Below, in pieces: positions 1 through 45,391 of a stretch of 45,391 nt of DNA. A program made the position numbers and the translations under genes. The notes beneath the pieces were generated by a model that was given only the letters and a program-made list of their open reading frames with translations, ran no database searches and was not told where the DNA came from. Source of the DNA: a virus (Duplodnaviria; Heunggongvirae; Uroviricota; Caudoviricetes); the IMG/VR virus record IMGVR_UViG_2778261297_000007, positions 1-45,391 of that record. The stretch is one strand, 5' to 3'. Each line of letters begins with the position of its first letter. Position 1 is the stretch's first letter.

Positions 1-34
1 AACGTTCATCGATTATCTTGACGGAGGTGGTTCA

Positions 35-529
35 ATGTCGGTTACTGTAACAGTTGAAAAAGTAGGGGCGGCATTTGCATTGATCAAATGCCACCATAGG
101 CCTGAAGCAGAATATGAATTTACTGGTGAGTTTCTCGGGCTTTCACACGAGCTGAAGTTTGCAGGGAAGAATTTACGAGAACTGAGAGAAACTGGCTGTT
201 CTATTTATGGAATTTATCAGGATGAATACGGCATGACCTTACTTCCTGATCATCCCGGCATTAAACTGGCCGAAATACTAGCGGTATCAAATATAGGACT
301 GAATAAATTTTCGGTTTACATGGGATGTCGCGAGCAAGAGATAGTTGAATTGTTGAACGGTTCAGTTTCACTGACGAAAGCTATGGCACTCCGATTATCG
401 CATGTAGTCGGTGGAAGTTGGTCGAAGTGGATGTTAATTCAAGAGCAGTTTGAATTACAGTTGGCACAACGAGAGATTAAAGAATTAATGATTTTGACTA
501 ATATCGGGGATGAGGTCGTTGGATTATAG
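35..529 (+). CDS. HigA-like HTH (XRE-family) DNA-binding protein with ~60-aa N-terminal extension
   Basis: C-terminal half (HPGIKLAEIL...LTKAMALRLSHVVGGSWSKWMLIQEQFELQLAQ) matches the HigA-type antitoxin HTH pattern; GGAGG RBS 8 nt upstream of ATG. Confidence 0.5.
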   Translation: MSVTVTVEKVGAAFALIKCHHRPEAEYEFTGEFLGLSHELKFAGKNLRELRETGCSIYGIYQDEYGMTLLPDHPGIKLAEILAVSNIGLNKFSVYMGCREQEIVELLNGSVSLTKAMALRLSHVVGGSWSKWMLIQEQFELQLAQREIKELMILTNIGDEVVGL

Positions 530-601
530 TAAAACAACCATCTTTAACTGATGGGTTTGGCCTTTCCATCCATAAGAAAGGCCATTGCTGTAAAAAATAA
601 A

Positions 602-1228
602 TTACCCGCGACTGCAGCCGAAATTACGGTCCCCATCACCGACTATTTTAGTTCTTACTTTGGTCATGTAATCCACCCTGTTCATCAAATCGCTATAAGT
701 CTGCTCAAAGTTGTCCCTTTTACGATTTAGGAGATATTTTCCATTTGATGGGTAATTAACTAGCTTCCCAGAGTCATCTATCGGGATGCCAAGTGCACTG
801 TACCAGGCTGTTGTTATCATTGTACGTAACGTGTTACGCTTTAAGTCATAATCCCCCAAATGATAATAAGCATCCTGATTGAAACACAATATCAGATGGT
901 AATGCCGTTTTCCATTTTTGGTATATTCTCGGACCCATGCGTAACGTAAGGTTGAATGTCGGGTATCAGGCCAGTCTTTTCGTTGAGTTTTAATATGCTT
1001 ATCGTGTTCAAGCTTTGCTTTTAACGCACTGGTAAAGCGAGATATAGCACCAGAGTCAACTCTGGGTTGAAAGAATGGGTTATCCATATTTTCTGTATCA
1101 ATTGGATCATGCAGATCAACACGAAGAATCATTGAGTTAGGATGTTCGTTGAGGGAGTCATCAATAACCTGTTGTATTCTATCCCGATATAGGGATACGT
1201 GTGATCCGAATTCACTATCGTATGTCAT
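602..1228 (-). CDS. Gp2/YfjJ-like family protein (inovirus Gp2-type, island core)
   Basis: 208-aa ORF with HYHLILCF motif; size and position downstream of the DUF3987 gene as in CP4-57-type islands (recalled family resemblance, not searched). Confidence 0.4.
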   Translation of the reverse strand: MTYDSEFGSHVSLYRDRIQQVIDDSLNEHPNSMILRVDLHDPIDTENMDNPFFQPRVDSGAISRFTSALKAKLEHDKHIKTQRKDWPDTRHSTLRYAWVREYTKNGKRHYHLILCFNQDAYYHLGDYDLKRNTLRTMITTAWYSALGIPIDDSGKLVNYPSNGKYLLNRKRDNFEQTYSDLMNRVDYMTKVRTKIVGDGDRNFGCSRG

Positions 1229-1358
1229 ATTGTATCCTATTTATTGATATTGGTGTAGGTAATATATACAATATATATTACCTATCATGATAACAAACTA
1301 TTAGCCGGACTGGGCTCGGTGTTTGTTTTTACTCCTGAATTAAAATCATTTGTTATCA

Positions 1359-2774
1359 TCAAAGCTCGGGGTTTAAACCAGCTATGGTTATCAATGTGGT
1401 TTTGCCTTTCTTTGCCACTAGTATTCTATTTTGAGAGTACAACATACCGAGTAATTCATTTGCTTTACTACGCTTTCTAAATTTATTAGGACCATATTGG
1501 AGAACAGTATTTTTAGTAATGTAAGGTACAACAAGGCGGTTACAATGATTTTTTATCCACCAATAAAGCTCATCCGCCTCCGAGATTGCGGGCGTTAATT
1601 CCTGAGGTTTAGAAAATATGTGGATGTACTCATTAACATACCAGGTAGTTATCTTCACAGCATCTTCGACTGCAGAAAGAGATATATCTCCATCATTGCC
1701 ATTAAAATAATGCAGCAGAGAGGCCACTCTGGCCATATTTTCTGCGACCTTAGATGCATAGTCTCTAAAATCTGATAAGGTGCCGAGTAAGCCCATATCT
1801 GACTCCACCTTGTTATAAAATTCGATCCAGCGATTTTCTGCTTCTACAGAAAATCGCAGGCAAAGACGATCATTTTGATTATCTCTGGCAATACTTTCGT
1901 TAACTATCTCCATCAGTCGTTGATGGAATACCGGCAAATGTTCGCTTGAAACAACGGGGCTGGAGATTCTTCTGGAACCTTGCTTTGAATCAGGCTGGCA
2001 TATGAGACATCGAGCGAAAAAACCGATCCCTTTGGCTGTATCGCCTTTACGTTGCAGATAACCTTTAAACACATCAGGCTGAACCATAAGTGCTAGCGTC
2101 AGTCTGGCATCTCTGATTAATTTCTCTGGCTCACTTTTCCTTTCCACTGAAAATGTTGCGCCATCCCACATTTTGTTGATGAAAGGCAGTTCGTTCAGCG
2201 TGTAACCGTTAAAAATAGTGCCAGCCTCATCAGACATGATACCGATAGATCGCCAATAACCACAGAGGTAATCTTTAATAGCCGCAGGAGTGGCATCATT
2301 AAATATCTGCTTGAACCTGATCGGTGGTTGCTGGTGCGACGCCAACAGCGCTTTAAGTTGTTCATTTGTCGCCAGATGATCTTTGTTACGGCGAATATCT
2401 GATTTGAGTTTTGACATCAGTGCTTTTCTTTCAAAATTAAAAATTTCTTCATCACTTCGCCAGGTATTAAGAGCATGCGTGTACTTATCAAATAATTCTT
2501 CCTCCAGTTGATATAATGGCTTCATCAGCATTTTATCAACCGTACTTTTCCGTTCGCCAGATTCTGCAAGTGTCAGCAAGTAAAGTGATACTGGGCTACG
2601 TAGATTAGTAAGTCGACAAACATCAATCCGGTTCTGACAGGCAAGAGATATTACCCCAAGAGCAGAAGCAGCAATCAAACCTTGAGGGGCCTGCGTATGC
2701 TGTTCCACTTCATAAATTGCATTTCTGATAATCTGAGGGAACGCATTTACAGGAAAAGGATGACCGTTAAACAT
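1359..2774 (-). CDS. DUF3987 (YfjI-like) primase-like island protein
   Basis: 471-aa ORF directly downstream of alpA on the same strand; size and context match YfjI/DUF3987 proteins of P4-integrase islands. Confidence 0.45.
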   Translation of the reverse strand: MFNGHPFPVNAFPQIIRNAIYEVEQHTQAPQGLIAASALGVISLACQNRIDVCRLTNLRSPVSLYLLTLAESGERKSTVDKMLMKPLYQLEEELFDKYTHALNTWRSDEEIFNFERKALMSKLKSDIRRNKDHLATNEQLKALLASHQQPPIRFKQIFNDATPAAIKDYLCGYWRSIGIMSDEAGTIFNGYTLNELPFINKMWDGATFSVERKSEPEKLIRDARLTLALMVQPDVFKGYLQRKGDTAKGIGFFARCLICQPDSKQGSRRISSPVVSSEHLPVFHQRLMEIVNESIARDNQNDRLCLRFSVEAENRWIEFYNKVESDMGLLGTLSDFRDYASKVAENMARVASLLHYFNGNDGDISLSAVEDAVKITTWYVNEYIHIFSKPQELTPAISEADELYWWIKNHCNRLVVPYITKNTVLQYGPNKFRKRSKANELLGMLYSQNRILVAKKGKTTLITIAGLNPEL

Positions 2775-2900
2775 ATAATACCTCTAATACAATTCACGTT
2801 AAAAAATTCTGCGCAAGTTGTTATTCCGCTATTAATAGCAGAAATAGCAGGATGAAATAACTCTAATTACAACATTTTGAATGTATGTTAGGTAATTACT

Positions 2901-3113
2901 TCAAATAAGTTTGCTGCGTTGCGATAGCCATTCATCAATCTCTGATTCAACCCATCCAACAGATTTCACTCCGAGCATTCGCTTTTTGGGGAAGGAAGCG
3001 TCGTAACGCGGTGATTTGGGGTTCAACCAGTCGTAGATTGTTGCCCTTGCCATACCAGTTTTTTGGATTACCGTAGGTAAGCGGAGTATCCTAACGGTTG
3101 ATGGATTGTTCAT
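2901..3113 (-). CDS. alpA: AlpA-family transcriptional regulator
   Basis: 70-aa protein with the characteristic AlpA motif (ILRLPTVIQKTGMARATIYDWL...); located near a P4-type integrase. Confidence 0.8.
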   Translation of the reverse strand: MNNPSTVRILRLPTVIQKTGMARATIYDWLNPKSPRYDASFPKKRMLGVKSVGWVESEIDEWLSQRSKLI

Positions 3114-3238
3114 GCTTGATTGCCTCTCGTTAGTTCATTTTGGTTGTAGAAAGATTAGCGGCAAGCATTAATGCAAAAAATCCGCGTACCAAAAATACAT
3201 TTTTTACAACACTTAACTAATTGATATTTGGTGTTTTT

Positions 3239-3841
3239 ATGTTGACAGCGATTGAGTTTTGCGAAGAAATTAGTCAAAAATCGGTTTGTCTTTCTGGGCA
3301 GATGGTCGAATGTGATTGGGACATATACATTGATATGCTCAGCGAAAGTTATCCTGCGATACTGAAGGAACTAAGCGAAATGCGAGATCAGTTCTGGAAT
3401 TCTGATAAGGTAGGAACACGTGTGGTTTTGTATAGTGCTCCATCTCATGAAGAGTATAAATATTGTACTGGTGACAGAGTGGGTCAATTAATAGAGGAAT
3501 ATGCTGAATTATATGATCCAGTTCAGGAATGCTGGAAAGAGTTAAAGTCACGTATTTTCAGGGGAACATTTTCTCATCTTATTCAGGATCCTTTTTTAAT
3601 TAATGATGTGTTTAAATCACATCTATTTTTTGCCTCGATGTCTTATCAATGGGGAAAATCAGTTATGTCAGAGAATGAGTGTGTTGCTATTAAAGCATTC
3701 ATTAAATCTTCTGAATTATTTGATAGATGTATTGGTATGTCATGGTTTCATGTTTCTGTATGTGCTCAAAAAAATTATCCCATGTTAGAGCTAAAGCCGG
3801 AAAACAAGGTGGGAGCAGTAAAGCGGAAGTATATCGAGTAA
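3239..3841 (+). CDS. Hypothetical cargo protein (unknown function), AT-rich
   Basis: Open frame opposite to int/alpA; ATG at 3239 preferred over TTG at 3221; no recognisable domain; low GC relative to flanks. Confidence 0.4.
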   Translation: MLTAIEFCEEISQKSVCLSGQMVECDWDIYIDMLSESYPAILKELSEMRDQFWNSDKVGTRVVLYSAPSHEEYKYCTGDRVGQLIEEYAELYDPVQECWKELKSRIFRGTFSHLIQDPFLINDVFKSHLFFASMSYQWGKSVMSENECVAIKAFIKSSELFDRCIGMSWFHVSVCAQKNYPMLELKPENKVGAVKRKYIE

Positions 3842-4116
3842 TTCAAGATAAACTTGTTTATTTGATCAATGAATCTGTTCCTGAAGGTGGGTGGAAAAGT
3901 AAAGCAGCTGCGGTAAATGCTCTCATTGATCCTTTGTGGGACTTTATTAAAGAGTCAAATTTTGACATTAATAATGAAAGTAAAAAATATCGTATCGCAA
4001 CAATGAGCCAAGATGCTTTGGAAGATACTATTATTAAAAACTGGTCAAGAAATATTGAAAGTATCAAATTGGCTTTAGATAATACAGTTGCTAGAAAAAA
4101 GAAAGTCACAGGATAA
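3727..4116 (+). CDS. Hypothetical cargo protein 2 (frame -1 relative to upstream ORF; possible frameshifted continuation)
   Basis: ORF in a different frame overlapping 3727-3841 of the upstream ORF with no good independent start after 3841; may be a single gene interrupted by a frameshift or two overlapping genes. Confidence 0.3.
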   Translation: MYWYVMVSCFCMCSKKLSHVRAKAGKQGGSSKAEVYRVIQDKLVYLINESVPEGGWKSKAAAVNALIDPLWDFIKESNFDINNESKKYRIATMSQDALEDTIIKNWSRNIESIKLALDNTVARKKKVTG

Positions 4117-4142
4117 AAGCCCGTATTATTAATAGTTGAATT

Positions 4143-4167
4143 ATCAGCACCCATTATGGGTGCTGAT
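4143..4167. terminator. Bidirectional hairpin between convergent cargo gene and integrase
   Basis: Perfect inverted repeat atcagcaccc-attat-gggtgctgat located between the stop of the + cargo ORF and the stop of the - integrase. Confidence 0.4.
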
Positions 4168-4174
4168 AAAGGAT

Positions 4175-5416
4175 TCATCCCACAAGCCGTATTCCCCTAA
4201 CCCCACTATTAACGATACTGCCGCTATCTGCTGCTTTTACAAAATCAGCCCACCATTGCATCATCGGACGACGTTGCTCAAGATAATCACTGCGGTTATA
4301 AGCGCGACGCACCTCATTTTTGTCTACATGAGCAAGCGCTGCTTCAATGACATCAGGTGGAAATCCTTCCTCATTGAGTGCCGTACTGGCGATAGAACGC
4401 AAGCCGTGTGAAACAAGTACACCTCCTAAGCCAGCACGCTTGAGTGCTGCATTCACTGTTTGGCTATTCATTGGTTGGTTGGGCTTGATACGGCTAGGAA
4501 AGATAAATTCTCGGCCACCACTGAGAGGCTTCATCATTTCCAGAATAGCAAGAGCCCCATCAGATAGTGGAACCGTATGGTCCCGGTTCATCTTCATTCG
4601 AGCTGCAGGAATTTTCCATTCGCTAGCATTGAAATCGATCTCATCCCATCGAGCCTCAGCAGCTTCGGCAGGGCGGGTGATGGTTAGAAGTTGCCACATG
4701 AACAGGCATCGTGTGGACAGGCTGATACTTGCCGTGCGCATAGTCTGCATTAATTGTGGAAGTTGATCCGGGCGGATACTAGGCATGTTTTTCTTCTGCG
4801 GTTTCTCGAATGCTTTCCCGATGTTAACGCTGGGAACAGCATCAATTAGGCCTGTGTTCTGAGCATAAATCATGACTTCGTTAATACGCTGACAAAGGCG
4901 GCGAACAGTCTCTAATGCACCTCTGGCCTGAACCGGCTGCACTGCTTTAACCAGAGTATGAGCCTTAATCTCGGTGACACTGATATCACCGATTGCTGGG
5001 AAAACATCTCTCTCAAGCGAGCGCCAGATATCATCGGCATAGTCCTCTGTTACGCTGGCTTTCTTCACATTCCACCAACGCTCGGCAACTAACAGGAAAG
5101 TGTTGGTTTTAGCCTCTTGAGAATTTCTAACCTGCTCTTTCTGATGTTCCTGAGGATCAATGTCTTTCGCCAATAAAACTCGAGATTCAGCTCTGAGTTT
5201 ACGCGCATCAGAAAGGGAGACAGCAGGGTAGGCTCCGAAGCTTTGCTTGGTTCGCTGTTTTGTCAGAGGTCGATAGTAACGGAATTGCCAGAGCTTACTA
5301 CCACTGGACTTGATTAACAGAGTAAGCCCGTCACCATCATATAGCTGGTAATCGGCATCTTTAGGTTTGGCGGCTTTGATTTCCGTATCGGTTAACGGCT
5401 TGGTTTTTCTTGCCAT
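4175..5416 (-). CDS. int: Tyrosine site-specific integrase, P4-type (IntA/SlpA-like)
   Basis: Begins MARKTKPLTDTEIKAAKPKDADYQLYDGDGL (typical P4-family N-terminus); C-terminal catalytic region with R..H..R..Y-type motifs; adjacent to tmRNA 3'-end repeat. ATG at 5416 preferred over the upstream extension to 5452. Confidence 0.85.
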   Translation of the reverse strand: MARKTKPLTDTEIKAAKPKDADYQLYDGDGLTLLIKSSGSKLWQFRYYRPLTKQRTKQSFGAYPAVSLSDARKLRAESRVLLAKDIDPQEHQKEQVRNSQEAKTNTFLLVAERWWNVKKASVTEDYADDIWRSLERDVFPAIGDISVTEIKAHTLVKAVQPVQARGALETVRRLCQRINEVMIYAQNTGLIDAVPSVNIGKAFEKPQKKNMPSIRPDQLPQLMQTMRTASISLSTRCLFMWQLLTITRPAEAAEARWDEIDFNASEWKIPAARMKMNRDHTVPLSDGALAILEMMKPLSGGREFIFPSRIKPNQPMNSQTVNAALKRAGLGGVLVSHGLRSIASTALNEEGFPPDVIEAALAHVDKNEVRRAYNRSDYLEQRRPMMQWWADFVKAADSGSIVNSGVRGIRLVG

Positions 5417-5437
5417 GGGGAGTCTCCATGCGTTTAG

Positions 5438-5472
5438 GCCCAACGAAAACAATAGAGCTTTTCGTTGGGCCT
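5438..5472. promoter_or_regulatory. 13-bp-stem palindrome upstream of the integrase start
   Basis: ggcccaacgaaaa-caatagagc-ttttcgttgggcc, flanked by further tttaggcc/ggcctaaa symmetry; lies 20-55 bp upstream of the int ATG. Confidence 0.35.
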
Positions 5473-5540
5473 ATCAATGGGCCTAAAAGGTTCGGATTTA
5501 ATTAGTTCTCTTCGGACTTCGCGGGACAAAGTGAGGGCAC

Positions 5541-5572
5541 AAAAAAGCCCGCAGGGCTTGCGCCGTGCGGGC
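5541..5572 (-). terminator. Rho-independent terminator downstream of the tmRNA 3' fragment (minus strand)
   Basis: GC-rich hairpin gcccgca...tgcgggc followed on the minus strand by a T6 run. Confidence 0.5.
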
Positions 5573-5619
5573 TCTTAGGACTTCATCGGATGACTCTGGT
5601 AATCACCGATGGAGAATTT

Positions 5620-5654
5620 TGGTGGAGCTGGCGGGAGTTGAACCCGTGTCCGAA
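5620..5654 (-). repeat. att core: duplicated 3' end of tmRNA (direct repeat of 44332-44366)
   Basis: tggtggagctggcgggagttgaacccgTgtccgaa matches the intact ssrA 3' end at 44332-44366 with one mismatch; similarity stops immediately beyond. Confidence 0.75.
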
Positions 5655-5778
5655 TAATGCTTAACCTATTGAATATTAATGTTTTGTCTTTTTTGAAAGG
5701 CCTCAAGTGCATTTTACGTGCATATCGTGGTCCCTCTAACGTCCTGATTCCGTCCAACATTTTGAAATACTCACGACG

Positions 5779-6951
5779 CTACAGAGCTGCTGAAATGGCG
5801 GTTTTCCCGTCGTATTCAGCCAGGTATTTACCGTAATTGCGGAACAGCATTTCCGGCCCTTTATGCCCCATCTGCCCGGCAAGCCAGAAAAGGTTTACGC
5901 CCTGGCTAATGTGTCTGGTGGCGAATGTGTGGCGGGTCTGGTACGGGTTACGGTATCGAACGCCAGCTTTTTTGAGGGTTGGCACCCATGCTTTTTTTCG
6001 TATTGCGTCGGCGTTCGCCCAGGGCTCTCCCGTTTTAGGGTCGCTGAAAATAAACTCGCTTTTCATGAAAGTGAATTGTTTCTGCGCCTGCAGCGCGGCC
6101 AGCGCCTCGCTGTTTAATTCTACTTTACGGGTACCGGCTTTTGTTTTGGTGCCTTTCAGAACGCCAACAACACTCGCCGCCTGAACGTGAGCTGTTTTAG
6201 CGATATTGTCGAGATCAGGCCAGCGCAACGCACACAGCTCAGAGCTGCGTAAACCTGTATTGAATGCGAAACGGAACAGGTTTTCCCATTCCGGATAACT
6301 GCAGCTCTGGTAAATGGCGCTGATTTCCGCTGGTGTGAACGGATCAACTTCGTAATCGTCACTATTCGGGCTGCTGTCGATCACGTGGTACCGACTCGCG
6401 CTGACAAGGGTTACCGGGTTGATAGTCAGCAGGCCGTCTGTCACCGCTTCATCTATGGCGCTGCGCAGAAACGAGAGGTTATTCCTGATTGTTTTCAGCT
6501 TTGTTTTTCTGCTGGCGATCCAGTTTTTGAGGACCGCAGGGGTCAGTTCCGATACATGCATTTTGTGCAGCGCAGATAGCGCAGACAGGCACTTTTCATA
6601 ACCGCCAATAGTGGACGGCGAAAGGTTGCGGTTCTGGCAGATTTTCAGATACTCGTCCAGGTAGGACTTAATATTTTTGGTTTTCTTCACTACCCCGAAC
6701 AGCTCCAGTTTTTTGGAGGTGGGGAAGTATTTCGCATAATCGAATGTGCCGCCGGCGATCTGATTCTGTATCTCCCCCAGCAGGCGCTCGGCATACTTCA
6801 CGCCGCGCGCGTTTGCTTCCATTCTGGAAAGGGGCTCCCGGCAGAGAACCCCCTTGTAGGTGAATGTGATCACCAGGGTGTCGCCAGTTTTATGCTGGCG
6901 AATGGTTACTCCTCTTGGGAGAGATAATGATCCTTGTTCTTTCTTGCCCAC
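5779..6951 (-). CDS. int: Phage tyrosine integrase
   Basis: 390-aa ORF with C-terminal tyrosine-recombinase region (...RHTFATRHISQGVNLFWLAGQMGHKGPEMLFRNYGKYL); adjacent to att repeat and followed by an excisionase-like gene. Confidence 0.85.
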   Translation of the reverse strand: MGKKEQGSLSLPRGVTIRQHKTGDTLVITFTYKGVLCREPLSRMEANARGVKYAERLLGEIQNQIAGGTFDYAKYFPTSKKLELFGVVKKTKNIKSYLDEYLKICQNRNLSPSTIGGYEKCLSALSALHKMHVSELTPAVLKNWIASRKTKLKTIRNNLSFLRSAIDEAVTDGLLTINPVTLVSASRYHVIDSSPNSDDYEVDPFTPAEISAIYQSCSYPEWENLFRFAFNTGLRSSELCALRWPDLDNIAKTAHVQAASVVGVLKGTKTKAGTRKVELNSEALAALQAQKQFTFMKSEFIFSDPKTGEPWANADAIRKKAWVPTLKKAGVRYRNPYQTRHTFATRHISQGVNLFWLAGQMGHKGPEMLFRNYGKYLAEYDGKTAISAAL

Positions 6952-7115
6952 TTTGAAACCTCCGTTAAGTCTATCCAGCGTTCTTTAACGCCATCGACTT
7001 TTAATACATGGACACCCTCTTTCCATAACCCCCTTTGTATCCGTTTGTTAACGGCTTCAACCGTTTCTCCGGCGTCCCGGCAGTAGGTTGAAAGTGGTAC
7101 GCAATCAAGACTCAT
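6906..7115 (-). CDS. xis: Excisionase-like protein
   Basis: Small basic protein (MSLDCVPLSTYCRDAGETVEAVNKRIQRGLWKEGVHVLKVDGVKERWIDL...) immediately upstream of int and overlapping its start; start chosen at the internal ATG 7115. Confidence 0.6.
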   Translation of the reverse strand: MSLDCVPLSTYCRDAGETVEAVNKRIQRGLWKEGVHVLKVDGVKERWIDLTEVSKWARKNKDHYLSQEE

Positions 7116-7389
7116 GACCGACCTCCCGCCCGAATGCCTGGGCATTTTCCAGTTCATTTGCCGCATAGATAAGTGCGTTGTGGTGCGCTCTAAAACCGCC
7201 ATCAAGTTCGCTGGCCGCTCTCTTGCGCAAAAAATCGATTGCAGCCTGATAGTCTTCACTGGCTGGCAAATCTCCCACGAGCATCAGCATGTTTTCCGGG
7301 TCGACAGGGATGGTGGTGAGCCCCAGCTGCTTGGCCTTCGTTGCCAGACGGGTCCAACGCTTAATAATTTCTGAAACTGGCTTATTCAT
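7105..7389 (-). CDS. Hypothetical early protein
   Basis: 94-aa ORF with RBS; overlaps the xis start by a few nt (operon-like packing). Confidence 0.4.
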   Translation of the reverse strand: MNKPVSEIIKRWTRLATKAKQLGLTTIPVDPENMLMLVGDLPASEDYQAAIDFLRKRAASELDGGFRAHHNALIYAANELENAQAFGREVGHES

Positions 7390-7400
7390 GGAGCGCCTCG

Positions 7401-7496
7401 CTACCTCACCAAAAATTTATATTCAATCAGCGCGCCGATAACGGTGGCCGCCAGTAGCAGGGAAACAATGATGCTGAAAGTGAAGGGCTTCATCAT
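7401..7496 (-). CDS. Small hydrophobic peptide (31 aa, single predicted TM helix)
   Basis: MMKPFTFSIIVSLLLAATVIGALIEYKFLVR with AGGGG RBS; below the ORF-track size cutoff, found by manual translation. Confidence 0.3.
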   Translation of the reverse strand: MMKPFTFSIIVSLLLAATVIGALIEYKFLVR

Positions 7497-7906
7497 TTCA
7501 CCCCTGCTGGTTTGATGGCCTGCAGTGCATCAACCTCTTTAACGAATCGGTCATGCATCGCGTCCCATTTCTCACACCATTTCTCCATTTCTCGCTTGCG
7601 CGCCAGGATGCGACGCAGACGGCGAACACAACGCTGGTGGGCGGCCAGATACTCAGCCTTTGTTTCCCCGTCTCGCCATACTTCCCTGTCATCGCGATCA
7701 ATACGCACCCGCGGGTGACGCTGCGCAAAACCTGAACGCTCAAAAGCCTCGGTGGTCATGAAGAAAGCCAGATAGCGGATCGCCGTATCTCGCGTGAAGC
7801 ATTTTTTGATACGACCGTGGCGTACTGCCACGAACAGTGGGCCAACTGGCGTATCGTGTTTCTGTAATGCCAGGTCAATCATGCTTACGGTGCGCTTATC
7901 GTTCAT
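7493..7906 (-). CDS. Hypothetical early protein
   Basis: 137-aa ORF in the early-left operon; no domain recognised. Confidence 0.4.
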   Translation of the reverse strand: MNDKRTVSMIDLALQKHDTPVGPLFVAVRHGRIKKCFTRDTAIRYLAFFMTTEAFERSGFAQRHPRVRIDRDDREVWRDGETKAEYLAAHQRCVRRLRRILARKREMEKWCEKWDAMHDRFVKEVDALQAIKPAGVK

Positions 7907-8124
7907 TTCCGGTCCTTAACTTTGCTGTATCGTTCGTGACTCATTACTTCCCAGTTCTTTCCGCCATCGCGGGAGAGTAGCCGCCAGCGGTGATTAACCT
8001 TGAGGCTCAAATTACCGGAGCCGTGCATACGGCAGGGGTGAATGCGCCTTGCTCTGAACTGGCTTAAAACGTGTGCTGCTTTGAGGTGAACCCACTCAGG
8101 AATTCGTATCGCTGTAAGTGCCAC
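7903..8124 (-). CDS. Hypothetical protein
   Basis: 73-aa ORF translationally coupled to neighbours. Confidence 0.3.
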   Translation of the reverse strand: MALTAIRIPEWVHLKAAHVLSQFRARRIHPCRMHGSGNLSLKVNHRWRLLSRDGGKNWEVMSHERYSKVKDRK

Positions 8125-8350
8125 CAGCTACCTCCTCAAATCTCAGCTCCATTTCGCGCGCCATTTCGATAAATGTGGCCAGTGAGCAAATGTGCTCGTC
8201 GTCGAACAACCGGCGGTCGCATATCACCCTCCCGTTCTCGATGTGCAGGACTACCCGCCCGGTAAAATCAGGGAGGACATGCAGATCCACGTTCAACACG
8301 GGGCGGGGGATCAGCACACCCTGATAGAGCATTGTTTGTTGGTCAGCCAT
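8096..8350 (-). CDS. Hypothetical protein
   Basis: Start placed at the internal ATG (MADQQTMLYQ...) preceded by a GGAG RBS. Confidence 0.35.
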   Translation of the reverse strand: MADQQTMLYQGVLIPRPVLNVDLHVLPDFTGRVVLHIENGRVICDRRLFDDEHICSLATFIEMAREMELRFEEVAGGTYSDTNS

Positions 8351-8708
8351 TGCCGATCTCCGCATTAACTGGTTTCTGCTTTTTGACGAACTCAACCAGC
8401 TCAGAAATGAGCTCGTCGATTAATTCCTTTCCGCTATTTGTGAGGAATTCACCGCTGCCATTAACATCAACAGAGCTGCTGTAAATCCCCTTAATAGCTT
8501 TTACACCTTCGACATTTCCGTACTCACTGATCGCGAGCCTTTCGAATTTTCGTAATAATCCATCGAGAAGAATCTCTGTTAACTCGACCGTGTTAATACC
8601 GCCTTTATTGAGCTTAATAACAAGGCAGTTACTGCCCGTTTTACGCTGGTGGCGTAATAACGCTGCCTTTAAAATTCGGCGGCGATATGTCTCGATTAAT
8701 TTATCCAT
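8343..8708 (-). CDS. Hypothetical protein (AT-rich)
   Basis: 121-aa ORF; no domain recognised. Confidence 0.4.
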   Translation of the reverse strand: MDKLIETYRRRILKAALLRHQRKTGSNCLVIKLNKGGINTVELTEILLDGLLRKFERLAISEYGNVEGVKAIKGIYSSSVDVNGSGEFLTNSGKELIDELISELVEFVKKQKPVNAEIGNG

Positions 8709-8925
8709 TGCGGCGAACCTCCTCCTCTAAGCTCATAACAATTTCCTCTTCTTTTTCGGTCCAATCATTAATTTCTCCAGCAATGTCATAAACAAGAGAG
8801 CAAATAGTTTTAAGTTGGAAATGGTCCAGTTTGTCGTGATATTCAAATAATGCTTGCGTCAAGCCTGACAACTTCTCCGCTTTGATATTCACTTCCTGAA
8901 TATCCTGTCTTTTTAAAACACCCAT
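8701..8925 (-). CDS. Hypothetical acidic protein
   Basis: 74-aa ORF overlapping the downstream start. Confidence 0.35.
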   Translation of the reverse strand: MGVLKRQDIQEVNIKAEKLSGLTQALFEYHDKLDHFQLKTICSLVYDIAGEINDWTEKEEEIVMSLEEEVRRNG

Positions 8926-9031
8926 AATTAACGACCATATGCTTTTTTAATATAAAGACGAGCGATTACCTCGTAACCGCAGGCTGCATAAAGGCATGCT
9001 GTTCTGTATGCCGTCTTATCCTTGATGAAAG

Positions 9032-9424
9032 TCATACGAAGCGCCTCACAGCCAAAGAAGCGACTACCCGACCGTGAATTTTGATTTCTTTCTGTTCATT
9101 GGTGTTGAGGGTGAAAGTTTCGTAATGATGGTTATCTGAGATGATTTTTAATGAGCCATCAGCTAATGGCTCGATTCTCTTAATGAAAAGGCATGGGCGA
9201 CCAAAAGCATCCATTGTGTAAACATAAATGCCAGAGGTAAGCGCACGTCCACCGCAATCAACGAAAGCCACAACCTCACATGGTTCTATGGTCGGCTGCA
9301 TTGAATCACCTTCCATCCGGCAGCTTTGAACGCGGTTGCCAAAGTCATTAATGTTGTCAGATCCGAACAGCATTTGAGGTGTTTTAACTGGCTGATTAAT
9401 TGCGACGGAATTTTGCATTTTCAT
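9032..9424 (-). CDS. S24 (LexA/UmuD-like) peptidase-domain protein without HTH
   Basis: Contains the GDSM(QPTI) serine motif and a downstream Lys (FIKRIEP) typical of S24 self-cleaving peptidases; only 130 aa, no DNA-binding domain. Confidence 0.55.
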   Translation of the reverse strand: MKMQNSVAINQPVKTPQMLFGSDNINDFGNRVQSCRMEGDSMQPTIEPCEVVAFVDCGGRALTSGIYVYTMDAFGRPCLFIKRIEPLADGSLKIISDNHHYETFTLNTNEQKEIKIHGRVVASLAVRRFV

Positions 9425-9484
9425 TTCCTAAGGGTGAGTTTGTCCCCACCAAGAAAGGTGTTAATTAAATAATGTTAATTAATT

Positions 9485-9916
9485 TTAAATTTTGTCGGCT
9501 TGCTTGCAGATGGTTTCTTGCAAGTCGTCTAATTTTTCATAAACGATAGTTAGTGTACCGATAGCCGACAATTCCGGAGGCATGCAATCCATAGCGTTAG
9601 ATAAAGCCATTCTGCAATTGCCAATATCAGCAGACCATGAGTTAAGTTGATTGGACGTTATAATACTTGTTGGTTCTGTAAATTCACCGCACTGCTCGTT
9701 GCCTGAAATGAGCCACAGAACATCAGAATGAAGAATGTTAGCCAATTGGATTAACTGGTCAGCAAACGGAACTGTTTTTTCCGTTTCCCAGTTGTTAATG
9801 GTTTCGGTTGTTAAACCAAGATGATCAGCCAAAAAATCCTGAGAGAGTCGAAGCGAAGATCTTTGATTTAATATTCTTTTGCCGATGGTTTTGGCTACGG
9901 TGATTTGAGTATTCAT
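9485..9916 (-). CDS. XRE-family HTH transcriptional regulator
   Basis: N-terminal HTH (ILNQRSSLRLSQDFLADHLGLTTETINNWETEK) and first gene after the PL-like promoter/operator. Confidence 0.55.
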   Translation of the reverse strand: MNTQITVAKTIGKRILNQRSSLRLSQDFLADHLGLTTETINNWETEKTVPFADQLIQLANILHSDVLWLISGNEQCGEFTEPTSIITSNQLNSWSADIGNCRMALSNAMDCMPPELSAIGTLTIVYEKLDDLQETICKQADKI

Positions 9917-9948
9917 TTCATTGGCTCCGTTGTTTGCCGATGAATGAA

Positions 9949-9982
9949 CTTTAAGTCACGCAATAACTTATTGCAATAACAA
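9949..9982 (-). promoter_or_regulatory. PL-like promoter with operator repeats (TTGCAATAAC / AATAACTTATT)
   Basis: On the minus strand: TTGCAA -35, 17-bp spacer, TAAAGT -10; overlaps direct repeats GCAATAAC-TTAT-TGCAATAAC that share the AAGTTATT core with the cI-cro operators. Confidence 0.35.
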
Positions 9983-10065
9983 AACTTATTTTTATTTTGC
10001 AATTTGGTTTAATGCATTGATTTTTCTGATTAAATTTTATTGTTTTACTGCATGTATACAGCTAT

Positions 10066-10096
10066 TGATAAAGAAAAAGCCGCTTTTCAGCGGCTT
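10066..10096 (-). terminator. Rho-independent terminator downstream of cI
   Basis: Hairpin aagccgc-ttttca-gcggctt followed on the minus strand by a T-rich run. Confidence 0.45.
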
Positions 10097-10117
10097 CAAA
10101 AGGTGTGGTGTTGAAGG

Positions 10118-10816
10118 TTAGAGCCTATTGTAATTGATTGATTCGTGCATTATGGCTTTACCCATCACGTAAAGGTCATCCTGGTTTTCTTCCGTGATAT
10201 ACCATTTCTCATATGCTGGGTTATCCGATAACACTGCTAGCCTGTTTCCCTGCATCTGGAGTCGTTTTAGGTGAAATGTTTTACCAAAAACAAAGACATA
10301 TACACCATCTGTTAGAAAGTGTCGGACGGAAATGTCAACGAAGACACGATCACCGGAATTGAATGTGCTGGCCATGCTGTCGCCATTGACTGTCATTACT
10401 TTTACGACATCTTCACTACGATTTCCAAAAAGGGATTTTGCGTGTTCAGTAGTGAACTCTATAGCATGTAAAACCTCAACATATTCTGAAAGCATAAACG
10501 TGCCAGGCCCAGCACTCACCGAAAGGTCAAGAACTTCGACCCTGAATATGCCAGCGTTATCCTTTACTTCCCTGTCGGGCATAGTCTCTATCACATACCC
10601 CTGTCTGTGGGGTACATGATTTTTCCCGGTAGAAAGCCATTCAGGGCTTACACCCAGCGCATTCGCAATCTCAACCAGCTTACGTGTTGTGTTGGTTTTG
10701 CCTGCAACAAGGCGCCAGATAGCTGGTTGCGAAACCCCAACTTTCATCGCTAATTCTGCCTGTGTAAGGCCAGCGTCAACCATCGCTTTTTGAAGACGAT
10801 CTGAGAATGTGTTCAT
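10118..10816 (-). CDS. cI: CI-like repressor (HTH + S24 peptidase)
   Basis: N-terminal HTH (LTQAELAMKVGVSQPAIWRL) plus C-terminal S24 domain with GDSM motif and Lys (FHLKRL); divergent from a cro-like gene. Confidence 0.8.
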   Translation of the reverse strand: MNTFSDRLQKAMVDAGLTQAELAMKVGVSQPAIWRLVAGKTNTTRKLVEIANALGVSPEWLSTGKNHVPHRQGYVIETMPDREVKDNAGIFRVEVLDLSVSAGPGTFMLSEYVEVLHAIEFTTEHAKSLFGNRSEDVVKVMTVNGDSMASTFNSGDRVFVDISVRHFLTDGVYVFVFGKTFHLKRLQMQGNRLAVLSDNPAYEKWYITEENQDDLYVMGKAIMHESINYNRL

Positions 10817-10925
10817 ACCAATAAGCCTATACAAAAAGTTATTAAGTGGCAAATACGATAAGTTATTGCATAAAGTTATTCAAGGTTATACTCTTTCCTT
10901 GTGTTCAATAACTTTTGGTATTTTT
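10817..10925. promoter_or_regulatory. Divergent cI/cro promoter-operator region with four AAGTTATT operator half-site repeats
   Basis: aaagttattaag, aagttattgcataaagttattcaagg and inverted caataactttt; candidate -10 TATACT at 10888-10893 for cro. Confidence 0.55.
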
Positions 10926-11153
10926 ATGATCAATCAACATGTCAAGAGAGCTATCGATATTCTCGGCGGACAAGCTGCATTAGCAAGGGCTTGTGGGGTT
11001 ACTCAACCAGCTGTTTTTCGCTGGCTTAATGGTAGCCGGGTTAAGGCTGATCATGTCATGTCCATTGTTAAAGCTACTGGTGGCGAAGTTAAAGCCTACC
11101 AGATCCGCCCAGACCTTCCAGACACATTCCCTCATCCGGGAAATGAGGTGTGA
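10926..11153 (+). CDS. cro: Cro-like HTH regulator
   Basis: 75-aa protein (…GGQAALARACGVTQPAVFRWLNGSR…) divergent from cI. Confidence 0.65.
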   Translation: MINQHVKRAIDILGGQAALARACGVTQPAVFRWLNGSRVKADHVMSIVKATGGEVKAYQIRPDLPDTFPHPGNEV

Positions 11154-11161
11154 GGTGTGAT

Positions 11162-11371
11162 ATGTCGCACTCAATCACTACCGAAAACCAAGTTAAGCCA
11201 TTGGATATCGATTATCGCGATCCGCGCGGTGTGATTGTGCATGTCACCGGCTGGAATCGGGATAAACAGCAGGTGTACTTCACCAGGCAGAATTATCCGC
11301 ATGAATGTATGCAGCCTGTCTGGAAGTTCCAACAATATTTTACGAAGGTCTCGGAGGCGCAAAATGCGTGA
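11162..11371 (+). CDS. Hypothetical protein
   Basis: 69-aa ORF with GAGGTG RBS directly after cro. Confidence 0.4.
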   Translation: MSHSITTENQVKPLDIDYRDPRGVIVHVTGWNRDKQQVYFTRQNYPHECMQPVWKFQQYFTKVSEAQNA

Positions 11372-12386
11372 TTACGGAAAGGTGTCTCCTCACTTCTGGA
11401 TTGGCAGAACAGGCAAAGAGCTGCGTCAGGCTGGGCCAGAGTCTCAGCTTGTGGCGTTGTACCTGCTTACCAGTCCGCACGCCAATATGATCGGTCTTTA
11501 TTACATGCCCCTTGCGTTCCTGTCTCATGAGACTGGATTAACCATGGAAGGGGCTAAGAAGGGGCTTAATAGCGCCATTAAAGCCGGGTTTTGTAAGTAC
11601 GACGAGCATTCAGAGATGGTGTGGGTCATCGAAATGGCAACGCATCAAATCGGCGAGGCACTGAAACCCGGAGACAAGCGCTGTACTGGAGTACAGAACG
11701 AATACAACAAAGTATCGGATAACCTCTTTCTTTCAGAGTTTTACGAGAAATATTCGAAGCAGTTCAATATGACTTGCCCCCGTAGTAGTGAGCTCCAGAT
11801 CCCGGATGTAAATGAAGGGGCTTTAAAGGGGCTTGCAAGCCAAGAGCAGGAACAGGAGCAGGAGAAAGAACAAGATCAAACTACTTTGTCCGATTCGAAT
11901 CGGACCGATGGCGATAAACCTGACGAGTTGAAAGGTCAACCTGCACAGGGGAAACCTGATTCAAAATCTGATGATGCTGAGAGCCCAGATCCAGTCGATG
12001 CCGCTTTCGAAAATATTTTTTGGGGGGCTGGACTGAGGAAGGATGCCAAGGTCAAGGCTAAGTCAGCGTTCAGGACCAAATATCGCGACTGGAAAAAAGC
12101 GAACCGAGGTACGCCTGAGAACTTCGCCGTTATGCTGGCTGAAGATATCAGCCTCCGGGTGAAAACACAGCAAATGGGGTTCGACAAACTCCTGCCAGCG
12201 TCATACCTGAACGGAGAGCGCTGGAACGATGAAAAACCAAATGGAGCTCCTCAGATATCCGCAAGCGCAAACGCCATCGGTGGGACAGGTGCTTCCTGGT
12301 TCGCAAAACCAAGTGACGGTTCGGCTGAGGTATTTATCAGCCAGGCAGCCATTGACCGCATGAAGCGCGGAGCTAACCGCCCATGA
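11364..12386 (+). CDS. Putative replication/replisome-organiser protein with acidic EQ-repeat linker
   Basis: Start at ATG 11364 with GGAGG RBS; precedes the primase-helicase; contains low-complexity QEQEQEQEKEQDQ stretch. Function inferred from position only. Confidence 0.4.
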   Translation: MRDYGKVSPHFWIGRTGKELRQAGPESQLVALYLLTSPHANMIGLYYMPLAFLSHETGLTMEGAKKGLNSAIKAGFCKYDEHSEMVWVIEMATHQIGEALKPGDKRCTGVQNEYNKVSDNLFLSEFYEKYSKQFNMTCPRSSELQIPDVNEGALKGLASQEQEQEQEKEQDQTTLSDSNRTDGDKPDELKGQPAQGKPDSKSDDAESPDPVDAAFENIFWGAGLRKDAKVKAKSAFRTKYRDWKKANRGTPENFAVMLAEDISLRVKTQQMGFDKLLPASYLNGERWNDEKPNGAPQISASANAIGGTGASWFAKPSDGSAEVFISQAAIDRMKRGANRP

Positions 12387-12489
12387 AAAGAATCCTCAAA
12401 CGTCTACTGGTTGCTGGCTATAACCGCGGCTTTTTGCGTGAGGAATTCGTGACTATGTGCTTTATAAAATTCGATTTACGGAGTGTGTG

Positions 12490-14361
12490 ATGACCCCTGC
12501 TGAGTTATCTGAAAAATTGTGGGACAACGCCGAAAGAGTTGCGAAATACCTGCTTCCACGAGGACACCTCGAGGGCAAGGAGTGGTGCGCTGGTAATACC
12601 AATGGTGATGCCGGTAAGAGCCTGAAAATTAATCTCGGTGGTAAGAAGACTTGGGCAGATTTTGCAAGCGGCGACAGCGGAGACCTGCTTGATCTTTGGG
12701 TGCTGGTGCGTAACTGCCAGCTGCACGACGCTATGCGGGAAGCGAAAGAGTTCCTTGGGCTGAAGGACGACGATAACCACTTCGAGGCGAAGAAAAAAAC
12801 CTTCTCACGGCCAACCAAAAAAGGCGTTAAAAAGGCGAGCCATTGCTACGACTACCTCTCTTCCCGTGGCATCACCCGAGAGACAGCTGATCAATTCCGT
12901 GTTTCGGACGCAGTCGTCTGGTACCACGATGAAAACCGCGAAATTCCGGCAGTGGCGTTTCCGTATCTTCGCAACGGTGAGCTTTTGCAGGTAAAGCGAA
13001 TCGGCACTGAACGACCAAATGGCAAAAAGTTGATCATGGCTGAAGCTGATTGCGAGCCATGTCTGTTTGGCTGGCAGGCTATGGACGCGAAAGCTCGCGC
13101 TGTTGTGCTTTGCGAAGGAGAGATTGACTGTATGACCTACTCGCAATTCGGTATCAGTGCTCTATCGGTACCGTTCGGCGGTGGAAAAGGGGCCAAACAG
13201 CAATGGATCGAATACGAGTATCACAACCTCGACCGATTCGAAGAAATTTGGTTAAGCCTCGATAACGATGATGTAGGGCGCGAAGCCGCAAAAGAAATTG
13301 CTCGTCGCCTGGGGGAGCATCGTTGCCGCCTGGTAGAGCTGCCGCACAAAGATATCAATGAATGTCTGACCTCCGGGATGAGCGAGGATGAAATCTGGCA
13401 CTACTTGGGGACCGCTAAATTCTTCGACCCTGATGAACTCTGCTCTGCGGGTGATCTCCTTCAGGAAACACTGGATGCATTCGAGCATCGAGATGTTGGA
13501 TTATTTTCCAGCCCGTGGGATTCGCTGAACAGTAATTTCAAATTCCGCGCCGGAGAGCTGACGCTGGTTAACGGAGTAAACGGCCACGGAAAAACCGAGC
13601 TGGTGGGACATATCGCCGTCAATGCCATGAGCCAGGGAGTCCGGGTATGCATTGCCTCGCTGGAGCTTAAGCCTGGGAAAATGTTGGCTCGTCTTACCCG
13701 GCAAACCATTTGTAGAAAAAACCCAGAACGTACTGAAATCATCATGACTAACGAGTGGTTTTCTGATCGTCTTTGGGTGTTCAAACTCACCGGAACAGCC
13801 AAGGCCGATCGACTGTTGGAAATATTTGCCTATGCCAGACGCCGCTATGGAATCGATCTTTTCGTTATCGACAACTTGGCAAAATGTGGACTCGATGAGG
13901 AGGACTACGGTGGACAAAAAGAATTTATCGATACCCTCTGCGACTTTAAAAACGAGCACAACTGCCATGTTCTGCTGGTAACGCATGCCAGAAAAACAAA
14001 CGAAGCTGCACCAACAGGGAAAATGGATGTTAAAGGCACTGGCGCTTTAACTGACATGCCCGACAACGTTATGGCGGTCTGGCGTAATATCCCGCGCGAA
14101 CTGGCGCAGCGCAAAGCTGAAAGAATGGGGTATGAGAGCCTTGATAAGGACGAACAGACTGCTATCCAAATGCCCGCTTCGATGATCCGCCTGTTGAAAC
14201 AACGTGAAGGGGAAGGCTGGATCGGAGACATAGGGGCTAACTTTGATTCCCGCTCACACCAGTTTATCGAGGGTGATAAAGGGCCCTTCAATTACTTGGC
14301 CGGCAAACAGCAAAGTGAACTTGATATTGAGTGGGAAGCCACCAACGCAACGAGGTATTAA
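12490..14361 (+). CDS. Bifunctional primase/helicase (Toprim primase + RecA/DnaB-like NTPase)
   Basis: Toprim-like acidic motifs (EGEIDCMT, LDNDDVG) in the N-half and a Walker A (GVNGHGKTE) in the C-half. Confidence 0.65.
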   Translation: MTPAELSEKLWDNAERVAKYLLPRGHLEGKEWCAGNTNGDAGKSLKINLGGKKTWADFASGDSGDLLDLWVLVRNCQLHDAMREAKEFLGLKDDDNHFEAKKKTFSRPTKKGVKKASHCYDYLSSRGITRETADQFRVSDAVVWYHDENREIPAVAFPYLRNGELLQVKRIGTERPNGKKLIMAEADCEPCLFGWQAMDAKARAVVLCEGEIDCMTYSQFGISALSVPFGGGKGAKQQWIEYEYHNLDRFEEIWLSLDNDDVGREAAKEIARRLGEHRCRLVELPHKDINECLTSGMSEDEIWHYLGTAKFFDPDELCSAGDLLQETLDAFEHRDVGLFSSPWDSLNSNFKFRAGELTLVNGVNGHGKTELVGHIAVNAMSQGVRVCIASLELKPGKMLARLTRQTICRKNPERTEIIMTNEWFSDRLWVFKLTGTAKADRLLEIFAYARRRYGIDLFVIDNLAKCGLDEEDYGGQKEFIDTLCDFKNEHNCHVLLVTHARKTNEAAPTGKMDVKGTGALTDMPDNVMAVWRNIPRELAQRKAERMGYESLDKDEQTAIQMPASMIRLLKQREGEGWIGDIGANFDSRSHQFIEGDKGPFNYLAGKQQSELDIEWEATNATRY

Positions 14362-14362
14362 A

Positions 14363-14674
14363 ATGGATCGCCTAATTAGAGAAATGTCGTATCTCTTTAC
14401 CAAGCAGCGTTTTATGGAGCTTCAGGAAACGGCAAAAGACATCGCAATCGGTCATAGTGATTTTCCTGAGTGTTTCGGTCTTATTGCTGACGCCATCGCT
14501 GAATTTGTTGAAGACACTCCTGATGATGAGTGGCGAGAGCATGAAAAAATCCTTATGCACTACGTTGCTATGCGTGTTCTGACGCTGTGGGGTAACGGCG
14601 ATAAAGTGACTGATGTCCAGTGGGCGCACCCTGGCTGGTTTGGCACTGCTGAAAAGGGGGAAACCATTCAATGA
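14363..14674 (+). CDS. Hypothetical protein
   Basis: 103-aa ORF with GAGG RBS, translationally coupled to Q. Confidence 0.4.
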   Translation: MDRLIREMSYLFTKQRFMELQETAKDIAIGHSDFPECFGLIADAIAEFVEDTPDDEWREHEKILMHYVAMRVLTLWGNGDKVTDVQWAHPGWFGTAEKGETIQ

Positions 14675-15507
14675 AGTTGGAAGCATCACTAAAACACTTT
14701 AGCCCTCAGGGTGTGCACATCAGCGACGACGTGAAAGGAACCTCTCCGGACCGCCTTACAGGAACAGATGTAATGGCGGCAATTGGCACCACCAGCAGCC
14801 GTGCGCGCTTCGGACTGGCGGCGTTCTTCGGTAAAGCGGGAATCAGCAAAACGGATGAACAGCTCGCAGTTCAGGCGCTGGCGCGATATGCGATGGATGT
14901 CGCACCGAAGAATGTTCGCAAAGCAGCTGGTGGGCAGTTCGGATGGTGCATGCAGATGTTGGCACAATTTGCCTTTGCTGATTATTCACGTTCGGCGGCT
15001 ACAAGCGTGACGTGTCACAGCTGCAGTGGTACCGGACGAACAACCCGCGAACAGATTACCCGCAAGGTTTCGTACCCATGGGGTAAAGCTCCATACTGGG
15101 CCTGCCGCTCTCGTGCTGTTCGACCGTCTGACTGGGAGCAGTGGATGGAGGTAACAGAGGTTGTACCGGCGGTCTGTGATGCTTGCGAAGGCAAGGGAAC
15201 GATCAGCGCCCGTTGTCGTTGCGGCGGTAAAGGCGAGGTTCTAGACCGCAAGGCCACAAGCGAGCGCGGCGCGCCGGTGTTTAAAACCTGCGAGCGCTGC
15301 AGCGGAAATGGATTTTCTGCGGTGCCGTCTACCGCAGCCTATAAAGTGATACTGAAGCGCGTTCCGGATCTGCACGTCAGAACATGGACTCGCAACTGGA
15401 AACCGTTTCTTGAGGCGCTGGTAAGCATTTGTCAGCAGGAGGAGGGAAACGCCGCAAGAGAATTTCAATCTGCAACCAGTTTAGGCGAAGAAGGTGACGA
15501 AATTTAG
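14671..15507 (+). CDS. Q: Antitermination protein Q-like (zinc-finger type)
   Basis: Cys-rich CxxC clusters (CHSCSGTG, CDACEGKG, CERCSGNG); located between the replication and lysis modules as for lambdoid Q. Confidence 0.6.
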   Translation: MKLEASLKHFSPQGVHISDDVKGTSPDRLTGTDVMAAIGTTSSRARFGLAAFFGKAGISKTDEQLAVQALARYAMDVAPKNVRKAAGGQFGWCMQMLAQFAFADYSRSAATSVTCHSCSGTGRTTREQITRKVSYPWGKAPYWACRSRAVRPSDWEQWMEVTEVVPAVCDACEGKGTISARCRCGGKGEVLDRKATSERGAPVFKTCERCSGNGFSAVPSTAAYKVILKRVPDLHVRTWTRNWKPFLEALVSICQQEEGNAAREFQSATSLGEEGDEI

Positions 15508-15596
15508 CATTATTACGACATAAGGCTTGATTTTGTCCGAAGTTGTCGTGTATGCTTCTAATCATGCGGAGTAACGCCTGAAAGATTTCAACAATA

Positions 15597-15618
15597 AGCC
15601 CCTTGCGGGGCTTTTTTA
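15597..15618. terminator. Hairpin terminator between Q and the convergent moron
   Basis: aagcccc-ttgc-ggggctt followed by T6 on the plus strand; overlaps the moron stop codon. Confidence 0.5.
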
Positions 15619-16566
15619 TGGCAGCGAGTTAACGAAAGAACTGAAAAGGGCCTTATCTTTATTGCTAATTGATTTTTTCAAATGTAGTTGATGATTTAAA
15701 GGTTTAAAGTTTTCCTTTGTGAGATATATACATGCTTTCTCAAAACGATCCTGAAGGAATTGAAATCTTTCATTCAGCCTGGAAACTTTTAATCCTAATG
15801 ACATGACCTTCTTCTCAGGAATATCGTCAGGATTGCAATTATTGAGTTCTTCCAGCACAAGGCGAATATCTCTTTCGAAGATTAGCGCTATGTTATAATC
15901 GTTGAGGAGGCATTCAGGATTACGAACAATGCCAATTACTTCGTCGATGAATTGTGGTTTTACATTATCCTCAGCATTTTCATCTTCGTTATCGGAAGGT
16001 TTTTGAGACATAACATTCGACAACTGCATTTCTTCCTTGGTTTTCCTTCTGGGAAGTAAAACTTTTCCATCTCCTAAAGCAGCCATACGTTTCAAAGCTT
16101 GACTCCCGGCTCGGCCAACTACTTTAGAATCTCTTAAATCTAAAATTTTATGTGCGACCCATTCTAATGATGGTTCACTGGCTTCGATTTTGGCTTTTGC
16201 TTGGTAATGGAGAAAAATATTTTTCTTGGCTTCCTTGAGGGCTGTTAGATATCTGTGGAAATTTGCCTTTTTCTCGAGGTCAGTGGCTAGGTTTTCAAAT
16301 GCTATACCGAAGACTTTTGTACCGCAAACGTGACCCAGGTTCGTCTCCAGACCATCCTCAGTAAGAACAAGAAACCCTTTTTTATGGCCTGTTCGACAGC
16401 TCGACTTGCCACACGGGATTTCTTCCGGGAGGTCATCATAATAACCAAAAACATCGGATAATTGTTGATCGGTCAGTTCCAGCCTGGAATGATAGCTTTC
16501 CCGAGCTTGAATTTCTGTCCAGTCATTAATGCGATCAAAGCTATTGCCGTTTTTAATAAAAATCAT
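15616..16566 (-). CDS. Moron: 316-aa protein of unknown function (AT-rich, Cys/His cluster near N-terminus)
   Basis: Long ORF on the opposite strand to the flanking late/regulatory genes, low GC, no recognisable domain; N-terminal PCGKSSCRTGHKKG...GHVCG motif. Confidence 0.55.
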   Translation of the reverse strand: MIFIKNGNSFDRINDWTEIQARESYHSRLELTDQQLSDVFGYYDDLPEEIPCGKSSCRTGHKKGFLVLTEDGLETNLGHVCGTKVFGIAFENLATDLEKKANFHRYLTALKEAKKNIFLHYQAKAKIEASEPSLEWVAHKILDLRDSKVVGRAGSQALKRMAALGDGKVLLPRRKTKEEMQLSNVMSQKPSDNEDENAEDNVKPQFIDEVIGIVRNPECLLNDYNIALIFERDIRLVLEELNNCNPDDIPEKKVMSLGLKVSRLNERFQFLQDRFEKACIYLTKENFKPLNHQLHLKKSISNKDKALFSSFVNSLP

Positions 16567-16690
16567 ATCTTCCCTTGCTCTGGTTAGATTGAAAGCACTG
16601 CCGCTTGATATTTAACCATTTCCCTGATTGTTTTTCATCATAAAACCATATTATTGCAAGGGTAGTTTTACCTATGTATCTTCTTGCTCC

Positions 16691-16767
16691 CGGCCCTTTA
16701 GCTCAGTTGGTTAGAGCGTGCGACTCATAATCGCCCGGTCGCTGGTTCAAGTCCAGCAAGGGCCACC
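16691..16767 (+). tRNA. tRNA-Ile2 (CAU, ileX-like; may score as tRNA-Met)
   Basis: Cloverleaf with anticodon loop CTCATAA; close to the E. coli ileX sequence as recalled; ends in CCA. Confidence 0.7.
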
Positions 16768-16769
16768 AG

Positions 16770-16844
16770 ACCGCCACTAGCTCATCGGGAAGAGCGGCAA
16801 CCCAGGTGTTGTGGTACGGGGTTCGAGGCTCCGGTGGCGGACCA
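16770..16844 (+). tRNA. tRNA-like sequence with anomalous anticodon arm (possible pseudo-tRNA or unusual tRNA)
   Basis: Good 7-bp acceptor stem, D arm and T arm (TTCGAGG loop), CCA end; by hand-folding the anticodon loop is 6 nt (CCAGGT), so the anticodon is unresolved. Confidence 0.4.
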
Positions 16845-16846
16845 CT

Positions 16847-16922
<76 letters not shown>

Positions 16923-16925
16923 TAT

Positions 16926-17000
<75 letters not shown>

Positions 17001-17380
17001 GTTTAAGCTTTTCGGTCTGCGATGATGGGTTCCCCGGAGTGACTGGAAAGCGACCTGGTTTTGAATGGGCGCTGCTTTTTGCAAAATTGCTGTGTGAAAA
17101 TACTGACCTTTGGGTTCAGCGCTCATCCAAAAGCATCACGTGAATTCACCAACGCTCATGTACTCTCCAGGAAACAATAAGTGATTCTGAAAAGTTCCGG
17201 TTAGATATTGCCCCGGTCACCGGATGATTTTATCTTTTGGTTCGTGGTGAATCCTCCTATGCGGCGGGGCGTCCAGTCAAACTTTTTTGTCCAGGTTTGT
17301 TTGCGCGGAACTAGTCGGCTGGGGCTGTTCCACCGGGAGGCACCCGGCGCCACCTCCTTGACGGTATTGTTATTTTTCAT

Positions 17381-17407
17381 GCCTGTTCGTCCGAGCAGGC
17401 TTTTTTT
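17381..17407 (+). terminator. Strong rho-independent terminator (candidate tR'-like)
   Basis: gcctgttcgtccgagcaggc hairpin followed by T7 in the long non-coding stretch between the tRNAs and the holin. Confidence 0.5.
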
Positions 17408-17811
17408 GCCCGCATTATCTTCATTGAAAACTGGCAACTCAGAGAATCATCCAAATTAAAAAAGCAGCAACGAGAGCGATTACTAATACATTCTTCGCTT
17501 TTTCTCTTCTGCTGGCCTTCACAAAAGGATTCACTATCCGGCAGTGGCTACACACAAGTGATTCTGGGTTAATTAACTTTCCGCAGTAGGGACAGGGCTT
17601 GATAATCATTGGTACTAATTAAGTTGTGAGAACGTAGTCTCATTTAACCACATTTATCGAGTTGTTTTACTAATGGTCTAGTTATTTCAGACATATTCAT
17701 CAATTTCAGGCTCACGGGAATCATCCGCTACGTGCTTTGTTGATAAATCCAGCCCGTGAAGCCTGACCCTTTCATCACACACAGCACCCGCTAACTATGC
17801 GAGGTGAGGCT

Positions 17812-18150
17812 ATGAAAATGAATGACAAGAACCCTGAATTCTGGGCTGCGGCTTTGACCGGACTCAAAAATGCGTGGCCCCAGATTCTGGGGGCGTCAAT
17901 GGCCGGACTCATTGCCTATGGTCGTCTGATATATGACGGTGCAACACGAAAAAATAAATGGCTTGAGGGCGTCCTTTGTGGCGCCCTTTCTTTATGCATC
18001 ACCAGCGCGCTTGATGTGGTTGGCCTTCCTGTATCGATATCACCGTTCGTCGGTGGTGTGATTGGATTCGTTGGCGTGGACAAACTGCGCGAGATCGCTA
18101 TCAGCGCACTCAGAAAAAGGGCAGGGGTGAACGATGACAATCAGCAATGA
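17812..18150 (+). CDS. S: Holin, lambda S-like with dual-start motif (MKM)
   Basis: Resembles lambda S in layout: MKM dual start, hydrophobic TM segments, C-terminal KRAGVNDDNQQ; GGTGAGG RBS. Confidence 0.7.
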   Translation: MKMNDKNPEFWAAALTGLKNAWPQILGASMAGLIAYGRLIYDGATRKNKWLEGVLCGALSLCITSALDVVGLPVSISPFVGGVIGFVGVDKLREIAISALRKRAGVNDDNQQ

Positions 18151-18622
18151 ACCGCGCTGGCTGGTGGAAGCCCGTAAATACATGGGGCAGATGGAAATTA
18201 AAGGCCCGCGACACAATCCGTTAATCCTCCAGTTCTGGAAGGACATTAAACGAGGTGGAATTAAAGATGATGAAACGCCCTGGTGTGCAGCCTATGTCGG
18301 ATCCATGCTTGAAAGAGTCGGAATTAGATCAACCCGGTTCGAGTCTGCTAAATCCTACCTGTCCTGGGGCGTCGAACTTAAGGAGCCTGCTTACGGCTGC
18401 ATTGTTGTATTCACACGAGACGGCGGCGGCCATGTCGGATTTGTGGTCGGACAGCAGCAAAATGGTGACCTGATGGTATTGGGTGGTAATCAGTCAGATG
18501 CTATCAATATTCGTGCATTCTCACGTTCCCGCGTGACGGGTTATCGTTGGCCGGTTAACGAGCCGAGGGATAGCCGCATGTTACCGTTGATGAATGGCAC
18601 CAGTTCGGTGAAAGAATCATGA
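18134..18622 (+). CDS. Putative endolysin (Cys/His peptidase-like, TIGR02594-type)
   Basis: Position between holin and Rz; conserved Cys (PWCAAYVG) and His (GGGHVGFVVG) suggestive of a CHAP/NlpC-P60-like fold. Family assignment is from memory. Confidence 0.5.
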   Translation: MTISNEPRWLVEARKYMGQMEIKGPRHNPLILQFWKDIKRGGIKDDETPWCAAYVGSMLERVGIRSTRFESAKSYLSWGVELKEPAYGCIVVFTRDGGGHVGFVVGQQQNGDLMVLGGNQSDAINIRAFSRSRVTGYRWPVNEPRDSRMLPLMNGTSSVKES

Positions 18623-19182
18623 TTGAAGCTCTACTCGCATCACTGAAAACGTCATGGCGCTGGTGGCTGGTAATTATCGCGGTGGTTATTGTCGTTGGCG
18701 CTGTCGCTATTCTCGGTGTTCTGCTGGCACACAGCCAGGCTGACCTGAGCACAGCGCAAAGCGATAAGCGAGTTCTGGAGCATGATAACGCGCTACAGGG
18801 ACGGGTTATCGCGGTGCAGGCTTTCAACTTCAACCGCTTCAATCAGGTGGCTGAGAATGCCAGCCGCCTTAATTCGTTGATCGATGCAGGTACCGAAAAG
18901 ACTGTCATCGAATACCGGGAGATTCTTCGACGTGAAAAAACTTGTGACCTGCCTGTTCCTGCTGATGTCGCTGGTGGGTTGCTCGACTACGCGAACCGTT
19001 TACGTACCGGGGCAATGCACACCGATTCCGGGAGCGCTGACGCAGCCAGTGATAACGCCACTACCGCCAGCACCCTGACATATTGCCAGGCTGTTCTATG
19101 GATTAAGCCGTTGCTGGCTGCTATTGAAAAAGCGAATAACCAACTGGCAGGAATACGCCGGATCGAACAGGAACGGCAATAG
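18619..19182 (+). CDS. Rz: Rz-like i-spanin
   Basis: N-terminal TM helix (WRWWLVIIAVVIVVGAVAILGVLLA), coiled-coil-like body, immediately after endolysin. Confidence 0.6.
   Translation: MIEALLASLKTSWRWWLVIIAVVIVVGAVAILGVLLAHSQADLSTAQSDKRVLEHDNALQGRVIAVQAFNFNRFNQVAENASRLNSLIDAGTEKTVIEYREILRREKTCDLPVPADVAGGLLDYANRLRTGAMHTDSGSADAASDNATTASTLTYCQAVLWIKPLLAAIEKANNQLAGIRRIEQERQ
18932..19078 (+). CDS. Rz1: Rz1-like o-spanin lipoprotein embedded in Rz (+1 frame)
   Basis: GTG start preceded by GGGAG; lipobox LVGC and Pro-rich C-terminus (VITPLPPAP) fully inside Rz. Confidence 0.5.
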   Translation: MKKLVTCLFLLMSLVGCSTTRTVYVPGQCTPIPGALTQPVITPLPPAP

Positions 19183-19308
19183 CATTACAGCAGGCATTCA
19201 CTGAGTGCCTGCGACAAAGCTAAATGGCATCAAGCATGCGATGATGATTGATTAATAATTGAACTATGCATGGTATAATAAGCCCCATTCATTGAAAGGT
19301 TAACCACC

Positions 19309-19473
19309 ATGTCATTTTTCGATTATGCAATGCAGCGTGTTGGGCTTGTAGCCAATATGACTGTCACGTGTCCGATATGTGGACATAAATCCACACACTC
19401 GACCACGAAAGTACGCCAGCAACAGGCGTTACTTTGCCCTAAATGTAAATCGCTGTTTGTCATTCACAGGTAG
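19309..19473 (+). CDS. Small zinc-ribbon protein (54 aa)
   Basis: Two CxxC pairs (CPICGH...CPKCKS); followed by a hairpin and T-run at 19493-19522; below ORF-track cutoff, found by manual translation. Confidence 0.35.
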   Translation: MSFFDYAMQRVGLVANMTVTCPICGHKSTHSTTKVRQQQALLCPKCKSLFVIHR

Positions 19474-19560
19474 TGGGTCGCGATACAAATAACCCCAGGC
19501 CTCGCAATAGCGGGGCTTTTTTATGCGTATCACACATCCACATGTAAAAGGAAAAATACC

Positions 19561-20235
19561 ATGAGTAACAAAATCATTACGCTATCTGGCGCTGCTAATG
19601 AAGTGCTTTATGCGCTGTTTTTCCGTGGCGCGTTGCTGTCTGGTGATCTGCCTTCTAAATCTGGCACAGCCGAATTGCGCGAGCTTGGTTTTGCTGAAAC
19701 CAGACACACAGCAACCGAATACCAGAAAGAAAATCACTTTACCTTTCTGACGTCAGAAGGTCAGAAATTTGCCGTTGAACATCTGGTCAATACGCATTTT
19801 GGTAAGCAGCAATATTGCACTTCGATGACGCTTGGCGTTGAGATTGATACCTCACCATTTGTTGTGAAGAACGGTGAGGTATTCATCAAGGAAGCCAATA
19901 TCGCTGGTGGTTCTATCCGCGCTGCCGAATTAGAAAAGCCTCAGCCGGTGACCAATATCTACAACATCAATTTTGGTGCTCGCAGTGATGAACCGGCACA
20001 GAACCAGGTAACCATCAGCGCCGACAAATTCGAAGTTAACTCTGGCGTCGATACCAATCTCGAAGCGGTGCTTGGTAACTCGCTGAAAAATGCTGCTGAA
20101 TGTGCGGCGCTGGATGTCGCAAAGCAAATGGCAGCAGACAAGAAAGCAATGGATGAATTAACTTCCCATGTCCGCAAGGCCATTATGATGGAATGTTTCC
20201 CCGGTGGCGTTATCTGGCAGCAGTGCCGTCGATAG
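19561..20235 (+). CDS. Hypothetical protein (224 aa)
   Basis: ORF between lysis and packaging modules; no domain recognised. Confidence 0.45.
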   Translation: MSNKIITLSGAANEVLYALFFRGALLSGDLPSKSGTAELRELGFAETRHTATEYQKENHFTFLTSEGQKFAVEHLVNTHFGKQQYCTSMTLGVEIDTSPFVVKNGEVFIKEANIAGGSIRAAELEKPQPVTNIYNINFGARSDEPAQNQVTISADKFEVNSGVDTNLEAVLGNSLKNAAECAALDVAKQMAADKKAMDELTSHVRKAIMMECFPGGVIWQQCRR

Positions 20236-20249
20236 CCTGTGGAGGTCAT

Positions 20250-20483
20250 ATGCGTCTCACTGTATTAGATGACGATCCCGGCAGGAAGATTAATCTCGGT
20301 GTAGAGCGATACGCTGTTTTTCTCGATGGTATTGAAGTTAAACATGTCTTCACTGCTGACGATGAGAAGGGCGAAGTAATCGCTGCTGTTCTCGATGAGC
20401 GTGGTTATATGACGACAGATAACGGTGAAGTGAAGCGGCATACGCTTTACGGTTCCGTGAGGATTGAACCATGCCAGCGTTAA
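20250..20483 (+). CDS. Hypothetical protein (77 aa)
   Basis: Short ORF immediately upstream of and overlapping the HNH endonuclease gene. Confidence 0.4.
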   Translation: MRLTVLDDDPGRKINLGVERYAVFLDGIEVKHVFTADDEKGEVIAAVLDERGYMTTDNGEVKRHTLYGSVRIEPCQR

Positions 20484-20821
20484 TCCCTCGCGCATGTCGC
20501 AAGAGAGGTTGTCCCGGTACGACAACGGATCGCTCTGGCTACTGTCAGCAGCATCGCAATGAGGGCTGGCAGCAGCATCAGCAGGGTAAGAGTCGCCATG
20601 AACGTGGCTACGGCGGCAAGTGGGATATCAAGCGCGCCCGCATCCTGAAGCGTGATAATCATCTGTGTCAGAACTGCCTGCGTAGTGGACGTGCTGTCGC
20701 GGCCACAACCGTTGACCATATCAAGGCTAAGGCACATGGGGGTACCGATGATGATTCGAACCTTGAAAGCCTCTGCTGGCCCTGCCACCGCTCGAAAACA
20801 GGTCGCGAGCGCTTTAAATGA
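20471..20821 (+). CDS. HNH endonuclease (packaging-associated)
   Basis: Zinc-binding CxxC pairs and HNH core (DHIKAKAHGGTDDDSNLESLCWPCHRSKT); sits just upstream of terminase small subunit. Confidence 0.75.
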   Translation: MPALIPRACRKRGCPGTTTDRSGYCQQHRNEGWQQHQQGKSRHERGYGGKWDIKRARILKRDNHLCQNCLRSGRAVAATTVDHIKAKAHGGTDDDSNLESLCWPCHRSKTGRERFK

Positions 20822-20977
20822 TAGTAATTATCATCAACAGGCGTAGAGGGGAGGGGGAGGTCAAATCCCTGTAGCCGAGAGCCCAAAGGACCGCCGCCTA
20901 GCCTTTCTTCACATCGCCGCAGGTTAGAAAACTTTTTTTGGGGTTCCCCAGCCGATGATTAATAGGAGTTTTCGATT

Positions 20978-21451
20978 ATGTCAGGACCGCCGAAAACCCC
21001 TACCCATCTGCGTTTGGTGAGGGGTAACCCATCAAAACGACCGATCAACAATAACGAGCCGAAACCACCTAAAGGGGTCCCCCCAGTTCCCAAGCATTTC
21101 GACAAGCAGGGGAAGTACTGGTTTAAGCGGATGGCTGAAGAGTTGGACGCCATCGGCGTGATCTCCCAGCTTGACGGGCGAGCCCTTGAACTGCTTGTGG
21201 AAGCGTATACCGAATACAGACATCACTGCGACACGCTGGAGATTGAGGGGTATACGTACCGAACTGAAACGCAGACTGGTGACGTCATGATAAAGGCACA
21301 TCCGGCAGCAATTATGAAAGCCGACGCCTGGAAAAGGCTGCGAGCCATGCTTGGTGAGTTCGGAATGACGCCTGCCAGTCGATCGAAAGTAAGTACAAAA
21401 ACTCCGGGCGAAGTTGATCTTATTGCTGAATTTATGAAAGCGAGGGACTAA
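20978..21451 (+). CDS. Terminase small subunit (P27-family-like)
   Basis: 157-aa protein immediately upstream of and coupled to the large terminase. Confidence 0.7.
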   Translation: MSGPPKTPTHLRLVRGNPSKRPINNNEPKPPKGVPPVPKHFDKQGKYWFKRMAEELDAIGVISQLDGRALELLVEAYTEYRHHCDTLEIEGYTYRTETQTGDVMIKAHPAAIMKADAWKRLRAMLGEFGMTPASRSKVSTKTPGEVDLIAEFMKARD

Positions 21452-23208
21452 TGGCTAAAGTTTCCGATGGGATACGTTACGCCGAACGCGTCGTTGCCGG
21501 TGAAGTTATCACTTGTGAATTTGTCCGTCTCGCCTGCCAGCGTTTTCTTGATGATCTGAAGTACGGTGAAGAACGTGGTATCTATTTCAGCGAGCCCCGC
21601 GCACAGCACATCCTCAACTTCTATAAATTCGTGCCTCATGTTAAAGGAGCACTGGCAGGCCAGCCGATTGAGCTGATGGACTGGCATGTTTTCATTCTTA
21701 TCAACATCTTCGGTTTTGTTATCCCCCTGGTAAATGAAGAAACAGGCGAAGTTGTGTTGCGTAATGATGGCAGTGGCCGTCCTGTGATGGTCCGCAGGTT
21801 TCGCACGGCATATAACGAGGTAGCCCGTAAAAACGCCAAGTCGACATTATCCTCTGGCGTTGGTCTCTATATGGCTGGCGCCGATGGTGAGGGCGGGGCA
21901 GAGGTTTATTCCGCAGCGACAACGCGGGATCAGGCTCGCATCGTTTTTGAAGATGCGAAAAACATGGTTAAAAAAGCGAAACCCACACTGGGGCGACTGT
22001 TTGAATTCAATAAACTGGCGATCTACCAGGAGCAGACAGCATCCAAGTTTGAACCGCTTTCTTCTGATGCCAACAATCTGGATGGTCTCAATATCCATTG
22101 TGGCATCGTCGACGAACTTCATGCGCATAAAACCCGTGATGTCTGGGACGTTCTGGAGACTGCAACCGGCGCACGATTGCAGTCCCTTCTGTTTGGCATA
22201 ACGACAGCGGGTTTTAACAAAGAAGGTATTTGTTACGAGCTGCGCGATTATGCCATTAAGGTGCTGCGTGGTTATAACAGCGAAGTGGAAGGCGCGGTAA
22301 AAGACGATACCTTTTTCGCCATCATCTTCACCCTGGATAAGGATGATGATCCGTTTGATGAAACGGTCTGGCAAAAGGCTAACCCTGGGCTTGGTATCTG
22401 TAAGCGCTGGGATGATCTTCGCCGCCTGGCTAAGAAGGCCAAAGAACAGGTTTCCGCCAGGGTTAACTTTTTTACCAAACACATGAATATCTGGGTGACG
22501 GCAGAGTCAGCCTGGATGGACATGATTAAGTGGGAAAACTGTGAGTTTATAGCCCCCCGTCATGAGCTGAAAACCTACCCGATGTGGGCTGGCGTGGATC
22601 TGGCCCACAAGATTGATATTTGCGCAGCAGTAAAACTCTGGCGGGCAGACAACGGCCACGCGCATGCAGACTTTAAATTCTGGTTACCCGAAGGGCGGCT
22701 GGAAAAATGTTCCGCTCAAATGGCGCAGATGTATCGCAAATGGGCCGAGCTTGGAAAGCTGGAACTGACCGATGGTGATGTTATCGATCATGCGCAGATT
22801 AAAGCTGATTTTCTGGAATGGATTAGCGGCGAAAACCTGAAGGAAACCGGGTTTGACCCCTGGAGCGCAACGCAGTTTAGCCTGGCTCTGGCAGAAGAGG
22901 GTGTGCCGCTGGTAGAGGTTCCGCAAACGGTCAGAAACTTTTCTGAGTCAATGAAAGAAGTGGAGTCTCTGGTTTATGGTGGGCGTTTTCATCACAGCAA
23001 TCATCCGGTTATGAACTGGATGATGTCTAACGTCACCGTCAAGCCTGACAAAAACGACAATATCTTTCCGAACAAATCCACGCCAGAAGCGAAAATAGAC
23101 GGGCCTGCCGCCTTGTTTACCGCAATGAGCCGCATGCTTGTAAACGGCGGCGAACAACAGGACAGCCTCTCTGACCATCTGGAAAGTTACGGCGTCCGTT
23201 CATTATAA
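21451..23208 (+). CDS. Terminase large subunit
   Basis: 585-aa ORF with ATPase and nuclease halves; position before the portal gene. Confidence 0.85.
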   Translation: MAKVSDGIRYAERVVAGEVITCEFVRLACQRFLDDLKYGEERGIYFSEPRAQHILNFYKFVPHVKGALAGQPIELMDWHVFILINIFGFVIPLVNEETGEVVLRNDGSGRPVMVRRFRTAYNEVARKNAKSTLSSGVGLYMAGADGEGGAEVYSAATTRDQARIVFEDAKNMVKKAKPTLGRLFEFNKLAIYQEQTASKFEPLSSDANNLDGLNIHCGIVDELHAHKTRDVWDVLETATGARLQSLLFGITTAGFNKEGICYELRDYAIKVLRGYNSEVEGAVKDDTFFAIIFTLDKDDDPFDETVWQKANPGLGICKRWDDLRRLAKKAKEQVSARVNFFTKHMNIWVTAESAWMDMIKWENCEFIAPRHELKTYPMWAGVDLAHKIDICAAVKLWRADNGHAHADFKFWLPEGRLEKCSAQMAQMYRKWAELGKLELTDGDVIDHAQIKADFLEWISGENLKETGFDPWSATQFSLALAEEGVPLVEVPQTVRNFSESMKEVESLVYGGRFHHSNHPVMNWMMSNVTVKPDKNDNIFPNKSTPEAKIDGPAALFTAMSRMLVNGGEQQDSLSDHLESYGVRSL

Positions 23209-23218
23209 AGAGGCAGTT

Positions 23219-23404
23219 ATGATCCTGATGATTCTCGCCCCACTGATCGGGGTGATGGGCGCTATTTTGCTTTCGTTTGGTGTATGGATGATTTATCCGC
23301 CTGGAGGCTTAATCAGTGCGGGTATGCTTTGCCTTATCTGGTCATGGCTGGTTTCCCGCACGCTTTCGCTGGCCGGGAAAACATTGCGAGGAGGGACTGA
23401 CTGA
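23219..23404 (+). CDS. Small membrane protein
   Basis: 61-aa ORF, two hydrophobic segments; between terminase and portal. Confidence 0.3.
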   Translation: MILMILAPLIGVMGAILLSFGVWMIYPPGGLISAGMLCLIWSWLVSRTLSLAGKTLRGGTD

Positions 23405-24633
23405 TGTTTTTCCCCGGAATGTTCAAAAAAAGTGACGCCCCTGTCACTACTCCGGCAGAACTCGCTGAAGCAGTGGGAATGACTTACGACACCTATACAG
23501 GGAAAAGGGTAAGCAGCCAGAAAGCCATGCGGCTTACAGCAGTTTTCGGTTGTATCAGGGTTCTTGCTGAGTCGATGGGTATGCTGCCCTGTAACCTGTA
23601 CAAGATAACCGGAAACAGTAAACAAAAAGCGACTTCTGAAAGGCTGCATAAATTACTGACGATGAAGCCAAATGATTACATGACCCCCCAGGAGTTCTGG
23701 GAGCTGGTCATTGTCTGTCTTTGTCTTCGCGGTAATTTTTACGCCTACAAAGTTAAAGCGCTTGGCGAGGTGGTGGAGCTGCTTCCTATTGACCCCGGGT
23801 GTGTTGAACCAAAGCTTAACAGCCAGTGGCAGCCGGTTTACCAGGTAACATTCCCCGATGGTTCAACAGATGTGCTTGGGCAGGATGATATCTGGCATGT
23901 CAGAACGCTTACCTTTGACGGACTGGTGGGGCTCAACCCTATAGCCTATGCAAGAGAAGCAATATCTCTGGGAATGGCAACAGAGGAACATGGGGCTCGG
24001 TTGTTCTCAAATGGCGCGGTTACCTCCGGCGTACTCCGTACTGAACAAACTCTCACTGATGCTGCTTACGCAAGGCTGAAAAAAGATTTTGAGGATCGTC
24101 ACCTCGGGCTGAGCAACGCGCACCGACCAATGATTCTCGAAATGGGACTGGACTGGAAGTCGATGGCGCTCAATGCGGAAGACAGTCAGTTCCTTGAGAC
24201 CAGAAAATTTCAGCTGGAGGAAATATGCCGCCTGTTCCGGGTGCCGATGCACATGGTGCAGAACACTGACCGCTCTACGTTTAACAATATTGAAAACCTC
24301 GGCATGGGGTTTATCAATTATTCACTCGTTCCGTATATGACCCGCATTGAGCAGCGAATCAACATTGGGCTGGTGAAGGAATCAAAGCAGGGTGTGTACT
24401 ACGCAAAATTCAATGCCGGCGCATTGCTGCGCGGGGATATGAAGTCGCGATTTGAGGCGTATTCAACAGGCATTAACTGGGGGATTTACTCACCAAATGA
24501 CTGCCGGGAACTTGAAGAACTTAACCCACGCGCAGGCGGAGATATTTACCTTACGCCAATGAACATGACGACGAAGCCGTCAGACAGCAGCAAGAACAAA
24601 ACAACCGAGGAGCAACATAATGCCGATGACTAA
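23404..24633 (+). CDS. Portal protein (HK97 family)
   Basis: 409 aa, follows terminase and precedes prohead protease. Confidence 0.85.
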   Translation: MFFPGMFKKSDAPVTTPAELAEAVGMTYDTYTGKRVSSQKAMRLTAVFGCIRVLAESMGMLPCNLYKITGNSKQKATSERLHKLLTMKPNDYMTPQEFWELVIVCLCLRGNFYAYKVKALGEVVELLPIDPGCVEPKLNSQWQPVYQVTFPDGSTDVLGQDDIWHVRTLTFDGLVGLNPIAYAREAISLGMATEEHGARLFSNGAVTSGVLRTEQTLTDAAYARLKKDFEDRHLGLSNAHRPMILEMGLDWKSMALNAEDSQFLETRKFQLEEICRLFRVPMHMVQNTDRSTFNNIENLGMGFINYSLVPYMTRIEQRINIGLVKESKQGVYYAKFNAGALLRGDMKSRFEAYSTGINWGIYSPNDCRELEELNPRAGGDIYLTPMNMTTKPSDSSKNKTTEEQHNADD

Positions 24634-25273
24634 ACAGCGGCTGGATATTCCGCTACAGCTAAAGTCTGTCAGCGACAGCGGGGAGTTTGAAGGCTATGGC
24701 TCTGTTTTTGGCGTAAAGGACAGCTACGATGATGTTGTTGTGCCAGGCGCTTTTTCGGCCTCCCTTCAGGCATGGAAAGAAAAGAATGCTCTCCCTGCAT
24801 TACTCTGGCAGCACCGTATGGATGAACCCATCGGTATTTACACTGAGATGAAAGAAGATGAGGTTGGCCTTTATGTTAAAGGCCGGTTACTCATTGATGA
24901 CGATCCCCTTTCGAAACGCGCACACGCCCACATGAAGGCCGGTTCTTTAACCGGCCTTTCTATTGGTTACATGCTGAAAGACTGGGAGTACGACCGTGTT
25001 AAGGGCGTGTTCCTTCTCAAAGAGATCGACCTGTGGGAAGTCAGTCTCGTAACGTTTCCGTCGAACGATGAAGCGCGGGTAAGTGATGTCAAAAGCGCAT
25101 TTTCCCGCGGAGAAATCCCTTCTCAAAAAAGTATTGAACGAGTCCTGCGCGATGTTGGGCTCTCACGCACCCAGGCTAAAGCATTCATGGCCGGGGGTTA
25201 TGGCTCACTTTCACAGCGTGATGTTGATGAAGTGAGTACCGCACTGGATGCACTGAAAAACATCAAATTTTAA
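24620..25273 (+). CDS. Prohead protease (HK97 family)
   Basis: 217 aa between portal and major capsid genes; sequence resembles HK97-type proteases. Confidence 0.75.
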   Translation: MPMTKQRLDIPLQLKSVSDSGEFEGYGSVFGVKDSYDDVVVPGAFSASLQAWKEKNALPALLWQHRMDEPIGIYTEMKEDEVGLYVKGRLLIDDDPLSKRAHAHMKAGSLTGLSIGYMLKDWEYDRVKGVFLLKEIDLWEVSLVTFPSNDEARVSDVKSAFSRGEIPSQKSIERVLRDVGLSRTQAKAFMAGGYGSLSQRDVDEVSTALDALKNIKF

Positions 25274-25286
25274 TCAGGAGTTAATT

Positions 25287-26495
25287 ATGTCAGTTGACGT
25301 TAAAGACGTAGAGCAGGTCGCGCAGGAACTGCAGGCGAAGTTTGATGCGTTCAAAGAAAAGAACGATAAGCGCCTGGAAGCAGTTGAACAGGAAAAGGGC
25401 AAGCTGGCGGGGGAGGTTGAAACCTTAAACGGCAAGTTGTCTGAACTGGATGAGCTTAAATCCGCGCTGGAAGAGGAACTGAAGCAGGTTAAACGTCCAA
25501 CTGGTGGTTCTCAGAGCAAAGCCGCAAGCGAGCATAAAACCGCTTTCATTGGCTTTATGCGTAAGGGTAAAGATGACGGGCTGCGCGAACTTGAACGCAA
25601 AGCTCTGCAGGTCGGTGTGGATGAAGATGGTGGCTACGCCGTGCCGGAAGAGCTGGATCGCACGATCCTTAATCTTCTGAAAGATGAAGTGGTGATGCGC
25701 CAGGAGGCGACAACCATCACAGTCGGCGGCGCTAACTATAAAAAACTGGTTAATCTCGGCGGTACGGCTTCCGGCTGGGTTGGTGAAACTGATGCCCGCC
25801 CGGAAACCGATGCGTCTAAACTCGGTCAGATTGAGCCGTTCATGGGAGAAATTTACGGTAACCCGCAGGCGACTCAAACCATGCTGGATGATGCCTTTTT
25901 CAACGTCGAAGACTGGATCAACAGCGAACTGGCAATTGAGTTTGCAGAGCAGGAAGAAATCGCCTTTACCAGCGGTAACGGGACGAAGAAGCCGAAAGGT
26001 TTTCTGGCATACGCCTCCACGCTTGATCCGGACAAGACTCGTGCATTTGGTACTCTCCAGCACATTCTCTCTGGAGCTGCGGCAGGCGTAACGGCTGATG
26101 CGATCATCAAACTGGTATACACGCTGCGTAAAGTGCATCGTAATGGCGCTAAGTTCATGATGAACAACAACAGTCTGTTTGCTATCCGAATCCTGAAAGA
26201 TTCAGAAGGCAACTACCTGTGGCGTCCTGGTCTGGAACTGGGTCAGCCTTCCTCTCTGGCCGGGTACGGTGTGGCAGAGAACGAACAGATGCCGGATATC
26301 GCGGCTGATGCTAAAGCAATTGCATTTGGCAATTTCAAGCGTGGTTACACCATTGTTGACCGCATCGGCACCCGCATTCTTCGTGACCCCTACACCAAAA
26401 AACCATTCGTTGGTTTCTACACCACCAAACGCACCGGGGGGATGCTGGTGGATTCTCAGGCCATTAAACTGCTGCAGATCGGCACTGGCGCTTAA
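25287..26495 (+). CDS. Major capsid protein (HK97 fold) with N-terminal coiled-coil delta domain
   Basis: 402 aa; N-terminal ~100 aa is highly charged coiled coil (scaffold-like delta domain). Confidence 0.85.
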   Translation: MSVDVKDVEQVAQELQAKFDAFKEKNDKRLEAVEQEKGKLAGEVETLNGKLSELDELKSALEEELKQVKRPTGGSQSKAASEHKTAFIGFMRKGKDDGLRELERKALQVGVDEDGGYAVPEELDRTILNLLKDEVVMRQEATTITVGGANYKKLVNLGGTASGWVGETDARPETDASKLGQIEPFMGEIYGNPQATQTMLDDAFFNVEDWINSELAIEFAEQEEIAFTSGNGTKKPKGFLAYASTLDPDKTRAFGTLQHILSGAAAGVTADAIIKLVYTLRKVHRNGAKFMMNNNSLFAIRILKDSEGNYLWRPGLELGQPSSLAGYGVAENEQMPDIAADAKAIAFGNFKRGYTIVDRIGTRILRDPYTKKPFVGFYTTKRTGGMLVDSQAIKLLQIGTGA

Positions 26496-26501
26496 TTCTC
26501 T

Positions 26502-26522
26502 GGGGCTTCGGCCCCGATTTTT
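26502..26522 (+). terminator. Hairpin + T-run after the major capsid gene
   Basis: ggggc-ttcg-gcccc followed by gattttt. Confidence 0.45.
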
Positions 26523-26533
26523 CGAGGTGATTT

Positions 26534-26758
26534 ATGCCTGAATTATTGCGTGAACTTAAGTGGTCCCCAGATGGTTGTATTGTCGAATCCATTCCCGCTG
26601 GAGTGTATCCGGACGGTGAGCTACCTGCTCGCGCTGAGGAAATTGCTACCGAACTCGGTATTATCAAATTTGGTGGTGGCGGTGTTCATGTCCCTGCAGA
26701 GCCAGAGCCAGAGCCAGAGCCAGAGCCAGCGGTAACAAAACGCGGGAAAACCAAATGA
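26534..26758 (+). CDS. Hypothetical head protein with (Glu-Pro)5 repeat
   Basis: 74-aa ORF with good codon usage; PAEPEPEPEPEPA encoded by a hexanucleotide tandem repeat. Confidence 0.4.
   Translation: MPELLRELKWSPDGCIVESIPAGVYPDGELPARAEEIATELGIIKFGGGGVHVPAEPEPEPEPEPAVTKRGKTK
26697..26728 (+). repeat. Tandem hexanucleotide repeat (CAGAGC/GAGCCA) x5
   Basis: Directly visible: cagagccagagccagagccagagccagagcca. Confidence 0.9.
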
Positions 26759-27075
26759 AGCCATCCATACAAGAGCTTCGCTACCAATGCCACATCGACA
26801 GTGATGACGATGCCGAAGATGTAATGCTGGAACTGTACCTTAATGCCTCTCTGAAACATGCCGAAAAAATTGTTAATCGCCATCTTTATGATGACGCTGT
26901 TCCGGAAGATGACCCGGATGGACTGGTAATTGATGACGATGTCAAGCTGGCCCTGATGTTGCTTGTATCGCACTGGTATGAGAACAGAGAGCCAGTAAGT
27001 CACGACAGCGTCAATACTATTCCATTCGGTGTTGAGGCGATTCTCAAACAGCACCGCAAAAGACCGGGAACGTAG
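26755..27075 (+). CDS. Head-tail connector protein (gp6-like)
   Basis: 106-aa acidic protein right after the capsid module. Confidence 0.6.
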   Translation: MKPSIQELRYQCHIDSDDDAEDVMLELYLNASLKHAEKIVNRHLYDDAVPEDDPDGLVIDDDVKLALMLLVSHWYENREPVSHDSVNTIPFGVEAILKQHRKRPGT

Positions 27076-27083
27076 GAGGTATT

Positions 27084-27422
27084 ATGCAGGCAGGTCGATT
27101 ACGCCATCGCGTTACTATCCTGAACTTTACTTCTTTTCGTGATACGACAGGCCAGCCGGTTGAAGAGTGGCAGGAGGGAAAGACCATATGGGCGGAAGTA
27201 TTGGGTATCAGCGGCAGGGAGCAGTTGCAATCGGGTGCGGAAACGGCGCAGGCAACGATCCGGGTGTGGGTCCGTTTCCGGCGTGATGTGACTGCTGCGT
27301 CAAGATTAAAGGTGCTCACAGGACCATTTAAAGGCGCGGTACTGAATATCATCGGCCCCCCCATACCAGACAGTAAAGCCACCAGGCTGGAAATACTCTG
27401 TAAAAATGGAGCGGAAAAATGA
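27084..27422 (+). CDS. Head closure / head-tail adaptor protein
   Basis: 112 aa; position and size. Confidence 0.55.
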   Translation: MQAGRLRHRVTILNFTSFRDTTGQPVEEWQEGKTIWAEVLGISGREQLQSGAETAQATIRVWVRFRRDVTAASRLKVLTGPFKGAVLNIIGPPIPDSKATRLEILCKNGAEK

Positions 27423-27868
27423 TTGATATCAGTCTTGATTTTTCTGGCCTTGAAGAGATATCCCGCGATCTGGAATTACTGAGCCGTGCCGAAAACAACA
27501 AGGTTTTGCGTGATGCAACGCGCGCTGGAGCCGAAGTGCTTAAGGAAGAAGTGATCGCCCGCGCTCCCGTGCGTACCGGGAAACTGAAAAAAAACGTGGT
27601 GGTGGTGACCCAAAAAAGCCGTCGCCGCGGGGAAATTTCTTCCGGCGTCCATATTCGTGGTGTTAACCCGCGCACCGGGAACAGCGATAACACAATGAAG
27701 GCGAGTAACCCGAGAAACGCCTTTTACTGGCGATTCGTTGAGCTGGGCACCGCGAACATGCCTGCACATCCGTTTGTGCGACCCGCTTACGATACTCGCG
27801 AGGAAGAGGCCGCCAGCGTCGCCATTGCCAGGATGAATCAGGCTATTGATGAGGTATTGAGCAAGTGA
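27419..27868 (+). CDS. HK97 gp10-like tail-component protein
   Basis: 149 aa; position and size. Confidence 0.55.
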   Translation: MIDISLDFSGLEEISRDLELLSRAENNKVLRDATRAGAEVLKEEVIARAPVRTGKLKKNVVVVTQKSRRRGEISSGVHIRGVNPRTGNSDNTMKASNPRNAFYWRFVELGTANMPAHPFVRPAYDTREEEAASVAIARMNQAIDEVLSK

Positions 27869-28212
27869 ATGAAGATAATATCTACGCCTTGCTTTCTCCC
27901 CTGGCAGAAGGACGGGTATATCCCTATGTTGCGCCATTAGGTAGTGACGGGAAACCGTCGGTCACTCCACCCTGGATTATCTTTTCCATCGTCGATGATG
28001 TTTCCGCTGACGTGATGTGTGGCCAGGCAGAGAGCAGGGTTTCCGTTCAGGTCGATGTGTATGCCACAACGATCACTGAATCACGATCTCTGAGAGATTT
28101 GGCGCTTGCTTCGCTTAAGTCGTTAAACCCTACAGAGGTGGTAAAAATCCCCGGATACGAGCCATATTATCGGCTATACCGTGCCACCCTGGATTTTAAA
28201 GTTACCCCCTGA
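27865..28212 (+). CDS. Tail completion protein (DUF3168-like)
   Basis: 115 aa immediately before the major tail gene. Confidence 0.45.
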   Translation: MNEDNIYALLSPLAEGRVYPYVAPLGSDGKPSVTPPWIIFSIVDDVSADVMCGQAESRVSVQVDVYATTITESRSLRDLALASLKSLNPTEVVKIPGYEPYYRLYRATLDFKVTP

Positions 28213-28230
28213 CAATTAATTCACCCAACG

Positions 28231-28259
28231 AACCCGCCTGATGGCGGGTTTTCTTTTTC
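28231..28259 (+). terminator. Intra-operon hairpin/attenuator upstream of the major tail gene
   Basis: aacccgcc-tgat-ggcgggtt followed by ttttcttttt. Confidence 0.45.
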
Positions 28260-28271
28260 CAGGAGACAGCT

Positions 28272-28715
28272 ATGTCTGCACTTTATGAAAAATCGCAGCT
28301 GACGAAGATCCTTATTTCCTCTGCGCCAGCCACCAAAGAAACGATGGATACCGCAACCTTCCTCGATCTGAGTTGCACCATCAAAGAAATTCAGTTCACT
28401 GGTGGCCAGAAGCAGGATATCGACGTAACAACGCTTTGCTCTACCGAGCAGGAGAACATCAACGGCCTGCCTTCTCCGTCAGAAATCTCTCTGTCCGGAA
28501 ACTTCTATAAGAATCCGGCGCAGGACGCCTTGCGTGAAGCGTATGACAACGATACGACCTACGCTTTCCAGGTTATCTTCCCTTCCGGCAAGGGCTTTAA
28601 GTTCCTGGCTGAAATCCGCCAGCACACCTGGTCTTCAGGTACCAACGGCGTAGTGGCGGCAACGTTCTCCCTGCGTCTGAAAGGTAAGCCTGAAAATATC
28701 GAGTCTGGCTCCTGA
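28272..28715 (+). CDS. Major tail (tube) protein
   Basis: 147 aa with GGAG RBS; followed by chaperone pair and tape measure. Confidence 0.6.
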   Translation: MSALYEKSQLTKILISSAPATKETMDTATFLDLSCTIKEIQFTGGQKQDIDVTTLCSTEQENINGLPSPSEISLSGNFYKNPAQDALREAYDNDTTYAFQVIFPSGKGFKFLAEIRQHTWSSGTNGVVAATFSLRLKGKPENIESGS

Positions 28716-28723
28716 GAGGTCGC

Positions 28724-29107
28724 ATGAAGAATATTAAAAATCTCGCCCTGGCTAAGATGTCGGGTTTTCGTCATAAGACGGTCGCCGTTCCTGAGTGGGA
28801 AGGCGTCAAAGTGGTTCTCCGTGAGCCATCAGGTGAAGCCTGGCTGCGCTGGCAGGAAGTGGTGAAAGCGGGTGCTGATGATGAAAATGTGTCAGTATCG
28901 GAAAAGGCACACCGTAATCTTTGCGCTGACGTGGTGCTCTTCATTGACGTTCTGTGTGACACCGATAAGCAGCCGGTATTCAGCGTAGACGAAGAAGAGC
29001 AGGTGCGTGAAATCTACGGCCCCGTCCATTCACGCCTGCTCAAACAGGCGCTTGACCTGATCAACAACGCGGGCGAAGCGCGGGAAAAGTCTCAACCCCC
29101 GGCGTAA
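28724..29107 (+). CDS. Tail assembly chaperone (G-like)
   Basis: 127-aa acidic protein immediately upstream of a -1-frame ORF and the tape measure. Confidence 0.6.
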   Translation: MKNIKNLALAKMSGFRHKTVAVPEWEGVKVVLREPSGEAWLRWQEVVKAGADDENVSVSEKAHRNLCADVVLFIDVLCDTDKQPVFSVDEEEQVREIYGPVHSRLLKQALDLINNAGEAREKSQPPA

Positions 29108-29115
29108 AGTTTCTG

Positions 29116-29394
29116 ATGTCGCTTGCGCTCCGGATGGGGCGCACGCTCTCAGAGCTTCGGCAGAATATGACGGCAAGCGAGCTTCTGATGTGGATTGAGT
29201 ACGACAGGCAAAGTCCGGTTGGCGATATTCGTGGTGACATTCAGGCCGCCCAGCTCGTCTCTGCCATCTACGGCTCGCAGGGGGCAAAAGTACCGCTGGA
29301 CGATGCGATCCTGCGCTGGGGTGGTGATGAGCAATCAGAACCGAAGGACCCGTTTGCAGGGCTTGAGGCGGCTTTAGAGGCTGCAACAAATTAG
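29116..29394 (+). CDS. Tail assembly chaperone extension (T-like; probable G-T -1 frameshift product)
   Basis: Lies in the -1 frame relative to the G-like gene and that frame is open back to 29077, overlapping the end of G. Confidence 0.45.
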   Translation: MSLALRMGRTLSELRQNMTASELLMWIEYDRQSPVGDIRGDIQAAQLVSAIYGSQGAKVPLDDAILRWGGDEQSEPKDPFAGLEAALEAATN

Positions 29395-29414
29395 GGCGGA
29401 GAACCGCCCATAAT

Positions 29415-29834
29415 TTAATTAAGCTGTGAGAGTATAAAAATTACGAAACCAACAAGAATTATAGCTCCTATAACTTTACCAATATTTTCTGCCACATTTT
29501 CTGTCTGCTGAGCTTGCGCATTCAATTCTGATGTTTTTTCTAAAATGGTACTAGTTATAGCGTTGAACTCTTCAGCAAGGGTATTATAAATAGAGACTTG
29601 AGCCTCTTCAGGTTCGTTCTCGAAAAAATCGTTAATGGCATCATTACTCTCAAGTGTTGCTATATGAACATTTTCCCCAATTGAGGATATGTAGTCAAAA
29701 TAGTCACACTGAGTTTGTGCTAAAGCTCTTATTCTTTTACGAATTGGCTTATACGCAAGTGATCCATCATCCTTTTCCCTGATCTCATAATAATCATCGG
29801 GATTACCGGGGACTTCAAAGTTTAAACTCAACAT
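29415..29834 (-). CDS. Moron: tail-anchored membrane protein of unknown function (AT-rich)
   Basis: Opposite-strand ORF between chaperone and tape measure; ATG at 29834 with GGAG RBS; C-terminal TM helix (IGKVIGAIILVGFVIFILSQLN). Confidence 0.5.
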   Translation of the reverse strand: MLSLNFEVPGNPDDYYEIREKDDGSLAYKPIRKRIRALAQTQCDYFDYISSIGENVHIATLESNDAINDFFENEPEEAQVSIYNTLAEEFNAITSTILEKTSELNAQAQQTENVAENIGKVIGAIILVGFVIFILSQLN

Positions 29835-29923
29835 ATTTATCTCCAGATGCGCGAGAAAAAACGCCAACCCTCAAAGGTTTTAGTGGGAGTGGCTATTCCA
29901 TTTTCCTTATTAAGGTACAAGAG

Positions 29924-32900
29924 ATGGCGGCTCTACGCGAATTAATAATTAAAATCTCTGCGAACTCTCAGTCCTTCCAGACTGAGATAGCTCGCGCCTC
30001 GCGAATGGGGGCGGATTATTACCGAACCATGCAAAATGGTGGCCGACAGGCTGCTGCCGCAGCGCGTGAAAGTGAAAGGGCGCTGTCAGAGCTTACCAAT
30101 GGATTTGCGTCAGCAGGAAAAGCTGCAGCAGCTGCTAGCGCAGCGTTTGCAACTGGGAAAATTGTGCAAATTGCTGATGAGTGGAATTCAGTAAACGCTC
30201 GTCTTAAACAGGCATCATCTTCAGCAGATGATTTTGCTGCCTCTCAGCGCCAGTTAATGGAAATTAGCCAAAGAACAGGTACTGCGTTTTCAGATAACGC
30301 AAACCTTTTTTCACGTGCAGCTGCTTCAATGCGTGAATATGGTTATAGCTCAGATGAAGTTCTGAAGATTACTGAAGCTGTTTCTACTGGCCTCAAACTT
30401 TCTGGGGCTAACACTCAGGAAGCGAGTTCTGTTATTACTCAATTCAGCCAGGCCTTGGCGCAGGGCGTTCTTCGCGGTGAAGAATTTAACGCCGTTAACG
30501 AAGCAGGTGATCGCGTAATCCGTGCTCTTGCAGCCGGAATGGGCGTCGCGAGAAAAGACCTGAAGAGCATGGCTGACCAGGGACAGCTTACGATTGATAA
30601 GGTTGTTCCAGCATTGGTAAGTCAGCTAGATAATCTTCAAAGTGAGTTCAAAAGCTTACCACAAACGGTTTCTGGTTCTTTGCAGAAGGTTACTAACTCA
30701 TTCATGCAATGGGTTGGAGGTATTGATCAGGCTACCGGCGCAACGGCAGGGTTGTCTGGTGGGCTGGATAGTTTAGCTCAAACTCTGGACGCGTTCACTT
30801 CTTCAGCTGTTAGCGGTGCCTTGAACGACGTTGCTGACAATATGTCCACTATCACAACAGTTGCCGGGGCACTTGTTGGCGTTGGGCTAGCTCGATACCT
30901 TAGCGGGGTGGCGACAAGTGCCACGAGTGCAACAGGTGCGCTAATTTCAGCTGCGAAATCAGAGGTTGCGCTTGCTGTCGCACAGGACAAAGCTGCTCTG
31001 TCTGCTGTTGCAGCTTCAAGGGCTGAAGTTTATCGTGCTCAGCAAGCCGTGCAGACCTCGCGTAGCGCAGATGTTCAGGCTGCTCAGCAAGAGAAAATTG
31101 CCGCAGCAGAAGCAAAGGTTACAGCAGCTCAAGCCAGGCTGACTACTGCTCTTGCAACTGGTACCGCTACGGAAAAAGTCAGGGCCAGAACAGCTCTTGA
31201 GCGTGCTCAGGCAAGCCTTGTTGCAGCCAAAAATGCTGATGCTCAGGCCGTTTCTGAAAGGCGCCTTGCTGCTGCTCAGGCTGCCTTAAGTCGTAACCTT
31301 GCAAACCGTGTTTCAGCTCAAAGCAATCTCAATAGCGTTACATCAGTAGGCTCACGCCTTATGGGTGGGGCACTCGGGCTTATTGGTGGCGTGCCCGGGT
31401 TGGTAATGCTTGGGGCCGGTGCCTGGTATGCGATGTACCAAAACCAGGAGCAGGCCCGTCGTTCTGCCCAGGAATACGCCAGTCAAATTGACGAAATTAG
31501 AGAAAAAACATCCCGAATGTCTTTGTCGGAAACAGACGACAATAGGGGGAAAACTGTTGGTGCCCTAGTTGAGCAAAATCGCCTGGTTGATGAGCAATCC
31601 AGAAAAGTTGGTGAGCTGAAAGCTCAAATAGACGATTTGAATGCTTCTCGCGGCAAACCAGGTATTACCAGCGAGAACGATGCAAATATACTGAGAGCGA
31701 TAGCTATTGTTACGGATCAACTTGCTGTTGAAGAGGGAAAATTAAATGACATGCGAGATAAATCTCGCGGCATACAGCAGGCTCTGGAAGAAATTGAACG
31801 GCGTCGTAATGATTTAATTCGCGAACAAGCCTGGCGACAAAATGCGGTATATCAGTCGATGATCATGATGAATGGTCAACATACTGAATTTAACCGCCTG
31901 TTAGGGCTTGGCAATCAACTCCTTATGGTTCGCCAGGGGCTTGCTAATGTTCCGCTCAGACTTCCTCAGGCAGACCTCGACAAAAAGCAAACTGATGCTC
32001 TCGAAAAGAGTCGCCGGGATCTGGAGTTGTCACGCCTGAAGGGTGAGGCCAAAGAGCGCCTGCGTCTGAGTTATGCAGCCGATGACCTGGGGTTAACCAG
32101 TGATCCGCAATTCCAGACAGGCCGTCAGGAGTTGATTGATAACGGTCTTGCTGAATGGCGGAATAATGAGGCCAACAAACCTAAGGCGAAGGGTGGTAAA
32201 ACCGAAGGCGAGAAAACCGAGGATGTGTATAAGCGCCTTATCAAGCAGCAAAAAGAGCAGATTGCCCTGCAAGGCCAGAATACTGAACTGGCGAAGGTTA
32301 AATACCAGGTCAGCCAGGGCGAACTTGCTTCTCTGACAGAAGCCCAGAAAAAGACGGTATTGCAGAATGCTGCGCTGATTGACCAGGTTAAATTACGTGA
32401 GCAACTGCGAAATTACGAAGCCAACCTTGCTGACAGTAACGCCAGCGCCCGCGCAGCCAATGAAGCGCAACTGCTGGGCTACGGGCAGGGCTCCAGGTTC
32501 CGTGAAAGACTTCAGGAGCAGTTCAATCTGCGTAAGGAGTTCGAGCAAAAGAATACCGATCTTCTCCGCCAGCGTCAGGCTGGTGAAATCGACGAGACGT
32601 TCTATCAGCAGGGACTGGCACTTAATAAGCGCTATCTCGAGGAGCGTCTGCGCGACCAGGAGGGATATTACGCAGCTTCTGATGCGCAGCGTGACGACTG
32701 GATGACGGGACTGTCTGAGGGTTATGCGAACTGGGTGGACGAAGCTACTGACTATTCTTCCATGGCCGCTGACGGCATGAAGCAGGCTATGGGGGGCGCG
32801 GTCACCACGATCACCGACATGCTCAATGGCAACGTTGACAGCTGGAAGGACTGGGGCGTCAGCGTACTGAAGATTATCCAGAACGTGCTGGTGAATATGG

Positions 32901-33388
32901 CTGTTGCTAATGGCGTTAGCTCAATTGGTTCACTGTTCAGTTTTGGGGCTTCGTCATCCGCTACCGCCAGCAGCGGTACCGCTATTCAGAATGCTGGGGC
33001 GAACTTCACCTTTAATGCGAAGGGTAATGTTTACGACTCTCCGTCCCTGAGCGCTTTCAGCAATGGCGTTTTCCAGACGCCTCAGCTGTTTGCTTTTGCC
33101 AAAGGCGCAGGGGTTTTTGCCGAGGCAGGACCGGAAGCCATTATGCCACTCACGCGGGCAGCTGACGGTTCGCTTGGCGTTAGGGCAGTTGGTACTCCGC
33201 AGGTCTCTGGCGGCGTGCCTTCAGTTAACTTCGGCGATATCAATATTCAGGGCGGATCTCCACAGGCGTCCAGTCAGGGTACTGCCGGAGCAGCAGGCTG
33301 GCAGCTTAAGGATGCCATCACTGGCGTCATTAATGAACAGGCCAGCATGCCTGGATCGCCTCTGTGGCGTTTAATCAAGGGGGTTTAA
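29924..33388 (+). CDS. Tail tape measure protein
   Basis: 1154 aa, Ala/Gln-rich coiled-coil; canonical position. Confidence 0.85.
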   Translation: MAALRELIIKISANSQSFQTEIARASRMGADYYRTMQNGGRQAAAAARESERALSELTNGFASAGKAAAAASAAFATGKIVQIADEWNSVNARLKQASSSADDFAASQRQLMEISQRTGTAFSDNANLFSRAAASMREYGYSSDEVLKITEAVSTGLKLSGANTQEASSVITQFSQALAQGVLRGEEFNAVNEAGDRVIRALAAGMGVARKDLKSMADQGQLTIDKVVPALVSQLDNLQSEFKSLPQTVSGSLQKVTNSFMQWVGGIDQATGATAGLSGGLDSLAQTLDAFTSSAVSGALNDVADNMSTITTVAGALVGVGLARYLSGVATSATSATGALISAAKSEVALAVAQDKAALSAVAASRAEVYRAQQAVQTSRSADVQAAQQEKIAAAEAKVTAAQARLTTALATGTATEKVRARTALERAQASLVAAKNADAQAVSERRLAAAQAALSRNLANRVSAQSNLNSVTSVGSRLMGGALGLIGGVPGLVMLGAGAWYAMYQNQEQARRSAQEYASQIDEIREKTSRMSLSETDDNRGKTVGALVEQNRLVDEQSRKVGELKAQIDDLNASRGKPGITSENDANILRAIAIVTDQLAVEEGKLNDMRDKSRGIQQALEEIERRRNDLIREQAWRQNAVYQSMIMMNGQHTEFNRLLGLGNQLLMVRQGLANVPLRLPQADLDKKQTDALEKSRRDLELSRLKGEAKERLRLSYAADDLGLTSDPQFQTGRQELIDNGLAEWRNNEANKPKAKGGKTEGEKTEDVYKRLIKQQKEQIALQGQNTELAKVKYQVSQGELASLTEAQKKTVLQNAALIDQVKLREQLRNYEANLADSNASARAANEAQLLGYGQGSRFRERLQEQFNLRKEFEQKNTDLLRQRQAGEIDETFYQQGLALNKRYLEERLRDQEGYYAASDAQRDDWMTGLSEGYANWVDEATDYSSMAADGMKQAMGGAVTTITDMLNGNVDSWKDWGVSVLKIIQNVLVNMAVANGVSSIGSLFSFGASSSATASSGTAIQNAGANFTFNAKGNVYDSPSLSAFSNGVFQTPQLFAFAKGAGVFAEAGPEAIMPLTRAADGSLGVRAVGTPQVSGGVPSVNFGDINIQGGSPQASSQGTAGAAGWQLKDAITGVINEQASMPGSPLWRLIKGV

Positions 33389-33390
33389 CC

Positions 33391-33729
33391 ATGGCAGTCG
33401 AAACCTTCAGCTGGTGCCCAAAGGTTGCCTCTCAGGTTGATACAAATTTTCGTACCCGAAAGGCACAGTTTGGCGATGGCTATGCGCAGGTGGCCGGAGA
33501 CGGTATCAACCCGGTAACACCTCAGTGGAGCGTGAGCTTTACCGGTGACGAGGCTTACATTCAGGCCATTAAAAACTTTCTCAACAGACATGCCGGGTGG
33601 AAGTCATTTATCTGGAAGCCGCCGCTTGAGCCTTCATGTTTATGGCGCGCGGAATCCTTCCAGATATCTACCCACGGCAACAAAAAATACACCCTCAGCA
33701 GCACATTCATACAGGCATACCATCCATGA
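33391..33729 (+). CDS. Minor tail protein M-like
   Basis: 112 aa following tape measure; start at ATG 33391. Confidence 0.65.
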   Translation: MAVETFSWCPKVASQVDTNFRTRKAQFGDGYAQVAGDGINPVTPQWSVSFTGDEAYIQAIKNFLNRHAGWKSFIWKPPLEPSCLWRAESFQISTHGNKKYTLSSTFIQAYHP

Positions 33730-34484
33730 GTATTTCATCTGATGTCCAGAAACTGGAACCGGGTAAGCGCGTCCGCCTGATCGAGGTGGACGGCTCAGCG
33801 TTCGGTGCGGGTATTCTTCGCTTTCACAACGAGACAATCCCGCATACCGAGGCGGAAATCATCGCCGCAGGCGGCGACGAGTCAAAACTTGAGCCGAAGT
33901 CGGTGTGGTGGCAGGGGCAGGAGTATGGCGCGTGGCCGTATGAACTGACCGGCATATCTGTCAGCAGTGACGGGCAGAGTTCACGGCCGTCTCTCACCGT
34001 GGCAAACATCAGCGGCACGATTGGCGCGCTGTGCCGAAGATTTCAGGGGATGGCTAAAGCAAAGGTGATCATCCATGACACCTTTGCACACTACCTGGAC
34101 GCAAGAAATTTTCCTGGCGGGAACCCGACTGCGAATCCCAACGAGGAGCGCAAACAGGTTTATTACATTGACCGTAAATCAGGGTCAGACGATGAAACCG
34201 TAGAGTTTGAGCTTTCCAGTCCAGCCGATCTGCGCGGGCAACTTATTCCGACCCGGCAAATTCAGCCAATGTGCACGTGGTGCATGCGGGGCTGGTACAA
34301 AACCGGGAACGGCTGCACCTACGCCGGGCAAAACGGCTGGTTCGATAAAGACGGCAACCGTGTGGACGATCCTTCACAGGATGTTTGCTCCGGACTGCTG
34401 TCAACGGGCTGCAAACCTCGTTTCGGAGAGAATGAGCAGCTGGATTATGGCGGGTTCCCCGGGGCTTCACTTCTGAGAGGATAA
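33726..34484 (+). CDS. Minor tail protein L-like
   Basis: 252 aa with Cys cluster (CTWCMRGWYKTGNGCTY) as in lambda L-type proteins. Confidence 0.7.
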   Translation: MSISSDVQKLEPGKRVRLIEVDGSAFGAGILRFHNETIPHTEAEIIAAGGDESKLEPKSVWWQGQEYGAWPYELTGISVSSDGQSSRPSLTVANISGTIGALCRRFQGMAKAKVIIHDTFAHYLDARNFPGGNPTANPNEERKQVYYIDRKSGSDDETVEFELSSPADLRGQLIPTRQIQPMCTWCMRGWYKTGNGCTYAGQNGWFDKDGNRVDDPSQDVCSGLLSTGCKPRFGENEQLDYGGFPGASLLRG

Positions 34485-34486
34485 TC

Positions 34487-35197
34487 ATGCGCGACAAAAC
34501 AGTTAGCGCCATTCTGGCGCACGCGGCCGCATCGTGTCCAGACGAATGCTGTGGCGTTGTCATACAGAAGGGGCGAGTAGAGAAATACATCCCTTGCAGA
34601 AATCAGGCTGAATCCCCGACTGAGCAGTTTGAATTGTCTCCTGAAGATTATGCAGCGGCTGAAGAGCAGGGCACAGTAGTTGCTATCGTGCACAGCCATC
34701 CTGGTGACGGCGCGACAACCCAGCCCAGTGAACTCGACATGCTGATGTGCGATGCCACTGAATTGCCCTGGGTAATTGCATCCTGGCCTGAAGGGGATAT
34801 TCGTACCGTCATGCCTCGTGGTGATCGCCCGTTAACTGGTCGCCAGTTTGTGCTCGGTCACGCCGACTGCTGGTCTCTCATCATGGATTACTTCCGTACT
34901 GAGCACGGTATTACGTTACCGAATTACAGCGTGGATCGTCACTGGTGGGAGCAGGGCGAAAACCTCTACATGGACAACTGGTATGAGTGTGGATTCAGGG
35001 AGTTCGACGGGCCTTCCCAGCCAGGTGACATGGTGATCATGCAGGTACAGTCCGCAGTCCCAAACCACGCGGGTATTTTGCTTGAGGGTAATGTGCTCCT
35101 TCACCACATGTATGGCCAGCTAAGTCAGCGCATTCCATACGGTGGCTATTATCGTGACCGTACCATCAAAATTCTGCGCTATAAGGATTTGATGTAA
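34487..35197 (+). CDS. Tail assembly protein K-like (JAMM/NlpC-P60)
   Basis: HSHP motif (JAMM-type) in N-half and Cys/His peptidase-like C-half. Confidence 0.7.
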   Translation: MRDKTVSAILAHAAASCPDECCGVVIQKGRVEKYIPCRNQAESPTEQFELSPEDYAAAEEQGTVVAIVHSHPGDGATTQPSELDMLMCDATELPWVIASWPEGDIRTVMPRGDRPLTGRQFVLGHADCWSLIMDYFRTEHGITLPNYSVDRHWWEQGENLYMDNWYECGFREFDGPSQPGDMVIMQVQSAVPNHAGILLEGNVLLHHMYGQLSQRIPYGGYYRDRTIKILRYKDLM

Positions 35198-35784
35198 TGG
35201 AAAGAAAAACCGTCATTAAACTCAGTGGTTCAATGGCTCAGCGATTTGGCAGGACCCACCGCCGCGCGTTAACGTCTGCCAGTGAGGTATTCAGGGCGCT
35301 ATCTAACACAATTGATGGATTTGATGCCTACCTGCGTGAGACCAGAGCGAAGGGGCTGGACTTTGTCATCTTCCGAAACCAAATAAACATAGGAAAGGAA
35401 GAGTTTGATCTTCTTGGACCTGGCGATGAACTTCGCATTATCCCTGTAATACGCGGCAGTAAAAGGGCGGGCCTCTTTCAAATTGTTACTGCCGCCGCAA
35501 TTGCGGCTTTTACCTGGTGGAACCCAATAGGATGGGCAGCAGGTACACAAATGGCGCTATATGCCGCAGCTGGTTCTATGGCTGTGGGTGGTGTAGTGCA
35601 AATGCTTTCCCCTCAGGTTGCTGGTCTGAGGATGCGACAGGACCCAGATAATAAGCCTTCCTATGCGTTTGGCGGACCCGTCAATACTACGGCATCCGGT
35701 AACCCCGTTCCTTTGCTTTACGGACAGAGGGAAATAGGCGGTGCGATTATCTCAGCCGGGATTTATGCAGAAGATCAGCAATAA
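35197..35784 (+). CDS. Tail assembly protein I-like
   Basis: 195 aa with hydrophobic Ala/Gly-rich C-terminal region; between K and J. Confidence 0.65.
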   Translation: MERKTVIKLSGSMAQRFGRTHRRALTSASEVFRALSNTIDGFDAYLRETRAKGLDFVIFRNQINIGKEEFDLLGPGDELRIIPVIRGSKRAGLFQIVTAAAIAAFTWWNPIGWAAGTQMALYAAAGSMAVGGVVQMLSPQVAGLRMRQDPDNKPSYAFGGPVNTTASGNPVPLLYGQREIGGAIISAGIYAEDQQ

Positions 35785-35802
35785 ACCAAACTACCCATTT
35801 CA

Positions 35803-35828
35803 AGCCACCTGACGGTGGCTTCTTTTAT
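35803..35828 (+). terminator. Hairpin + T-run upstream of J
   Basis: agccacc-tgac-ggtggct followed by tcttttat. Confidence 0.4.
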
Positions 35829-35837
35829 GGACGCGAT

Positions 35838-38800
35838 ATGACGACGACGATCATCAAAGGCCGCGGTAAAGGTGGCAGCAATCAGACCCGAACACCCGTT
35901 GAAGCACCGGACAGCATTCAGTCCATTGCAAGGGCAAAGGTGCTGATTGCGCTTGGAGAGGGTGAGTTCGCTGGCGGGCTTGATGGTAAAAACATTTTTC
36001 TTGGTGACTCATCTTCGTACACGCCTCTTCAGAACGCCGACGGAAGTTATAACTTCAATAATGTGAAATATGAGTTCCGTTCCGGTACTCAGGACCAGGA
36101 CTACATTCAGGGCTTCCCCGGCATTGAAAACGAACTTCAGGTTTCATACGAGCTGAAACAGGCTGTGCCGTACGTGCGCGCGGTATCCAACACGCAGCTC
36201 TCTGCGCTGCGAATTCGCCTGGGATGGCCAACTCTCTTGCTCCAGAAAAACAACGGCGACAAAGTCGGCACCCGCGTCGAGTATGCTATCGATCTGTCGG
36301 TAGATGGCGGGCCGTATGAAACGGTGGTTAACGGTGCTGTCGATGACAAAACCACGTCGCTTTATGAGCGCAGTCACCGCGTTAACCTTCCAAAATCCTC
36401 GACTGGCTGGCAGTTACGGGTTCGCAGAATCACGCCGGATTCCACGAGCGTGAATATCGTGGACACCATGCGCGTTGTAGCTGTAACTGAAATTATTGAC
36501 GCCAAACTTCGCTACGTTAACACAGCGCTGCTGTATGTAGAGTTTGACGCAAAGCAGTTCCCTAATGGCATTCCTCAGGTTGTGTGCAATCCGAAGGGGA
36601 GAATCATCCGTGTACCTGATACCTACGATCCTGAAACCCGCACTTACTCTGGTACATGGGAAGGTGTGTTTAAATGGGCATGGACGGATAACCCAGCCTG
36701 GATTTATTACGACATCATTCTGAACGAGCGTTTCGGGCTGGGGCAAAGAATCGATGCGACTCAGATAGACAAGTGGGAACTTTATCGCATCGCCCAGTAT
36801 TGCGATCAGCTGGTACCAGACGGCAAGGGCGGCAGCGGGACGGAGCCGCGTTTTCGTTGCAACGTTTATATCCAGGACCGTAATGACGCCTGGACCGTAC
36901 TTCGTGATCTGGCGGGTATATTTCGCGGCATGACGTACTGGGGTGACAATAAGATGTATGTCCTGGCTGATATGCCCCGCGATGTGTGGCATATCTATAA
37001 CCACGCCAGCGTAGTTGAGGGTAAATTTACCTTTGCGGACCCGAGTGAAACCACCCGAAACACTGCCGCGCTGGTGAACTGGTCAGACCCTGCCAACCAC
37101 TACAAAGATACGCCTGAGCCTGTTTACGATAGCGATCTGGCCATGCGCTTCGATTATCGTCAGCTCGAAATGACTGCGATCGGCTGCACCAGGCAGTCAG
37201 AGGCAAACCGGCGGGGGCGCTGGGCGCTGCTTACCAACGGTATCGGCGAGGTGGTGACCTTCAGCACAGGCATGGACGTCCCCCCTGTTGGTGAGGTGAT
37301 CGGCGTGGCTGCTAACGAGCTGGCCGGAAGAACTATCGGCGGCAGGGTGAGTGCGGTTAACGGCCGCAACATAACCCTCGATCGCGCTGCTGATGTGAAA
37401 GCCGGTAACAGGCTGTTTTTGAATCTTCCGTCAGGCACAGCTCAGGCCAGAACCGTCCAGGCCGTTAACGGAAACACAGTCACTGTCACCACACCCTACA
37501 GCGAAACGCCGGAGGCTGAATGTAACTGGGGTGTGGACTCTGACGATCTGTTTATAGCGCTTTTCCGTGTTACGGGAACGCGGGACAACAACGACGGTAC
37601 TTTCGAGGTCACCGGGACGACTTACAACCCTGATATCTATTCCGCTGTTGATACCGGCGCAAGACTGGACGAGCGGCCAGTCAGTGTCATTCCGCCAGGG
37701 GTTCAGGCTCCCCCAGGAAATATCGTCGTAGACAGTTACTCTACGGTTAACCAGAACATTGCGATTACCACCATGCGCGTTGCCTGGGATGCTGTTCAGG
37801 GTGCAGTTGCGTACGAGGCGGAATGGCGGCGTGACAGCGGCAACTGGATTAGTGTGCCACGAACGTCTTCTCTCGGCTTTGAAGTGCAGGGTATCTACTC
37901 GGGTCGCTATCTGGTCCGCGTCAGGGCGGTGAACGCCAGCGACGTTTCATCAGTGTTGGCGACATCACCAGAAGTAAATCTTACGGGTAAAGTGGGCAAT
38001 CCACCGAAGCCGGTTGGCTTCATCGCTTCTGAAAATGTGGTTTTCGGCATCGAGCTGAACTGGGGATTCCCGGCGAATACCGACGACACGCTGAAGACGG
38101 AAATTCAGTACAGCCTGACCGGAACCGAGGACGATGCGATGCTGCTGGCCGATGTGCCTTATCCGCAGCGCAAATATCAGCAGATGGGGCTTAAGGCTGG
38201 GCAGATTTTCTGGTACCGCGCGCAGCTGGTGGACCGCAGCGGAAACGAATCAGGGTATACAGACTTTGTGCGCGGGCAGGCCAGCATCGATGTATCCGAT
38301 ATCACCGATGCAATCCTGGAGGATATGAAAGAGTCGGAAACGTTCAAAGACCTGATCGAGAACGCGGTGGACAGCAACGAAAAAATTGCTGGCATGGCTA
38401 ACGATATCAAACAGGCCAACGACGAACTGGAGCAGCAAGCGAAAGATATCGCCAAAAATGCCCAGGACGTCGGGAAGGTTCAGACCAGCGTTAATGAGCT
38501 TTCCAGCACGGTCGGGAATGTTTCGTCTTCACTCAGTCAGCTTGAGCAGACCGTTGCGACGGCTGATACCGCCCTGGGCCAGCGAATCGACAACATCAGC
38601 GTTTCTATGGACGGCATGACGGGCGGGGTGAAGAACTCTGCTATCGCAATTATTCAGGGCAACCTGGCGCAGGTAGCCGCGCGTAAAACGTTGTCTGCAT
38701 CTGTAGCAGGGAACAGCGCTCAGCTGGACCGTCTCGACGAGGTGATCGTCAGTGAGAAGGAAGCCACAGCACGTTCATTGCTGAGCCTGCAGACGGACGT

Positions 38801-39395
38801 CAACGGCAACAAGGCATCCATCAACAGCCTGAATCAGACGCTCTCCGACTATCAGCAGGCCACCGCCACGCAGATAAACGGCATCACGGCGACCGTGAAC
38901 GGGCATACCTCCGCCATCACCACTAACGCTCAGGCTATAGCCAACGTTAATGGCGAACTCAGCGCGATGTATAACATCAAGGTGGGGGTGTCCAGTAACG
39001 GGCAGTATTACGCTGCCGGGATGGGTATTGGGGTTCAAAATACACCCTCCGGCATGCAGTCACAGGTAATCTTCCTGGCAGACCGTTTCGCCGTGACTAC
39101 TATGGTCGGCGGGACTGTAACACTGCCGTTCGTTATCCAGAATGGCCAGGCCATTATCAGGGATACAGTCATTGGCGACGGGACCATAAGCAATGCAAAA
39201 ATTGGCAATTACATCCAGTCGAACAATTATGTTGCCGGCTCTGTTGGCTGGAAACTGGATAAGTCCGGGACGTTTGAGAACTACGGTTCGACAGCTGGGG
39301 AGGGAGCCATGAAGCAGACCAACCAGACAATCAGCGTCAAGGATGGCAACAACGTTCTGAGAGTGCAGGTTGGCCGATTAACGGGGGTGTTCTGA
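35838..39395 (+). CDS. Central tail fibre / host specificity protein J-like
   Basis: 1185 aa; long blocks collinear with lambda J as recalled (…YCDQLVPDGKGGSGTEPRFRCNVY…). Confidence 0.85.
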   Translation: MTTTIIKGRGKGGSNQTRTPVEAPDSIQSIARAKVLIALGEGEFAGGLDGKNIFLGDSSSYTPLQNADGSYNFNNVKYEFRSGTQDQDYIQGFPGIENELQVSYELKQAVPYVRAVSNTQLSALRIRLGWPTLLLQKNNGDKVGTRVEYAIDLSVDGGPYETVVNGAVDDKTTSLYERSHRVNLPKSSTGWQLRVRRITPDSTSVNIVDTMRVVAVTEIIDAKLRYVNTALLYVEFDAKQFPNGIPQVVCNPKGRIIRVPDTYDPETRTYSGTWEGVFKWAWTDNPAWIYYDIILNERFGLGQRIDATQIDKWELYRIAQYCDQLVPDGKGGSGTEPRFRCNVYIQDRNDAWTVLRDLAGIFRGMTYWGDNKMYVLADMPRDVWHIYNHASVVEGKFTFADPSETTRNTAALVNWSDPANHYKDTPEPVYDSDLAMRFDYRQLEMTAIGCTRQSEANRRGRWALLTNGIGEVVTFSTGMDVPPVGEVIGVAANELAGRTIGGRVSAVNGRNITLDRAADVKAGNRLFLNLPSGTAQARTVQAVNGNTVTVTTPYSETPEAECNWGVDSDDLFIALFRVTGTRDNNDGTFEVTGTTYNPDIYSAVDTGARLDERPVSVIPPGVQAPPGNIVVDSYSTVNQNIAITTMRVAWDAVQGAVAYEAEWRRDSGNWISVPRTSSLGFEVQGIYSGRYLVRVRAVNASDVSSVLATSPEVNLTGKVGNPPKPVGFIASENVVFGIELNWGFPANTDDTLKTEIQYSLTGTEDDAMLLADVPYPQRKYQQMGLKAGQIFWYRAQLVDRSGNESGYTDFVRGQASIDVSDITDAILEDMKESETFKDLIENAVDSNEKIAGMANDIKQANDELEQQAKDIAKNAQDVGKVQTSVNELSSTVGNVSSSLSQLEQTVATADTALGQRIDNISVSMDGMTGGVKNSAIAIIQGNLAQVAARKTLSASVAGNSAQLDRLDEVIVSEKEATARSLLSLQTDVNGNKASINSLNQTLSDYQQATATQINGITATVNGHTSAITTNAQAIANVNGELSAMYNIKVGVSSNGQYYAAGMGIGVQNTPSGMQSQVIFLADRFAVTTMVGGTVTLPFVIQNGQAIIRDTVIGDGTISNAKIGNYIQSNNYVAGSVGWKLDKSGTFENYGSTAGEGAMKQTNQTISVKDGNNVLRVQVGRLTGVF

Positions 39396-39396
39396 T

Positions 39397-39699
39397 ATGG
39401 CTTATGGAATACAGACCTGGGATGCTTCGGGAAACCCCAACAACTACGGAATCAAGCCCGTTTCCGTTGTTGGACGTATACAACTTGCCGCCGGACAAAA
39501 CTCCGGCAGCTGGTCTTTCACTGTACCCTCAGGAATGAAGGTCGGTTTTGCGCTCTCACTTGATGAAGGAGGTAACAGCGTAGGGAGGAGCATTGTCGCG
39601 TCAGGGAACACAATAACCGTAACCGCAGCCTCTTCTGTGGGCCTGGGTAATTACCCGGCCTCTAAATGTGAGGTGGTCGTTTTCATGGAGAAAGCATAA
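39397..39699 (+). CDS. Hypothetical protein (paralogous domain shared with next ORF)
   Basis: 100 aa; G(I/L)xxWDASG and SGSW motifs shared with the C-half of the 39699-40373 product. Confidence 0.4.
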   Translation: MAYGIQTWDASGNPNNYGIKPVSVVGRIQLAAGQNSGSWSFTVPSGMKVGFALSLDEGGNSVGRSIVASGNTITVTAASSVGLGNYPASKCEVVVFMEKA

Positions 39700-40373
39700 T
39701 GGCCGAATTTGGCGCGATGATATTAATGGATAACGGGAATCCCTTTGTAACGCCACAATCAACGCCTTTCTGTCTTTACGGGAAGTATACCTTCAATTCA
39801 TCCGCGAATGGCAGTTCTCAGCAGGTTGCTCAAAATATCGCTTTAAACGCTGATTACCCAGTGATGGTTTTTATCAAAACCACCAATACAGCACAGCCCA
39901 CTCCGGTTATGTCTTACAGGAACGGCGGTAATGTGTATGTTGCTGGTGTTAATCCCTACAACCAAAGTTTCACTTTAACGGCGTACGTTTTTGCCATATT
40001 CCCGCAGATATTACCGAAATGGGGTTTGGCAATATGGGATGCGAGCGGAAAGCTTGTGTTAACTAATGAGTCCCGTGTGCTATCAGACCTGCAGACGGTT
40101 GGCACGCCTGGTGCAAACGGCGGGATAAATATTGACCAGACGCTGAGCGGGTCATGGGCCGTTGCACCTGCTCAGTTGGGTCAGACCATCATTGTGAATA
40201 ATTCAACCCAGCCTCCGACTATCTACACGATAAATGCTTATTCTTCATGCAGGTTTGACGGGGCCAATACGAGGATAAACGCAGGGGGGACCTCCACTGG
40301 GGCAGGTTCACCTGGAGGGGGAACGAATACTGGCATTTCATTAACCGCCATAAATACAGCGGCCTATGATTGA
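39699..40373 (+). CDS. Hypothetical protein with duplicated domain
   Basis: 224 aa; C-half (…KWGLAIWDASGKLV…SGSWAV…) is paralogous to the upstream ORF. Confidence 0.4.
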   Translation: MAEFGAMILMDNGNPFVTPQSTPFCLYGKYTFNSSANGSSQQVAQNIALNADYPVMVFIKTTNTAQPTPVMSYRNGGNVYVAGVNPYNQSFTLTAYVFAIFPQILPKWGLAIWDASGKLVLTNESRVLSDLQTVGTPGANGGINIDQTLSGSWAVAPAQLGQTIIVNNSTQPPTIYTINAYSSCRFDGANTRINAGGTSTGAGSPGGGTNTGISLTAINTAAYD

Positions 40374-40484
40374 TTGATCGTTTTTAGCGATCAATAACAT
40401 AATATTGATCTATCCAATCAATTATACCCACCAGAATTGTATTGGTATCGTCTAAGATACTGAATTCCTCTGGATACTATCAAA

Positions 40485-40718
40485 ATGAGAAAACTGATTA
40501 TCTGCATGGCAGGCGCTGTCATGCTTACAGGATGCGCTGGCGTAATTGAGAAACAGGAACCAGTTTGCAGCGGCACTGCAATCGTTGGCGGTCAGGAAAC
40601 TACGGTTCAGATTTACGGTGTGCGTAAACAAAACAACCAGACGCAGTACCGGGCTGGATATCCTTTCAGCTGGCGCTGGGTAAGTGCGAATACATTTACC
40701 GAAACAACCTGCAAATAA
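40485..40718 (+). CDS. Small lipoprotein, possibly Cor-like superinfection exclusion protein
   Basis: Signal peptide with lipobox (MLTGC); 77 aa; located among tail-fibre genes where Cor-type genes occur. Family assignment tentative. Confidence 0.4.
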   Translation: MRKLIICMAGAVMLTGCAGVIEKQEPVCSGTAIVGGQETTVQIYGVRKQNNQTQYRAGYPFSWRWVSANTFTETTCK

Positions 40719-40739
40719 CCCACTACGCTTAAACATAAA

Positions 40740-40762
40740 CCTCGCTCCGGCGGGGTTTTTTT
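40740..40762 (+). terminator. Hairpin + T7 downstream of the lipoprotein gene
   Basis: cctcgc-tccg-gcgggg followed by ttttttt. Confidence 0.45.
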
Positions 40763-40778
40763 ATTGCCTGGAGAAAAT

Positions 40779-41786
40779 ATGCTTTATAACACCGGCACCA
40801 TCGCCATTAATGGAAATACCGCCACCGGGACGGGTACAAACTGGACGGCACCGGCCAGCCAGGTTCGCGCTGGGCAGACAATTATCGTGATGTCTAACCC
40901 GGTGCAGCTGTTCCAGATTTCATCCGTGAACAGCGCCACGTCAATGACGATTACGCCTGCAGCTTCTCCGGCGCTGAGCGGCCAGAAATACGCCATTCTG
41001 GTGTCAGACATTATCTCCGTCGACGGACTGGCCCAGGCAATGTCGCAGCTTATCAAGGAGTATGACGAGAATATTGGTGCGTGGGAGACGTTCGCCACAA
41101 CCTCAGCCAACCAGAACATTACCGTTACGATCAATGGCACCAGTTTATCAATCCCGGCTCTTGGGAAATTACTGCAGAAGGGGAGCAACGGAGCTTTGCC
41201 GGTTAATCAAGGTGGTACCGGCGCAACGAATGCCGCAGACGCTCGCACAAACCTTGGTTTGGGAGAAGGTGCTCCAGCTATTGGCGTTCCGTTCTTCTGG
41301 CCGTCCGCCGCAATGCCAAATACTGTAATCGACAGTTGGTCCAGTATGGTGTTTTTGAAGTTCAACGGCGCGAAATTCTCTGCCACTGATTACCCTGTGC
41401 TGGCGAAAGTGTTTCCGGCGCTAGCATTACCTGACGCACGGGGTGATTTCATTCGTATCTGGGATGATGGGCGCGGGATTGATGTCGGACGTACCCTACT
41501 TTCAGGGCAATCACACACAATTATGGATCATGCACACAATATGGAATTGTGGACGGGGGACGGGCTTGCCGCAGGAAGTGCACGGGAAGGAGTAAACCCA
41601 GGAATACTGGCTACATACGGTGACGGGGGAATAGTTAAAACGGACGAACCCGGTCTTAAGGTGCCTTCCTCACTACGAGCTCTTAGCTCTCGTAGTGTTA
41701 AACGTTATGGTGAAATTAGTGGAAATGTAGATACAGAAACCCGTCCACGAAATATTGCATTTAACTTTCTGGTGAGGGCTAAATAA
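40779..41786 (+). CDS. Side tail fibre protein (constant N-part + invertible C-part)
   Basis: Gly/Thr/Asn-rich fibre-like sequence; the inversion crossover repeat lies inside the gene at 41254-41268. Confidence 0.7.
   Translation: MLYNTGTIAINGNTATGTGTNWTAPASQVRAGQTIIVMSNPVQLFQISSVNSATSMTITPAASPALSGQKYAILVSDIISVDGLAQAMSQLIKEYDENIGAWETFATTSANQNITVTINGTSLSIPALGKLLQKGSNGALPVNQGGTGATNAADARTNLGLGEGAPAIGVPFFWPSAAMPNTVIDSWSSMVFLKFNGAKFSATDYPVLAKVFPALALPDARGDFIRIWDDGRGIDVGRTLLSGQSHTIMDHAHNMELWTGDGLAAGSAREGVNPGILATYGDGGIVKTDEPGLKVPSSLRALSSRSVKRYGEISGNVDTETRPRNIAFNFLVRAK
41254..41268 (+). repeat. Inversion crossover site, left (inverted repeat of 43114-43128)
   Basis: ttggtttgggagaag, exact reverse complement at 43114-43128; embedded in palindromic caaacc-TT-ggtttg resembling gix/hix/cix sites. 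Confidence 0.6.
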
Positions 41787-42379
41787 TGATACCTGTTTTT
41801 GATGAAAATGGGCTGGCTACAGTGCCGGGCGATATGCGTTGTTTTTATTATAATGCAGTAACGTATGAATATACCGGCTGGTCTGATGAATATATTAATA
41901 CTGGCGTAAGTATACCCGCCTGTTCCACTGGTATTGACCCGGGCGAAAACATCCCGGGAAAAGTGGCAGTATTTACGGGTAAGGGATGGAGCCATGAAGA
42001 AGACCATCGCAATGAGACCGTTTACTCAACTGAAAATGGCGCAGCTGTTACAGTGGATTATATCGGTGCCATCAAAGACGGTTATGTCACGCTTTCACCG
42101 TTAACGCCATACGATAAATGGGATGGTGAGAAATGGGTGACGGATACCGAGGCACAGCATAGCGCCGCAGTAGAAGCGGCAGAAGCACAGCGCCAGTCGC
42201 TGATTGATGCTGCAATGGCTTCCATCAGTCTGATTCAACTGAAATTACAGGCTGGGCGGAAGCTGACGCAGCCAGAAAACACCCGACTTAACGCTGTGCT
42301 GGATTACATTGACGCGGTGACGGCAACAGATACCAGCACAGCGCCGGACGTCATCTGGCCTGAACTGCCGGAGGCGTAG
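41786..42379 (+). CDS. Tail fibre assembly protein (Tfa)
   Basis: 197 aa immediately after the fibre gene. Confidence 0.7.
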   Translation: MIPVFDENGLATVPGDMRCFYYNAVTYEYTGWSDEYINTGVSIPACSTGIDPGENIPGKVAVFTGKGWSHEEDHRNETVYSTENGAAVTVDYIGAIKDGYVTLSPLTPYDKWDGEKWVTDTEAQHSAAVEAAEAQRQSLIDAAMASISLIQLKLQAGRKLTQPENTRLNAVLDYIDAVTATDTSTAPDVIWPELPEA

Positions 42380-42794
42380 ACCATTCAATATCTGGCGCAC
42401 CGGAAGTATCGACCAGTTCCAGTGCGTCCAGATAATCCAGCCACAAATTATATTGCGCCAGTTCCTCACCTTTCAGACGACCAATTGATGCTTTACCTGG
42501 CCATTGTTTACTGTTTATGTATTCGTTGGCCTGGTTAATCAATTGCTGCTTTTTAGTTTCGGCTGATGCAATTTGTTCTTCACGTGTTGGTGGAGGAATA
42601 TCTGCCCATGCAGGCAGTCCATCCTCTCCGACACATCTGTATTTTCCTTCTGGTGGTGTATCATAGAAATATTCCCTGAAAATTACTTCGTCTATATCAA
42701 CACCTTTTTCTTCAGGCCATTCACCTTTTTCAACATAAAGAGACTGAAGTTCGTAAGGATATGCCAGGTTGTTTACGTACAGATATTTCATCAT
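42351..42794 (-). CDS. Alternative tail fibre assembly protein (Tfa') in invertible segment
   Basis: 147 aa convergent with tfa; C-terminal region similar to the + strand Tfa (…GAPD(V/I)(I/E)W…). Confidence 0.65.
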   Translation of the reverse strand: MMKYLYVNNLAYPYELQSLYVEKGEWPEEKGVDIDEVIFREYFYDTPPEGKYRCVGEDGLPAWADIPPPTREEQIASAETKKQQLINQANEYINSKQWPGKASIGRLKGEELAQYNLWLDYLDALELVDTSGAPDIEWSTPPAVQAR

Positions 42795-43147
42795 TACCAG
42801 CCCTTAGCGAAAAACGCACCACCTTCAAGACCATAATTGCAGTGAGCTATGAAGCCGGTAGTGCTCCAGTTGGTCGCCCCCCACATATTCCCGCCCCCGA
42901 AACCACCATCGCACACAATTACAATGCCCGGTGTCTGTGTAAATGGAATCGGGAATGAAACATTGGCGGATACAGGCCCGTGTTCACCAGGAAAACTAAT
43001 TCGTCCCCACTGTTCAATTGAACCATCTGGCATTTTTCGCCAGCCTGAACCTGATGCATATGATGACATATCAGGTATCTGATTTTCCCCTGTTCCCACA
43101 TTCCGTTTTGCCGCTTCTCCCAAACCAACCTTTTTTATAACCATCAA
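42794..43147 (-). CDS. Alternative tail-fibre C-terminal segment (expressed as fusion after inversion)
   Basis: Reads through the right crossover repeat encoding VGLGE, the same residues (LGLGE) encoded at the left repeat in the fibre gene; the first 6 codons lie outside the invertible segment. Confidence 0.55.
43114..43128 (-). repeat. Inversion crossover site, right
   Basis: cttctcccaaaccaa = reverse complement of 41254-41268; ~40 bp upstream of the invertase gene. Confidence 0.6.
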
Positions 43148-43170
43148 AAATCTGGTGATGCTTCGCCGTT

Positions 43171-43193
43171 TCTCCTGTTTTCATAACAGGAGA
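43171..43193 (+). promoter_or_regulatory. Perfect 9-bp-stem hairpin sequestering the invertase RBS
   Basis: tctcctgtt-ttcat-aacaggaga; the 3' arm contains the AGGAG Shine-Dalgarno 8 nt before the invertase ATG. Confidence 0.4.
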
Positions 43194-43199
43194 AATCCC

Positions 43200-43754
43200 A
43201 TGATTTACGGTTATGCCCGAGTATCAACAAACCACCAGGACACTGAATTGCAACTAACGGCGCTCAAGTCAGCGGGTTGTGAGAAAATTTTTGAAGAGCA
43301 TGCCAGCGGGAGGAAATCGAATCGGCCGGTTCTAAAACGGCTCATCGCCACTATGCAGCCGGGGGATGAACTGGTGGTCTGGAAGCTGGACAGGATAGGC
43401 CGCAACGTTCTGCATGCGCTGTTGATGTTCCAGCAGTTACAGGAAAAGGGTATCAACTTCCGCAGTATTACCGATGGCGTGGATCTCAAAACAGCCAGCG
43501 GCCGCTATAACTTTCGTAACATCCTTTCCGCAGCACAATATGAATCTGATCTTAATAGCGAACGTACCTTAGCAGGGCTGGCCGTAGCCAGGGCAAAAGG
43601 GCGAGTTGGTGGTCGCAGGCCTAAGTTCACGGATGAGCAATGGGCACAGGCTGGGAGATTAATATTAAACGGCGTGGATAGAAAACAAGTGGCAATAATT
43701 TATGATGTCGCTGTATGCACGCTTTATAAAAAATTTCCGGTGGGACAGGCTTAA
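43200..43754 (+). CDS. Serine recombinase, DNA invertase (Hin/Gin/Pin/Cin family)
   Basis: N-terminal catalytic motif MIYGYARVSTNHQDTELQ (Ser in YARVST) and C-terminal HTH; next to the inverted repeats. Confidence 0.85.
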   Translation: MIYGYARVSTNHQDTELQLTALKSAGCEKIFEEHASGRKSNRPVLKRLIATMQPGDELVVWKLDRIGRNVLHALLMFQQLQEKGINFRSITDGVDLKTASGRYNFRNILSAAQYESDLNSERTLAGLAVARAKGRVGGRRPKFTDEQWAQAGRLILNGVDRKQVAIIYDVAVCTLYKKFPVGQA

Positions 43755-43796
43755 ATGATTGAAGGGCAGCTGCTAGATGGGCTGCCCGTCAAAGTA

Positions 43797-44060
43797 TTAT
43801 CCATTCTGCCGTACAGTTGGAAATTCAGACGTCAGCCACATGTCAGATTCATCAAACATTTCCTCCAGCATACGGTTCAGCTTTTCCCGATCACTTTTGC
43901 TGGCATCACTATTTAAGCCGTTCGCCTGCATCGGCTTCACTTTCACCTCGGCATCAGGGAAAATCTGGTGCACCCGCTTCGTCAGCTCGGCCAGAATAAT
44001 TCCTCTGGCCCCTTCAAGCCCCTCTACATTGCGTTTGTCATAAACCAGTTCAACGAACAT
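43797..44060 (-). CDS. dinI: DinI-family (MsgA-like) protein
   Basis: 87-aa acidic protein with DinI-like architecture; two LexA boxes immediately upstream. Confidence 0.7.
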   Translation of the reverse strand: MFVELVYDKRNVEGLEGARGIILAELTKRVHQIFPDAEVKVKPMQANGLNSDASKSDREKLNRMLEEMFDESDMWLTSEFPTVRQNG

Positions 44061-44077
44061 AAAAGCCTCCGGAAAAC

Positions 44078-44121
44078 CACTGTGATTGTATACAGTATTT
44101 TTACTGTAAAAATAAACAGTG
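44078..44121 (-). promoter_or_regulatory. Two tandem LexA (SOS) boxes upstream of dinI
   Basis: cACTGTgattgtatACAGTA (44078-44097) and TACTGTaaaaataaACAGTg (44102-44121), both CTGT-N8-ACAG. Confidence 0.6.
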
Positions 44122-44176
44122 TCAAGGCGAGCGGGATGCGAAAGGGGGAGGGGATTTTGTTACCCTTAGTTACAAA

Positions 44177-44213
44177 TAGAAAAACCCCAGACCGTGAAAT
44201 CTGGGGTTCTTTT
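44177..44213. terminator. Bidirectional hairpin terminator between ssrA and dinI
   Basis: aacccca-gaccgtgaaatc-tggggtt flanked by A-run upstream and T-run downstream. Confidence 0.45.
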
Positions 44214-44331
44214 AAAGTGCACGTGCATTTCACGTGCATATTTTTGTCTTTTCTCGGTCTGCCTGCTGTCTGGTCAGTGTCCGTAAGTGGCTGTTTTTAT
44301 TGCCGCTGTCCGGTTGCAGTCCTATCAAAAG

Positions 44332-44694
44332 TGGTGGAGCTGGCGGGAGTTGAACCCGCGTCCGAAATTCCTACATCCTCGGTACTACATGCTTAGTCAG
44401 TCTTTACATTCGCTTGCCAGCTGCGGACGGACACGCCACTAACAAACTAGCCTGATTAAGTTTTAACGCTTCAACCCCAGGCAGGGCTTCCACGCGATCT
44501 CTTTTGGGTTTGACCTCTCTTGATCCCCGTCCTAAGAGCGGAGGCTAGGGAGAGAGGGCTCTAAGCAGGTTATTAAGCTGCTAAAGCGTAGTTTTCGTCG
44601 TTTGCGACTATTTTTTGCGGCTTTTTACGAGGCCAACCGCCCCTCGGCATGCACCTTGGGTTTCGCAAATCCCGTCGAATCCAGAATCAGCCCC
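44332..44694 (-). ncRNA. ssrA: tmRNA (SsrA)
   Basis: Reverse complement begins GGGGCTGATTCTGGATTCGACGGGATTTGCGAAACCC and ends ...GGACGCGGGTTCAACTCCCGCCAGCTCCACCA; contains the tag-template region (...AAACGACGAAAACTACGCTTTAGCAGCTTAA). Confidence 0.9.
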
Positions 44695-44908
44695 AATGTG
44701 TAACGGTAAGTATACCAGATTTATGAGCGCCATGACCAGCCTCAATGGCGTTATCATTAAAGATTTAGCACCCATGTAGCCTGATTTTTATTCGATTAAG
44801 CAATGGGATGGCAACATTTGTGTCGGATGTGATAGCCAATAAGATGTTCATTCGCGCCGCCGGAGAGGGAGGCGCGGTGAGGAACTGGTCAATAATTGGA
44901 CTACAGGT

Positions 44909-45391
44909 TTAACGGTGGGCGTTTTTCATGATACGCGCTTTATCCACCTGCCATTCGCGTTCTTTGATGTCTGAACGTTTATCGTGCTGTTTCTTACCTT
45001 TGGCGACGCCGATTTTCACTTTGCACCAGGCATTTTTCCAGTATAGGGAGAGCGCCACTACGGTATAGCCTTCTCGATTGACGCGACCGTACAATGAGTC
45101 CAGTTCGCGCTGGTTGAGAAGTAACTTGCGGGTACGGGTAGGATCGCACACCACATGCGTGGAGGCCACGGCCATTGGCGTGATGTTAGCGCCAAACAGA
45201 AATGCCTCTCCGTCACGCAGAAGGACGTAGCTGTCGCTGATATTGGCTTTTCCTGCGCGCAGGGATTTAACCTCCCAGCCTTGCAGGGCAAGTCCCGCTT
45301 CGAACTCTTCTTCGATAAAGTATTCGTGACGGGCGCGCTTGTTAAGCGCGATGGTCGCTGAACCAAGTTTATGTGCTTTTTTCTTCGTCAT
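44909..45391 (-). CDS. smpB: SsrA-binding protein SmpB
   Basis: 160-aa protein [29 protein letters not shown]... directly upstream of ssrA on the same strand; start codon is the last 3 nt of the window. Confidence 0.9.

Follow-up and report, generated by a model that had tools for sequence, protein, structure and literature searches.

This locus raises two questions: whether the 1.9-kb segment at the end of its tail operon inverts and so exchanges one tail-fibre end for another, and what is achieved by the hairpin that lies directly ahead of the adjacent invertase gene. The analysed window (the whole stretch of 45,391 nucleotides) belongs to a phi80/HK97-like lambdoid prophage integrated beside ssrA. 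We consider it very probable that the locus is a host-range switch of this prophage, operated by a Gin/Cin/Pin-family invertase whose Shine-Dalgarno sequence is buried in a hairpin. The switch is conceptually not new, since inversion of tail-fibre segments by Gin, Cin and Pin has been known since the 1980s and the repeat has been characterised in the cryptic prophage e14; the only mildly new feature is the strong and conserved RNA hairpin that buries the ribosome-binding site of the invertase.

The segment of about 1.9 kb had been described in an earlier note on this DNA as holding two opposed sets of fibre C-terminus and tfa, a description upheld by the open reading frames and Pfam matches (Table 1). 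Both chaperones and both alternative fibre ends are intact open reading frames. The start codon of tfa overlaps the stop codon of the fibre gene by 1 nt, and tfa' is convergent with tfa, the two genes overlapping by 29 nt. The DNA of the constant fibre N-terminus is 94-96% identical to the tail-fibre genes of phi80 and mEp237, and the variable C-terminal part shows a weak match to Collar (Pfam E 0.0019, below the curated cut-off). The segment swaps collar-type and Gp53-like_C fibre ends, each paired with its own Caudo_TAP chaperone, and the cassette closes a tail operon that appears complete (J, Cor, fibre, tfa). A closely similar arrangement was found in only two genomes (EC09 and MS 115-1); over their full length, ssrA and smpB reach at most about 98% identity with any complete E. 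coli genome.

Table 1. Features of the invertible cassette and the adjoining invertase gene, with positions in the window.
Feature	Position	Strand	Basis or remark
Side tail-fibre gene, currently expressed form	40779-41786	+	ORF; constant N-terminal part 40779-41253, variable C-terminal part 41256-41786
Left 26-bp crossover site	41242-41267		CTCGCACAAACC TT GGTTTGGGAGAA; predicted 2-bp crossover 41254-41255
Left repeat arm	41254-41268		TTGGTTTGGGAGAAG; the right arm is its exact complement
tfa, TfaE-like chaperone, 197 aa	41786-42379	+	Pfam Caudo_TAP, E 1.2e-27
tfa', TfaP-like alternative chaperone, 147 aa	42351-42794	-	Pfam Caudo_TAP, E 6e-32
Alternative fibre C-terminus, gp53-like, currently silent	42794-43126	-	Pfam Gp53-like_C, E 1.2e-7
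Right repeat arm	43114-43128		Exact complement of the left arm
Right 26-bp crossover site	43115-43140		TTCTCCCAAACC AA CCTTTTTTATAA; predicted crossover 43127-43128
Small upstream hairpin TGGTGA/TCGCCG, then T-rich tract	43153-43168	+	Invertase leader; flagged as terminator-like
Leader hairpin, 12 pairs	43168-43196	+	11 Watson-Crick pairs and closing G·U (43168/43196); loop TTCAT
Serine DNA invertase, 184 aa	43200-43754	+	ATG at 43200; Pfam Resolvase and HTH_7
Candidate Fis-dependent enhancer, 5' end of invertase gene	43218-43298	+	Gene positions 19-99; homology to P7 cin

The exact 15-bp inverted repeats reported for the flanks of the segment are indeed present, and extending them to 20 nt (41249-41268 and 43114-43133) leaves 90% identity. 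The inner half-site TTCTCCCAAACC, which lies on the minus strand at the left site, is similar to gix TTCCTGTAAACC and cix TTCTCTTAAACC, and with zero mismatches it occurs only at the repeat pair in the 45-kb window, which rules out a multi-site shufflon. At the two 26-bp sites the inner half-sites are identical, the sites are inverted relative to one another and the central dinucleotides (TT and AA) are complementary; the outer half-sites are degenerate and match the consensus poorly. Of the gix/hix-like palindromic cores that had been claimed for both sites, the left one stands (AAACC-TT-GGTTT) and the right one does not (AAACC-AA-CCTTT). The codons for GLGE span the repeat and are in frame in both fibre versions, as had been noted, but the crossover would not fall within them: by analogy with gix and cix, the staggered cut is predicted at the central dinucleotides, that is, at the outer edge of the repeat and in the codon preceding GLGE. 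A -10-like box (TATAAC, 43136-43141) is located in the outer half of the right site, as is the GATAAT of Mu gixR, and may have a promoter role. It was not called in our promoter scan; the stretch from the right site to the ATG holds no convincing sigma-70 promoter, and hits in this region are no more than chance would give (10 against 6.1 expected).

That such sites are used is seen in two E. coli strains, CX15 and CX07, in which the cassette lies beside PinE. Their loci (about 9.9 kb) are identical except for an exact inversion, with 0 mismatches outside it, and the 1845 bp that read differently are located between copies of the same repeat; these sites therefore recombine in nature. Among pinL-type prophages, homologous cassettes were identified in both orientations on different contigs, and junctions of either type were seen on one and the same constant fibre region. 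Furthermore, many E. coli genomes carry the cassette at 99.9% identity, with matches that stop at the repeats; it is common to unrelated prophages and moves as a module whose boundaries are exactly the crossover sites. The P segment of e14 is flanked by a 16-bp repeat, TTGGTTTGGGAGAAGG, the first 15 bases of which match the repeat found here (PMC12529663), and its inversion by PinE and PinQ has been measured (PMC12529663, PMC4272514).

The assignment of the downstream gene to the Hin/Gin family of serine invertases was confirmed by its Pfam matches (Resolvase, E 3.8e-39; HTH_7, E 7.5e-11), by similarity over its full length to crystal structures of Gin (3uj3/4m6f, E 8e-63) and by alignment. 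The protein is full length with every conserved residue present, including R7, D64, R65, R68, E121 and R122, which are invariant among the 7 aligned family members. Ser9, whose mutation the earlier note had regarded as a mark of an inactive enzyme, is present in the alignment within the motif GYARVST; its catalytic role has been described for Gin (PMC3575834). The invertase is 55-61% identical to Gin (55%), Cin, PinE (58%) and the Enterobacter-lineage invertase, and 70% identical to a Citrobacter homolog. It is of the phi80 'pinL' type, with a catalytic domain identical to that of phi80 PinL and an HTH domain (aa 149-184) belonging to the Gin/Cin/Enterobacter-lineage type; the gene is a chimera of two lineages that switches at nucleotide 444. 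An N-terminally extended protein starting at GTG 43155 or ATG 43158 was rejected as a conserved feature, because the upstream start is absent or out of frame in relatives. Taken together with the anatomy of the cassette, the protein families, Ser9, the site sequences, the CX15/CX07 pair and the e14 data strongly support the inversion switch proposed in the earlier note. From sequence we infer that this copy of the invertase would be active and, by homology, that inversion would change the host range.

In the mechanism that we propose, the invertase would bind the two inverted 26-bp sites, one inside the fibre gene and the other just 5' of its own gene. On the model of Gin, it would be helped by Fis occupying an enhancer within the first part of its gene, and it would cut the central TT/AA dinucleotides and rotate the 1.87-kb segment. 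The present orientation would yield the constant fibre N-terminus (about 159 aa) with the collar-type C-terminus, co-translated with Tfa; after inversion, the N-terminus would be joined in frame via the GLGE codons to the gp53-like C-terminus, accompanied by the other chaperone. A population of lysogens would therefore release particles of two receptor specificities. The leader hairpin (-15.4 kcal/mol) buries a strong Shine-Dalgarno sequence, and its most likely role would be to hold translation of the invertase, and with it the flipping rate, at a very low level regardless of the transcript on which the gene is carried.

The perfect 9-bp hairpin reported at 43171-43193 over the invertase Shine-Dalgarno is real and in fact larger, with 11 perfect Watson-Crick pairs at 43169-43195 and a closing G·U. 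A 9-bp stem alone is weak evidence because 0.57 perfect stems of at least 9 bp are expected per window in block shuffles; for stems of at least 11 bp the expectation is 0.03. The Shine-Dalgarno AGGAG (43188-43192) is located in the 3' arm, 7 nt ahead of the ATG, and its zone is paired with a probability of 0.99. Opening the start site would cost 16.6 kcal/mol, and when the upstream leader was shuffled, none of 200 shuffles scored as high (z = 4.6). The homologous phi80 pinL start site is the costliest to open among 59 phi80 genes (rank 1). Conservation of both arms extends to each of the 16 distinct pinL-type leaders identified, in which 5 of 24 columns vary in the stem arms and 18 of 29 in the remaining leader (Fisher p = 0.005); the stem shows one compensatory change (U-A to C-G) and one break among these variants, and the formal covariation signal is weak.

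Invertases of the PinE and Enterobacter types also have ribosome-binding sites covered by hairpins, of different sequence. The window hairpin is much stronger than that of pinE, with an opening cost of 16.6 kcal/mol against 9.7 for K-12 pinE and 12.3 for the CX15 pinE leader variant. For the Enterobacter lineage, a helix drawn by hand has 88% of its cells paired, with a covariation score no better than that of shuffles, and RNAalifold returned no consensus structure for 50 leaders. As the two PinE subtypes form their pairs in different registers, RNAalifold returned nothing but an unrelated helix of 4 pairs for PinE-type leaders. No leader hairpin over the ribosome-binding site was identified in Mu gin (z = 0.6), P7 cin (z = -0.5) and most of a Morganella/Citrobacter lineage, and the hairpin is therefore not a family-wide requirement. 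Rfam 15 covariance models gave no match at E <= 1 on either strand of 43000-43400. A full-text literature search found no ribosome-binding-site hairpin on a DNA invertase, which is not proof of absence.

Structure at a start site hinders translation initiation, as described by the relation of de Smit and van Duin. Throttled translation of the invertase, as suggested in the earlier note, is a plausible reading that fits the opening cost, the conservation of both arms and the analogous hairpins in two other invertase lineages; judged from sequence features, we put a translational effect of the hairpin at roughly even chances. The competing view, which we consider unlikely, accepts the hairpin but assigns it another function: a transcription attenuator together with the small upstream hairpin and T-rich tract, a 5' stem-loop guarding the mRNA against decay, or a palindromic binding site in the DNA for a dimeric protein. 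The small upstream hairpin, which is conserved in pinL-type leaders with C-G/U·G variation, and its T-rich tract are terminator-like, and the phi80 annotators recorded the homologous repeat merely as an inverted repeat, 'IR3'; moreover, the pinL-type stem is almost invariant, so that conservation of DNA sequence and of structure are inseparable. However, the large hairpin is followed by no T-run on either strand and was not called as an intrinsic terminator in the terminator scan. Nor is it a LexA box, since its spacing (CTGT-N7-ACAG) is too short by one base and it does not appear among the CTGT-N8-ACAG hits. The hairpins of the PinE and Enterobacter types contain U·G and G·U pairs; in DNA or on the opposite strand these would be mismatches, and they therefore point to sense-strand RNA. 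Finally, by the de Smit and van Duin relation, a stem of -15 kcal/mol that holds the Shine-Dalgarno should hinder initiation whatever else it does.

Beyond this locus, the putative throttle may be one instance of a wider pattern, in which a leader hairpin burying the ribosome-binding site would be a recurrent, independently evolved setting of the flipping rate of tail-fibre switches. Its most pronounced form would be that of the pinL type, with milder ones in the PinE and Enterobacter lineages, and tuning would act on translation and not on the recombination sites; the reading takes in two invertase lineages serving homologous lambdoid fibre genes. We regard it as possible but somewhat doubtful. 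Segments of this kind can also be flipped in trans by further Pin-type invertases that the cell contains (PMC12529663), and the hairpin in cis therefore need not set the flipping rate. If it does set the dosage of the invertase, the hairpin would be a simple mutable handle on switching frequency, relevant to models of bet-hedging, engineering of phage host range and invertase-based genetic memory, and it would explain the unexplained repeat IR3 of the phi80 annotation.

Switching of host range may also not be the main role for which the cassette is selected in the lysogen. Inversion of the e14 P segment creates StfE2, which blocks T2 adsorption (PMC12529663), and as the cassette analysed here is homologous to that segment, has the same repeat and is shared among unrelated prophages, a fibre-derived protein made in one orientation might defend the host by blocking adsorption of other phages. 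Its position as the last part of a tail operon that appears complete corresponds to the classical arrangement for host range, and we consider defence improbable as the main role, although the two roles are not exclusive.

Least probable, and in our view very unlikely, is a fossil switch of fixed orientation, whose chimeric invertase or degenerate outer half-sites have lost their function, as could be suspected from the mosaic gene, the CCTTT in place of GGTTT in the right outer half-site and the same invertase type in phi80 beside a decayed segment (dinL insertion, pseudogene fragments) with a PinL truncated in its HTH, but which is at odds with the intact reading frames of both fibre ends and chaperones, the exact repeats, the full-length invertase with all conserved residues, the recombination of the e14-type right site despite a similarly degenerate outer half (CGTTT), and the other resident Pin enzymes that could act in trans (PMC12529663).

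Several known systems are close to the host-range switch proposed here. Like the window, the P segment of e14 in E. coli K-12 has a four-gene layout of fibre end and tfa opposed to tfa' and fibre end, with the invertase immediately downstream, and the cassettes (StfE/collar type and StfP/gp53 type) are homologous. In contrast, the e14 invertase is PinE, whereas the window encodes a phi80 pinL-type enzyme in which the HTH domain has been swapped, and e14 is located at icd, whereas the window represents a phi80/HK97-like siphovirus at ssrA. The phi80 (Lula) pinL region and mEp237 share with the window the fibre N-terminus, the catalytic domain of the invertase, the leader hairpin and a nearby DinI-like gene. 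However, they differ in integration site, and only the window has an intact two-state cassette with a full-length invertase: in phi80 a truncated PinL of 172 aa accompanies a decayed invertible segment, and in mEp237 the cassette is reduced to a matching remnant of 60 bp, with the DinI-like gene between the fibre gene and the invertase. The annotation value of the locus lies in an intact e14-type cassette that an invertase of the phi80 pinL type would drive, in a lambdoid prophage beside ssrA.

The Mu G segment resembles the window in its S/U versus S'/U' organisation, in the position of gin downstream on the same strand, in its 26-bp sites and in Ser9, but it is 3 kb long with unrelated fibre ends, and gin starts with GTG. 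The C segment of P1/P7 has a homologous invertase (Cin), cix sites and alternative fibre ends with chaperones, but it is larger and cin is located on its other side. Salmonella Hin, which governs flagellar phase variation, is a further member of this invertase family and works by the Fis/enhancer mechanism proposed here; unlike the window, the H segment flips a promoter, contains hin and targets flagellin instead of a tail fibre.

The annotated enhancer in the 5' end of P7 cin places the candidate enhancer within the invertase gene of the window, where Fis-like 15-mers would be expected at about 43233-43247 and 43281-43295. Among 25 family representatives, synonymous divergence is lower in codons 1-17 and 25-33 than overall (0.35-0.46 against 0.59), a reduction for which coding and initiation constraints are alternative causes. 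The candidate region contains one good Fis-like 15-mer, GAGAAAATTTTTGAA, at gene positions 82-96, and a poor one 48 bp away.

By gene content, the element is a phi80/HK97-like lambdoid prophage inserted adjoining the tmRNA gene ssrA. Upstream of the fibre gene it encodes a TipJ/J-type tail-tip protein of 1185 aa, a pair of small ORFs resembling N15 gp22/gp23 and a Cor-like lipoprotein with a terminator behind it, all of which matches phi80 and mEp237. The assignment rests on these genes, on the fibre N-terminus, which shares 94-96% DNA identity with the fibre genes of the same two phages, and on the catalytic domain of the invertase, which is identical to that of phi80 PinL. Comparable arrangements are found in E. 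coli EC09 (beside yciI/tonB) and MS 115-1 (at ssrA). Cor functions in superinfection exclusion in phi80 and N15. The Cor-like gene and the strong terminator after it (40485-40758) lie directly before the fibre gene, and the fibre-tfa-invertase block may therefore form a separate transcription unit.

This block is a textbook Gin/Cin/Pin tail-fibre inversion system, which combines the repeat of the E. coli element e14 with a phi80-type invertase. An earlier note, made from the sequence alone, had proposed a fibre switch between exact 15-bp inverted repeats, and these are present as TTGGTTTGGGAGAAG at 41254-41268 and its exact complement at 43114-43128, with the inverted repeat reaching 20 nt at 90%. 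The two opposed pairs of fibre end and chaperone that it had placed between the repeats were likewise recovered as ORFs with Caudo_TAP and Gp53-like_C domains. Translated across the repeat, the two fibre ends both give GLGE, in an identical frame relative to it. The segment also contains a promoter-like TCGCCA-16-TATGAT (43037-43064) facing the invertase, which matches at chance level; if real, segment orientation would govern invertase transcription.

Genes of the fibre-invertase block and of the window end
Feature	Position	Strand	Product	Location
Tail-fibre gene	40779-41786	+	335 aa	C-terminal 177 codons within repeats
Caudo_TAP chaperone gene	41786-42379	+	197 aa	between repeats
Second Caudo_TAP gene	42351-42794	-	147 aa	between repeats
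Fibre end, promoterless	42794-43126	-	Gp53-like_C domain	between repeats
Invertase gene	43200-43754	+	184 aa; Resolvase and HTH_7 domains	downstream of segment
DinI-like gene	43797-44060	-		near window end, before ssrA and smpB
ssrA (tmRNA gene)	44332-44694	-		near window end
smpB				window end, beyond ssrA

Exact copies of the 12-nt half-site TTCTCCCAAACC are confined to two places in the 45-kb window, both at the repeats. The left 26-bp crossover site is CTCGCACAAACC TT GGTTTGGGAGAA and the right one TTCTCCCAAACC AA CCTTTTTTATAA, compared with TTCCTGTAAACC GA GGTTTTGGATAA for gixR of Mu Gin and AATCCTAAACC TT GGTTTAAGAGAA for cixL of P7 Cin. The central dinucleotides TT and AA are complementary, which is a requirement for inversion. 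By analogy, the cuts are predicted at 41254-41255 and 43127-43128, the outer edge of the repeat. The crossover was previously placed within the GLGE codons; GLGE is indeed encoded in both fibre versions, but the predicted cut falls in the preceding codon.

The cassette and its repeat invert in nature, as observed in prophages other than that of the window. The sequence between the repeats has 99.9% identity in many complete E. coli genomes, with matches ending at the repeats. E. coli CX15 and CX07 (both 4,949,018 bp) carry ~9.9-kb loci without a mismatch apart from an exact inversion, in which 1845 bp bounded by copies of the TTGGTTTGGGAGAAG repeat read differently; here the cassette neighbours pinE within a Mu/P2-like baseplate cluster. 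Cassette matches in 0H strains are likewise split by strand. The P segment of K-12 e14, the target of its invertase PinE, has a matching layout (stfP, tfaP, tfaE, stfE', pinE) and shares the repeat, one base longer (16 bp). It is ~30% inverted in the wild type and more so under over-production of PinQ or PinE (PMC12529663), and its inversion was also seen as phase variation in MG1655 derivatives (PMC4272514). Furthermore, IMG/VR prophages with pinL-type invertases, the type of phi80 PinL and of the window, contain homologous cassettes in either orientation relative to the invertase (e.g. L051 (+) and L109 (-), 98-99% identity), and the constant fibre sequence is found with both junction types. 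Complete E. coli genomes contain 88 pinL-type loci. In pinL-type viral contigs (L046-L125, positions ~2900-3000), the crossover dinucleotide marks the exact left boundary of the conserved invertase module, beyond which many unrelated fibre-end cassettes are found; this indicates that prophages exchange cassettes at the recombination site itself.

The hairpin in the invertase leader is a real, conserved feature. Its stem comprises 11 perfect pairs (43169-43195) plus G43168·U43196, with the loop TTCAT and a stability of -15.4 kcal/mol; the earlier note had recognised the stem but gave it only 9 bp (43171-43193). As it had stated, the Shine-Dalgarno is covered, since AGGAG (43188-43192), 7 nt before the ATG, forms part of the 3' arm. 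By chance, the window would be expected to contain 0.57 perfect stems of at least 9 bp and 0.03 of at least 11 bp. To open positions -18 to +4, 16.6 kcal/mol is needed in the window leader and 16.8 kcal/mol in its phi80 pinL homologue, which is more occluded than any other of the 59 annotated genes of phi80 (median ~8). When only the upstream leader was shuffled, the mean was 7.9 kcal/mol (z = 4.6) and none of 200 shuffles reached the native value. Enterobacteriaceae genomes and viral contigs supplied 16 distinct pinL-type leaders; when these are compared, variation affects 5 of 24 columns of the stem vs 18 of 29 in the remaining leader (Fisher p = 0.005). The loop is variable, one pair is compensated from U-A to C-G (phi80 type), and a pair is broken in one sequence. 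In the phi80 annotation this element is listed as repeat 'IR3', with no function assigned. An Rfam search of 43000-43400 on both strands gave no family match (E <= 1), and no description of the hairpin was found among the papers searched.

From conservation and thermodynamics, we read the pinL hairpin as a selected element, and holding invertase translation very low as its most economical function. Action via attenuation, mRNA stability or protein binding instead of translation appears unlikely, although it is the strongest of the alternatives considered here. A smaller GC-rich hairpin (43153-43168) before the main stem, which has a T-rich tract after it and was flagged as terminator-like, is likewise conserved in pinL-type leaders, where pairing alternates between C-G and U·G, and may act as an attenuator of transcription ahead of the invertase gene. 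An extended invertase starting at an in-frame GTG/ATG in 43155-43199 (+14-15 residues, translated through the hairpin) was also considered; relatives lack this start or have it out of frame, so it is probably unused.

Occlusion of the ribosome-binding site is in part a trait of the invertase family. PinE-type leaders form AUC[A]UUCCUG/CAGGGAGAU and, in a second subtype, AUCAUCUCC/GGGGGAUGAU; their 5' arms are largely alike (both start with AUCAU), whereas the pairing register with the Shine-Dalgarno region differs. An Enterobacter invertase lineage (~61% protein identity to that of the window), located behind homologous lambdoid fibre genes, has a leader helix UUCACCUGAU/AUUGGGUGAA covering the ribosome-binding site GGGUGA, with scattered changes from C-G to U·G to U-A and from U-A to G-C. 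The U·G and G·U pairs in the PinE and Enterobacter helices favour a sense-strand RNA over a DNA palindrome. Upstream-shuffle z-scores of these helices are 2-3, and a formal covariation test of the Enterobacter helix was negative. The same shuffle test revealed nothing special for Mu gin (GTG start, z = 0.6), P7 cin (z = -0.5), K-12 pinE (z = 1.2) and most members of a Morganella/Citrobacter lineage.

Inversion by Gin, Cin and Hin depends on an enhancer that is bound by Fis and lies towards the 5' end of the invertase gene; in P7 cin it is annotated at gene positions 19-86. In a codon alignment of 25 family representatives (<90% amino-acid identity), the fraction of same-amino-acid pairs with different codons was 0.35-0.42 in codons 1-17, 0.46 in codons 25-33, 0.66 in between and 0.59 overall. 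The two blocks of lowest synonymous divergence, codons 1-17 and 25-33 (within 43200-43298), coincide with the location of the gin/cin Fis enhancer. Two conserved DNA blocks in the alignment, GTATCAACAAA and TGTGA...ATTTTTGA, are compatible with two candidate Fis sites ~48 bp apart; constraint on translation initiation could also explain this pattern.

In the proposed mechanism, the leader would be present on every transcript reaching the invertase gene, whether started, at a predicted position near 43148, from a weak promoter with a -10-like TATAAC (43136-43141) within the right outer half-site, where Mu gixR has GATAAT, or supplied by read-through out of the fibre operon. The hairpin would restrict 30S binding, allowing only a trickle of invertase. 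Invertase dimers on both sites, with Fis at the intragenic enhancer, would then recombine the strands at TT/AA and invert the 1.87-kb segment, yielding a fibre with either a collar-type end and the 197-aa chaperone or a gp53-like end and the 147-aa chaperone, and putatively a changed host range. A role of the segment in host defence, as exemplified by e14 StfE2 acting against T2, would be compatible with a host-range role and is considered improbable as its function.

That the switch is a fossil in this prophage is least probable. phi80 itself encodes a PinL truncated in the HTH region, beside a decayed segment. The window invertase retains each residue that does not vary across Gin, Cin, PinE, PinL and two further lineages, including Ser9, which in Gin forms the covalent link to DNA (PMC3575834). 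Gin crystal-structure sequences align with it end to end (E 8e-63), which, with its domains, bears out the Hin/Gin-family serine invertase reported earlier. The protein is chimeric by sequence comparison, with a pinL-type front and an Enterobacter-lineage HTH end. Nucleotides 1-444 have 100% identity to the common pinL allele up to a junction near 43644, and the last 36 residues (HTH, recognition helix region) are near-identical to the Enterobacter lineage and resemble Gin/Cin/PinE.

Further features were identified in the window. The stretch immediately 5' of the DinI-like gene carries two perfect LexA-box motifs (CTGT-N8-ACAG; 44080-44095 and 44104-44119), which overlap a promoter-like TTGACA-17-AAAAAT; the window contains four such motifs vs 0.49 expected. 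SOS control of this gene is suggested, matching the phi80 dinL annotation. Four additional perfect hairpins of 10-13 bp occur at 1256-1284, 1830-1857, 4141-4169 and 24935-24958 (chance expectation for at least 9 bp, 0.57). The prophage also encodes a tRNA cluster (Met, Thr, Gly) at 16692-17000, including an odd ARAGORN call at 16771-16844 with a two-base 'anticodon' and an uncalled isotype.
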